Shown: positions 1 through 64,000 of the stretch, in pieces
Position numbering within the stretch: the first letter of the stretch is position 1
How the letters are laid out: every line of letters begins with the position of its first letter
Assembly (NCBI GenBank): GCA_001599295.1
Contig: BCGN01000001.1
Span: forward strand, 1,860,001-1,924,000
Reading direction: 5' to 3'
Source: Sporopachydermia quercuum
Taxonomy: Eukaryota
Length of the DNA: 64,000 nucleotides
Notes under the pieces: generated by a model
Told to the model about the DNA's origin: nothing
The model's database searches: none
Seen by the model: only the letters and a program-made list of their open reading frames with translations
Made by a program: the position numbers and the translations under genes

Positions 1-1168
1 ATTGATGATAGGACAGTCTATCGGCTTTTTTTTGCTCCGACTTATACGGAATTAGATCGAAGTTCCAAAGCTTGGTATCCATAATTCCATTCTTCTTATC
101 CATGAACACAGGTGTATGCGAGCCGAAAAACACTGGGACCTTGTTCTTAATTCTCGTTATTGCAATATCTGACAAGCTTTTAATTGANGCATTCAAGTAA
201 TGAACAGTTTTCGCTCCATGAACATTTCCTAACCTATCGATCTTGATGATCCTATCATACTGATTTCTAGGATCGTTCAATAGTGATATTGCCTTGGTGG
301 CATCATATTTCACAACATTTTTGTAAAACTCAATAGGAGTGAGCTCCTCAGAGTGATACTTATTGTCTTTATCAACGTACTCCCACGTAAATTTGTCATT
401 GGGACCTGGAGGTGTTCCAAGGAAAAGAATTAATAACTTATGAACTTCCTTTTGTTGATTCAATTTCAATTTAGACAACTCCTCAGGTGTTGCATTCTCT
501 TTAATTGCATTTCTCAGATGCATAGCAAACTCTCTTAATTTTGCCTTAATCATAAAGTTCATTCTATGTGATGCTGTTGTGTTATATGAGTCCGGGAACA
601 CATTGTTAGGGACAATACCATATTTCTCAACAATGTTTACAAACATGTCAAATTGGCCACCATCACAGGTAGGATCAGTTAGTAAATGTTGAACTAAACG
701 CGAGTCTAAATCTTCATTGGCTGTGGAAATGATTTGTTCCAAGAAAAAGTTTGCTTTCTCCAGCTTATCATAAAAGAACAAAAATGACGGAGACAATTGA
801 AATTCTTTCAAATTGTACCCTTTCATGATATTAACCCTAAGAACATTTGTTGCAGCAAATAACCAACATCTTCCACTAGATTTCTGATTGGTTATAGGTA
901 AGCCCTCTACGTCAATTGTGTTATTGAACAAGTTGACTGAATGCTCGATATACTTGTCTCTATTGATACAGACTTGATTGGCATCATTAGTACGTAAAGC
1001 TGATGCGGCAAGATTCAGATGAGCATCATTTTTAAATTCGTCTTGCCACGTTGATAGATTTTCAACTAATAGTTTATCAACTGGTTCAGTCATTTTCAAC
1101 GTGGAATAGTAATTCTTTCCAATTGTAAAACTAATAGAATTCAATGATCTTGTACTTCGGGATAACAT
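1..1168 (-). CDS. LAP3: Bleomycin hydrolase / cysteine aminopeptidase (peptidase C1B), 3' end runs off the window
   Basis: Manual translation from ATG 1168: MLSRSTRSLNSISFTIGKNYYSTLKMTEPVDK...PITNQKSSGRCWLFAATNVLR (catalytic Cys motif)...DPTCDGGQFDMFVNIVEKYGIVP. Second in-frame ATG at 1093. Not in ORF track because truncated. Confidence 0.95.
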   Translation of the reverse strand, partial: MLSRSTRSLNSISFTIGKNYYSTLKMTEPVDKLLVENLSTWQDEFKNDAHLNLAASALRTNDANQVCINRDKYIEHSVNLFNNTIDVEGLPITNQKSSGRCWLFAATNVLRVNIMKGYNLKEFQLSPSFLFFYDKLEKANFFLEQIISTANEDLDSRLVQHLLTDPTCDGGQFDMFVNIVEKYGIVPNNVFPDSYNTTASHRMNFMIKAKLREFAMHLRNAIKENATPEELSKLKLNQQKEVHKLLILFLGTPPGPNDKFTWEYVDKDNKYHSEELTPIEFYKNVVKYDATKAISLLNDPRNQYDRIIKIDRLGNVHGAKTVHYLNXSIKSLSDIAITRIKNKVPVFFGSHTPVFMDKKNGIMDTKLWNFDLIPYKSEQKKADRLSYHQ

Positions 1169-2396
1169 CAGCTTACTCTAGTCAATTGAGGTATCAGTTC
1201 ACTCAGCTTGAAATAGTAAAGCTAGAGACTTTTAGAGAACAGCTGAAAATTAGATTCCCTTGAGGTTGAGGCACTGTGATGATGTGCACATGAATAGAAT
1301 ATGTGATTCATCAGCTAGAATTAAGAGATAAGAATGGAAAAGATAAGAACACTCAAAACGTATTTAGAATCCACTTACTTTCTGAAGATGATATTCCGGA
1401 TATTATGTCAGAGAGAAAACGGAGACTATATAATCCATCTGTACGAAGAATCGAACTTGGATTACTGCAATTTTTCATTGACACAATCATTTGGAAACTC
1501 TTTGCTATTATTTCCACTGGATTGTCCAGCTATCTATCTTGAATGTTCCCCTTTTTCTCTATGATTGAAATAGATATTCACTGAGACGAGATATCCATTC
1601 TAGATTACCATAAATACTGCTCCTCCGGTATGATGGAAACTATCAGTTGTTAATGGTCTTACACACAAATGTTTGTAGTTCCTTCCAGAAAAAATAACCT
1701 TCTCCTGTCAAACAACATCATGTTTCTGATTAGGTTATAGACTATTAAATCTATAAACTAAATACCCGTATCAAATACTTTAACAATTCACTCATTCGAA
1801 CATCTCTCATTGTTTCATGGCCCAATCAGGAAATTTTCACTTCTTAAGCAGTTATTTCCTGTTAGGCGTTCTCCGTTGTTCATTTCCATGAATAATAAAT
1901 GAATGAACTGCCCAAACTTCAACAGTTTGTTTCGAATACTTCTTTCTTTTTTTCAATTTTGTCACATAAGCTGCTGATATTATTATTATTTCTTCAAATT
2001 CGCTCCCTGATCACTAAAATGGTCACTCACCCAATCGTCTTCAGTTGCTCAATCACCTCGTATACATAGACATATATTTTGGTTACGTAATTCAATATTC
2101 TTTTTGGAGTTCGAATCAAAGTCAGTCAACGCCAAATTGCATACTGAGTAGTAGGCAGTGAATAAAGGATACTAGCAGCTTATTGTCATATTTATGGATT
2201 TTGTTTTCCACCTTTATCTGTTGAATATTCTTAGAGGTAACCGTAGAAAAGTAGCTATTTGTTTGTTTTGTTGCATGCTGACATATCCTTGACTGAACTG
2301 GCTCACAGAACAATATAGCGGGTAGATGGTCCCTAATAATATCCAAGTTTCAGTTCATGTAGCGTGTCGTGTTGCATTGTGAATGGTTGAACTAGA

Positions 2397-5123
2397 ATGA
2401 TTACGATACCGAAGACTCTATTAGGAGTCATATGGTTGCTTGTATTCTGCAGTTCTTTATGTAGCGGTAGCAAAAATTTGTCAGGGCATCAGTACTATTT
2501 GATAGAAACTGAAGAAGGAGTGAGCAACGGAGAGCTAGAGAATAGCATCAATCAGATATTATCAGAGTTTGAATTGGTTGATTCAGCAGAAAATTGGTCA
2601 CAACTACAGCTTAAAAATCATTATATAATCTCAATTGAGAAAACAAAACATGACGAGTTCTTGCAAAGTTCAAACCCGGACCCCAAATACCCTGCAGATT
2701 CTGTTGCTTCTGAAGTAGAAAAATTCGTCCAAAGCTTAGAATCAGAAAAGTTCATTCATAAATATGATATTCACAAAGATGAGTTAGTTATTCTAGCACA
2801 TCCAGAAACCAATAAAAGGTTAAATAGAAGAAGCAACTTTGATAGCAATGTTTTCTCTCAACTTTTTGATTCAGGAGTCGTTTCAATCGAAAAGCTTCAA
2901 CCAAAAGTACTACAGAGGAGGGCTCCTGTACCATATCATTATGAAGATGATGACGCTTCACTATTTGAGAGAGGCATGCCAATAGATTCATCTTTATTAC
3001 CAATCAAAGAAGCACGTGAGAAGCTGGATATCAAAGATCCTCTGTTCGATGCTCAGTGGCATCTAATCAACCCAAACTTCATTGGTCACGATCTAAATGT
3101 ATCACCTGTTTGGTATCAAAATATTACAGGTAAAGGAACACATATTGCCATAGTTGATGATGGGCTTGATTTTGAATCATCAGATATTCAGGCTAACTAT
3201 TTTGCTCCTGGATCTTGGGACTTTAATGATCCTGGTCCAGATCCGAAACCTAGAAAAGCTGATGATCATCATGGAACTCGTTGTGCTGGTCAAGTTTCGG
3301 CAGTTAAGAATGATGTGTGCGGTGTCGGTATTGCATACGACTCTAAAGTTGCTGGTATAAGAATCCTTAGTGGTGAAATCACTGAAGTAGATGAAGCTGC
3401 TTCTCTCACTTTTGGTATGGATAAAGGAAATGATATTTATTCTTGTTCATGGGGTCCTCCTGATGATGGCAAAAGTATGGCAGATCCTCCAATGATTGTA
3501 CGTAAATCAATGTTAGAAGGTATCAACAAAGGAAGAGACGGAAAAGGTTTGGTTTATGTTTTTGCCAGTGGCAACGGAGCTAGAAATGAGGATAACTGTA
3601 ATTTCGATGGTTATACAAATTCAATCTACTCTATAACAGTTGGTGCTATTGATCATAGAGGTTTGTACCCGCAATATTCAGAGGCTTGTGCCGCCGTGAT
3701 GTGTGTTTCTTATAGCTCGGGATCTGGTGAACACATCCATACCACTGATATTCATAAAACATGTTCAGACGGACATGGTGGTACATCTGCTGCCGCTCCT
3801 AACGCTGTAGGTGTTTACGCTCTAGTAATAGAAGTTAGACCAGATTTAACCTGGCGTGACTTTCAATATCTTACAATTGAGTCAGCCACTGATGTCAATT
3901 CTCATGATGGNTCATGGCAAGATGTTCATGCTGGTGCCAGGAAAAAGTTCTCTCCAAGGTATGGATTCGGACGTGTAGATGCTTCAAAAATTGTTGAACT
4001 TGCGAAAACATGGAAAGTGGTGAATCCTCAGACATGGTGGTTTTCTCCTATACAGACAATTGAAGATAGTAAATTGCCATACTCTGGAAGTAATCTAGAT
4101 CCTGCTGATGAGGACAAGGGTGTCAAGAGTGTTATAACGGTCACCAAACAAGATATGAAAGAAGCTAATATCAAGAGAATTGAGCATGTAACAGTTACAG
4201 TCAATATTGATCATGCGAGCAGAGGCAAAATCTCTGTATTGTTAGTAGGCCCAGGTGGTATAAAATCCGTTCTTGCTCCTTTTAGAAGATTTGATAAAAG
4301 TGGTACTGGTTTTGTTGATTGGACATTTATGTCAGTGGCACATTGGGGAGGTACTGGTGTTGGGGATTGGACTCTGGTGGTTAAAAATGGTGATTCTATT
4401 CTTGATGGGCAGTTCAAAAACTGGAAGTTAAGATTATGGGGAGAAGCTGAAGATGCAACAAAATCTCATGCTTACTCTTTAGATAAACCCGATGAGGATT
4501 CTCAAAATGGAGATAATGATGGCGATGAGAATAAAAATGAGAATGAAAACGATGATGGTATCAAGGGCGATATGAGTACCAACGATTCGAACAAAACTGA
4601 TGGTCCTTCTACTGAACCCTCTACTGAGCCTTCTGAGACTGATCAGAATGGATATACTGATGATGATGAAGATAATAATGATGACGGTATAATATCTTGG
4701 CTTACGTCTTACGAATCATACTTCTTGTTTATCCTATTATTTGGATTCTCCATGATGATGATTTATATGTTTGGCTTACCTTGTACAAATTCAAGGAACT
4801 CTGGTAAGAGAACGCGTAGAAATCAAAGAGATAATTATGAGTTTGATATCCTGAGACCTGAAGATTATACAAGTGATAGTGATAGTGATAGTGATACAGA
4901 ACGAAATAATTATCGTAGTAGTGGAAGAAACAATGTTCCAGTAGCAATTTATGATGAAGATCAGCACAATCAAAATAAATCGCTCCAGAACCAGCTGCAA
5001 CAGGAGCATGATAATGCTGACGAAAATGAAGACATAGGCGAAGAAATATTCAAAGTTGATTCTATTGATAGTTTAGATGGTCTTGGAAAGGAAAGTGACA
5101 GCGCAAAACCTGTTGATAAATAA
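2397..5123 (+). CDS. KEX2: Kexin, subtilisin-like proprotein convertase
   Basis: Signal peptide; catalytic motifs IVDDG, HHGTRCAG, FASGNG, HGGTSAAAP; P-domain (EHVTVTVNIDH, DWTFMSVAHWG); TM helix; cytosolic YEFDI TGN-localisation motif. Confidence 0.97.
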   Translation: MITIPKTLLGVIWLLVFCSSLCSGSKNLSGHQYYLIETEEGVSNGELENSINQILSEFELVDSAENWSQLQLKNHYIISIEKTKHDEFLQSSNPDPKYPADSVASEVEKFVQSLESEKFIHKYDIHKDELVILAHPETNKRLNRRSNFDSNVFSQLFDSGVVSIEKLQPKVLQRRAPVPYHYEDDDASLFERGMPIDSSLLPIKEAREKLDIKDPLFDAQWHLINPNFIGHDLNVSPVWYQNITGKGTHIAIVDDGLDFESSDIQANYFAPGSWDFNDPGPDPKPRKADDHHGTRCAGQVSAVKNDVCGVGIAYDSKVAGIRILSGEITEVDEAASLTFGMDKGNDIYSCSWGPPDDGKSMADPPMIVRKSMLEGINKGRDGKGLVYVFASGNGARNEDNCNFDGYTNSIYSITVGAIDHRGLYPQYSEACAAVMCVSYSSGSGEHIHTTDIHKTCSDGHGGTSAAAPNAVGVYALVIEVRPDLTWRDFQYLTIESATDVNSHDXSWQDVHAGARKKFSPRYGFGRVDASKIVELAKTWKVVNPQTWWFSPIQTIEDSKLPYSGSNLDPADEDKGVKSVITVTKQDMKEANIKRIEHVTVTVNIDHASRGKISVLLVGPGGIKSVLAPFRRFDKSGTGFVDWTFMSVAHWGGTGVGDWTLVVKNGDSILDGQFKNWKLRLWGEAEDATKSHAYSLDKPDEDSQNGDNDGDENKNENENDDGIKGDMSTNDSNKTDGPSTEPSTEPSETDQNGYTDDDEDNNDDGIISWLTSYESYFLFILLFGFSMMMIYMFGLPCTNSRNSGKRTRRNQRDNYEFDILRPEDYTSDSDSDSDTERNNYRSSGRNNVPVAIYDEDQHNQNKSLQNQLQQEHDNADENEDIGEEIFKVDSIDSLDGLGKESDSAKPVDK
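4872..4895 (+). repeat. (AGTGAT)4 coding microsatellite giving SDSDSDSD in the Kex2 tail
   Basis: Read directly from the sequence. Confidence 0.85.
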
Positions 5124-5589
5124 TATCTATTAATGCATTTTTATCCTGATCCTTAATTTAGTCATCTGATATTATTGTGCTGTGTGTTGTCTTTTTCTTT
5201 ATTCCTTTTGAATTATCCATATCTNTGTCGATCAGTTCCTCACATTGGCAGGTATTCTCTGGTAGTAATAACTTAGCAAATCTGAATCAAAACATCTACA
5301 ACAATTGATAGGTAGAACCCGATGCACTAGTGAGTACTAAAATACCATTCAATCTAAGAAAAACAAGTATATAGTAAATGACAATGCAAAAAAGTAAGTC
5401 TCTTAACCCCATGGTTACAATCATCATTTATTTGCAACAATTCAACATATATTCACTCTTCTTCTATTCTCCACCTCTTTCTTCTTCTTCATTATTCTCC
5501 GTTCAATCCTCACCTTTACCTTATTTCCATCATTGAGATATAATCTCTCATTAACTCGGCAACCCTTACCTATGCACTTCTCCAGAGAT

Positions 5590-5991
5590 TTAATGATTCT
5601 TTTCAAAATATGACCACTGGCCTTCGACTGGCTTTTCTTCTAAGTCTTCCCAAGCTTTCCATTCAATCATCTTATCAATCAAGTCGTACTCTTCATTTGC
5701 TTGGATCAAAACTTCTTCAATCAAACCGTTACCGATTTCATTCTCAATCACTTCTATAACATCATTCTTTTCAACTATGGCCAGTCTCGCCTTAGTCATA
5801 TTTTCCACTGAGGTTCTGTAAATGCTTTCTTTTGGTATAGTTTCTAGCTTCTTCAAAGTGGCGTTATAAAGGGTAATCAAAGCAGGTCTAGGATTGGGAT
5901 GAGTTAGAATTCCTGCTAAACCAGTCGGTCGTCCTTCTCCTGGTTTGACCAAAACCTTTTGAGCTTGTCTTAGCACACTATTAAATCTCAT
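5590..5991 (-). CDS. Complex I accessory subunit NDUFA5/NUFM (B13)
   Basis: PTGLAGILTHPNPRPALITLYNATL...YRTSVENMT...IGNGLIEEVLIQANEE...WKAWEDLEEKPVEGQWSYF, typical of the family. Confidence 0.9.
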   Translation of the reverse strand: MRFNSVLRQAQKVLVKPGEGRPTGLAGILTHPNPRPALITLYNATLKKLETIPKESIYRTSVENMTKARLAIVEKNDVIEVIENEIGNGLIEEVLIQANEEYDLIDKMIEWKAWEDLEEKPVEGQWSYFEKNH

Positions 5992-6170
5992 TGTGAAATA
6001 TATCTTATGGGTTCCTTCTTGACTTGATAACAGTTATCCTAATGAATGTATACTACCAATCAGGTATCGATTTGCNTCATAACAATTCCAAAATTTGATA
6101 ATCTTCTCCTCTACAGTCCAATTTCTAATAGTAGTAATGAGATCTTAATTTGTAATGTAAAAGAAGCTGT

Positions 6171-6236
6171 TGATTGGCCGTGAACTTTTNCCAAGGGGTG
6201 TTANTCTGGAGACTAGAAGAGTGAAAGGCCGGGTAA
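6171..6236. promoter_or_regulatory. CCAAT/Hap-type box (TGATTGG 6171-6177) and Reb1-type site (CCGGGTAA 6229-6236) upstream of NDUFA5
   Basis: Exact motif matches 180-245 bp upstream of the ATG; function inferred. Confidence 0.5.
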
Positions 6237-7099
6237 AATAGGGTAATTCACATTGAGAATGCGATGCAGAGGTTGCACATGATAGTACAGTACAGTACAT
6301 ATCAAAAGATGTTATAAAGATGAACATTCTAAGCTCAATATCAACCAGAAAATGACTATTTAGAATAAAAAAGGTATCTTACATCTTTCTTTGATTAATT
6401 TAATACACATGAAATGAGTTAATAGGCCAAGATTACTTTGTCTAACACACTTTTGTAAGTGTTCTTAGTGCATACTTCGTGCATTTGGCGGGCGGAGTAG
6501 AGGATGGGAATAGTTGGTGATGAACAGTCAAAGGTTGTTCGTTGGAGGTCTTTAGAATCCGAGTGTTCTGTTAATAAATTGAAAATTCTATAGAGTACTA
6601 TTCATTCCTATCAATTGTATCGCATATCCTTACCCGATTAAGTGACTGGAAATGTCGTAAAAAATGAGAAGTTTCGATAACCTTGAAGTAAACTGTGAGT
6701 AAACTGTGTGCACCTCAAGTATACTCTTAGCTGCAGCCTACAATCTTATATAGCCCATATCAGTCCAATAAGTATAAATGAATAAACAATACATTACATT
6801 GATATATTACAGTTCAATTTGAATACATCCAAATCAATATAGCATTTTCAGCTCAGTTTCATGTACAATTCATGTATTGTTTTGTCTCATCGCTAAAATT
6901 AAGTGGGGAATTAATACAGTTCTGAAGAATTCCCGTTATTTATAGGAGCGTTGTCCTCAACAAAAAAAATGTGAAATTCGTATGAACAGTGTTTATGGTG
7001 AGTCGTCAGTTGTTTCGTTCTTCGAATACTGAAGTAATCAATTCATGTTATAGATTGTAACAGATTACTCGGAACTAATTCAATATCAAAACGTTCAAA

Positions 7100-7555
7100 A
7101 TGGTCTCCGATTTATTCAACGAAAAGGTAAGTGCAAAAAGTTTGTTACATTGAGTTTGAAAGTCATAGTAACAATAGGAGTTGATAGTGATTGATATTTA
7201 AGATTGATTCAATCGAGATAGCTAACAAATGTGTAGGCTGAAGCAGTCAAGAACTTGCCTTCCAAGCCAAATGATGATGAACTTTTAGAGGTATGTAGAT
7301 AGTATTCTACCACTGAGACGGAATATTAGGAATCAATGATTGAGTTCTGACGACTAACATTCCGTTCTTATTTAGCTATATGGATTGTATAAGCAAGCCA
7401 CTGTTGGTGATAACACTACACCAAAGCCAGGTTTATTTGACTTCAAGGGGAAGTTCAAGTGGGAAGCTTGGGAGCAACTGAAGGGTCTTTCTCCAGAAGA
7501 AGCTGAACAAANGTATATTGAATTGGTTGACAGTTTAATTGCTAAATATAACTAA
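7100..7555 (+). CDS. ACB1: Acyl-CoA-binding protein, 3 exons (7100-7126, 7237-7290, 7376-7555)
   Basis: Spliced product [64 protein letters not shown]...; introns GTAAGT..GCTAAC..TAG and GTATGT..GACTAAC..TAG. Confidence 0.95.
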
Positions 7556-7655
7556 ACGCGTCCGGGGAACATGGTATTCGTGCAATTGATTACTTATTCT
7601 TTATCTCTAATGATATTCAATATCTTATAATAGTCTGATTTGCTTTCTTATACAT

Positions 7656-8279
7656 TTACACACTTTTCTCCAATTTCGTAAGACTCTTAAACAATCTCTT
7701 AGACATATCTAGCGCAAGTAGCAATGGGATCAAGAATGTTGGAAAGTACACACCAGTTAACAATAGTTTCTCACTGTTGGTTAAAATGTAGTCACTAGAT
7801 GCGATTGATGGTATATTTGAGAAATTATGTCTCTGAGTATCTAGACCAACAGTAATAAGACAAGCGAACGTTGTTAAACAAGCATTGATCCCATAAATCA
7901 ACCCAATAATGTACAATTTAGTCTTGCTTTTCTGAGGTAACTTGTTGATATTGAAAAATTTATAACTGCCATAGAAGAATACAGGAAGCTGAAATATCAA
8001 TTCAATTGCTACAAAAGATTGAAACCACAACGGTCGCTCCTGTAAGAGAAAGTCTTTGTTTTGGCTAATTTGAGTACCAAGCAGTTTCTCAGTCAAGGCG
8101 AAGTGGGGGTAATTACCCACCGGAAACAGTATATATGCATCAATAAGGATTGTGATAGGAATATGTATCAGGCTATTGTTTAATGATTGTTAGTTGATCA
8201 ATCTAACACCCTCCGGCGCANGGCTAGTTAGAATTTGTACTTACAAATAGCACCCGTAAAACAGGTCAAGTAGAGCCAT
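7656..8279 (-). CDS. EXPERA/TMEM97 (Ema19-like) membrane protein, 2 exons (8279-8245, 8172-7656)
   Basis: Spliced start MALLDLFYGCYF|LIHIPITILIDA; internal PLWFQSFVAIELIFQLPVFFYG and IYGINACLTTFACL; intron GTAAGT..ACTAAC..TAG at 8244-8173. Confidence 0.85.
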
Positions 8280-8632
8280 TTTTAATAATTGATCTGTTCT
8301 ATCTTTCAGCTGAGTGCGAATATTAATTATTGATTAATAATGTTATCACAATTGTTTGCAATGTTTGTAGTGATAGTCATGAAACTAAAGGTCAGGTTGA
8401 TTATCAATGCTAATGGATGCCTCCCTTGGTTTGACTAAGCACATTTTTTGCGAAGAAACTCACTTGGAGCGATGAATTGAGACCCATAGTGTGCTAAAAA
8501 AAATTGCTTGTGAATTATAGATATAATCATTGTCTCTTTCTTTGTCGACTATAGTAGATAGTTTTTATTGTATTTGAATTACTGGAGAAAGTAGGGAAAT
8601 AGACTTGGAGTAAACTATCAGATTGCTCTACA

Positions 8633-9562
8633 ATGACGGAAAGAGAGGTCAAAAGGCTTAAAGTTGATAGCTTACAGAACTCATCAGCAAATAGCGGGAA
8701 GAATGATTCACAATCACAGGTTGACCAAAAGTTGAATAACGGGTGTAGTGGGAACAATGGGAACAATGGATTTGGCAATATTATTTGGATCGATTGCGAG
8801 GTAAGTTTGCTTTTGTTATAGCTGTTAGCTGAATTGTTATAATGGTAGAAGTTACCGGTTTGTACTAACGAGTTCTTTTTATTTACTCAGATGACAGGTT
8901 TAGACACTGTTACGGATCATATTATAGAAGTTTGTTGTCTCGTGACAGACAAAGACTTGAATATACTTGATGAAGAAGGATATGAATCTGTGATTCATTA
9001 TGACAAAGAAGTTATGGATAAAATGAATGAATGGTGTATTGAGCATCATGGTCACTCTGGTTTGACAGAGAAAGTGATTAATTCCACTAAAACACTTCCT
9101 GAAGTTGAGAAAGAATTGTTAACATACATTCAAAGGTTTATTCAGCAAAAGGGCATCGGCATTTTAGCAGGTAACTCTATCCATATGGATAAATTGTTTA
9201 TGATGAGGGAAATGCCATCGATAATTGACTATCTCACTTACAGACTTCTTGACGTATCGTCATTTCATGAGTTCTGCTATAGACATAATAAGAAACTCTT
9301 GAGGTCGAAACCAAAAAAGAAGAAGCTCCATACTGCGAAGCAGGATATTTATGAGAGTATTGAGGAGATGAGATGGTTCCGTGATAAATACTTAGTTGGT
9401 CCAGGACAAATGATAGTGAATAATTCTTATTTTTCGAAACAGAAGAAAGACAAGAATGGTGAGAAAGAAACCGAAGGATATAATAATAATTCGGTTAGCG
9501 GGAGTTTGAATATTGCGAAGTCACAGAGTAAGGTTGATGAGGATGCGAATCAAACAAACTAG
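8633..9562 (+). CDS. REX2: Oligoribonuclease (DEDDh exonuclease), 2 exons (8633-8800, 8891-9562)
   Basis: Splicing GTAAGT..TACTAAC..CAG restores WIDCE|MTGLD; also LAGNSIHMDKLF, YRLLDVSS, HTAKQDIYESIEE. Confidence 0.93.
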
Positions 9563-10613
9563 CATACAATGGGAAAAGTTCTGTTCAGTTGTCCATATCC
9601 TAAGTGCAAAATAAGAAAAGGAGAACTCATCATTTAGCAGCTGTGTTTTCCTATTATCTTTCATCAAGAGCCGGTGAAGACAATGGCTGTTTTGGTGGAA
9701 ATGGATCCTCTTGTTTGATCAGATCAAGAAGGGTTATATGTTCTAAGCTATAGAAAGTGCCTATTGATTGAACTATGTTCCAAAATGGAGTTGAAAAAGA
9801 AGAAAAAATAAAGAGAAAAAAAGTTACCATGAGGTGGGCACATTGATTTTTCAAAGCTATAAAATAAATCATGAGGCATAATCTCAAACTATTTATAAAA
9901 TGAATGCTTGATAGATAATGCGATGTTATTTTACTGATACTTTTGGCTTGAGTAGATGTTTATATTGATAGTTAATTAGGTTGTCCTTAGAGAAACAAAG
10001 TTCATATATACGAAGCTGTTCCTGGAAATAAGATCAACGCCTAGTAACAACAAGTCTTACCACTGAGAACTAACTACTTCACCAAAAAACAGTTTCTTGA
10101 AGCTGTGGAAGATATTTTATATGTATATCAATATACTTTAGATGAATTAATCAGTTTAAGAACAGTAATAGTTGTGAGAAAGATGAAGTTGATAGCTTTT
10201 AGTTAGTTTAGAACTCAGTTTAGAAGTAAACTTTATTTGAAATTCTATCAATCAGTATGAATTTCATTTACAGGAAAGTGAGAAGTTGAGTACAATTTCA
10301 CATTCTAGGTTATGCACGTAAATTGAATATAGTAGTACTACTCGTTTGATCATTCAATAATAAATAAGTGTAATCTTGTTCTAATTTTCTTTTATATATT
10401 TACTCTTTCGCGTTCCTTATTGAGTACGATAATGCATTTGTGTTTATTAATTGTAAAGCTTATTTCTAGTTTTAAGTTTCACATACATATGCTTCCACAA
10501 AGTTAAGTTCTTGTGCAAAGAAGGAATAGAATATTCAAACAATTGTATTATTTAACTCTTGAGAAAAGAGAAAGGAAGACCTACATACTACAGCGAAGAT
10601 TACAAGAGCAGTA

Positions 10614-11606
10614 TTAATTTGTTGAGTTATTATTACTCATTTTTGATACTAGGTTAAATTTACGTAACTTCGAAAACGATTGTCTTTGATGTTGTTTAGC
10701 ACTTATACCTGGAGTAATTGGCAAATGATCATTCGATGAAGACTTGTCGGGGGTATCCCTGAACAAATCATCATTGCTGTTTTCAGCAGAATCCCCTCCC
10801 ACTAATGATGATNTTGAAGAGTGATACTCAAGGGGTACATTATTCTTGAGAGGAAAAGTCGGATTTGATATTGATAAGGGCGTAGAAACAGTTTCAAAAT
10901 GCATAGGCGACTTGGGGGTTCTTATCAGCACGACAGACAGACTAACTCTTTGTTTGGCTTGCCTGAGATTATCCATGACCGAATGCTTGTTCAAAAATGA
11001 GTTCCAGTAAATACGTTGTTTTACCACTNCATCTGGTGAGTTTTCAATTTTTTCAAACCCATTTGTTCCATTATGACCGGTGAAGTTTAATGTACTCTCA
11101 GTTTGAAGGGATGCACTGCTGGAAACATTATTATCCCAGCCTCTTTCCGAAACTACGAAATGATCTAACTGTACTGGTTGAGAATGTTTTTTTGGTCTGA
11201 AAAACATGCTATGCTTCTGTGATTTCGACTCAGTATAACTTAGGGCTATTGACTTTTTCCTGGCTTTCAGATGCGCCATTCGTAAGAGTAATGCAACCAA
11301 TCCTATGACTACGATTACCGTTATGCTCACTCCTATCGCTATGGCAGCTGTTTTACTCTCTGAATGTGAATTTCCTGTTGACGGTGTCCATGTAGGGACC
11401 AGCGATGTAGTGACTGTTTCATTTGATATGGTATTGGTAAAAGTAGAATGTGATGCATACTCTGTTGTAGTGGATGAAGTTGAAAAAAGAGCTGAAGTAG
11501 TTAGAGTTGTAGGATTAGTTGTTCGAGTCAAAACTTCAGTTACAGGCTCTTTGGTAGTGGAAGGATCAACAACGTTGTTGATCGTTAATGTGGGAAGAGA
11601 GCTCAT
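10614..11606 (-). CDS. Ser/Thr-rich single-pass membrane protein without signal peptide (Prm5/Csi2- or Fus1-like architecture)
   Basis: First ATG 11606 (MSSLPTLT...), about 85 aa S/T-rich segment, one hydrophobic helix AAIAIGVSITVIVVIGLVALLL followed by basic residues, disordered tail. Family assignment tentative. Confidence 0.7.
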   Translation of the reverse strand: MSSLPTLTINNVVDPSTTKEPVTEVLTRTTNPTTLTTSALFSTSSTTTEYASHSTFTNTISNETVTTSLVPTWTPSTGNSHSESKTAAIAIGVSITVIVVIGLVALLLRMAHLKARKKSIALSYTESKSQKHSMFFRPKKHSQPVQLDHFVVSERGWDNNVSSSASLQTESTLNFTGHNGTNGFEKIENSPDXVVKQRIYWNSFLNKHSVMDNLRQAKQRVSLSVVLIRTPKSPMHFETVSTPLSISNPTFPLKNNVPLEYHSSXSSLVGGDSAENSNDDLFRDTPDKSSSNDHLPITPGISAKQHQRQSFSKLRKFNLVSKMSNNNSTN

Positions 11607-12535
11607 GGCACTTCTGGTTCTTCTATTCCTGAACAAATTACTTGCAACTAAAATGAGCTATTCCGTGAGGTTGTAACCATCCATTCAATTGAATAATAGA
11701 GAAAAGACATATTCTTATCAAGGGTGACATTTTGATCTTTATATAAAAACTACTATGGGGTGTGTAAGCACCAATACAAAGCATAGATACGCTTTTGTTG
11801 CTGTCAATTAAGAACCGTTTCAGAGATGTTTCGGTTCGCTCAAACCTATAAATAATAACACAACGATTCTCAACTACTCGATACTCTCCTTGACTTATTT
11901 TCTATTCAGTTTAAATCATCACTTTCCAGTTTGTATCAGAATCTCCCAAGAAAAGAATGTTTTGTATGAACATGAATAGAGCTCATCTAACTTTATTATA
12001 ATAATTTGTTGCGTAGAATATGTCAACCAGAAAGGTTTGTTTCAAATTAGCTCTAAGTTCTACATTCAATTGTTACTAACCAAAAAATGTTTGAAGCTGA
12101 ATAATAAAAATTAGGTATACACATATTCACTAAATATCACAGGACCAGTAGCAGATTGAACATTCTTCTCACCACTGTGGGAACTTCTCTTGTACTTGTT
12201 TCCTTCTAGCTTTGGGAGACTGAGTAAAGGCACGAACAAAGNAATTACAGTATGCCAAAACAGACCAGTGTCTGTTATTACGCTTATATACTAATAGTTA
12301 AACGTTGTATTATTCAATATTTATCTACCGAGCCTTCTGCTTTTCGTTTTAGTATGACTTTGAATACTATCTTAAGGCATTCCTCGGAAGATATTATCTT
12401 TCCCATACAAAATGTCTCTTAGTGATAGAAAGGTTGAGTGCGTGTTCAAGTTTTAATTCTAAAGTTTCAATTAAAGCTACCCATGAAAGCAATTNATTAC
12501 AATCGGGGCTCAAGAGAAGAAAGATAGGGTCTACC

Positions 12536-12560
12536 AGAATAGCCTAGAAGGGACCAGAAT
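12536..12560 (+). promoter_or_regulatory. Step-type heat-shock element upstream of polyubiquitin
   Basis: AGAAT/AGAAG/AGAAT units with GAA at 12537, 12547, 12557 (exact 10-bp period); TATAAATA near 13047 and STRE-like AGGGG at 13060-13064 lie closer to the gene. Confidence 0.5.
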
Positions 12561-13243
12561 CATAACCACGGAAACAATAACCATTGCAGTAACTTCCAGT
12601 TTTGTTTTGTCCGGTTAAATTTCATTTGGGACATTCAATAGTGGGTCACATTGTCAATAGCAAGTGAAAATATGACAAATTGAGACTCAAAAGAATATTA
12701 TTGTCATTCGATGTCATGGATATGATGGCTTCTCCTCATCATAATTCTCCTAAAACCGCTCATAAAATCGCCAAACTTTAAACCTGTCAAATACATGTAC
12801 ATACTAAGTGTTAAATATTAGAAGAAGTGTCGGTACCCTGACATTCGTGATTTGTTCTATGCAGCAAAAATTACATACATATTACGTTTTGGGAAGATAA
12901 GAAGCAGATTAGATGGCAAATGAGGGTTAAATCTAGCCTACGTATGACTAAATCCAATATGATAACAATTCGAATGATGCTTATAATGTGAATTTATTAG
13001 TACCATAGAAATTGCCACATTGGTCTCCATTCTTCCTTTTAGTTTGTATAAATAGTGAAAGGGGCCCGTTTATATTCCTTATTCCATCATCATCATCTTT
13101 GCAAGAAAATTTGTGAAGTTCGTTTGCGTTTATATGTCATTATAAATAATTAATTAGAAGAATTATCATTTGTAAATAGCCTGTTTCGTTGTGGTTATTT
13201 GTGTTATTAGTTAGTTTGCATTACGGTTTTTATCACTAGATAG

Positions 13244-14182
<939 letters not shown>

Positions 14183-14378
14183 ATGAATCACAATAGCTCA
14201 TTATTGTATGCATAGAATATGAAATGTGGATTGTGAATGCTGTAGTTTTCTAGTTTTTAGGTTATATATTTTAAGCAATCAATTTCGAAAAGTTTCATGA
14301 TAGAAACATAATTCATGTAAGTTATATTTCATTTATATTCTGTGAATTGAATTGTATTGTCATTAAGCTATCTAATAT

Positions 14379-15404
14379 TTACTCCATTATCACCAAATCA
14401 TTCGAGTTCTCTCTGTACATGAAGAATTGAACAAAAATGACACTGTCTTCAAAAATAGTACCAAGAGATCCAAGTAACCAAGAAAGATTGAGTAGAATAT
14501 ACTTTNNATCACTTCTGTATAGGAAAATTTGAGCGGCATATGTCAAGTTTCCAAATGTTGAAAATATGAAGAATAACAAAGAAAGACCATAAACAGACTT
14601 TCGTTTGTGATTCTGAATGATTTGAGGAATTCTAGCCCCAAGGTACAAAAATGCTGACAGATAACCTAATATTTGAGGGAGTAATGTGATCTCTTGATCG
14701 GGAGTTCCATCTTGACCGTCATTTGAGTCCTTTTGACTTGAAGAAATAAAAAATCCAACGCAACCTGCAAGGACAACAAACAAAACAGGTAAAGCATATC
14801 TCAGAAATAAAGACTTCAGAGGATGAGTAGACGACAATGCCTCCTCCAAAGAGCTTCGTCTTCTTCTACGAGAAGCTTTTGATCCCCTCCTACCTGAAGT
14901 ACTTTGTTCGTCAGCATTTGAAGGACCCGCTAGCAAAGGACCTGTTTCTTCAGTGAGCCTTCTTGATTGTGCTTGAGATTTTCTGTACGGTAGAACATAA
15001 GTGTAATAGCCATAAGAACATATGATAAGGAAATCTGATAAACAAAACCACACAGCAAGAAGAACAACTTCTGGTAACAGGTGACCAAGTAACGCGCCTG
15101 ACAAATTTGCCAAATCTCCAAGAAACCAAATCACAATGAACCCAATTGCAATACCTTCAGCTGATTGTAGTCGCCATTGTTCAATCAATTGTGGCAGTAG
15201 GAGTACAATCCAACAAGCTAAACTTGTTGAACCTGCGATTCCTGATAAATTTTTTCTCAAAGGACTAACTTCTGGTATAGTAGTGTTTCCACTAAATATT
15301 GAGGTGAAACCACCAATATCCGTCATAGTATTCATCATTGTCAAAATTTGTGACTTTTTCTGACTGGTTTCAAGCAGGTCTCGATATATTCTGCAATATA
15401 TCAT
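14379..15404 (-). CDS. PQ-loop vacuolar cationic amino-acid transporter (Ypq1/Rtc2-like); true start may be ATG 15338
   Basis: Two PQ motifs (WIVLLLPQLIEQW..SAEG; YLGARIPQIIQNHKRKSVYGLS), WLLGSLGT, acidic dileucine ETGPLL. Confidence 0.9.
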   Translation of the reverse strand: MIYCRIYRDLLETSQKKSQILTMMNTMTDIGGFTSIFSGNTTIPEVSPLRKNLSGIAGSTSLACWIVLLLPQLIEQWRLQSAEGIAIGFIVIWFLGDLANLSGALLGHLLPEVVLLAVWFCLSDFLIICSYGYYTYVLPYRKSQAQSRRLTEETGPLLAGPSNADEQSTSGRRGSKASRRRRRSSLEEALSSTHPLKSLFLRYALPVLFVVLAGCVGFFISSSQKDSNDGQDGTPDQEITLLPQILGYLSAFLYLGARIPQIIQNHKRKSVYGLSLLFFIFSTFGNLTYAAQIFLYRSDXKYILLNLSWLLGSLGTIFEDSVIFVQFFMYRENSNDLVIME

Positions 15405-15809
15405 GATTGCTCAACTCTCCACTCACATTTTAAGCAGGTGTTTAATTATTTATATAATTTTCTTCTCATCAGATCATTTAGGTCAATGAGAAGCAAACCT
15501 TAAACCTTTGTTGCAGCCTTTACTATTTGGGATTACGTTAACATGAAGGTACTGTGCTGATATTAACCGAGAATAAAAGTAATTATGAGCATCTATCCAT
15601 CCTCTGATGAAGAGAAAAGTCTGCTAGAAGAGAAGTGAACAATCAAACTTCTTTTTCTTATATTTCAGTAGAAGATGGACTTTCAATGATGATGAGAAAC
15701 GAAGAATAAACAACTAATCAAAACCATATCCAAGATTGATTCAAGTGTTAAGATTTCAATTGAATTTTCTGGATAATGATTTGATAATCATAGAATTTGT
15801 TTTGTAAAA

Positions 15810-17012
15810 ATGGTGAGTAGAGCAAGCTGACTATGAGGACTTTTGTGGTCAATAGCGACCAATTACGACTGTTTATTATATATAAACACGTTAGAAATGA
15901 ATGACAGGTATAATTTCTCGAGTGAATGAATACGAGGACTTTAATTATTTTATTAATTTGTAATTATATTGATTACTTGAGCTGTTATGTCTTGCTCATC
16001 ATAACTAAGGAATTACGTCTTCCCTTGATTATTAGTTGGCTGAGTTATTATTCTTCAAGAGTATTCTTGAAGAATAATAACTGTAGAGTGAAACTGAAGT
16101 CTTCTTTAAAAACAACGGAGTTTTCTGAATTGTTTTACTGACATTGTGGTTTTGCTTGATGACACAGCCCGCTAGTTATAAATCCAAGAAGGTAGCTGCT
16201 GCTCCTTTGACTACTCAACGCGGAAAGTCTAATTCTCAAAAGGTATGTTTATGTTATGTTATTATTTCCATCTGTCAACAACAAATTCAACATATTAACC
16301 CGTTTAGAATCTTTTGGTTGGCTCAAAACCTAGAATTTTTGGTATTGGCCAAGCCATTCAACCAAAGAGAAACTTATCGAGATTCGTAAAGTGTCCCGAA
16401 TATGTTAGATTACAAAGAGAAAAAAAGATCTTGAACATTAGATTGAAAGTACCTCCTGCAATCTCTCAATTCCAATATACATTAGATAGGAATACGGCAG
16501 CCCAAGCATTCAAATTATTCAACAAGTACAGACCAGAAACAAGTGCCGAGAAGAAAGAGCGTCTCACCAAGGAAGCGACAGCAATTGCCGATGGAAAGAA
16601 GAGAGAAGACGTTTCTGCTAATCTTCATGTTGTCAAGTACGGGTTGAACCATGTCGTTTCTCTTATCGAAAACAGAAAAGTTAAACTGGTGTTAATTGCT
16701 AGTAATGTTGATCCTATTGAGTTAGTACTTTTCTTGCCCGCTTTATGTAGCAAGATGGGTGTTCCATATGCAATTGTTAAAGGTAAAGCTAGGTTGGGTA
16801 CCTTAGTCCACTTGAAAGCATCGACCGTTGCTGCTTTAACTGAAGTTAGACCAGAAGATGAGGTATCTTTATCTACATTGATTTCTACTATTAACTCAAA
16901 TTTCACTGAGAAATACGAAGAAAACAGAAAGCATTGGGGCGGTGGTGTGATGGGTGCTAAGACTCAAGCTATGTTAGCGAAAAGGAAAGGCCAGTACTCT
17001 TCATCTGTATGA
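15810..17012 (+). CDS. RPL8: 60S ribosomal protein eL8 (L8/L7a), divergent copy; exons 15810-15812, 16168-16242, 16308-17012 (alternative start ATG 16159)
   Basis: M|PASYKSKKVAAAPL...|NLLVGSKPRIFGIGQAIQPKRNLSRFVKCPEYVRLQR...VDPIELV...GVPYAIVKGKARLGTLV...HWGGG; introns GTGAGT..TACTGAC..CAG and GTATGT..TATTAAC..TAG. Confidence 0.9.
16043..16082. repeat. Perfect 18-bp inverted repeat with 4-nt spacer
   Basis: AGTTATTATTCTTCAAGA-gtat-TCTTGAAGAATAATAACT. Confidence 0.95.
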
Positions 17013-17915
17013 ACTTTTCTTTGGAAGCATATATATATCCTGTAACAGTATTGGTAACTCATAAATAGAAAGTCAGTAATTCTTGTAGATCCTAGATGGC
17101 AGAAGCCTGATTACAATAATCACTCCTAATCGTAGTTCTTGTGTGTATCTTAAGATGGGCCTGATATTTCTACTTCAAGACCTGTTATAAGACATATTCC
17201 ACCAAATAAGATTTGACATTATTTTTCAGTACTTCGGAAAGTCTGAGGCCGGGTAACTATATTAGACCATACAATAAACAATGAAGTAGCGAATAAGAAG
17301 CAGCGATATTCCGATGATATGCTCTTTTTAGTATGACCAAGGAATTTTATTATGGGCATGGAAGTGAATAGAGAACCTAGTTAAGTTTTATAGTACATGT
17401 TATTAAATTCTAAAGACTAGAGTTGTATGGAAATCGAGTGGGCAACACTTTACAAACTGTTCATAACTCGACAACGCTTTCACAAGAAATAGATAACAGG
17501 ATAAAAGCAATCAATAAATAATTGCATTCATTTGGTGATAATCGACCGGTTGATGTAAGTAGCATACAGTCATTAGACAAATTAAAAGACATAGCAGCAT
17601 AAATCAGATTTTGAATTGAGACGAATGATGTGATTGGATATAGAGGGACACAAGTAGTATAAACCAGAAAACGTTCAACTCAACATACAACGATAAATAC
17701 CTCAAAGAGAAGTAGTAGTAGTATCAAAAGTCATTGTTAATTTACTGGCTACTTCATCTGGAGGATTATAGTTTACGGGATTGTTCACCGAGGAAAGATC
17801 GAAATCACTGCTTTGNTAGTCATCATATTTTTTACGTATTTTTATCATCAAACTAACCTTTCTTCTATTAGTGATTTGACACTAAGAATTTAGACAACAT
17901 AATAATCATATCAGA

Positions 17916-18671
17916 ATGTCACAAAAAATCATAGACTTATTTAACGACTTACTGGAGACTGTCACTCCTACCGTGGCCAAGGCCGAGGTATGTTTCATGA
18001 TTACGAAAACTTAGGTTAAAGTGACAATAAGAGCAGTTTGTACTGACAATAAGTAGGAAGACGAAGAAGAAGCTGAAGAAGAAGCTGAAGAAGAAGCCGC
18101 TGAAGAAGCTGAAGCTGAAGAGGAGGAAGAAGAAGATGATGACGATGATGATGATGATGATGATGATGAAGTAGAAGATCCTCTTGACAAAATTAGAGAA
18201 GGTATGTTCAGGACTAGCTATCTGGAGCCCAAAATGAAATCAACTTTTCAAATCTTTTTGCTAACAGATCTGTAGCTTGTGCTGAAACCGCTGTCTGTCA
18301 CCCATTCAAACATCATTTTGAAGAATGTGTTGAAAGAGTAACTCAAGCTCAAGAAGAAGACGGTTATGCTGAGTTGGAATATAAAGAAGGTATGCAAAAC
18401 TTAGGAATTTAGCAGTAGAGAGTCATATCTTGAAGTTCGGTTCAAGTTTTCTGAAAGATCCGTACTAACATTGTTATAGATTGTGTTGAAGAATTGTAAG
18501 TTTTCATTGGATTCATGCCACCGGATACATTTCAATTTCCAAACTCCAGGAACCTGACCTGTTTGACAACCAACTTTTTTGAGATTGATTTTACTAACAA
18601 TGCTAAGTTTCCATCTCCAACATTGTATCAACGATTGTGCTGCACCCAAGTTGTTCAGACTTTTGAAATGA
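17916..18671 (+). CDS. QCR6: Cytochrome bc1 hinge subunit 6, 5 exons (17916-17987, 18057-18201, 18276-18389, 18480-18495, 18608-18671)
   Basis: Spliced: MSQKIIDLFNDLLETVTPTVAKAE|acidic E/D tract..VEDPLDKIRE|ACAETAVCHPFKHHFEECVERV...YKE|DCVEEF|FHLQHCINDCAAPKLFRLLK. All four introns have a GT donor and a branch motif. Confidence 0.93.
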
Positions 18672-19293
18672 ACCAATAACAGTTGCTACCCAAAATTCAT
18701 TACTTCTTCAATTGTCACTGATACATCTTTTTGCTTTGTTCCCTGGTTTACTATCACAAGTTTTTGATTTGTCTTGCATTTCTACGTGACCTTTGGACAA
18801 GTACTATAGTTTCTGATGATTGTTGAGGTTTATTCTTGTTCAATTCATGTCCACTTTCTCAACATGTATAAAGCTGAAATGCCAATATTTATCTGGGTTA
18901 TATTTGACCTATGATGAGGTAATTTTTCATTGGATATTTTGTAGCGTATAAGCGTTCAATAAGAAACATACCGAAGTAATTATTCAGTATCATAGAATCA
19001 CTAATTTGCGAAATGTAGTGTGATACTACTTTATTTCATTAATTAACCTCTGTAAGCAAAAATAGTCAATAAAACCTAATTTAAAAGGCACAAACTGTTT
19101 TCTTTTGATTAGTAGAGTTAAAGGAAAACTAGCTTCTCAACTAAGTTATAGGCCTCTATCTCACTCACTGCTCATCTATACAAGCATTAGAGTTAGTGAT
19201 TTTTTGATTTTCTACCTACAACATCTAATAATTTGATGGATAATCCAAAATAGAAACCTAATGCCAATAAAATTCAAAAACATACTTTCTATG

Positions 19294-19400
19294 TCACGTG
19301 CCCGATATTAGGTCCATTTGAACCTAAAACGTCACTGCTGAGAACCCACGCACATTTTTTCGTTTTGATTTTTCGAAACACTGCACTATCCACGCACCTT
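19294..19400 (+). promoter_or_regulatory. RP-gene promoter motifs: Cbf1-type TCACGTG, TTAGGT-N8-ACCTAA inverted pair, two CCACGCAC repeats (Rap1-like)
   Basis: Motifs read directly 300-410 bp upstream of RPL29; factor identities inferred. Confidence 0.4.
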
Positions 19401-19700
19401 TCTAGGAACAGGTCTAGTAAGGAGCTTTAGCATATCGAGAGCATACTCAGTCGATATCTTACGACATCATAGAATAGTTAGCGAGTACTCTGGCTGGTTA
19501 TGCATTCAAAAGTTAGACCTTTTAGACCATAATCAACCACATATAAATACGTCGTATGTCCATTTTTACTATCATTCACAAATCTTAGGTAATTGAAGTA
19601 CACTGTTTGTGCATACATCTTGCTGTTACGATTTGTTCTTCTAATTGAAGTTGCATCTTTAACAATTTCGAGATATAATTATTAACAACATATACAGAAG

Positions 19701-19960
19701 ATGTCTAAATCTAAGAATCACACAAACCACAACCAAATCAAGAAGGCTCACCGTGTATGTATTTTGAAAGCTGGACAAAGTGTTTGAGTTGCATTGTTCC
19801 TTTTGCTAACAATAAGTTATAGAATGGTATCAAGAAGCCCAAGACCTTCAAGTATCCGTCTCTAAAGGGTGTTGATGCTAAGTTCAGAAGAAACCACAAG
19901 TTTGCTCTTCACGGAACCCAAAAGGCATTGGCTGCTAAGAGAGCTGAAGCTAAGGCTTAG
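19701..19960 (+). CDS. RPL29: 60S ribosomal protein eL29, 2 coding exons (19701-19754, 19823-19960)
   Basis: MSKSKNHTNHNQIKKAHR|NGIKKPKTFKYPSLKGVDAKFRRNHKFALHGTQKALAAKRAEAKA; intron GTATGT..GCTAAC..TAG. Confidence 0.97.
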
Positions 19961-20509
19961 ACTTGGTGTTGATTAATTCATTCAATCATTCGATAGGAGA
20001 GAAGATGAAATACTTTATAGGCTTTAGTGAATGTTAATATATGAAATAATTATTGAGACGATTACTTTGACATAGATCATCAAATCAAGCAGCCATTGAT
20101 CCATCAAGCGTTCTCCTGAATTATTAATTGTGCTGCAATAACGTCCTAAATATCTTAACCATTTTTTGATTAAATGTTTTAAGAAAGTGTACTCGACATT
20201 GGCTGTAAAGCTTCTTGATATTTTGAAACGTACTATTTTTCGTTTTATGCTACTATTTGTGTTTACTTTCTTATTGTATTTATTCATACTCCTTTCTGCA
20301 GTTTGAACTAGACGTATACTGTTTGTGCAACATTAAATTAGTAGTAATTGTATCCCAACAACCTTTGTTTGGCGCTTAATCGTACCTTCCTCAAAAAATT
20401 CTTTTTGTATTCTTACACATTCGTGTTGTTTACTTTCCTGCAATCTATTCTTTTATATAGTGCAATAGATCATACATTAAATTCTGTATTAGAGAATGTT
20501 ATAAAGACG

Positions 20510-21864
20510 ATGAGTAAAATCGAGTCAATTAAAGTTGAACTGGGTTTAATAGAGATCCATCAAACAGCAAATATGGCCGGTATTGAACAAATGGATGAGT
20601 CTTCAGAAGGTAAAATTGATGAAAAGATCCAAGGGATAGAATCCCAAAAGGATCAAAAGGATGCAGTTCAAGGGGACACATCTGATATTACAGAAGTCGT
20701 TGTTGATCCTCCAAAAAGATTATATGCTCGCAATGTGGACAGTCAAGTGACCGAATCGGTTTTGGAGGATTTTGTCAAATTAGCAGGATTGAACACGTAT
20801 AAAAACTCCTTTCCAGGTATATTTTTCAGGTTTTAAATACTAACATGAATGGTAATAAAGNGTATCTGTCTTAGTTCCTACTAAAACAGTAAGAAAGTTG
20901 GTCAAAAAGGAAAAGAAACCAATGGGTATAGCCTTTCTTGACTTTCAAAGTTCTGAAGACGCTGAGAAAGCGCTGAAACTTATTAATGGACAAACATTGT
21001 TGGGAAAGCAGTTGTCACTGAAATATGCCGAGCCATACGAACCAAAACCACGAAGAAGATACAAGCCAAAGTCAAAGAAAGAGAAAGATGATGAAGCAAA
21101 ACATGATAGAATCCTTGACGGATCTGAATCAGCGGCACCAGTTCTCGGAAAAGATAAAGCAAAAGGTGCATGTTTATCTTTAACACCTTCTTGCATTGGA
21201 AAGGTAAACCAAACTATTCTCTCTATCTCTCGATCTCCCTTTCTTCAAGATCACAACTAACAATACAATATGTAGAAAAGCGATGAACAAAAGTGCACAA
21301 AACAAGAAAAAGATGATAACAAAAACGGCAGCAAAGACGAGTCAAATGGAAATGGTAGACGGAGAACTAGATATCGTCATCTATCCTTCCAAAGGAGAAA
21401 TCAGACATATTCTGACTTCTCGATCTGGATATCAAACATTGCAAACGAAACAACTAAAGAACAAGTAAGTCATATCCTAGCGATTCTTTTCAAATAATGA
21501 GCAATTTTTAACAATGATATTCTAGCTGGACCAACTTTTGGCTCCTTATGAGCCATCTACCGTATCTTTGAAGTCCACATTCCACAATAGTGATAAGCTC
21601 TATGCTATTGTTGATTTCGATACAACTGGGAAGCAGCTTAAATGCATTGAAGATCTCAACAAAAGAAAATTGAACAATTTGAAGTTATCTGTCAAAAAGG
21701 CAAGAATTTCTAAAATAGCAGATAATACCAACAATGACGTTCCAAAATTAGATGAGTTGCAAACCGAAACATCAAAAGACGANGAAACCACCCTTTCCAA
21801 CGCACTTCAGGAAGAGAACAAAGAAAAACATGAACAATCTGCTGCGCCGGAAATCAATAAATAA
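20510..21864 (+). CDS. RRT5: Two-RRM RNA-binding protein, Rrt5-like; exons approx. 20510-20796, 20861-21167 (or -21203), 21276-21464, 21526-21864
   Basis: RRM1 KRLYARNV...T|VSVLVPTKTVR...PMGIAFLDFQSSEDAEKALKLINGQTLLGKQLSLKYAEPY; RRM2 SIWISNIANETTKEQ|LDQLLAPY...YAIVDF...LKLSVKKAR; sits between RPL29 and RPL2 as RRT5 does in S. cerevisiae. Confidence 0.75.
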
Positions 21865-22356
21865 AGTAAAAAAGTCCAGTGTAGAAACACNTCTTACAAA
21901 TTTCTTCCTCGTCAATNACTGATTCAATAGAATTGCATAGCTATGTAGTGACTACTTAGATGCTTATAAATTTTTTCTTGATGTATCTTCTTCATTTTAA
22001 CACTTAGCTATGAAAAAGCATTAATCAATTAAAGAAAAATCACAACCCTTTTATTATATCACGTGTACTAATACAGGTCTCATATACAAGCACATCTCCA
22101 ATTTTATCATACCATGCTCAACTATACTAAGGTAAATTTACTGAATGTTTTGGCAAAATTGCACACTGACTCCGTTTCACACTCGAAAATATTCCAATTC
22201 TCAGTTTGAGATAATGAACGGTTGAGAGCCAGCGAGCCACTCAAAACATTATCAAAGATTATCACTACTTTAATATCTACTTGCTCATAAGAAGTAGTAC
22301 ACGATCTTGATTCAGATAATCATACCTAAGGTACAATTCATTAAAAATCATCAACA

Positions 22357-23484
22357 ATGGGTATGTAATTATAAGATGTGTTCCAAAAGATTAGTAGTAT
22401 TCAGTGAACAGCTAGCTGGCTTTGGGTAAATGGGATAGTGATGTGACATAGTATTACTTTCAACTACAACATCAATAATTTGGGGACCAAATATAGGAAA
22501 GAACTAGGAAGACTCACAGTAATGCCTGTACAAATAATATCAGGATCACATTCCAATGCTGTTATTGTTACGTGGTTAGAATTTCCAACAACCGAGGAAT
22601 TATGCGACTGAGGATGACAATTAGGGAAGATAATTTAACATGAAACAAGTTGAAAGTCATTATGATACTATCTTGCAATACAATGTAATTCAAATTGAGA
22701 CTTAATACTAACAATATGAATAGGTCGTGTTATTCGTAATCAAAGAAAGGGTGCTGGATCTATCTTCACTTCCCACACCCGTCTCAGAAAGGGTGCTGCC
22801 AAGTTGAGAACCTTGGATTATGCTGAAAAGCATGGATATATTAGAGGTGTTGTGAAGCAAATCATTCATGATCCTGGTAGAGGAGCTCCTCTTGCCAAGG
22901 TTGCTTTCAGAGATCCTTACAAATACAAGATCCGTGAAGAAACTTTCATTGCCAATGAAGGTTTGTACACTGGTCAATTCGTTTATGCCGGTAAGAAGGC
23001 TTCTTTGAACGTTGGTAACGTTTTACCTTTAGGTTCCGTCCCTGAAGGTACCATTCTCAGTAACGTTGAAGAAAAGACTGGTGACAGAGGTGCTTTAGGT
23101 AGAACTTCCGGTAACTACGTTATCGTCATTGGACACAACCCTGATGAAGGTAAGACCCGTGTTAAGCTTCCTTCTGGAGCTAAGAAGATTATCTCTTCCA
23201 ACGCTAGAGGTGTCATTGGTGTTGTTGCAGGTGGTGGTCGTATTGATAAGCCATTGTTGAAGGCAGGTCGTGCTTTCCACAAATACAAGGTTAAGAGAAA
23301 CTCTTGGCCTAAGACTCGTGGTGTGGCCATGAACCCCGTTGACCATCCCCATGGAGGTGGTAACCATCAACATATTGGTAAGGCTTCTACCATCAGCAGA
23401 GGTGCTGTTTCCGGTCAAAAGGCTGGTCTCATTGCCGCCAGAAGAACTGGTCTTCTCAGAGGTTCTCAAAAGACTAAGGAGTAA
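22357..23484 (+). CDS. RPL2: 60S ribosomal protein uL2, 2 exons (22357-22360, 22724-23484)
   Basis: ATGG|GTATGT...TACTAAC..TAG|GTCGT gives [35 protein letters not shown] signature; strong codon bias. Confidence 0.98.
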
Positions 23485-23740
23485 ATTAGTTCAAATAATC
23501 ATTAATAAATTTAAATGATAATTCCTAAATCTATTTATGTCTGTAACCTCAATATGTTCATTTTCTTGTAGACTACCTTTATTTATTGTATGCTTTGATA
23601 ATTAACACTTGTTTTTCATTTTTCACTCCTCAAATCCTAGGTTTTATCAGCAATTATTGAATACATCATGCACACTATAACGCCAGATATTCCACTAGAT
23701 GGGAAATTGTAAAATTTTATTTATTCTATTGCATATGTAC

Positions 23741-25469
23741 TTAAAATTCTGGTCTATCAGTATCATCCTCAGGAAGTCTAATACCCCCACTTGGAGTGAA
23801 CTTTTTAAAATTCATCGACTTAAGATCTTCAATTCTTATCGTGAACAAATGTGATAGAGATCCTTTAGACCATAAAGTAGAGAAAATTAGGATTATATTG
23901 AAAACAGCTAAAATAATGAATGGGGCACCATCCCAAATGTCAGAAAGATAGCCACCAATTTTAGTAACTACCAGAACTCCAACACCCCCACATAAGCCAT
24001 GCACACCAGCAATAGCACCATTGAAAGTTCTCTTTCTATCTGTGCAAAGAGACATGGCACTGATAATGACTCCGATTTGACCTACTCCCATCATAGATGC
24101 AAATAATACGGCTCCAACTCCATTAGGATTATTGATAGCAGCAAAACCAACACTGCCGACAATTCCAAATGTAGAAGCAAATAGTATCAAGTTGCGACGT
24201 CCAAACTTGTCTGCAGCATAACCAGCCAGAGGTGCCAACAGTAAGCCAACAGTTTGTGATATACCAGTAATCATAGATGCCTTGATGAATGCTTGCGGAC
24301 AGCCTGTCTTCATTTCATCACCTGATACTAATGAGCACTCTCCTCTGTCCAAATACCAAGTATTGACATAAAGAGGAATAAAAACGGCACCAATAACTGT
24401 TGAAGTTCTTGAAACAAAAGCTGCCACATAACTAAGAGCAATTTTTTCATCTTCTGCAGCGGCTGTAAAACCGTGCTTGAGAAGTTCCAAATAGGATTCC
24501 TTGGCATCATCTTCAATAATGGGATCAAATTCACCATCTCTCTCTAGAAATGGAAGCTTGACTAAAGAAGTAATTCGTTTGGCAGGATCGGCTTTTAAAA
24601 TGAAGAATAATCCAACGCTGCAAATCATACACAAACTTCCGATAATGTAATATGAATCTTTCAAAGCCTTAGCTGGATCTTTATTTTCCTTATCCAGTGA
24701 GGTAGCCATTGGTAAGAAGACAAATACTGAAAATACAGCTCCCAAACCAGTACTAACACCTACTAATCCTGCCATTTTTCCATTTCTTTTGAATCCATCG
24801 TTATCAAGGGCTTCCGCACCTTCATCACCCTCGTACTCATCTTGTCTCCCGAGAAAAGGTATCTTGAAATTCCAACTGAACCCAGACGTGGAAATATCAG
24901 CTAACATTGCTGTCATCATTGAACCACTAAAATGTTAGTATTGTTTTGAACTGACATCAGATTTACAGCCCGAACTCCTGATTAAATAATTTCAAACTGA
25001 AACATACACTGCAGAGGCTCCTAGAGCAAAAACCAGCCTAATGAGTATCATGTCAGGATAGACATTTTTACTCACAGTAAAAAGGACAGTACTAAAACCT
25101 ACGATAAATAAACCTATCACAGTGCAAGGCCTTGTTCCTACTTTATCACTGAGTGTTCCAAATAAAGGACAAACTACGATACTAAGCAGTTCATCAGCAA
25201 AACCCAAGGTACCAACATAATCACCCTTGAAGCACTGTTAATATCATCTCAATATATCTCCAATTTTGCCCAAAAACACAGTAGAATAGTCCACAAGTAT
25301 TATTACTTACAATGTGCTTAGTAATGCCCAATACATTGGAGATGAAAAATGATTGCGTGGAACTGACAAAAACCACAAAAGCAATCGTCAAGAAGCACGT
25401 TGCATAAAATCCAACGGCATTTAGCCTGGTCCAATGAGATGAGGCGCTCGTTATTGAAAAAGCATCCAT
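23741..25469 (-). CDS. Major facilitator superfamily transporter, 3 exons (25469-25311, 25225-25008, 24926-23741)
   Basis: Three ORF fragments join in frame through introns 25310-25226 and 25007-24927; MFS motif A twice (GTLSDKVGTR, GYAADKFGRR); about 12 TM helices. Confidence 0.88.
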
Positions 25470-26496
25470 CTTACTAGTTCCTATTTATGTTTTAGAAAGA
25501 GGATTGAACGAACTTGCTTGCTTGATCTAAGTATGATATCACACTAGAATTGGTAGTTGGGTATACTCCTTGTACTATATCGTGTTTTATTCAATCGCAA
25601 AACACTAAATAGTAGTCAAGAGCTACACATCAAATAAGAAGTAGGTTTATTTTCCAGATAGAAATATAAATTACCTCGAGAAATTTGATTAATCCAATAG
25701 TAGAATCTAAAGTGATGACCTAAGATATTTCTCAAATTCAATACCAAATTTGTACAAGTTTCTTTCCTTAAAATCACCAATTACAAATATTTCATTTTTC
25801 CCTTTCATTATTAATCTTCTTCCTACCAATTAAAACTATTCGTAGACTTCTCTGTGAGTTATCCTTTATGTTTTCGGTCTTTGCTTGATAGTCCGACATC
25901 ATTGTAACCCCTGAAGATACTTAACACGGCTTTAATGAACATGTTAACTGAAGAAGATTAAAGTTATCTATTTGATCTCCCGATACAATTCACGTGACGC
26001 CATTAAGCCTTTAAAAGGAAAAGATAGCATAATCAAAATATCATTTGAAGTGAGACGTTATGTTTTTGAAAAAGTTGTTTCCGTGACAACAATCTAAATG
26101 AGGCAAACATCAACATTAAACATTTACCATTTTCCAAATCAAGAACTAAGCTCTTTTTNACTACACACGAAATGAATGTTTCTATCACTTCTTAAATGAA
26201 CTAAGAAAAGATTCTTTAATGATGAGAGAAAGGCCAAAGATCCATTAGTTGATTTCTTAAACATTGCTATTATATATTGTCAATTTCTTGTTCAAATCTC
26301 AAGTTAAGTTCACCATAGTTATACCCTAATGAAAAGCCATCTTGTAAAATAGAAACACCAAATCGTGTAATTATAGAGATACGTGACTATATCATATCAA
26401 TCATCTTATATTTTTATACCCAATCAATACTCTCGGACATACCTTGATATATGGTATTTACCAGAATCGTTTTGAATCAAGTTCAATAAGTTAACA

Positions 26497-29400
26497 ATGA
26501 AAGTGGAAGAACTTATCATAGATGGATTCAAATCTTATGCAACAAGAACAGTAATATCGGGATGGGATAGCTCTTTCAACTGTATCACTGGCTTGAACGG
26601 ATCAGGTAAATCAAATATTCTTGATGCCATATGTTTTGTTCTTGGTATCACAACTATGAGTCTAGTCAGAGCACAAAACCTACAAGATCTTATTTACAAG
26701 CGAGGTCAGGCTGGAGTAACCAAGGCCAGTGTTACGATTGTTTTCGATAATTCAGATAAATCCACATCGCCAATTGGTTTTGAGCAATGTGCTACAATTA
26801 GTGTTACCAGACAAATTGTCATGGGAGGAACAAGCAAATATCTGATCAATGGTCACCGTGCCCAGCAACAAACCGTTTTACATCTATTCCAGTCAGTTCA
26901 ATTAAACATCAACAACCCTAATTTTTTGATTATGCAAGGTAAAATCACCAAAGTCTTGAATATGAAGCCTCAAGAGACATTGTCATTAATTGAAGAAGCC
27001 GCTGGAACAAAAATGTTTGAAGATAGAAGAGAGAAAGCAGAAAAAACAATGGCTAAAAAAGAGACTAAGCTGACTGAAATCCGATCTCTANTACAAGAAG
27101 AAATTGAGCCCAGGCTGGATCAACTGAGATCTGAAAAAAGACTGTTTTTGGAGTATCAACAGACCCAGACCGACTTAGAAAAGCTTTCTCGAATTGTCAC
27201 AGCATATGATTACAAAAGACTGACAGACCGTTTCCAAAATCAAACATGTTATTTGAACGAACAACAACAAAAACTTTCAATATTGGAAGCCGATGCGGAG
27301 AAGTATTTACAAGAAATTGGTAGATTAACAGAAGAAACCAGACAGGCCCGTTTAACAAAGGAAAAGGAAATAAAAAAAGGTAGTGCATTGAAGAATCTAG
27401 AGCATGAAGAAGTTGAGCTTTCAAATGAGTTGACAAGGATCAAGGCATCTTTAGATCTGAAGTTAACTGCAATTGCTGCTGAGGAAAAGAAATTTATAGC
27501 TGCACAAGAGTTAATTGCTAAACTAACCCTAGAACTTTCTGCTGGTGATGAAAAGTTCAAACTTGCCGAACAAACGTATGAGAACTGTAAAAAACAACTG
27601 GAAGATTTGAATTCTCAATATAGTAGGAAAGATGAACTTCTGAGTACTTTGAGAACTGGTCTTTCAGCATCTGGAGGTACTGATGGTGGTTTTATGGGAC
27701 AATTGGAAGAAGTTAAAGATAAAATTGCCAACGTTCATGTAGAAATTGGAAAGTCAAANCTGCGAATTGAATACTTGCAAAAAGAAATTGAAAAAGACAA
27801 GACTAAAGTGGCTAAATCTGAAGCTGAGAACCAAAGACTATTAGGAGACGTCGATAATTTAAAAGCAAAGAAAGGTACACTGGCAACTAAGTTATCACAG
27901 CTTGGTTGGATTGAGGGCAAAGAGCAAGAGCTTGTTCAGAAACAGAGACATATTGAAACCCAGATTCGTAATGTCACATCAGAATTAGAAAACATGAAAA
28001 GAAAAATCGCTGGTTTGGAGTTCAACTATACCAAGCCACATCCTAATTTTAACCCCAAATCTGTGAAAGGCCTAGCAGCACAGTTATTCACTTTAGATGA
28101 AACTAATTTTCCAGCTGCCACTGCATTGGAAATTTGTGCTGGTGGCAGACTGTACAATGTTGTTGTTGACAATGAGAACACTGGTTCTGAGTTGTTACAA
28201 GGTGGTAACCTGAGAAAAAGAGTTACGATCATTCCTTTAAACAAGGTCCGTGCTTTTAAAGCCAGTGCAGAAAAGTTAGGTGCTGCTAAGAATTTGGGAC
28301 CTGGAAAAGTCAATTTGGCATTAGACCTAATTGGATACGAAGATGATGTTTCTGCTGCTATGGAATACATATTCGGCTCAACATTAATATGCCAAGATGC
28401 TGAAACAGCAAAACAAGTTACATTCAATCCCCAAATTTGGCTCCCAAGTGTGACACTTGATGGTGATTACTATGATCCATCAGGTACACTCTCAGGCGGC
28501 AGTAAAATGTCCAGCAATGGTGTTCTCATAACCCTTCAGGAAGTCAATAAGTTGAATAACAAGTTGAGGGAATTGAAACCAGAGCACAAGCTACTTGNTC
28601 TTGATATTGAAAGAGAACGAGAGTTAAGCAGTAGGTCAAAAGAACTTGTTACTGAACTGAATCTCACAGCTCACCAAATCAAACTCAATGTTGCCCAACT
28701 GGAAAGTAATAGCTCTGCGTTGATAATTAAGGCCAATGAACAAAGACACGAAGAGATTCTTCAATTGAAACAAGTTATTCACAAGAAGCAGCAAGAACTT
28801 GTTATTCTAAATGAAGACTCCCGACGGATTGAGACAGACATGATTGAAATAACCTCTAACAAAGAGGAGAAAATTAAGAAAATGGAAGCTGAACTAACTT
28901 CATTAAAGAAACAGTTGAATGAACTAAACAGAACAGTTCGTGAAAAGCAGGCAGAATTCCAAGAGTACCAAATTGAGAGAGCTCAAATGGTCGATGATAT
29001 AAACTCGAGCAAAGAAGTTTCTGACATTAGCAAGAAGACCGGCGAAGAAATCCAGAAAGAATGTGAAATAATGAAGCAGAAAACGTGTGAATTAGAAACT
29101 CAAAGACAACAAATTCTGCAAAACATTCAAACCGAAAAGGCTAAAGCCGCCGATCTTGATTCAGAAATCAAAGAGCTCGAAGAAATCCTCAGTCGAAAGA
29201 CTGTAATGGCTAATGAAGCGAAACTAGAAGGCCAAAAGCTTCGTCAACAGTTGAGTAAATTTTCTGAAGAGTCTTCCAGTTTAAGAGCAAGACTAGAAAG
29301 AATTGTTGAGGGAAGCGATTGGGTTGTCGATGAGAATTTGGTAGATAATATTATTGTTTCTAATTCTAATATTAATCTTAACGAATATCGCAGCCAAATG

Positions 29401-30101
29401 AGTCATTTGTCGGAAAGATTTAACGGAATGCAGAAGAAGGTCAATTCCAAAGTCATGAACATGATCGATAACGTCGAGAAGAAGGAAGCCTCATTGAAGA
29501 CAATGATCAAAACAATTGAGAAAGATAAACATAAGATCGAGGAAACTATTATCACTCTTAATGAATATAAAAGGAAAGCTCTTCTTAAAACTTATGAAAA
29601 AGTTTCAGTGTATGTACATTTTTATCGAATGAAGAATTATTTCGAAGGTAATTTTGGTCNGCTTATTTATCAATTATTAACTTATCATCTAGCGATTTTG
29701 GTCAAATTTTCTCCGATTTGTTAGTCGGAAGTTTCGCCAAATTAGTACCAGTAGACGAAAATGATATTACTAAAGGTTTAGATATCAAAGTGAGATTAGG
29801 AAAAGTATGGAAACAGAGTTTAGTAGAGTTATCCGGCGGCCAAAGATCACTAATTGCTTTATCTTTGATTCTTTCATTACTTCAATTCAAACCTGCTCCT
29901 ATGTATATTCTAGATGAAGTTGATGCAGCATTAGATTTGAGTCATACCCAAAACATTGGTCATTTAATCAAGACAAGATTCAAAGGCTCCCAATTTATTG
30001 TTGTCAGTCTGAAAGAAGGATTCTTTTCCAACGCTAACAGGGTTTTCAAAGCTCGTTTCCAGGATGGTACATCACATGTTTCATGTATATCAGCAGCATA
30101 A
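26497..30101 (+). CDS. SMC2: Condensin subunit Smc2, 2 exons (26497-29609, 29693-30101)
   Basis: Walker A GLNGSGKS, hinge ([17 protein letters not shown]), signature LSGGQRS, Walker [12 protein letters not shown]; 83-nt intron GTATGT..TATTAAC..TAG restores [14 protein letters not shown]. Confidence 0.97.
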
Positions 30102-30347
30102 CAAGCTTTGATGGTGTTCATTTTATTTGTTTCTTTTACTAGTTAATGATTATTTTTTCTTTTAGGTGTTTTGTTTCATGTATTTTTGTTCGTGCTATGA
30201 ATATGTCCATGTATGGTATGAGTTTTACTTATGAAAGAAAAACAATATTGCGATTCAATTAATTCTATAAAATACACGTTTTAGCCAATAATCAATAATT
30301 TCCAACAACAAGCAATATGCTATCTATCGACTTCTATTGTTCACGAT

Positions 30348-31964
30348 TCATAAANTTACTTTTATCCACTGCTTAACAACCATTCCATCTTCAAGGACTA
30401 TTTCCTTTCTTGAGACCATATATCCACCTATTGCGGGCAATATTACAACATACACAAACCAATAAACACTACCAATGGATAAGGCTAATAACCCACCTAT
30501 GGCGTAAGATGGATACTTTCCTTCTTTAGTTTGGTCACTTGTGGATAACAAAGGTGCCAACACCAAAGCTGAGGAAGCTAGTAAGCAAAACCATACGCTG
30601 AACGTCCAAGATTTAATTGGAGCTACAATGTCTGGAAATCTTTTCCTCAATATAAACACACCAATACACAGCAACACATGAAACAACTGATTAGGATATA
30701 TCTGCATGCTGACAATATAGTTGTATAGGTCTCCAGGTGGAGGACCCAATATCATGACACAGCTAAAGAATAGATGAAGTATTAAAGCAGGTAAAGGCGT
30801 ACCGAAAGGATAATTAGAAGCCCAGAATGAAGAAAATGGCAAAATACCTTCTCTTGCTACTTCCTGGTTCATCCTTGAATCAGAATATGCAACAACGATG
30901 ACATTACCTGCTGCACATATGGCAATCGATATAGTCAGGAATTGCCTACCAATCGTTTCACCAAATAATCTTGTGAACAGAAGACTTCCAACATACTCTC
31001 TACCATGCATTATCTCCTCATGGGGAATAACAATAAGATAGCTTATGTTCATAATAAAGTATGCTACGAATACTAAAATTAGAGACAAAGGACCTGCAAC
31101 ACGAAGAGTGCGGACTGGATTCACAATTTCATTCTGAACAGTATGCGCTGTTGTCCAACCACCAAAAGAATAGATAGCTTTCAATACAGCAGAACCAATA
31201 GTAGCTGCTGAAGCAGATACTGGGAATACTGTAAGTGAGTCCCTAGTTAAATGATTCTCTATACCTGTAATGCTTCGAGGAAGCAGCAATACATACATCC
31301 CAGTGATAATCAACACCAACAGCAAACCAATCTTGAGAGTACCGAAAATATTTTGAAACCAAATTCCAAACCTCAATGAAATTCCATGTGCTACAACTGC
31401 TATAGCAACCAATCCAGCAGCTATCTTTCTGATAACATATTCATCAGCCTCAATTCCCAAAGCATATGTGAAATATGATGCGAATACAATAGCATTAGTA
31501 GCAGAAACACCAAAAATCACCTGAAAAATTGAAAAAGTAACCGAGGCAAAGAACTTTGGTTTATAGTATATATACTCCAGAAATACTTTAGTAGCACCTG
31601 ATCGAGGAATTAACGATCCCAGCTCCAGATAAACAAATAATCCAGACANGGCTATAGATGCTCCAAGTACCCATAGAAAGAAAAATACTATAGGAGATCC
31701 TTGAACATCTTTGAAAATGCCTCCAGGAGTTGCAAAAATCCCCGATCCGACAATTCTACATATGAATAAAACCACCGTTGAGAAGAGACCTAGATGTCGT
31801 CCTTGGGGTACTTCATCGTATAAGCCCAATTGAGGTGCTTCATTTTGCTCACCGTTCAATTTNGATCTGGTAGTATTTCCTAGCAAGGTCTGTGTTTCAG
31901 TTGCGAGACCAGATTCATTTTCCATTAAAGGAGTTACTATTGTGCTTGAATCTTTAAAAGCCAT
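30348..31964 (-). CDS. APC/LAT-family amino-acid permease, Mup1/Mup3 methionine-permease-like
   Basis: VPQGRHLGLFSTVV...IVGSGIFATPG, YLELGSLIPRSG, EIVNPVRTL, AREGILPFS; first ATG at 31964. Confidence 0.88.
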   Translation of the reverse strand: MAFKDSSTIVTPLMENESGLATETQTLLGNTTRXKLNGEQNEAPQLGLYDEVPQGRHLGLFSTVVLFICRIVGSGIFATPGGIFKDVQGSPIVFFFLWVLGASIAXSGLFVYLELGSLIPRSGATKVFLEYIYYKPKFFASVTFSIFQVIFGVSATNAIVFASYFTYALGIEADEYVIRKIAAGLVAIAVVAHGISLRFGIWFQNIFGTLKIGLLLVLIITGMYVLLLPRSITGIENHLTRDSLTVFPVSASAATIGSAVLKAIYSFGGWTTAHTVQNEIVNPVRTLRVAGPLSLILVFVAYFIMNISYLIVIPHEEIMHGREYVGSLLFTRLFGETIGRQFLTISIAICAAGNVIVVAYSDSRMNQEVAREGILPFSSFWASNYPFGTPLPALILHLFFSCVMILGPPPGDLYNYIVSMQIYPNQLFHVLLCIGVFILRKRFPDIVAPIKSWTFSVWFCLLASSALVLAPLLSTSDQTKEGKYPSYAIGGLLALSIGSVYWFVYVVILPAIGGYMVSRKEIVLEDGMVVKQWIKVXL

Positions 31965-32808
31965 TTCATCAACGGCAATATTTGTAAGTACTTGAAGCAA
32001 TGAGAGAATGTGGTGCAGAAGCAGCGAAGGAGCGATAAGGCTATAATTTGTTTGATTGAGTATACTCCGTGGGTTNCTACCCTGCAAACGTATGTTTACG
32101 TGAAGTGCGATGGATAAAGCTATATTCTAGTTAAAAAAAAAACTGGTCATAATAAACAAGAATAAAGCTATCCCTATTGAATGATAGTTAATAAGAAAGG
32201 AACAAGTGATAGATGGAACAATGGTTGACTGATTTATCACTTAGAAAGAAGTAGGATTTTAAGATTAAGTTAGAGTTTATATACTAAGCATTTTGCTAAC
32301 TTTATCAGGGGAAAATTAACTGATAGGAGGAACAAAAGAATACTGAACAAGGGATTTTTCCCTGGATTATATAACGATATAAGTATCATCGGAGAAATTG
32401 AATAGATGAGTAGTTACTAATCGTTAATTGTACTTTGGTTTTGTTGAATATTTGGGGCTTTCCAAGGCTTTTGTTTCCATGTTTGACTTTCAGTCAGATT
32501 GATAGAAGATTTCAGAGCGGAGAAGATAACATAATAAATCAGTGGGTTCCCCCGAGAAAATCTCCGATATATTTGTACCTTGTTCACAGAAAAAAGAATG
32601 TAAATCGGTTTAGAACATTAAATAATCTATCTAAGAATAAAAATTAATGCTACAATGGAAAGTTCTTATACCACTACTATTAATAAAATAAATTAACCTA
32701 TATTCTTGTCATTTTCTACCTCAAGAACCAATACAGCTCAAGAGTTTGGGCAGGTCGACATCTGATCGAACTTAGTTTATTAACATACTATGAGATTTAT
32801 ATATATAA

Positions 32809-35103
32809 CTAATCCTTCTGTTCTTTCGTCTTTTTTTTAATATTGCTTGTAACTGATGATTTGACACCAATGAATTCAATGGAATCNGAGTTCAATATTT
32901 GAGAAGTTAAGGCAGCACCGCCAGCCGTTGGATAGTTATATCTAAATCCAGCACCATTAGAAGCATTGGAACGATGACTTATAACTCTCACACGTAACAA
33001 GGTTTTCAACTCAGCTCTCAAAGCTTGGATTTCCTTCTTAGATAATCCCCGTCTTACGTCTTTCTTTTTTCTCTTTAACAAGAAAGNATCCTGAAATTCA
33101 ACATCAGCTTCATCAATATCAATCCCTAGATCTTCAGCTGCTTGATTCAACCACTGATCATCTTTTCTCAAACTGGTTTCTGCCAATACACCTTCAGCTA
33201 TCTTTTTGGCAACACCAACACGCTCTCTTAGCCTTCTTAAAACATCATAATCGATATTCAACAATGGAAGGTTGTCCACGTCAGTTTTTTTCTTTCCTGC
33301 AATATGCTTCCGTAAATTCTTCAATGCACCAGATGCTTCTTTTGGCGAACAGAGAATCAATGAAACACCTGCTTTTCCAGCTCTACCAGCTCTTCCAGAT
33401 CTATGAATATATGTATCAGCCGTTCTCGGAATATGATAATGAACCACATGCTGAATATCTTTAACATCTAAACCTCTAGCTGCCACGTCAGAAGCAATCA
33501 AAATACCATTCTCTGATTCTTGAAACCTTTCTAATGAACGTAATCTCTGTTTCTGAATCATATTCGAATGTATACTGAAACATGCCACTTGTAGTTCTTC
33601 TAGTAATTGTCTAATACTCTTCACACTATCTATGCTATTGACGAACACCAAAGTCTTTCCGGGATGCATAAACACGAAGTAATAGAGGTATAGATCCTTT
33701 TCCAAAGTAGAACATTCGATAATAGCTTCTTCAACAGATTTAGCTACAACTTCATTAGGACTGGCATCAATGAACTTGACATCTTTTGTTTGGAAATGCA
33801 TCTTCTTTATAAGAAACTCAATACCAGTTTCTTGCTCATCCTTCTTTNTTTTATTGTTTTCAAGTTTAGAGAAGAGACTGATATCAAATGTTGCCGAGAA
33901 AACCAGATTTCTCCAATTCCTTGTGATATTTTCATTTTCTTTTCTCAACTCTTTTCTTTCACTAATCAAAAGTTCTAGTGCCTTCTCCAATTCTTCAAAG
34001 TGACCATCCAAAAACAATCTATCTGCTTCATCAAGTACTATATAGTCTGTTTGACAAAGCAAAGATGAGAACGTATGAAGCTGTTTCTCACCCTTCGATG
34101 CTATTTCAAGTGTTTCCATACTACGTAAGACTTCCAGAAACCTACCAGGGGTAGCCACTATGATTGTCGGCTTCTTTCTTAACAAGCGAAACTGTTTCTG
34201 AACTGACAAACCACCTGTGATACTCATAATACCCATGCCATGAAAATCTATGAAACGAGACAACTCTTTAAAATGTTTCACTACCTGGTGAGCCAATTCT
34301 CTAGTCGGAGTGAAAACAATACCTGAGGGAATGTTTGACGATTTCATTTTAGGATTCTCTTCCAACTTTGTTAAATAAGATTCCAGCATTGGCAAACCAT
34401 ACGCAAGAGTTTTACCAGATCCTGTTGAAGCTTTTCCTATAACTTCAAAGCCTTTTAAAATTATGGGAATCGTTTTTAATTGAATCTCTGTTGGTTCTTT
34501 GAAATCATTCCCATATAAAGCTCGCAGTAACTGAATGTGCAAATTACCTGTCTTATTCCACTTGGATAATGCCCCTCTTATCTTTGATTCAGGAATTGCC
34601 AATAATTCCTCTTTTAGATCCAATTCCGTTTCGGCTTGTAAGTAATCTTCATCAGTAGCTTCATCAGGTAGATTTGACACTTTCAAACCAGCACCATCTG
34701 CGGACCCTTTGTTGAATAGCTTTTTCTTTGCTTTTACTTGCTGATCAGACTTCTTTTGCTTTTTACCTTTTGAAGGAGGGGTGTTCTTGGATTTCTCTTT
34801 TCGTTGCTCATTAGTTTTGTCTTCATCATCCCTGGTCTTTTCTTGAGTTGCCTCATCACCCCCATCTTTACTTTCAACTGTCTCAAGGAACTTCACTACA
34901 CCATTCTCAACTTTCACATCAACACCTTCTAATTCTTCCAAGCCATAAAATCCATAAGCGTCATCTAAAGCTCTTGATGCATCAACTTTTTTCCAATTTA
35001 AAACATCAAATCCAACTACCTTCTTCTTCTTTTTACTTGGTTCACTCTTCTCATTCCCACCCTTTCTCTTCTGCCTACTCAAACTGGTAGTAAATGGAAC
35101 CAT
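32809..35103 (-). CDS. MAK5: DEAD-box RNA helicase for 60S biogenesis (DDX24 ortholog)
   Basis: LNWKKV..GFYGLEELEGV N-terminal motif, PTEIQ, ASTGSGKT, PTRELA, TPGR, DEAD, FSAT, ARGLD, HRSGRAGR; first ATG at 35103. Confidence 0.92.
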   Translation of the reverse strand: MVPFTTSLSRQKRKGGNEKSEPSKKKKKVVGFDVLNWKKVDASRALDDAYGFYGLEELEGVDVKVENGVVKFLETVESKDGGDEATQEKTRDDEDKTNEQRKEKSKNTPPSKGKKQKKSDQQVKAKKKLFNKGSADGAGLKVSNLPDEATDEDYLQAETELDLKEELLAIPESKIRGALSKWNKTGNLHIQLLRALYGNDFKEPTEIQLKTIPIILKGFEVIGKASTGSGKTLAYGLPMLESYLTKLEENPKMKSSNIPSGIVFTPTRELAHQVVKHFKELSRFIDFHGMGIMSITGGLSVQKQFRLLRKKPTIIVATPGRFLEVLRSMETLEIASKGEKQLHTFSSLLCQTDYIVLDEADRLFLDGHFEELEKALELLISERKELRKENENITRNWRNLVFSATFDISLFSKLENNKXKKDEQETGIEFLIKKMHFQTKDVKFIDASPNEVVAKSVEEAIIECSTLEKDLYLYYFVFMHPGKTLVFVNSIDSVKSIRQLLEELQVACFSIHSNMIQKQRLRSLERFQESENGILIASDVAARGLDVKDIQHVVHYHIPRTADTYIHRSGRAGRAGKAGVSLILCSPKEASGALKNLRKHIAGKKKTDVDNLPLLNIDYDVLRRLRERVGVAKKIAEGVLAETSLRKDDQWLNQAAEDLGIDIDEADVEFQDXFLLKRKKKDVRRGLSKKEIQALRAELKTLLRVRVISHRSNASNGAGFRYNYPTAGGAALTSQILNXDSIEFIGVKSSVTSNIKKKTKEQKD

Positions 35104-35851
35104 CTTGAACAATGGCCTAGCAAAGTATTACTGAAACATATAAAATTACAGTAAATATAAACCTAATGAGCCTAGAAACAACAAAACAACTATTGGTCCA
35201 GGCGGCATTGTTGTTTTCTCCATACAATAAATTTTTTTATATAAGCAAGCATTTGGCAAGCTTCTAATCTACAATAAAACCAACTTCACATCTCACTTCA
35301 AAAATACATAACGTTAAGATTAAGGTTGAACTTAAAAAGATGGTTTCTAGAATTGGAAATATTGTCTGAAATTGGAAATTAAAGTGGAAATCAAAAAGCT
35401 ATACCACCCAAAAAAATCCAAAATTTGGGCTAAACCCCTATTTTAAGACGGAAATTATCTCTAGTGAAAACCTATAAGGAAGGAAACTAAAAAAATAGGA
35501 AGGAAAGAGGAAAACAACAGTTTTTACAGGAACAACGATTGATGGATGTTTTCTATTTACGTCATTGATTGAAAAGCAAATAGTAAGGAAAAAGTCTCTT
35601 AGGATCAACTGCAGTAAGTGAGAAGCAATATCCTAGAACGGTATCAATAGCTCTGAGACTCTTAATTTTCAGTTATCAACCGACAGACAGGCATAGAGAG
35701 GATATTTTACGCAACAAACATCTTGTGTAGTATGCTATCTAGGTGTGTAGTTCTGTACAAGCTGATCACCTATTATTAGCTTAAGGATACTGGAATAAAA
35801 TTCATCTAGTTCAATTTCTTATCTTGGATAGCTATAACCGATTGTTTCAAA

Positions 35852-38800
35852 ATGAGTGTTGAAGCTCAGGAGAAAGGAGGATCACCCCGTAATGAAGAAG
35901 CTGGTCTTGAAAAATCGCCGTTTGAAGATGTAACAATGGAACAAGCTGAACTTCAACAAGAGGGAACGAACGAGGATAATTTGCATGCAAAAGAGGAAGA
36001 CGTAGAATTTCCTTGCCGCTTTTTTTCACCAGAAATCATAGAGAACTGGGCAGAAGAAAAGGTTGACGAACTAATAGGAACAATTCAGTTCAAAGAAGAG
36101 AACGTTATGACGATTGCCCAATTGTTTTATGAAATGTTATTCTTTATAAATAAGGGAAAAATAGATATTGAACAGGCAGTTGATTTTCTCAATAGAATTA
36201 TGAACGTAATTTCCGCCAATGATACCAACACAGATACCGACAATGAGGCGTCTACTACTTCGAATAGCCTCTGGCTCAGTCAGTTATTTCTTGATTCAAT
36301 AGCAACGTGGGAGCTATCAAACAATATAAAAAGTTTGATTTTACATGCGAGGTTTCCAATAGGAAAAGATGTCTTATTAGCACAGCTCGAACCAGCAAGC
36401 TTACTCCAATTGGGTCTAGTAAATCCAATGTTTGAAAAACGTATTCGACGTACAATAACAACTATTCAATATAAGCAGGACAGGTTTAATCTGCTAAGAG
36501 AAGAAAGTGAAGGATATTCGAAGCTAGTGGTAGAAATTTATAACGCTTCACATTCGTCTGATTCTATGAATAGAATCAAACAAACTAATAACATTATTAT
36601 GTCTCTGATTGGCTTCTTTGATTTAGATCCTTTCAGGGCCTTGGACGTTTTTCTAGATATTTTTGCTACAAACATTGTTGCAAATTACCCCTTTTTCATT
36701 GCTTTGTTGCGAATTTCTATTTGGTGGCCTGAGGAAGAAGCTCTTCCTACGAACCTAGAAGAACTGTCACAAGGAGGTAATTCACGGGCAGCCCAAATCC
36801 TTGGATTCAAATTGCAAGGATTTGTTTTCCGTGATGAAAGTGTACCTGAGAATTTGATGATGTTAACGGCTGTATTAATTAAGGAAGGATTTATATCTTT
36901 TGGGAGTATAATAGAATACGTTTCTCCTACTTCAGATGACAGCATGCAAGAGATTTTCAGTGCTTGGAAGAAAGAAACCATGAGAAAAGCAATGGCATCC
37001 AAAATGTCCGCTTTGGCTCTTGCTGCTCCTTTAGAAGAAGAACCAATAGGATCATCAAGCAGTAAAAAATCAGAGAAATTGTCGATAGATTCCAAGGTTG
37101 GCGCTACTGAACCAGCAGCAAGAGCGCCTATTGCTCAGGACACATCCCGATGTAGTCCAACAGCTTTACTATCGAATCAAAAGATACAGCTGTTCAAGGT
37201 TCTGCTGACGGTTGGAGCCAAATGGCCCTCTCTTTACTTGCTCAACAAGTACTCCTACTTACTATCAGTTGATACAGAACTAACTGACTTGGTTCATCTC
37301 ATCGCCAATCATGTGGTATCGTCATTATATTCAGAATGTGAAATAAGAGTATCCAGTGGTAGCAAACTCAGTTCAGTAAAACGAATTCCTTCTAAAAGTA
37401 CTATAACAACCAAAGTGAAAGCACTGAATGGAAAAGAGCTTTCGTTGAAGAAATCTGCTTTAGTTCAACCAAGAGCTAAAGTTAACAGAAGAGTGATCTC
37501 TCCTTTGAGAACGCCACCGGATACAAGCATATCTCATAGATTCTTCTACGAAAAATGGAATCAAGAGTTCAAACCAGTATCAAATGTTCATGAATTACAG
37601 GGATTTTGTCAACAATTCTTATCATTCTCCGGGTTCAGATTATCTCGAGATGCACCACTAGTGATTAAACTACTTCAAATTTCTCTATGGGATTTGAGAC
37701 GCTCATCGTCACATGGCATCAGTGTTCCCAATAATGATAATAGTGAAAGAACTGATAAGAATAAGCCAAAATTCTGGCTCAATTTCTTCAGAAATCATAT
37801 TCTGCCGTGTTTGGCTCTTTTAGAATATAATCCATTGGCAATAAAACTTGTGGGTGATCTTCTTCTCCAATATCCTATGGAAACAAGGTACGCTGTATAT
37901 GGAGACTGGCTAACTACCCTTAAAACATCAACTGAGTTGAAGCTAGCAGTAGCAAAGCTTGAGAAAGATACAAAAGATTTACTCAAGAAAGTTGCCAAAG
38001 AGAATATTGATATAATGACAAGAAAGGTTATTCAAATCATATCATGCTGTCCTTTGCCGCCATTGAAGATAATCATCTCTCAAGTTGAGAACTACGAGAA
38101 CTTGACTGACTTGGTAGTGAAAATGACCAAACATCTTAATCCTTTGATATGGGACTCCATTTCATTTTTATTGACAAGCGAGTTCAATTCGGGTAAAACT
38201 ACTATTCAAGAAGACGGTTTAAATGACCGTTTATGGTTGAAATCATTATCCAATTTCACTGCCAAACTATCTAAAGAATACGAAGCCATGAACCTGAAGC
38301 CTATTCTAATATCAACAACTAAGATGCTACATAAAGGGGATATCAGTCAGCTTATTATTGTGAAAGATATCATTACTGAAATGACTGGTATTGTTGAATA
38401 CTCTAATCTATCAGTTAATCAAGTTGAATGTCTGGGAGGTGGTTCTAAGGCTTTAGCTTCAGTAGCCTATAAAGAAATTCTTGATACTCGTGAAAACTCA
38501 ACCTCATTACATTCGGGTAGAAGATTACTTAGTTTACTATTGGAATCTTCTAAGGATGCTAATGATTATGGCCAGAGCAGTTCTATTGAACGATTACTAT
38601 CAGAGATATTCATTTTATTAGCTCAGGCATCCGACCAAATTCTGTATGTTTCATCTGACGAAGATCTCAAACAGTCACATTTGAAGATTCTTTCCACACG
38701 TCATGATGAGTTTATACTTGCATTGCTGCAATACGTTGAGATGGTTAATTTCTATTTTGAACCTACCATCTTCAAAACTATCAATGAAACCTACGCTTCT

Positions 38801-41440
38801 GCTGATAGTCTTGAAACATTTGCTGCAGTATTTCCACCAGCAAATAAATTGGTAGAAGAGTTCGCANTTTCTATNCCATTAGCTTTTGGTATTTGGAGGA
38901 AAAGATTACAGCAAAGCTTCAATGAATGGGATCCTAGTAACGATTCAGAGAAAAATCCATTTGCAAGCTTTTCATCCATTTTCACCAATCCTGTTATCCA
39001 TAATGATTTACCTACTACTTTCTGGTTACTAGATTTACCTGANGTTTATATCCCTAAACAAAGATATCAACAGGAATTAGAGAAGATTAAAAACAATCTC
39101 AATAGTTTGAATTCTTCCATTGCTCGAGCTGAGGTGTCATCATCATCAGCAACAGTGAGACATTTGAAAGCTGATAGGGAAACAGTTCAAAAGAGCCTTT
39201 CAACTATGGAAACTGAATATAAACAACATATTCTTCATTATACAAAGACTCAAGGTCGTCTTCGTAAACAGAAAAACAACTGGCTGGTAGCTCCAGAAGA
39301 TACTAATGGTCTCGGCAGTGAGGAAGGTGTGAAACTACGAAAACAGCAAGCTGCAGTTTTATTATCTAATTTGATCCTTCCTAGAGCTTTACATTCACCG
39401 ACTGATGCTCTATTTACAGCTAGATTTATTAGAACAATGCATTTACTAGGAACAGCTCANTTCTCCTTATTACAACTATACAATACTCTGTTTACCTCTG
39501 GTGTACTTTTTGGAACGATTATAAGCTCCACTGTTGCTGAAGCTGAATATATTGGTATGTTTTTAGCTGAAGTTCTTACCGGACTTGACAATTGGCGTTC
39601 ATCTTCGGAAACTTTCTCTACGGAAGCCTGGGGTCGACGAAAACAAGTAATTGTAGGTCCAGGACCAACATCTGATGACGGGAGCTCTGATGAAGATCTC
39701 GCCGAACCCGTAGAACCAGAGGAACCGAAATTTGTTTATTTGCCAGGAATGCAACTGCAGTTTAAAGAAGCAATCGAGGTTACCAACAAAGAATCATTAA
39801 TGACTCATTCNCAGTTCATTACTGCTGTTGAAAAATGGCATAAGAGGCTATGCCTTACTTTGGTTGATTGTCTCAAAGGTGACGATTACGTATGGAGACG
39901 CAATGCTATTACTATTCTGAAAAATACTATCGCTGTATTCCCATTGCTATATGGTCATGGTGTTTCATTAGCCGATACAGTCAAGGATATCACTATCAAT
40001 GATACTAGAGATGACCTCAAACTTGCTTCTCAAGCAATTCTTGGTCACTTACAACGTAGATCGAGTAATTGGTTGTACCCGTCAGACTTTTCTGCCGGTA
40101 GATCGAANCCTGAGCGTAGTCATGGTCCTATTTCTCTTAGTGCTGATATACCTACAGGTCCTAAGAATGTGGGATCGAAGAATGGAGCTAAGGGAAAAAA
40201 TGAAGGGTCTGAGAGAAATCCTCCGTCTGGACCTAAAAACTCTGAACGTGGACCGTCTTCTAATGACAAATCTAACGAGACCAGTAGTACTGGTACTACC
40301 AGTTCTACAAAGAATAAGAACGATGAGAATTTAGCTATCACAAGTAAGCACGTTCCTAGTGGTCCTTCTAACCAGAAGAATAATAACTCCAACTCCAGAG
40401 ATATTCCTACTAGACCGAGAGGTTTCGATGAGTCAAAAAATGAAAAGAAACGTTTGGAAAGCGAAAGGAATGATAAACCTTCCAGAAGCAGTGATACGAA
40501 AAGACTCGAGAAAGAAAAAGAGTCTAAGAAGAGAGAAAAGGATAACGAGAGGAGCAGTAGCAGTAGTAGCAGTAAACCAGCAACGATGAACAAGGATAGA
40601 GAAAGAGAGATAAATAGAGCCAATGAACGGGAAAAANGTCTCGAGCGNGAGAAAGAGAAGACTGGTTCACGCAATGATAAAGATAGAGATTTGAGAAATA
40701 CTTCAGGTAGAAGTGGATCTGTTTCTTCTACACCTTCGGAAGACAGGGTAAGATCGGACAAAAGTGGTAGACAATCACCAGCAGATCGTTGGGGTAGAAA
40801 GCCGCCACGATCTGCCAGAGAACGTGAGAGAGAAAGGGAACCCGGGAAGTTTGGTGCNGCTACAAGCAGCTCAAGTGCCAATACCAGCGGAAGACCCTAT
40901 AGAGAAAGAGAAGATGTACTTGATATAGCCAGAGATAGAGAGCGTGAACGTGAAAGAGAGCGAGAGCGAGATAAGAAGCGAGATGTAAGAAGAGACGAAG
41001 CTGATGAACGGAAGGATCGGAATAGAGATCGTGAAAGAGATAGAGATAGGCAGAGAGAAAGCCGAGAAGCAGANAGAGAGCGTGAAAAGGAAAAAGTCCG
41101 GGAAAGAGATCGTTATGCCAGAGAACGTAATGAAGATCGTCAACGGAAAGTAGGATCTGGATTGAGTGGATCTAAATGGACAAATGAAAGAGAAAGAGAA
41201 AGAGAGAGAGAAAGAGACCGCGAGAAAGAAGAAGAAATAAGAGAGAAAGATGCTCGAAATGCAAGAGAAAAAGCACGTGATAGAGACAGAGAACGGGATC
41301 GAGAAAGAGAAAGAGAATCAAGTCGTAGAGGCAAAGACAAGAGATTTGATGCTTCTACACCTAGTCGTTTAGGTGGTCGAAATGCAACCAGAGGATACGA
41401 AAGAGATGAGAAAAGAAGACGTCCTAATCCGAGAGAATAG
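35852..41440 (+). CDS. THO2: THO complex subunit 2
   Basis: YKQDRFNLLREESEGYSKL, LIGFFDLDPFRALDVFLD, AAQILGFK, ILPRALHSPTDALFTARF, RRNAITIL, RDDLKLAS; long R/E/D-rich tail. Confidence 0.93.
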   Translation: MSVEAQEKGGSPRNEEAGLEKSPFEDVTMEQAELQQEGTNEDNLHAKEEDVEFPCRFFSPEIIENWAEEKVDELIGTIQFKEENVMTIAQLFYEMLFFINKGKIDIEQAVDFLNRIMNVISANDTNTDTDNEASTTSNSLWLSQLFLDSIATWELSNNIKSLILHARFPIGKDVLLAQLEPASLLQLGLVNPMFEKRIRRTITTIQYKQDRFNLLREESEGYSKLVVEIYNASHSSDSMNRIKQTNNIIMSLIGFFDLDPFRALDVFLDIFATNIVANYPFFIALLRISIWWPEEEALPTNLEELSQGGNSRAAQILGFKLQGFVFRDESVPENLMMLTAVLIKEGFISFGSIIEYVSPTSDDSMQEIFSAWKKETMRKAMASKMSALALAAPLEEEPIGSSSSKKSEKLSIDSKVGATEPAARAPIAQDTSRCSPTALLSNQKIQLFKVLLTVGAKWPSLYLLNKYSYLLSVDTELTDLVHLIANHVVSSLYSECEIRVSSGSKLSSVKRIPSKSTITTKVKALNGKELSLKKSALVQPRAKVNRRVISPLRTPPDTSISHRFFYEKWNQEFKPVSNVHELQGFCQQFLSFSGFRLSRDAPLVIKLLQISLWDLRRSSSHGISVPNNDNSERTDKNKPKFWLNFFRNHILPCLALLEYNPLAIKLVGDLLLQYPMETRYAVYGDWLTTLKTSTELKLAVAKLEKDTKDLLKKVAKENIDIMTRKVIQIISCCPLPPLKIIISQVENYENLTDLVVKMTKHLNPLIWDSISFLLTSEFNSGKTTIQEDGLNDRLWLKSLSNFTAKLSKEYEAMNLKPILISTTKMLHKGDISQLIIVKDIITEMTGIVEYSNLSVNQVECLGGGSKALASVAYKEILDTRENSTSLHSGRRLLSLLLESSKDANDYGQSSSIERLLSEIFILLAQASDQILYVSSDEDLKQSHLKILSTRHDEFILALLQYVEMVNFYFEPTIFKTINETYASADSLETFAAVFPPANKLVEEFAXSXPLAFGIWRKRLQQSFNEWDPSNDSEKNPFASFSSIFTNPVIHNDLPTTFWLLDLPXVYIPKQRYQQELEKIKNNLNSLNSSIARAEVSSSSATVRHLKADRETVQKSLSTMETEYKQHILHYTKTQGRLRKQKNNWLVAPEDTNGLGSEEGVKLRKQQAAVLLSNLILPRALHSPTDALFTARFIRTMHLLGTAXFSLLQLYNTLFTSGVLFGTIISSTVAEAEYIGMFLAEVLTGLDNWRSSSETFSTEAWGRRKQVIVGPGPTSDDGSSDEDLAEPVEPEEPKFVYLPGMQLQFKEAIEVTNKESLMTHXQFITAVEKWHKRLCLTLVDCLKGDDYVWRRNAITILKNTIAVFPLLYGHGVSLADTVKDITINDTRDDLKLASQAILGHLQRRSSNWLYPSDFSAGRSXPERSHGPISLSADIPTGPKNVGSKNGAKGKNEGSERNPPSGPKNSERGPSSNDKSNETSSTGTTSSTKNKNDENLAITSKHVPSGPSNQKNNNSNSRDIPTRPRGFDESKNEKKRLESERNDKPSRSSDTKRLEKEKESKKREKDNERSSSSSSSKPATMNKDREREINRANEREKXLEXEKEKTGSRNDKDRDLRNTSGRSGSVSSTPSEDRVRSDKSGRQSPADRWGRKPPRSAREREREREPGKFGXATSSSSANTSGRPYREREDVLDIARDRERERERERERDKKRDVRRDEADERKDRNRDRERDRDRQRESREAXREREKEKVRERDRYARERNEDRQRKVGSGLSGSKWTNERERERERERDREKEEEIREKDARNAREKARDRDRERDRERERESSRRGKDKRFDASTPSRLGGRNATRGYERDEKRRRPNPRE

Positions 41441-41976
41441 ATTTGATTAGTGTAATCTATTTTTGACAAACCAACCAGTTGAATTACGTTCTGAATATTC
41501 TACTGACTAAAACTTATACGTCATGTGCTTCAGATTCATGATAAGGATGATATACCTGTCTAATATAATATAATATAATCTCAAGGAGTCATACTCGCGC
41601 TATATTAATCATAATATAATGGTAACTATATACAAAGAATANATTATGGTAACATTAGAATCAAGTAAGACGAAGATCTAGAGAAAAAGTAAATAAACAG
41701 CAAACCAGATTCTCTATTAAGTAACATGAGAACAAGAAAACATGAAAGATGAAGAATTGATAACCAATAGTTTATAGCTCTTTATATGATAATGTGGGAA
41801 CAGTAAGTATATAGGTGAGGTAGAAATATAGAAAAATAAGCAAACCAAATAGTCGTAAACCAAGGAGAAGGTGTATATGTGATGGGAAGGAACATGATGA
41901 CATTTCAACGAAACGAAACGGAATTCGTTCATCATTTCATTCTGAATAGTAGTAGATTAGTAAATACATAACTTCA

Positions 41977-42453
41977 TTAGATCTGTTGAGGAGCACTTCC
42001 AGCAGGAGGACCTTCAATAGGATAAGGGGAAGGAGCTTGAGCAGCCATAAGTCTTGTGAATACAACACCAACACCTTCAAACACAGCCAATAAACAAGCA
42101 CAAGCAATAGCGGAATTTCGACAATGCTTCCAACCACCGCGAACAGCCAAAGCACCACCAGTGAAGAAACCAGCAATGATTGAATTCAATTTATCTTCTC
42201 TTCTTCTAACCGCTCGGACACCACAGTCGAATGTTGAGAACAATCCACCCCAAACACCAAAATTACCTCCAACAACTGGGGCTCTAGCTTTAACAGCTGC
42301 AATCATACCAACTCTTCTTTCACCCCATGGTGAGTTTCTGAAACCCTTGATACCATGCCACACTGTACCACCAATCACTCCCATAGCGAATGCTCCTCCG
42401 AAATCGTTAAGGATAACTAAAGGGCAGGGGTCTCTTGTATGATCAGCAGACAT
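41977..42453 (-). CDS. TIM17: Mitochondrial inner-membrane translocase subunit Tim17
   Basis: [29 protein letters not shown]...[16 protein letters not shown]...[13 protein letters not shown]. Confidence 0.98.
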
Positions 42454-43722
42454 TGTTTATAGGTGTTCTTTGATGGACTATTATATGTTGGAGATAGTTT
42501 CCTTTGTCGATGAAAGGAAATTTCAATAATATTATCAAGTTAAATCTCCGATTGATACTGATTCAATTCTATAATAGTATCAGTGAAGATGTTGATAGAA
42601 CCAAGTAATGATAGTAGTAGTATCTGTGTATCAGTCACAGCTAGTTTGACTCTTTTANCTAATGCTTTTCCTTTCCTTTCAACCACACAGTAATGAGTAC
42701 AAGCCTTTGCTAGCCTTGCAATCCAATAATCTCCACAACTGTTAGACGGGAAATTCCGTTTTCTGTATAGATTGTTACAGCTGTATTACATGATCTAATC
42801 GGAACCTAGTGAGACAGAAGTCATTTGCCATTAGTTCATTCAGGTTTTTTTCCACATATTTTTTTCTCATTGTAACCATGAAAATGGAAATCTTTGTCCG
42901 GGTAAGCGGGATTTGAAAGTGAAAAATATTCCAGAAGTTGATTAGCTAAGTTACGGCAACATATNTGAAGAGACCGGAAATGATAAGGAGTAAGGGATGC
43001 ATCTGAAGACAGACAATATATGGATTTGGAACGAGATGTGATGTTATGAGAGGGCAGAAAGTGCCAGGCAGTGAGGAACAAACAACGCAAAAGAAAGGGA
43101 ATTGCATAAGGAAATGGGATATTTGAGCGGTGAAGATGATTTGAAGAGGTTAGATTNGTAGTCAGCAAGTAAAAGTAAATAGGAATCTATAGTTCTCTTG
43201 ATAGTTACTAGTATGACCTCACCTAGAGGCGGAACATCTTAACAGATGATTTCCAGTTGTGAATACTATTCATGAATAATGAATAGTACTAGATAAGCTA
43301 ATCACTAGTACAACTTTACAGTAGTTACCGTAAAAAAGTAATTTAGAAACAAATGCCACCAATTGACAAGTTTGATTTATTCACAGATATCTATCTGCTT
43401 CTTGCATTTGAAAGAACAGCAATAGACAAGGAGAAAACGAAAGATATAGTGAATCATTTTTCTTTTGGAGGAAAACGATAATGAATCAAAAATAAAAAGA
43501 AACACGAAGTCAAAATCAAATTTATAATCAAGCAATTGTAATTCAAAACACAAGAAAAAGNTACAACGCAAAGCCAAGAATAAACATAAAAACAATTAAG
43601 GGGAATAAAAGAACAGAATCTAGGGAAACATAAAGCGAAAACCAAAGAAGCAAAAATTAAGGCAATAATAGAACATGGGAAGAAAAAAAGAAATGAAAAC
43701 ATAAAGCTAACCAATCGCCAAA

Positions 43723-44485
43723 TCACATTATAATACAGGAAGAACTTGATGGTTCATCGTCAGCTGTACCTTTAGGTTTCGCACTTAGTGCACATCTTGC
43801 AGCTTCCGTGAATGCTTCATTGACACCTCTATTCTTTTTAGCTGAACATTCCAAGTACCTCAATGCTCCAATTTGTTTCGCAACAGCGAGTCCTTCTTCA
43901 TANGTTATCAATTTAGCTTTTGAACTTGATGCCTTGGCGTATGGGTTATCACTGTCTTCTGTAACAGGTCCTGCTTTCCCTGGTGTTTCATCATCTTCTG
44001 TATTTCTTAAATCACATTTTAATGCAACCAGAACTAAATTCACACCTTCACAATGTTCAGCTAATTCGCCAACCCATTTGGTTTGCACATTTTCCAATGA
44101 ATCTCGAGAGTCTACTGCAAAGCAGAGCATTATTGTATGAGTGTCAGAATAAGACAGGGATCGAAGCCTATCGAATTCTTCTTGTCCTGCTGTATCCCAT
44201 AATGACAGTTTCACTGCTTTGCCATCAATGAATATATCATGGACGTAATTTTCAAATACTGTAGGTTCATAAATTTGGGGAAAGTACCCTCTGGTGAACA
44301 CGTTCAGTAGGGATGTTTTACCACAAGCACCATCTCCCAAGATTACTATCTTACGAGATACTAATTCATGGTTAGTAAAATGAACAAAGAAAACATATGC
44401 AATAAACAGTCAAAGCTGTCTCTTATACAATACACCTTGGCACTATTTACTTACTTGGCTTAGGTGTAGATGAACATAGAACCAT
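43723..44485 (-). CDS. RHO3: Rho-family GTPase Rho3, 2 exons (44485-44455, 44360-43723)
   Basis: [70 protein letters not shown] box CIIM; intron GTAAGT..TACTAAC..TAG. Confidence 0.96.
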
Positions 44486-45186
44486 AGTTATGAGATGATG
44501 ATGTGTCTAGTCTATCACGTATATACCTAACTATGAAAACGTATTCATTTGGTATACCTCATGAAATCTCAATTGAATCTTTTCTCTCCTTCAAAATTCC
44601 AAACACAGCAAAATAAAACCGTCTTGACAACAAAGCTTAGTCTTATTTCCCTTATTCTTCTCAATTTTCCTAGTGAATATAAGCTTGCTGTCAATATGAC
44701 AAATGCATATACACCTTGACTCTGCGTATCGATCGATAATTGTCGCTAAGCAACCGAACCCAATGATATTTTTATCACGTGCCGTGATTTTTCTGTTTCA
44801 AGATATTATCGAGTTAATATTGATTTTCCATATGGGACGGGACATGAGAATGGAACGTGAATACTATAAACCTGTTATGGGACAAATTCTTGAATAGAAT
44901 TTGATTGATGTCTTTGAGCTTAGTTAGCGGTAAGATCAATCTCTGCGTTATCTCCCTATAAGCTGAATCGAATAATAGATTGTAAATATGGGTATAATGA
45001 GAATCAAAATTCTTGATATTGGAAAAGAAACAAGGTGGAAAACTGTAATTGAGCGTGATCCTAAATTATTGGTGCTTTAAAACGACTGTATGCTGGGTTT
45101 GTACCGTTGAACAGGAAACATATGTCTACTCTTTCCCACATTTCCACAATCATATAGATACAGGCACAACTATAAAGCAATCAAAT

Positions 45187-48100
45187 ATGCTTTGGCCCTT
45201 GCTGACCCCAGAAGTGGTCCGACTGCCAAAATTACCATCCAGAAACCATAATNAGAAAGAGCATGCTAGATCTACTTCGAGTGAAAGTAATGAAGCATCG
45301 GACGCGCTGATCGATAGTCAGAATGGTGAATCGTCATCACAATTGGTTCAGGAGATACGCAGCATAAAGAATATTCGTCATGGAAGACATTTAGTAATAC
45401 TAACAGCGGATACTGTTTACTTTTATCAGGTAAAACCGTTAGCGGTTGTAACTGTATATCGGCGATCAATAGAATGTTTAGCAAAACATGGCAATGCAAA
45501 AGATATGCTGATATCACCAGATTCTCAAGTTTTAGTTGTGGAAACCGAAAAAGACTTCATTCTAACGTTTGCTATATCGACACCACCACAAGAAGAAGCA
45601 GAATTACTATATCAGCCTTATTTCCCCTATGGGTTTGGTTATCGAAAGAATCTTAAAGGGTTAACAAGCGATAACGAGGTGAACATAGCAGAACATCTAT
45701 TAAAAGATTATGTAGAACTAAGAAATGAGATGAATATCAGTGAGCTAGAAATCAGCTTACAATTGGTATTGCATATAGAAGGAGGGATTCAACATTTAGT
45801 TGCCGTTGATAATTATCTGATGATGTTTACCAAATCTGTTATGGCAATCCAGCTTATTCCATGGATAAGATTACATCGCATTGAAGAGTTCCAAAATATC
45901 TCTGGCAAAGATAAAAAACCACAAGTAGTGGAATCATCAGAACTAATGAAACATATGCCTTGGTGGACAGAACACTCAAGTGGGACTGATNTAATGATTG
46001 ATGCTTCCTATTGTAGACCAATGGGCTTATCCTCATGGGTTACTGAGAATGGTAATTGCTGGTTGTCGATAATGAAGGAATCGAAAGTTGATGACAAGCT
46101 TAAGGTGTCTTATTCAGGGTTTTGTTATCATAATGCAAAAAAGAATGGGAGTAAACTGAAAGCTGTATGTGCAAATATAAATGCGAGATTTAGTCTTATA
46201 ATAGTTGGAACAGAATCTGGATCTGCTTTACTATATAACATTAAAGACTATACCGGTAATGTCGAACATATAAAGACTATTCCTCCTCCAGAGTATCATG
46301 CTGGCGCTATAACCAAAGTATCTTGGTCTGCTGATGGTGCTGGTGCTTTAGTTAATTACCAAACCGGTTGGGCATTGTTTTCAGTGTTTGGTAACTTGAA
46401 TGCTTCTTCTTTTCAATCTATTGAACATCATCATATAGAGGGAACTTCTGATGCTTTAAATGACCTATATTTTTCATCTCTGCATTCTATTGAATGGTCT
46501 TTTTATGGCGATAGATTTTTTGCTGTTGGTAAAGACAAATGTACATTATTTATAACCGGACTACTAAGATGGTCTCTTATTGGCAATTTCTCCCAAGATA
46601 ACATATACAGACCTTGTTTGCATCGTGACGATCATATACTTGTATATAAAGGCCATGAGCAGTCTGATCTTATGACAATTGATCACGATTCAATCTTATG
46701 GCAAACAATCAAAATTGATACTGGTTACTATAGCTCTGAGTATCCCATACGTTCAGTGTGTTCTTCTTCTGATGGTAAGTATATTGCTGTTGCTGGGATT
46801 CATGGATTTGCCCATTATAACGTTCTCACTGATCAATGGAAGATTCATAATCGTCAGGACGATAGATCTATCTTTTCTGGTGATGCCTCTACTTTCTTTT
46901 ATATCCGGGGAGGAATGTACTGGTATGAAGGTTTTTTCATTTGCGGAGTTACTACTGTTGCTGGAAGTAACGAAATCCGGGTGTTTTTTAAAGACTATGA
47001 ACTGAAAAATGGAAANGAGTTTTGGTTACGTAAGTTTCCAAGTCCTATAGTGTATCTTACAGTGGAAGAAGATATGTTGTTGGTATACACTATGGATAAT
47101 AAGCTATATCAGTTTGAAATTAAAGTGGATCCTCATGTTATCCCTAATCTGGATATTGGCATTGGGATAGCATTCAGGCAAATACGTCAAACTGATTTAG
47201 TTGGCATTGTTAGTTCACCAGCTAGAGTGCGATCCTTTAGTTGGTTACCGAAACTTAATAGGAAAAACCCTTATCTTATAGATACAACACCATTATTATT
47301 ACTTGTTGACGGAGTACTAGTTTTACTGAAATTTGATAAAGCTGCTCAGAAATTTAGTACAATAACTGTTCATAAAACTGTGGAGTATTATACTTGTTCA
47401 TGCAATGGCGCTTTTGGTATCACTATTACTCATTTTGATGGTTCCAATGCTATTATGTATAACTTCCCTGAAGATCCTTTCACTGATGGCTCTTCAGCAT
47501 TAACACTACCAAAGCCTATCAAATTAACAGCCGTCGATTTTTACCCATTATCAGTTCTAACAGATAAGGGAATTGTCATGGGATTAGAAGTTGATTTAAG
47601 TAATATGCCTGAGTTTCCTATGCAGATTTGGAAAGAATTTACTAGATCAAATGTTTTCCTGCATATGATTATTAAGAAACAGCTGGTAGAAAATGAAAAC
47701 TCTTCTTCTTTGTTGATTGAAGAGTATAAAAAACTGAGATATTTCCCATACATTTTAGAGCTTGTTCTATATAGTATTCTAGTTGAAGAAGAAATGGAAA
47801 AAAACGAGCCCGAGGTTGGAGCTGAGAATGAAAACGAAGGTAATACTCTACAGAAGAAGAAGCTTTTACCATTAGCAGTCAATTTGATTAAACAAACTCC
47901 TTTTTATTTGGACGTCATAGCTGAGTGTACCCGAAAGATCGAAGTTGATTACTGGAAGTATCTATTCAAATATACAGGACCAGTAAGAAAGCTATTTGAA
48001 GAGTGCTTAGCGAAAGGAAAAGTGAAAACAGCCGTATCCTATTTGGTGATAATTCATACTTTTGATGAATTAGAAGAGGAGAATGGTAACTCGTCAAAGG

Positions 48101-48261
48101 AGCATTTCAATCAAACAGCCAATGATATAATCAGGGTGATGCAATTAGCCATTGATAAGAAAGAATACGAGATATGTGGAGATTTAAGCAGATTCTCAAA
48201 GAACATAGATCCATCACCATCAGGAGAACTTTTGAAGAAAGTAATAGCGGAGATAAGCTAA
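45187..48261 (+). CDS. RIC1: Ric1, subunit of the Ypt6/Rab6 GEF
   Basis: MLWP start, beta-propeller region, YPIRSVCSSSDGKYIAVAGIHGFAHY, C-terminal YFPYILELVLY...VIAECTRKIEVDYWKYLF...LFEECL...KTAVSYLVII. Confidence 0.85.
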   Translation: MLWPLLTPEVVRLPKLPSRNHNXKEHARSTSSESNEASDALIDSQNGESSSQLVQEIRSIKNIRHGRHLVILTADTVYFYQVKPLAVVTVYRRSIECLAKHGNAKDMLISPDSQVLVVETEKDFILTFAISTPPQEEAELLYQPYFPYGFGYRKNLKGLTSDNEVNIAEHLLKDYVELRNEMNISELEISLQLVLHIEGGIQHLVAVDNYLMMFTKSVMAIQLIPWIRLHRIEEFQNISGKDKKPQVVESSELMKHMPWWTEHSSGTDXMIDASYCRPMGLSSWVTENGNCWLSIMKESKVDDKLKVSYSGFCYHNAKKNGSKLKAVCANINARFSLIIVGTESGSALLYNIKDYTGNVEHIKTIPPPEYHAGAITKVSWSADGAGALVNYQTGWALFSVFGNLNASSFQSIEHHHIEGTSDALNDLYFSSLHSIEWSFYGDRFFAVGKDKCTLFITGLLRWSLIGNFSQDNIYRPCLHRDDHILVYKGHEQSDLMTIDHDSILWQTIKIDTGYYSSEYPIRSVCSSSDGKYIAVAGIHGFAHYNVLTDQWKIHNRQDDRSIFSGDASTFFYIRGGMYWYEGFFICGVTTVAGSNEIRVFFKDYELKNGXEFWLRKFPSPIVYLTVEEDMLLVYTMDNKLYQFEIKVDPHVIPNLDIGIGIAFRQIRQTDLVGIVSSPARVRSFSWLPKLNRKNPYLIDTTPLLLLVDGVLVLLKFDKAAQKFSTITVHKTVEYYTCSCNGAFGITITHFDGSNAIMYNFPEDPFTDGSSALTLPKPIKLTAVDFYPLSVLTDKGIVMGLEVDLSNMPEFPMQIWKEFTRSNVFLHMIIKKQLVENENSSSLLIEEYKKLRYFPYILELVLYSILVEEEMEKNEPEVGAENENEGNTLQKKKLLPLAVNLIKQTPFYLDVIAECTRKIEVDYWKYLFKYTGPVRKLFEECLAKGKVKTAVSYLVIIHTFDELEEENGNSSKEHFNQTANDIIRVMQLAIDKKEYEICGDLSRFSKNIDPSPSGELLKKVIAEIS

Positions 48262-49055
48262 CAAAATTCTGGCGAGAGCAGTGAAGAATGTTGTGTTTGC
48301 CTTGCAACAAGGAACAGAACATACAAACAAAGGAAGAAACAAAGAAATAATAGATCTAATTAATTGGCATAGAAGTCTACATGTTGGATGGTGGGATCAA
48401 AAAGTATAGTATATAAAGTATGAAAACTAATGCATTGAAAATATGATATGGAAAACAAATTGATAAACAAAATAACTAGCAAAATAATTGAACAATATGC
48501 ATGAAAGATACTCATAATCTAAGGGCAAAACGTTCCTATAAGTTTGGTGTAGTATGACAAAGATAAATGTGATGATTACATAATCGTCTATGTGCATACC
48601 AGATAAATGCTAATTGACATAGGAGAAGCAAATGTTGATTAAGGTACACCAAATGTTGATAATCTCGCCGATTCAAACTTTTGATCATGAAATTGAGTAC
48701 GAACTTTTGAGGATACGTACGAAGAGTAAGGTACAAGACAAAGNACTCTCTACGCTCCTCCGACTTCCCATTGAAACCAATAAAACTCACAACTCCTAAT
48801 TCATTTGACCTTCTTACACCAAACTTAACAAACAGAATCATCTACATCATCATTCCCTTACTTCTACTTTCCCATAGACAAATCTTATCAGACATCTTAT
48901 AATCATCAACCATAACAAATCGTCAGTGGCTCATCTCTTCTCCTATTTCACATTATGGCTCTATTCTCGTCCCACAACGAAAATAGAACATGAAACAACC
49001 CCCCCAAGTACAAATAAAACAAGAAACTCATCTAAAGTAAAATCCTTTTAAGAAC

Positions 49056-49427
49056 TTATAGNTTACCCTTCAAAAACTTTTTAACAAATGAATCGTTAGA
49101 ATTGCTGCCGTAATCTTGTTCGTCTTCGAAGTATTTCAAAAACTGAGGCTGTTGTTTCCAGAAATTCACAGCTTCTTGATATTCCATGTGACCTTTCATT
49201 AATAGAACATTCTTGACTCCAATATCTTCGACATATCTATTTCTCTCAAATTCTTGTCTAATCTTTGTCTTCACTGCAGAAATGGGCATACCAACCTCAT
49301 ACAATTCAACCATTTCTGGTGATGCTCTGATTAAATTTCGGTATAGACCCAGAATTCTTTTTTTCAATTCTATAGGATCTCTGGAGAACTTTGTGGGTCT
49401 TGCTAATAATGTTGGAAGNGTAACCAT
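49056..49427 (-). CDS. Complex I accessory LYR-motif subunit NDUFA6/NB4M (B14)
   Basis: RILGLYRNLIRASPE..VKTKIRQEFERNRYV..LLMKGHMEYQEAVNFWKQ..FVKKFLKG. Confidence 0.92.
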   Translation of the reverse strand: MVXLPTLLARPTKFSRDPIELKKRILGLYRNLIRASPEMVELYEVGMPISAVKTKIRQEFERNRYVEDIGVKNVLLMKGHMEYQEAVNFWKQQPQFLKYFEDEQDYGSNSNDSFVKKFLKGXL

Positions 49428-50601
49428 TGTTGCTAATTATTATTTCAAATTCTATTGCGCTTATTGTAAATAATAAACCGACTCTATTACTGTCTATAGC
49501 TGAACACTTATTTAATGCTAACACTGATGCTGATAATGGTAGGTGCTCCCTTAATGTAGAATCGCAGTGTTGCTGAATATTTGAATATTGATCAAAAACG
49601 TGTAGAACAAACTCTAACCAGTAAAGTGAAAGCTTTTTCAGAGCTAGAATGTAAAACTGTTCAAAAATGCGGTACGCTAATCTACATTGCTTTACACCTT
49701 CTGAGTTCTGTTTACTGTAGATGAATGAATTCGTAGATCTTTTTGGCTATTAGGAATTGGGTATTTTCACCATATGATTGGTTTACAGTAGGGTGAGATA
49801 TGAAGTTACTTGAATAGATCTGGAGGAGTCTCCCAAAGATGAACGGGTGTTGGCTAGAAACATCTAAGGGTCTTGAAAATATGGAATATCGGAAATGATG
49901 CTCGTTTTCGGGGAAGCGCGATAACAAAAGTGAAGTTGAAGCACTGATGAATACAGCATAGCATACATGATAAGAAGCATTGAAATGACATGTTTAGCTA
50001 TTACGTTATTGAATTTGTAAAATTAAGGATAAGTTAAAGTAATGTAGGTAAAATTTGATAGAGAATAATTACTGCTATGTAGAAATATTGTATTCTGTGT
50101 TTTTGTCAATGATAGGTATAAAACAATCTGATTGATGTAGTCAACGTAGCTGTACTATCATGCATAAGTTATGCAATTATATGCGGTTCAATCTTTCTTC
50201 CTGTTAGCTTTATCTTTCTANCAATTCATAGGTTTATTATCTCAATTATTATAACTATTAGTTGTATATTTGATTAGAGCAAATATGCTGCTTTCATGAA
50301 ATAATGAAATTCTCAATAGTCAAATTTAATCCTCTGAACTGACATTAATTTCTCATTGTGAGTACATTTGATATCACCATCACATTCCTCCTCAGTTACT
50401 GAAGGTCACCAGCACCTTATCAAGTGCTCGCGCCCACAGACTACCTTAGTATAATCAGTCATTTCTGGAACTAAACCCCACAGCAATAAGATAAGATCAT
50501 CATAAACTTTTAATCAATTTCCAAAACGCTCTCATCAGAAGATACGGACCAGTCACATAATTCCTTGTACCATCTAAGAGCGCTTGTCTTTTCTTCCTAC
50601 A

Positions 50602-51465
50602 ATGGTNTCTCTTGATGAACCTAGCTGCTCGTATATTGAATCTCCGGGTATAGCATCCGTCAGTTTAGCCATCTTTATCATAATTGGTATTCTTGGTTCA
50701 TATATACCACAGTATATTAAGATTTATAATCGACGCTCTTCTGAAGGTATTTCTCCTTTTTTCCTTTTCTTAGGTATTGAATCAGGATTATTTTCATTCT
50801 TAAACATCTTACTGCTGAGTCAGGAAACATTCAGATGTTGTAAGCTCATTGCTGGCTCATTATGTGCTATTGGCTTAATATCTTTGATTCAAATAGGTGC
50901 TGCCTTCCTATGTATATTCTTTGTTTTAGCCTCTTGCTTATTATTCACTCGGAATGAAGTTAACTCAAAAGAACCTCAACAAGATTATCAAGAACTGGAA
51001 CTGATACTGAAGTTAGTTNTATGCTCAATACTATTTGTTACATCTATCTATTTATTAGTTTTGAGCAATCCTGATTGGATAGGTAATGTGAGTAATATTA
51101 TGGGACTCGTATCAGCACTGTTTGGATCGGTTCAGTATTTTCCCCAGATAATCGAAACTTGGCATTTGAAGCATGCAGGCTCATTGAGTATACCCATGAT
51201 GATGATTCAGACACCAGGTGGATTTTTATTTGCNATAACGTTAAGCCAAGGTACAAGCTCAAAGTGGAGCACTAGTTTACCTTATTATGTTGCTGCTACT
51301 CTGCAAGGAATTGTCCTAGTGATGTGTTTGTATTTTGATTTTGTTAAACCCAGGCGTGATTTGGAGGATCATAGGGAACAAATCTTTGCTGATGAACAAG
51401 ATGATAATAATGTTAATGAGAGGTCAGCTTTAATTGGCTCGAGAACAGATTTGGCGCTAGCTTAA
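50602..51465 (+). CDS. PQ-loop repeat membrane protein (second, different subfamily)
   Basis: SYIPQYIKIYNRRSSEGISPFF and VQYFPQIIETWHLKHAGSLSIPMMMIQTPGG; about 7 TM; first ATG at 50602. Confidence 0.88.
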   Translation: MXSLDEPSCSYIESPGIASVSLAIFIIIGILGSYIPQYIKIYNRRSSEGISPFFLFLGIESGLFSFLNILLLSQETFRCCKLIAGSLCAIGLISLIQIGAAFLCIFFVLASCLLFTRNEVNSKEPQQDYQELELILKLVXCSILFVTSIYLLVLSNPDWIGNVSNIMGLVSALFGSVQYFPQIIETWHLKHAGSLSIPMMMIQTPGGFLFXITLSQGTSSKWSTSLPYYVAATLQGIVLVMCLYFDFVKPRRDLEDHREQIFADEQDDNNVNERSALIGSRTDLALA

Positions 51466-52338
51466 GCATGTATATGAATTGGATAATGATTAGTTATAAA
51501 AGGTAAAAAAGCATTTTGATTGTAAATAAGTACAAAGTTCAACTCCTGTATATGAAAGCAGTGGACATTCATGCTGNTGTTCAATATAAACCTGTCTTGC
51601 TTGTTTAGATAATGATACGAGAGTCTGAATTAGAAGCAAACAGTCTGATGTTTACTGATGCGTCTTTATTGTTCATTGTTATGTAGTCACATGAATCGAA
51701 CTACAACACTTCCATTTATGTATTACATTCACTCCTCCAAGTTGAGTGCTCTGTATATTGACTGTTTGAATTTTTGAACCGCACATTTAACTACATTGAT
51801 TTNTTTTAATCAAACAAAAGAATCCTGGTCAACTAGCTAAGGTTTATAATTCTGATTCAGCTTCCTATTTCAGTTTACAGAAATAACTTTATCTCGGACA
51901 AGCAATAACTTAACCTAAGGATGATCTTTTTTTTTTTGAACAATAATAGCTAAGATTTTGCTAACGCTTTGATTGAGCAAACCCAGTTATGGAAACCAAT
52001 ACTATAAATTAACATCATAGCTTAATATACGCTAACTTTGATTATATCCAATGAGTTGAATCGAATGGTGACTCCTGCTACCCTGCAACATAATAAGCTT
52101 GAAGATCTCGTAAATATTGGTAGATGCCGCCGCCAATAGTCAAACTTAAAATAAACCTTAAACTTGAGCATTTGAAGTTCACTATTGTCACTAGCATTTA
52201 ATTATCTCCAGCTTAGAGGACAACCTTACAAAATTATGAATAATCTACTATTTCAACTAAACCGCAAAACCAATATTTCAATTATTATTACAAATATATA
52301 TGCTTCTTATCTAATTTGACTGTGAATACTCTTCCTAA

Positions 52339-53886
52339 TTAAACACTAATAGTCTTCCAAATATTAATGCCTTCACCACCAGTAGAAACTAAAGCGCCGG
52401 GAATATTTCTATGCCAATGAACTTCCTTGACATCTTTTTGCCAATGAACAAATAACAATTGTGATGGAATATCATCCAATTGACCATTCAATTCAATATT
52501 TTGTTGCTTAACTTCTTCGTCATCTGCCTCAACTGATAAATCCCATAGAGTAACAGTATTATCTGCAGACGACACGGCAATTATGCTTTCATCATTAGGA
52601 TGAAATTCAATACTAGTAATTGGTGCTTTATGGAAATCAAATGATGCAATAGTTGACGGTGTACTAACATTTGGTTTGAAATTTCTTAAATCCCATACAG
52701 ACCATGAACCATCATCATGACCACTACTAAGTAAATAACCTATTTTACTACTCCAGCTCATAACATTCACATCTGATTTTGAGGCTTGCACTGCTAATGC
52801 GGGTTGATGCTTCTTTGATCTTGTATCCCAAATTCTGATCATACCATCAGTTGAACCTGATGCGAAAACTGTCTTCTCGGTATGTGACCATTGTAATTCT
52901 TCTACGCTAATATTGCCGTCTTCAGTGAATTGGAAAGGTGTTTTATCAGTTTGCCATGATGAGGTTGTTCTCGTAGTTAAAAATGTTCTTCCAACTATAT
53001 CACCAGTAAGTAATGCACCTGTTGATATCATTGGACTCCAATCAACTGCAAACCCTTCTACGTTGCCATGAGNCTTAACAGTAAAGATTGGTCGATTATT
53101 TGCCTTAGTAACAACCGAGGAGTTATTACTATCTAAAGCCGTGACATGATTCTTTAAATCCCAAATATATGCTCTTCCATCTTCTGACATCGTGGCACAT
53201 AATTGTTCTCCTGTACGATTAGCAAAATGGGACATACGTACTCTATTTGTTGTATCTCCTAATGGAATATGCTTATTCTCGAATACTGGTTCTGTTTCCT
53301 CATCACCGCTACCTTCATCATCGCTATCATCATCATCTTTTTGTAAAGTCTTTGAGATTGAACTTAACTTTAGAACCATTAACTCGTTATCTTTCTTCTT
53401 TTCCGCTTGCGTGGCAGTTGCTAGATACATCGTTTGAGGATATGATCTTCTTTCCGATCCTAAATTGTCATCAATAAAATCAAATGATAAACAAGGCCAT
53501 TTAAGACTTGCAGTATGTAACATTTCATAAACTGTCGGATCTGCTTCTAAAATTTCATCTTTACCTAATGGTTTACTTCTATGAGGTAAATAGATATCGC
53601 TTTTAGTTNCGGTTTTATTCTCTTTCTCGTCTAACTCTTGAATCTTCGCTTTGACTTTTGANTCATCTTCATCTTCCATTGACTCGTCATCACCTGCTTC
53701 AAAGATTTCTTCTTCTTCTTCCTCATCAAATTCATCCCCATAAGGATCTTCAAATTCTCCCATCTCATCATCACCTTCAATTGCTTCACTACCAAGCAAT
53801 GATTGCTTTATCGGTGCATCATTGTTTGTAATCTTTTGAGAGATGACTCTCCCACTTTCAGTATCTTCTGCTGAACGTTTTGACAT
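52339..53886 (-). CDS. RRB1: WD40 ribosome assembly protein, uL3 chaperone (GRWD1 ortholog)
   Basis: [12 protein letters not shown] acidic N-terminus, [18 protein letters not shown] repeats, [29 protein letters not shown]. Confidence 0.95.
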
Positions 53887-54582
53887 TGTATTAAGAAATA
53901 TATAGATTCGAACTGTAGATAGTCCAGCTGTAGGTTACTACCGTTGTATCGACTGCAAGTATTGTATGTATACAAAGTGCATCAACTTCAATGGACAGAT
54001 ATTATGCAAAACCAAGCAATCAAAGAGCTACCTAAAACTCCTTCACCATTAGTCTTCCAGTAACTAAAAAGTGAATTAATGTACTCCTACTATAGTAATC
54101 GCATCTTTCACAGTCCTTGAACAGCAGTAAATATGTTTAGCAAATTGGCTTTCCTTTTCACTTTCATAGTTAATAAAATTTTTTATAATACTAGTAGGGG
54201 CTTATCTGAGGGTCTAGAGATCATAAGAGGACCTTTTAACTAAAGGATCTGCCAANTGAACATCCACAAAGAAACTATTCTATCAAAACAGTACTTAAAA
54301 CCACGTGATTTGGTGGGGCAAGTCTCAGGATCGAACTTTTACTAGATCCTTCTCAGAGACTTTTCAGACTCTCTTACTTCGAAAGAGTCTCGAGTATAAT
54401 ATATTCACCTACTGTTCCGCTTCCGATTCCGCTTATTGCAATCAAATATTTACTTGAACATCATCACATTGAAACTCTTCTGANAGCTGGAATTACTACA
54501 GAGATCAGTTTGTTTTGTCCGGTTCTCACATATGTTTCCATTTAATTTCCTATACATATATCAGCCACTATAATCCATCACA

Positions 54583-57342
54583 ATGGAAAGACCAGCTTTT
54601 CTTGATATGGAGCCACCTCCAAACTACGTTCCTGGTTTGGGACGTGGTGCTACTGGATTTACAACCCGATCGGATATCGGACCAGCGAGAATATCGGTTC
54701 TAGATACAAAAGGTGACCAGGATGACGAAAACGGTGAAAACGAAGATGGAGANAAATTCACAATCAATGATACTGGGTTGTTTTCCGTNAATGCATTCGA
54801 TGAAGAGGATGAAGAAGCCGATAGAATTTACCGAGCTGTGGATGAACGAATGGAGAACCGACGGAAGAAACAGAAGGTTGTTAAGGAGGAAAACAGTAAA
54901 AACTCGGAAAATATCGGATCTATTGCTGAACAATTCTCTGATCTCAAACAAGAGCTAAATGAAGTATCATGGGATGAGTGGTCAAATATCCCGGATGTTG
55001 GAGATTTGACTAGGAGAAATGCTCGGCTTAGAGAAGAGGAAAAGTCTCAAAGACGATTTTATGCAGTCCCAGATTCTGTAATCGTTTCACGAGACGGGGC
55101 TGGAACAGAACGAAGCATTGACGCAACAAATCCTGATCAACCAGGAATTCTGCTGGAAGGGACGGAGGAAGATAAAACCGATTTTCGGATGTTTTCCACT
55201 GCAAGAGATAAAATGTTAGGGTCTAGAATTGATCAAGTGTCAGAATCAGTTTCTTCTCAAACTGGTGATTCTGAAAAGGTTGATATTTCTGGATATCTTA
55301 ATTCTCTCGATGCAGCAGCAGTTAAATCTACACAGGAGATATCTGATGTCAAGAAAGCTAGAGCACTGTTGATGTCTATATTGAAAACCAATCCAAAACA
55401 TGCATCGTCATGGATTGCTGTTGCAAGACTTGAGGAGTTTGCCCGTAGGCCTGTGAAAGCACGTTCTCTGATCTCTGAAGCATGTGAAACATGTCCTGGC
55501 AATGAAGATGTCTGGCTTGAGTGTATCAGATTACATCGACATCATAAGCTTCATGATGCCAGAGTTATTGCAAACGATGCTTTGAAAAGAATACCTAATT
55601 CTGTTAAACTGTGGTTAACGGCAGCAGATTTGGAAACAGAGCCTCGATCTCGGAATCTTGTTTTGAGGAAAGGCCTGGAAGAAGTTCCTGACAGTGTTAC
55701 CTTATGGAAAGAAGCAGTGGAAGGAGAACCAAATAAAGATGTAGCACGGGCTATGCTGCAGAAAGCTGTTGAATTAGTACCCAAATCTGTTGAATTATGG
55801 CTAGCTTTGGCTCATATCGAATCAGTTGCTAATGCCAGGAAGATATTGAATAGAGCTCGCAAGGCCATCCCAGGCTCCGCAGATATTTGGATAGCCGCTG
55901 CACGATTGGAAGAACAAGAGACTTTTGATGAGTCGAAAGTACNTAAAATTATAAAAAAAGGAGTCTCGGAATTACAATCTTTTGGTTCCCAGTTATCACA
56001 TNCTGATTGGATCTCCAATGCGGAAGTATGTGATTCTGATGGAGCAGAGATCACATGCCGCGCAATTATTCATACAACATTAAATTTGGAAGATAATGAA
56101 ACCACTGAAGAAGATAAAATCAATAACTGGGTTCAAGATGCCAAATCATCTTTGAGTAAAGGATTTTATACAACTGCTATTGCAATCTACACAACTACGC
56201 TACAACAGTATCCACAACATCCTTCCCTATGGCTTGAAAAGATAGATATTCTGAAGAAAACGATGTTGGACTCCACAGTTGTATACACTACATTCGCTGA
56301 AGCAGTTGAAAAATGTCCCGACAGTATTATCTTATGGTTGAATTANGTCAATGCCAAGAAAACAAATGGTGAGCTTGACTCAGCTAAGGAAATCGTGAAA
56401 AATGGGCTAGAGGTGAATAATAATAGTTATGAATTATGGACATGTGCTATTGATTTAGAAATTGAAACATCAGACTATCAAACAGTGAAAGATTTATTCA
56501 AAAAAGCACGAGAATTAACAAACTCTCCTCTTGTTTGGGCTAAAAGTGTATTGTTTGAACGACAGAACAATCTGGATCAAGAGAGTCTTGTTTTAGCCAA
56601 TGAAGGTTTAACTAGATTTCCTACTGATCCAGTTTTATGGAATCAGAAATTGAGAATTTTATTACAAACATCAACCAGTTCTGTTATTCGAGAGGCCTTT
56701 ATCAATGCTACAAAAGCTTGTAATGATAATGTTAAGCTATGGCTGCTATACTCTAAGTATGAACAGTCACAAGGCGTAATTATACGTGCTAGATCGATAC
56801 TAGAACGAGGAGCAGTTTTTAATCCAAAGAATGAAAGAATTTGGACGGAAAGAATTAAACTAGAGAGAGTGAATAGTAATTTGAAACAATCAAGAGTTGT
56901 TCTGAACTCTGCTTTGAAGGAATTACCGAAAAGTGGTGCTATTTGGGCTGAAAATATCACTCTGAATAAAGCGAATGGTCTCAGAGGACCTAAACTGAGA
57001 CAATTGTTTGTTGAGGCCATCAAACAGTGCGAAAATGATTATCATATATTAATTGCAATTGCTAGAAGCTTTTGGAAAGATGGTAGCATCGATAAAGCTA
57101 AATCTTGGTTCAATAAAGCATTTACTGCCGCACCACATGTTGGAGATACTGGTGCTTGGTATTTTGCATTCTTATCAAAAAATGGGACTGTGGAAGAACA
57201 GAATGCTTTGTTAGAACGCGTGATTAGTTCGGGTCCTGAAGATGGTGAGAATTGGTGCGATGTATATGAGGAACATAAGGAAATGATAAAAGGAAAGGAC
57301 CTGTTAATACTAGTAGCTAAAAGATTGATGGAAGAGAAGTAA
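54583..57342 (+). CDS. PRP6: U4/U6.U5 tri-snRNP splicing factor Prp6 (HAT repeats)
   Basis: [52 protein letters not shown], many HAT/TPR repeats. Confidence 0.96.
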
Positions 57343-58215
57343 ATCCAGGGTCTAGATTTTGAAGGGCAATGACGAAATCGTGAACCCGAATGCTTAATTG
57401 TAATATAATGAAAAGTGTATATAAATGAGGAAACAGTAATTATACATATATAAGGTCAATTGTAAGTACCACTTATGAATACACTGAATGTATTCACAAC
57501 ACTATATTAATATTACCATATGATTTGATATCATGCACAATTATGCATAGGATACACATACTTTTGAAAGCTTATTGAAGTTCACATAGTATATTAGATA
57601 TGTGTATTTATGCATTANACATGNACGAATAGCTTGCTTCTTCACTATACCATCAACCTTAAATTTGCAAACTATCCCCACAGAGCATCTGAAACTCATC
57701 CAGATGCTAACTATTACATAAAGCAGCTCCACAACACATATAACTCCCTTATGCATAGGAGAGCAAATTGTATACTTCTTCAACATTACTTTTTCCCATC
57801 AATGTGTTTACTTCAAGCTTGGAATCTTCTGCCTTATTATGTCCATCCCTTCTATCTGCAACTCCAACGCAAGGTTATGCAGAATTCCAAATAAAGTTCC
57901 TTCTCTATATCATTTTTAGAAATCTCAACGCGCGTTGATGTTTCTCTTCCTTCTTTCGAACATAAAACAACCAATAAGCACACCAAGCGTCTCAAGCAAT
58001 ACAACAGCAGATTTTGTTGACCAGCATTACTCAACTAATACTAATGCTTCATACTTTACTATTTCATATGCCAAAAGTGAACTGTGTCTTACTTTCCTTT
58101 GATTTAATTCATATCCACACATATTGATCTATCGCATTTAGTCTATTCCAGCTGATCACTATTTGACCCATCGTATCACTTACCCATCATATATTCACAC
58201 ATACGCACAACCAAG

Positions 58216-59112
58216 ATGTCATTCTTCAATACAATCAAGTAAGTTTATTGACAGAAACCACTACTTTGATTATAATCGATGCTTTGGTTCTTTTCTTTAT
58301 TAACAAGAAACTGTACTAACTAATTGGAAAGAGGCTTTGCTCGAAGCTCAAAAAAATCAAAACCCCAGTCAAACCAACTAAATAATAACTATCCGTACAA
58401 CAATGCAACAGGTAGCTCCTCCTCATTATCATTAAGAAGAGCCAATTCGCCATCAAAACAGCAACAACAGCAGCAACTTCATCATTCTCGACAACAGCAA
58501 CAGCAACAACAACAATCAAACCAGCAAACACCTTTATTCCTATGCCAACCTTTTGTTCGTACTTCATTAGTCAAAGGATCATTCAAAACAATTGTTCAAT
58601 TACCAAAATATGTCGACTATAATGAATGGCTAGCTTTAAATGCATTTGAATTCTATACAAATTTAAACCAATTTTATGGCGTTATTGCCGAATACTTAAC
58701 TCCAGAAGCATGTCCTACTATGAATGCTGGTCCAGGAATCGATTATCTATGGGTTGATACTAATAAAAAGAACGTTGTTTTACCTGCTGGTGCTTATATT
58801 GATTATGTCTTATCCTGGATGAGCAATAAATTCAATGATCAAACGATCTTTCCCACTAAAACTGGTGTTCCTTTTCCTCCTAGTTTTGTTCGAGATTTGA
58901 AAAATATATTTAGACAAATGTTTAGAGTATTTGCTCACATATATCATAATCATTTTGACAAATATGTGCATTTAAGCATTGAAGCTCATTGGAATTCCTT
59001 CTTTGCTCATTTCATATCGTTTGCTAAGGAATTCGATCTTATTGATAGACGAGAGATAGAGCCATTATTGCCTTTGATTGAGAGCTTCGAAGAACAAGGT
59101 AAAATAGCATGA
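58216..59112 (+). CDS. MOB2: Cbk1 kinase activator Mob2, 2 exons (58216-58238, 58332-59112)
   Basis: MSFFNTIK|GFARSSKK, polyQ, LFLCQPFVRTSLVKGSFKTIVQLPKYVDYNEWLA, FRQMFRVFAHIYHNHF; intron GTAAGT..TACTAAC..AAG. Confidence 0.95.
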
Positions 59113-60027
59113 AGACGATAACGACATCAAAAGTTATTTTTTTTTCTGGTTCAAATTTAGTATTAAATCTGACTTTCTTGATATGGGATTGAGAAAGTAT
59201 GTAAAAATCAAAGTATATCAGAGGACAGAACTTATGATATCTGTCTGATTGATAACTTGAGCGGCAAGTATTTCATTGATGAACAGACGAACAAACAACA
59301 ACAGCTTGGTACTCAATCAAGTATTATTCTTAAAGCATTATAATGTATATTTTATGCTACAATGATCAGATCCAAAATGGTTGGATGGTGGAAACAGTTT
59401 AGAGTTTACTTTGCTTCATTAAAGGGGAAGACATTCGATCATCTGTTCAATGCTGAATGATCAACTACTGAAACCAACAATTTCAATTAGTCAATCGAAC
59501 ATTAGCTTGTTGAAGTGTGTTCTTNACAGAAGTTTTTTAGTGGGAACATCATAAAGTCTTAGTCGATTCTCAGTTTATATGCTAAAGGATTATTACTTGA
59601 TTAACTTTTATAGTAATCAACTATAGAAAGCAAAATATAGACATAAAANATTCATAATTCAAAAACCAAATATGCTAAGTAATGAACAATAGAAGTACGT
59701 ATTTTATTATAGTTGTATCATTCGTAAATACTACTACTACTACTACAAACAAATTCAATAAAAATCTAATATATCCAATCAACTGTCTATTACAGATCAT
59801 TCATATCTAAGCTTTTCATATTCAGATAGGCTACTGAATGTTCTGCTCAATCAATTATAGTCCTTTTCCATCATAAAAAGTGAATTATATACAAGTAAAA
59901 CATAAGNTGATCTGTTTCTTCCGCTATACATACGAACAATCAAAACCAAACCATTCATTCATTTCATTTCAACATCAACACGGATAGTAGCCTCACCAAT
60001 CAGAACCTCCAAATTGGCCCTTCCCAT

Positions 60028-63000
60028 CTAGGAAAAGAAATATTGACTATCCCTCACAACAGAAACATCAAAATCACCTTTAGGAGGTATTTCTGGAAAT
60101 TTCAATTCAGTCAGAATTGTTACACCATTAACTTGTGTGTACTTAGTATCAAGAAATTCTTCAGCCTCAGGATCAGCATCATCAATCAAAGTTTCTGGTT
60201 CATGAAAACTGCCTGCTTTACGATCCTCTGAAGATCTGACTTGAGTGATCCTCTTCTTCTTCTGCTTATAATACATGAATTCTTCAACGTTATACTTAGA
60301 AGCAATATTAACAGAAGTGACCATTGCTTTTCCTTTCCTGCGTTCGATTGAATCTTTTGATCTCAATAGTCTTCTTCTTTCTTGTTCTTCTTTTAACTCA
60401 TCTTCAAGGGTTGGTTTCCTCTTCAACTTCTCTTGGAGTGTTGCCCTATACTGTTTGATTTCATGAGCCAAAGGAGAAGTCTTTGAGATATATCCAACTC
60501 TAACATATCCGGAATAACGTTTATCGAATTCGTCTTTCAATTGTTGGATCAAATCAACTTTATGCAATTGAACAAATGATTCTCGAAGTACTTTATTCAT
60601 ATTATCAACATCGCAAGCATGAGACCAATAAGAGTCATGAACAGCAGCAAATTCAATNCTCTGTCTACCACATTCAATAGCACTCAGTAACATATGACTA
60701 GCATCTAAGGAATGGATATAATTAGGTGGGAAAGCAGATGCCTGTTTTCTGCTATTCACTGGATTAATAGCGAAAGGATCAGTAATAAAAACTGTTTGCA
60801 GATTGGTATCAACCTGCTTCTTCTTTTCATCACGATATGGCTGGACAACTGGTAATCCTAATGGTGTTGTCCAAATGACAGATGTCATGAAATCAGGACT
60901 TTTGGGTCTTGGTTTTGATTTTGATTTTGGAAACGCATCGTCATATTCAGATTCTTCAATTCCAGGTTCAACGGGAACTGATTTTGAGATTAGTTTAGCA
61001 CATTCTCCAAGCCAATCTTGAATTAAATGAGCGCCATGGAAAGACTCTCTAATAGCTGTGAAAACCAATTTAGTAAGATATTGAGATATCCTGTTTATTT
61101 GCAATCGGTCGTAGATACCCAAATCCTTTAATTTACTCTGAATTTGTAATCTGGCTCCAATGTAAGTAACACCATACACATTAGTCATTACTGTTTGCTT
61201 AACCACCTTTCTAGTGACGTAATTCTGAACACTGATTGCTTCTTCAACACCATTTGCTGCATCTTTGTCAACTTTATCTTGTACTATACGACAAACATGA
61301 GTATAAACATCTTGAGGTTTTGAATTTGGGACCAAGTTAACTTGCTTCGCACCTTCAAAATCACCTCCTAAGGCAGCATAATGCTGTAAACCATTACAAG
61401 TACCATCTTGATGAACTGAAATATAAGAGATGAACTCTGATGGATCATCTAATTTATATGCTTCGGATAATTCAAAGCAAACTGCTAACGCTTGCCATGG
61501 CTTTTCAGCAGCCTGCCACCATTTATAATTCAAAGGATCAGCTGCTGATTTTATAATATCTTCTTTATGGTCTAATGAATACTTAACTCTTGTCTCAATA
61601 GATTGCTTATCCAAACCACATAGATTAGCCAAATGAACATGTAACCATTTAAGCCCACTTTCACCTAACTTCTTACCATTCCAGAACATCAATAATGATC
61701 TGGCAACATCATTACCTAAGTGATTCAAATGAGGAGTAATAGGGTATGCTCTACCTCTAAAATCTAAGTTATGAGGGAAATAGAATCTTTCACCAACAAG
61801 GGCTCTAGCGATTTCTAATTTATANTTGGTATCACATCTTTGTGATCTAACTGATTGATATCTATTAGTTCGTTCTTTACACTCTCTGAGCCAATCTCTT
61901 CTATATCTTGGGTCACAGTCTCTTGGTGGAGGATCAGGTAGTGTTAATTCTTCAATCAAAGGAGGCACTGAAAGCAATTCTTCACCGGAGTTCCAAACTG
62001 ATATAATCACATCAAGAATCCTCTTATTAATGGTCCATTCTGTTCTACCAAGAACATCGAGACCTTCGTAGACATCATCTAATGCTCCTTGTTTGAATGC
62101 TGCCTTAATATAAGCGACTTGTTCCGGAGAATCTTTGGTTCGAACCAATGCAGCCTTAGAATATAAATAACCACCATGATTACTTACACCCCATGGTTGA
62201 GGGGCAGTAAGCATAGGAAGTAAATGTGGTTGAATTACACCTTGAACTCTCTCGGATAATAACTGTGTAAGTAATGACTTATGTACGTTGACAACACCTA
62301 AACGATTACCTTGTTGATAAACATATGCGTGATAAAATGCAGGTGCAGTTCCGAACACTGTCTTCCCCGTATCAGGGTCAACACCAGAAACAGGGATTCT
62401 TGCTACTTGGAGAAGCATTGAAATAAGTAGTGAACCAATTTTAGCCCGAACATCTTGTGGCCAACCCTCGTTATCATTATTTGAATTAATTCTTGCCTTT
62501 GAATTAGAAAGAGCGATTCTAAATTCTTGTGAATGTGTTCTTCTCTTAAACTCTTTAAAGAAAGTACTATCATTTTTGAAGACTTCTTCTGATCGGAATT
62601 CCATTTCCACAGAACGACCAATTTGTAAAACAGCTCTAGCAGTACGGACACCTTCTGTTTCTTCGTGTTTCACACCAAAGAGACGTAATAACTCTAAAAT
62701 AGTGATCACAGTAAGCTTTTGAGGTGACACGAGCTTAAGAAATGGTGCAACGTACAATAATTCTCTTTCTTCTGATGATAAGCCTTTTGTTCTATGAATG
62801 CTGATTCTTCGTTTAGATCCCACCGTTACATCCTCTGGCTTTGAATTCTCATTGATCAAGCTATCAATTCTTTCCAGTTCACTATTCAGCACTTGAAGCA
62901 TATCTTGATGCCATTTCCACAGCTGAGTATTCAATGTTTTATTTAAACTCATGATACCTATGTTTTTCAGTGCCTCGTAATCATGTTTCCACTTATGTTC

Positions 63001-64000
63001 AGCAGCTTCACGAGATTTCAATTCAATAATCTTTTGTCTTTCCAAGTTGAGTACGGTCATCGCATTTTCAAACTCNGCAACTCTCTCTTTAGGAAGAGAA
63101 TTACGGATTTCAAAAAAATTGACTGAAGTGAATTTATCAGTTTTATAGAACTCTATAGCTTCTTTTCGGATTGTTTTTAAAGCGCCTGCAAGCTCCACAT
63201 TTGAAGGATTGGGATCCATTCTTAACGCTAACAAAGCTCTTCTGATAACTTTCATACCAAAAGTATCAACTGCAACAAGAGCTTCAATACCGTTAGGGAT
63301 AGAATCTGCCATGGTGGAATTCTCGACCTCATTACTAGTTGCAGATTCTAAGTTCTCACTATTGGTGAACAAAGTTGCTGCTTCATTCAATTCGCTTACT
63401 TCTTCTTCTTTTCCAACGCCAAAATCGTAATCTTCGCAGACATCAGCAACATTGTCGGCTTCCTCGGTAGCCAATCTGACCAACTCTCTGAATTCTCTAG
63501 GGATATTTGACTCCTCAACGGAAAATGTTTTGATAATATACAACATAGCATCAATACCAAGAACATCAGGGTGAAGTAATAAATCAGCTGGTAATCGACC
63601 TTCATCGCTCTGGATATATTCTTTAACTAATCTCGCCACGTTATGTTCGACTTCTTCAGTAGCTTGTTCCTTTTGGGCGCCTTCTGCAAAAGCTGTTCGG
63701 ATTAAGATAGCAAACATATAAGAATTTGGGACTAAACCAGTAAATTCTTCAACAAGTCCAGATAATGTCTCTTTCATATCAGCCAAACGAGTATCTGGCT
63801 GCTGAGAGTAAGCAAATAAAAACTTATTCACAGCGTTTACGAAAGGTGGAGAAGCATGCGATGATTTGTACAGATTTTGTAATAACACTTTAACTCTTGC
63901 CCAATCTTGTTTGGCTAGACAAGCTTCAAGTAAAGCATATATATGGGCTAAATCTTTAGCATGAGGATTTCTGATAGTTGGATCATAAATTGTAGCTATC
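60028..64000 (-). CDS. RPO41: Mitochondrial single-subunit (T7-like) RNA polymerase, 5' end beyond the window
   Basis: [50 protein letters not shown]-terminal YFFS; frame stays open to position 64000. Confidence 0.97.

Follow-up and report, generated by a model that had tools for sequence, protein, structure and literature searches.

Why a ribosomal protein gene with an intact reading frame should carry changes at near-invariant positions and codons that its neighbours avoid is the question raised by the eL8 (RPL8) gene in a 64,000-nt stretch of Sporopachydermia quercuum DNA (the window, meaning the whole stretch analysed). A sequence-only reading had taken the gene for a low-expression second copy, either a candidate for specialised ribosomes or a decaying duplicate. 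The gene lies on the forward strand, with 783 nt of coding sequence for 260 amino acids in three exons: exon 1 (15810..15812) is the start codon only, exon 2 lies at 16168..16242, and exon 3 (16308..17012) holds the L7Ae domain and the stop codon. Intron 1 (15813..16167; 355 nt, GTGAGT..CAG) was placed after the ATG as in the second genomic copy and in the fungal loci; it is highly structured and has a branch-point candidate at 16136-16142. Intron 2 (16243..16307; 65 nt, GTATGT..TAG) stands at an ancestral position and is missing from the second copy; a non-canonical branch candidate was seen at 16293, and the intron can be folded into a single long hairpin. The claim that frame and splice sites are intact held: the frame is open, the introns are spliceable, the four splice sites are intact, the coding sequence has no internal stop and no N, and a search of the gene for pseudogene lesions (stops, frameshifts, broken splice sites) found none. 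Across the 64-kb window there are 79 N bases, mostly single and spread out, with none inside the eL8 gene. The protein matched Pfam Ribosomal_L7Ae at 78.8 bits, above the cut-off, and has the eL8 N-terminal extension; its closest relatives of solved structure are yeast eL8 chains from solved ribosomes. CTG was read as Leu, since, of the 13 CTG codons in conserved columns of SMC2, 10 stand opposite Leu, which ruled out alternative CUG codes for the host.

Searching the whole genome for eL8 returned one further gene, G000:C3:1573493-1574179 (the C3 copy), which is canonical and strongly codon-biased and brings the genome total to two. This copy, together with changes in the window copy that are private relative to C3 and 120 homologues, bears out the view that the window gene is not the main RPL8. 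Leave-out CAI was 0.387 for the window copy and 0.673 for the C3 copy, as expected from the suspected weak bias; reference values, with codon references resting on 7 genes, were 0.64-0.74 for RPL2, RPL29, RPL30 and RPS12 and 0.25-0.35 for 16 ordinary genes. The CAI of the window copy nevertheless exceeds background usage (2000 draws, p = 0.0005). GGG, GCG, ACG and TCG occur 1, 2, 1 and 2 times in the window copy and not at all in RPL2, as had been noted, nor in the C3 copy. Codon bias, and codon bias only, suggests that the window copy may be expressed at a low level. The promoter argument fared less well: no CACGTG is present within 700 nt upstream of the window eL8, in line with the reported lack of TCACGTG there, but the C3 copy is likewise without it, and one CACGTG lies upstream of each of RPL2, RPL29, RPL30 and RPS12. 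Because the motif is missing from both eL8 copies, its absence does not explain their difference.

Substitutions were judged against 120 listed eL8 homologues, the best 120 of 5545 hits in a search seeded with the C3 copy, and the set is therefore biased towards that copy. Trp at the column of W55C and Asp at that of D159N are found in 120/120 listed homologues. W55C, P28L, Q64E, N158S, D159N, N36I and R/K174S are each found in 0/120, in a C3-seeded set whose best match to the C3 copy is 86% and which has no close relative, and none is found in the C3 copy. The seven changes first noticed at near-invariant positions are thus private and not shared by the listed homologues; Arg 35, also counted there, is not, being common to the C3 copy and 39/120 homologues. 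K131N, P132L, K149R and T197A are additional private changes. Relative to the 120 homologues, 12 of 149 conserved columns are changed in the window copy and 1 of 149 in the C3 copy (median 2), and conserved columns are changed much less often than variable ones (10/141 versus 26/86, p = 8e-6). In an alignment with Snu13, eL30, Nhp2 and eS12, the kink-turn recognition helix begins as in the C3 copy and K149R lies at its end, with N158S, D159N and T197A near the hydrophobic loop. Residues 129-132 resemble Snu13 and residues 157-159 resemble eL30, but gene conversion was ruled out, as the synonymous bases differ.

The two copies are 78.7% identical, with pN 0.133 and pS 0.761 (saturated). They are the most divergent of nine eL8 pairs compared (81.2-96.5% identity in the others) and have the most changes at conserved columns (12 versus 0-4). 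Branch lengths were 0.177 for the window copy and 0.047 for the C3 copy, a 3.7-fold difference, and the relative-rate asymmetry was significant with 8/8 outgroups (p 0.0003-0.02). In a tree built from 46 of 122 rows over residues 26-252, the two copies are sisters (UFboot 98), and same-species copies also pair in every other species with two rows, a pattern that would fit repeated homogenisation. The pair was placed with Phaffomycetales/Saccharomycetales at a support of only 77%, and the host has no close relative among the matches (best 52% for both SMC2 and CWH41). Saturated synonymous sites with a low pN argue against an old pseudogene. The pseudogene option, for which dN/dS near 1 had been named as the sign, is contradicted by these values, which average over the entire history and are insensitive to a recent neutral phase; of the decaying-duplicate proposal, long-term decay is thereby excluded and recent decay is compatible with the data.

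At the end of intron 1 a three-way RNA junction was found over the 3' splice site (whole element 16038..16169, forward strand), and its anchor pattern has a single match in the genome. The 5' strand of the closing helix P1 (16038..16042, forward strand) pairs with 16165-16169, made up of the acceptor CAG and the two exon bases that follow it. It is followed on the same strand by the P2 hairpin (16043..16082), with 18 Watson-Crick pairs in the window copy, and by a segment (16083..16162) that holds a linker, a P3 arm enclosing the branch point, and a kink-turn-like core. The core consists of a 3-nt bulge (16158-16160), G 16161 and A 16162, with A 16085 and U 16084 as partners. The intron-1 region of the window folds at -103.6 kcal/mol (z = -5.14, 0/100 shuffles as good), and homologous regions of the Candida-like loci L012 and L014 gave z-scores of -7.12 and -2.12. 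Exact motifs are shared between the intron-1 end and the introns of RPL8 copies from Candida-like yeasts. Long arms also form in the 5' part of the intron (window 15830-16030), and L012 and L014 share a long stem immediately before P1. Neither a model match nor a descriptor match to the element was found in the C3 intron (89 nt). The element persisted while synonymous sites saturated; the sequence-only reading had overlooked it, and it may offer a more direct explanation of the weak copy.

The same arrangement is present at the intron-1 end in filamentous fungi. P1 and P3 appear in the lowest-energy fold of 34/39 hand-picked sequences, the window included. In 25 filamentous-fungal sequences, 86.6% of cells pair in a structure drawn by hand from the same sequences that were used to score covariation, and 16/26 pairs change on both sides; 0/500 shuffles reach these values and slid controls are 46-57% paired. 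Two-sided changes occur in 7/8 modelled pairs of P2 among the homologues, and P1 is 100% paired in the 25 sequences, yet nearly invariant. Only P2 and the outer P3 are supported by covariation, because P1 and the core helix show hardly any variation. A descriptor tuned on hand-picked homologues and the window itself placed the element at the eL8 start in 46/80 fetched fungal loci and once in the window, with 0 matches elsewhere in 640,921 bases of the fetched loci and 0.01 per shuffled window; many of the 34/80 loci with no match are intronless or short of upstream DNA. Of two models built without yeast sequences, R1 missed the window element, and R2 gave it the top rank in the window with a score of just 14.4 bits (E 0.33), lower than that of an unrelated match in locus L006. 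RNAalifold by itself recovered P1 and no other helix. Independent detection of the element in the window is weak. Loci L024, L047 and L066 have a variant of the element, placed farther upstream from the acceptor, whose P1 pairs with bases of the intron and which may work by way of an alternative splice site.

An ATG inside the element core is often mis-called as the start codon, and this was used as a proxy for the element, with a DNA basis for L012, L014 and L015 only: it marks 25/161 eL8 proteins (MTQ type), and 8 more of an MIQ type were recognised by eye. By this proxy the marked proteins include those of Sugiyamaella, Nadsonia and Saitoella, and one marked copy each was counted in Millerozyma, Suhomyces, Priceomyces, S. 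amazonensis, C. theae, C. railenensis, C. fabianii and C. boidinii. Pairs with one element-bearing and one element-free copy would thus, judged by the proxy, recur among yeasts. The marked copy is the faster one in Priceomyces (0.105 versus 0.038) and scarcely faster than its partner in Millerozyma, Suhomyces and S. amazonensis; the element alone therefore does not force divergence. Two of the public eL8 annotations are fusions: P0083 has RPL29 as its partner, and P0039 a PF07106 protein.

At the sequence level only, a bulge RAU followed by GA, with A before the GRG strand, is present in 37/39 sequences, the window included; L022 and L071 have an inserted C in the core. The kink-turn pattern, in which G(1b).A(1n) comes after a 3-nt bulge beside a canonical helix, is thus present at the sequence level. 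The standard A(2b).G(2n) pair is absent, position 2n being U in 37/39, a described non-standard form (Kt-23), and with U instead of G at 2n this is a non-standard kink-turn at best. By the sequence rules in PMC5061560, the core can be read as kink-turn-like. A k-junction was ruled out because the point at which P2 joins lies past 2n, on the non-canonical side, where a third helix is misplaced for a k-junction. An intronic snoRNA was likewise rejected: no Rfam family matches the element, and the window copy lacks the box-C-like word. 5.8S rRNA was looked for and none was found.

The gene neighbourhoods suggest how the two copies arose. Downstream of the window copy lie RPL29, an RRM gene, RPL2 and SMC2, and CWH41 is the upstream neighbour of the C3 copy. 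RPL2 adjoins RPL8 in 6/11 yeast loci, in W. ciferrii RPL8 and SMC2 stand six accessions apart on a single 48-kb contig, and locus L017 has RRN6, CWH41, RPL8, the RRM gene and RPL2 in one run. CWH41 is 1-3 accession numbers from an RPL8 in Kuraishia, Babjeviella, C. arabinofermentans, Sugiyamaella, Nadsonia and two Ogataea species. On this gene order, the downstream block of the window copy is also old, the ancestral upstream neighbour CWH41 appears to have gone with the C3 copy, and a single ancestral block may have been split at RPL8, one flank being kept by each copy. The position of intron 2 is occupied in 28/33 filamentous-fungal loci and in 0/10 other yeast loci; the window copy, having kept this intron, therefore has the ancestral gene structure and C3 is the simplified copy. 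The full order 3' of RPL8 (window 17917-29724) is an acidic multi-intron gene, RPL29, the RRM gene, RPL2, an MFS transporter and SMC2. We take the acidic gene to be QCR6, and S. cerevisiae has the same order in QCR6, RPL29, RRT5, RPL2A and SMC2. A four-unit polyubiquitin gene (window 13265-14182) lies two genes upstream of RPL8 on the same strand, and S. cerevisiae UBI4 is likewise upstream of RPL8B. The SMC2 frame (window 26497-30101) stops at 1075 residues, about 95 fewer than its homologues, with an overlapping frame next (29652-30101); this may be due to an intron or to the N at 29660. L014:670-3282 has the element-bearing intron and upstream DNA of L015, but next comes an aspartyl protease gene, in which it resembles L011; either a crossover between the two RPL8 copies or a chimeric assembly produced it. 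Loci L007-L010 have an RPL2-linked, intronless RPL8, and their upstream gene, of no Pfam family, is common to L011; flanks and element have therefore been reshuffled between copies.

The reading that we favour, and hold to be slightly better supported than not, is that the window gene belongs to an old eL8 pair, of which it is the minor member, under feedback control. Its observed basis is the two copies, their gene structures, the element and its conservation, the rate asymmetry and the codon bias. Free eL8, a kink-turn binder of the L7Ae family, would most likely bind the kink-turn-like core and lock the fold, hiding the branch point and the acceptor and so blocking splicing, and the unspliced window transcript would be degraded. 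The C3 copy, having lost intron 2 and the element, would stand outside this brake as the main eL8 supplier, and eL8 from the C3 gene would keep the window copy muted. Long low expression would then have relaxed both codon bias and amino-acid constraint in the window copy, and gene conversion between the copies would have stopped, ending homogenisation. We infer the binding of eL8, the splicing block, the low expression and a back-up role of the window copy. A wider version, offered tentatively as it seems to us somewhat less probable than not, is that an ancient, unrecognised kink-turn-like clamp in ascomycete eL8 genes enables eL8 to close off the branch point and 3' splice site of its own transcript, that budding yeasts have repeatedly split into braked and unbraked copies, and that the braked window copy, diverged near the RNA-binding face, may be a conditional, functionally distinct eL8 released only when free eL8 falls.

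Several features of the window copy would also be expected of an incipient pseudogene, that is, a minor copy long constrained whose constraint has recently been lost altogether, although we consider this unlikely. About 0.035 neutral substitutions per site yield 10 conserved-column changes; 41% of runs then keep a stop-free frame and 28% a perfect P2. The conserved-column changes are chemically neutral-like (mean BLOSUM62 -0.2 versus neutral -0.32, p = 0.42), and two of them touch a helix, W52-K70 in yeast eL8, that is critical for late 60S assembly (PMC4986894), W55C lying at the start of its equivalent and Q64E within it (numbering matched through L013). An intact frame, four splice sites, 18-pair P2 and core together are a roughly 1-in-10 outcome of such decay, with indels uncounted, and the CAI of the window copy still exceeds background. 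Neutrality over a long period is excluded outright: after 270 neutral substitutions only 0.25% of runs are free of stops, and identity is down to 50%, not 79%. The same divergence, being the greatest of nine pairs with 12 conserved-column changes, might instead mark a specialised or stage-specific paralogue that gives heterogeneous ribosomes, with the intron as a switch opening under a particular condition. The rate asymmetry with 8/8 outgroups and a weak clustering of changes (131-132 and 158-159, p about 0.06) point the same way, and Ser-Asn at 158-159 is also present in the eL30 of the same genome, so that the pair may be tolerated. A companion set is missing, however: RPL2, RPL15, RPL30, RPS12, cytosolic RPL4 and the uL30 family, with family copy counts as lower bounds, are without an extra divergent copy, extra L4 and uL30 matches being presumably mitochondrial or RLP7. 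The private residues also do not recur in any of the 120 listed homologues. Nothing was found in support of the specialised-ribosome or sporulation role that had been suggested, and we regard it as distinctly improbable.

The element might also be read by another factor of the Snu13 type or give rise to its own small RNA, the copy being weak mainly from new upstream DNA after rearrangement. A box-C-like UGAUGA lies just upstream in 10/28 homologues, the branch site is CUGA, and a preprint (10.64898/2026.08.03.742641) describes 15.5K-bound mammalian intronic K-loop RNAs that suppress excision of their host intron. The window copy and 18/28 homologues lack that word, Rfam has no match, and in the examined loci the element is confined to eL8 genes; moreover, a fold that spans the acceptor and needs exon bases exists in the pre-mRNA and not in an excised RNA. 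As to rearrangement, the ancestral neighbour CWH41 is now beside the C3 copy, and loss of upstream DNA could cut expression without any part for the element. This combination seems to us very improbable.

eL8 is described as the first protein loaded on domain I of the large-subunit rRNA (PMC12825303). If the favoured reading of a feedback-controlled minor copy is true, fungal eL8 has a concrete feedback switch that is missing from S. cerevisiae-like loci such as L013, where RPL8 is intronless, and an orphan motif of 2017 gains a fold and a mechanism. It would also follow that a ribosomal protein paralogue can become divergent and weakly biased without specialisation, silenced by its brake-free twin, and such silencing would be a testable null model for specialised-ribosome claims. 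A divergent paralogue is by itself modest; the conserved splice-site fold is more interesting.

A search of the literature, subscription papers being outside its coverage, found none on splicing autoregulation of fungal eL8. Gao et al. (PMC8216456) describe structures in RPL12, RPS13, RPL7B, RPS2 and RPL9B, and RPL8 is not among the genes named there. Control by splicing has precedents in eL30, which acts on its own pre-mRNA, in uS4 and eL22, which repress the minor paralogue, and in animal eL8, which is autoregulated through splicing and NMD (PMC8047918). S. cerevisiae RPL30 is alike in that an L7Ae-family ribosomal protein blocks splicing at a kink-turn formed in its own pre-mRNA by intron and exon bases (PMC8047918, PMC5061560). 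The two are unlike in that the eL30 element is at the 5' splice site, whereas the window element, a three-way junction with putative eL8 binding, lies over the branch point and the 3' splice site. RPS9A/B and RPL22A/B are whole-genome-duplication pairs, whereas the eL8 pair is older or independent, has one copy without the element and has a minor copy diverged to 79%. What they share with it is a minor copy with an intronic structure, there repressed by the protein of the major copy (PMC8047918). The concerted evolution reported by Mullis et al. (PMC6993855) is alike in that same-species eL8 copies group together, and unlike in that homogenisation of the window/C3 pair would have ended; RPP1, RPP2, RPL9 and RPS22 are named there as duplicates that predate the whole-genome duplication, and "RPL8" does not occur in that paper's main text. 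The Candida-like loci L012, L014 and L015 have the same yeast-type core at the intron-1 end as the window copy, and L012 and L015 also adjoin RPL29, the RRM gene and RPL2; they differ in having a near-canonical protein (about 97% identical to C. albicans Rpl8B in L014 and L015) and in having lost intron 2. Li and Breaker 2017 (PMC5640933) described an rpl7-l8-s3 motif of two hairpins, intronic in L7/L8 genes, and gave no mechanism for it. The window element probably represents this motif; the intronic location and the two long hairpins are both true of the window element. The published motif lacks both a kink-turn and a helix that closes over the 3' splice site, its purine-rich part is argued to be paired, and, among the species listed, all are filamentous ascomycetes (PMC5640933). 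What appears to be new is the helix that closes over the splice site, together with the reading of the core as a kink-turn, the members from yeasts and the tie to asymmetry between paralogues.
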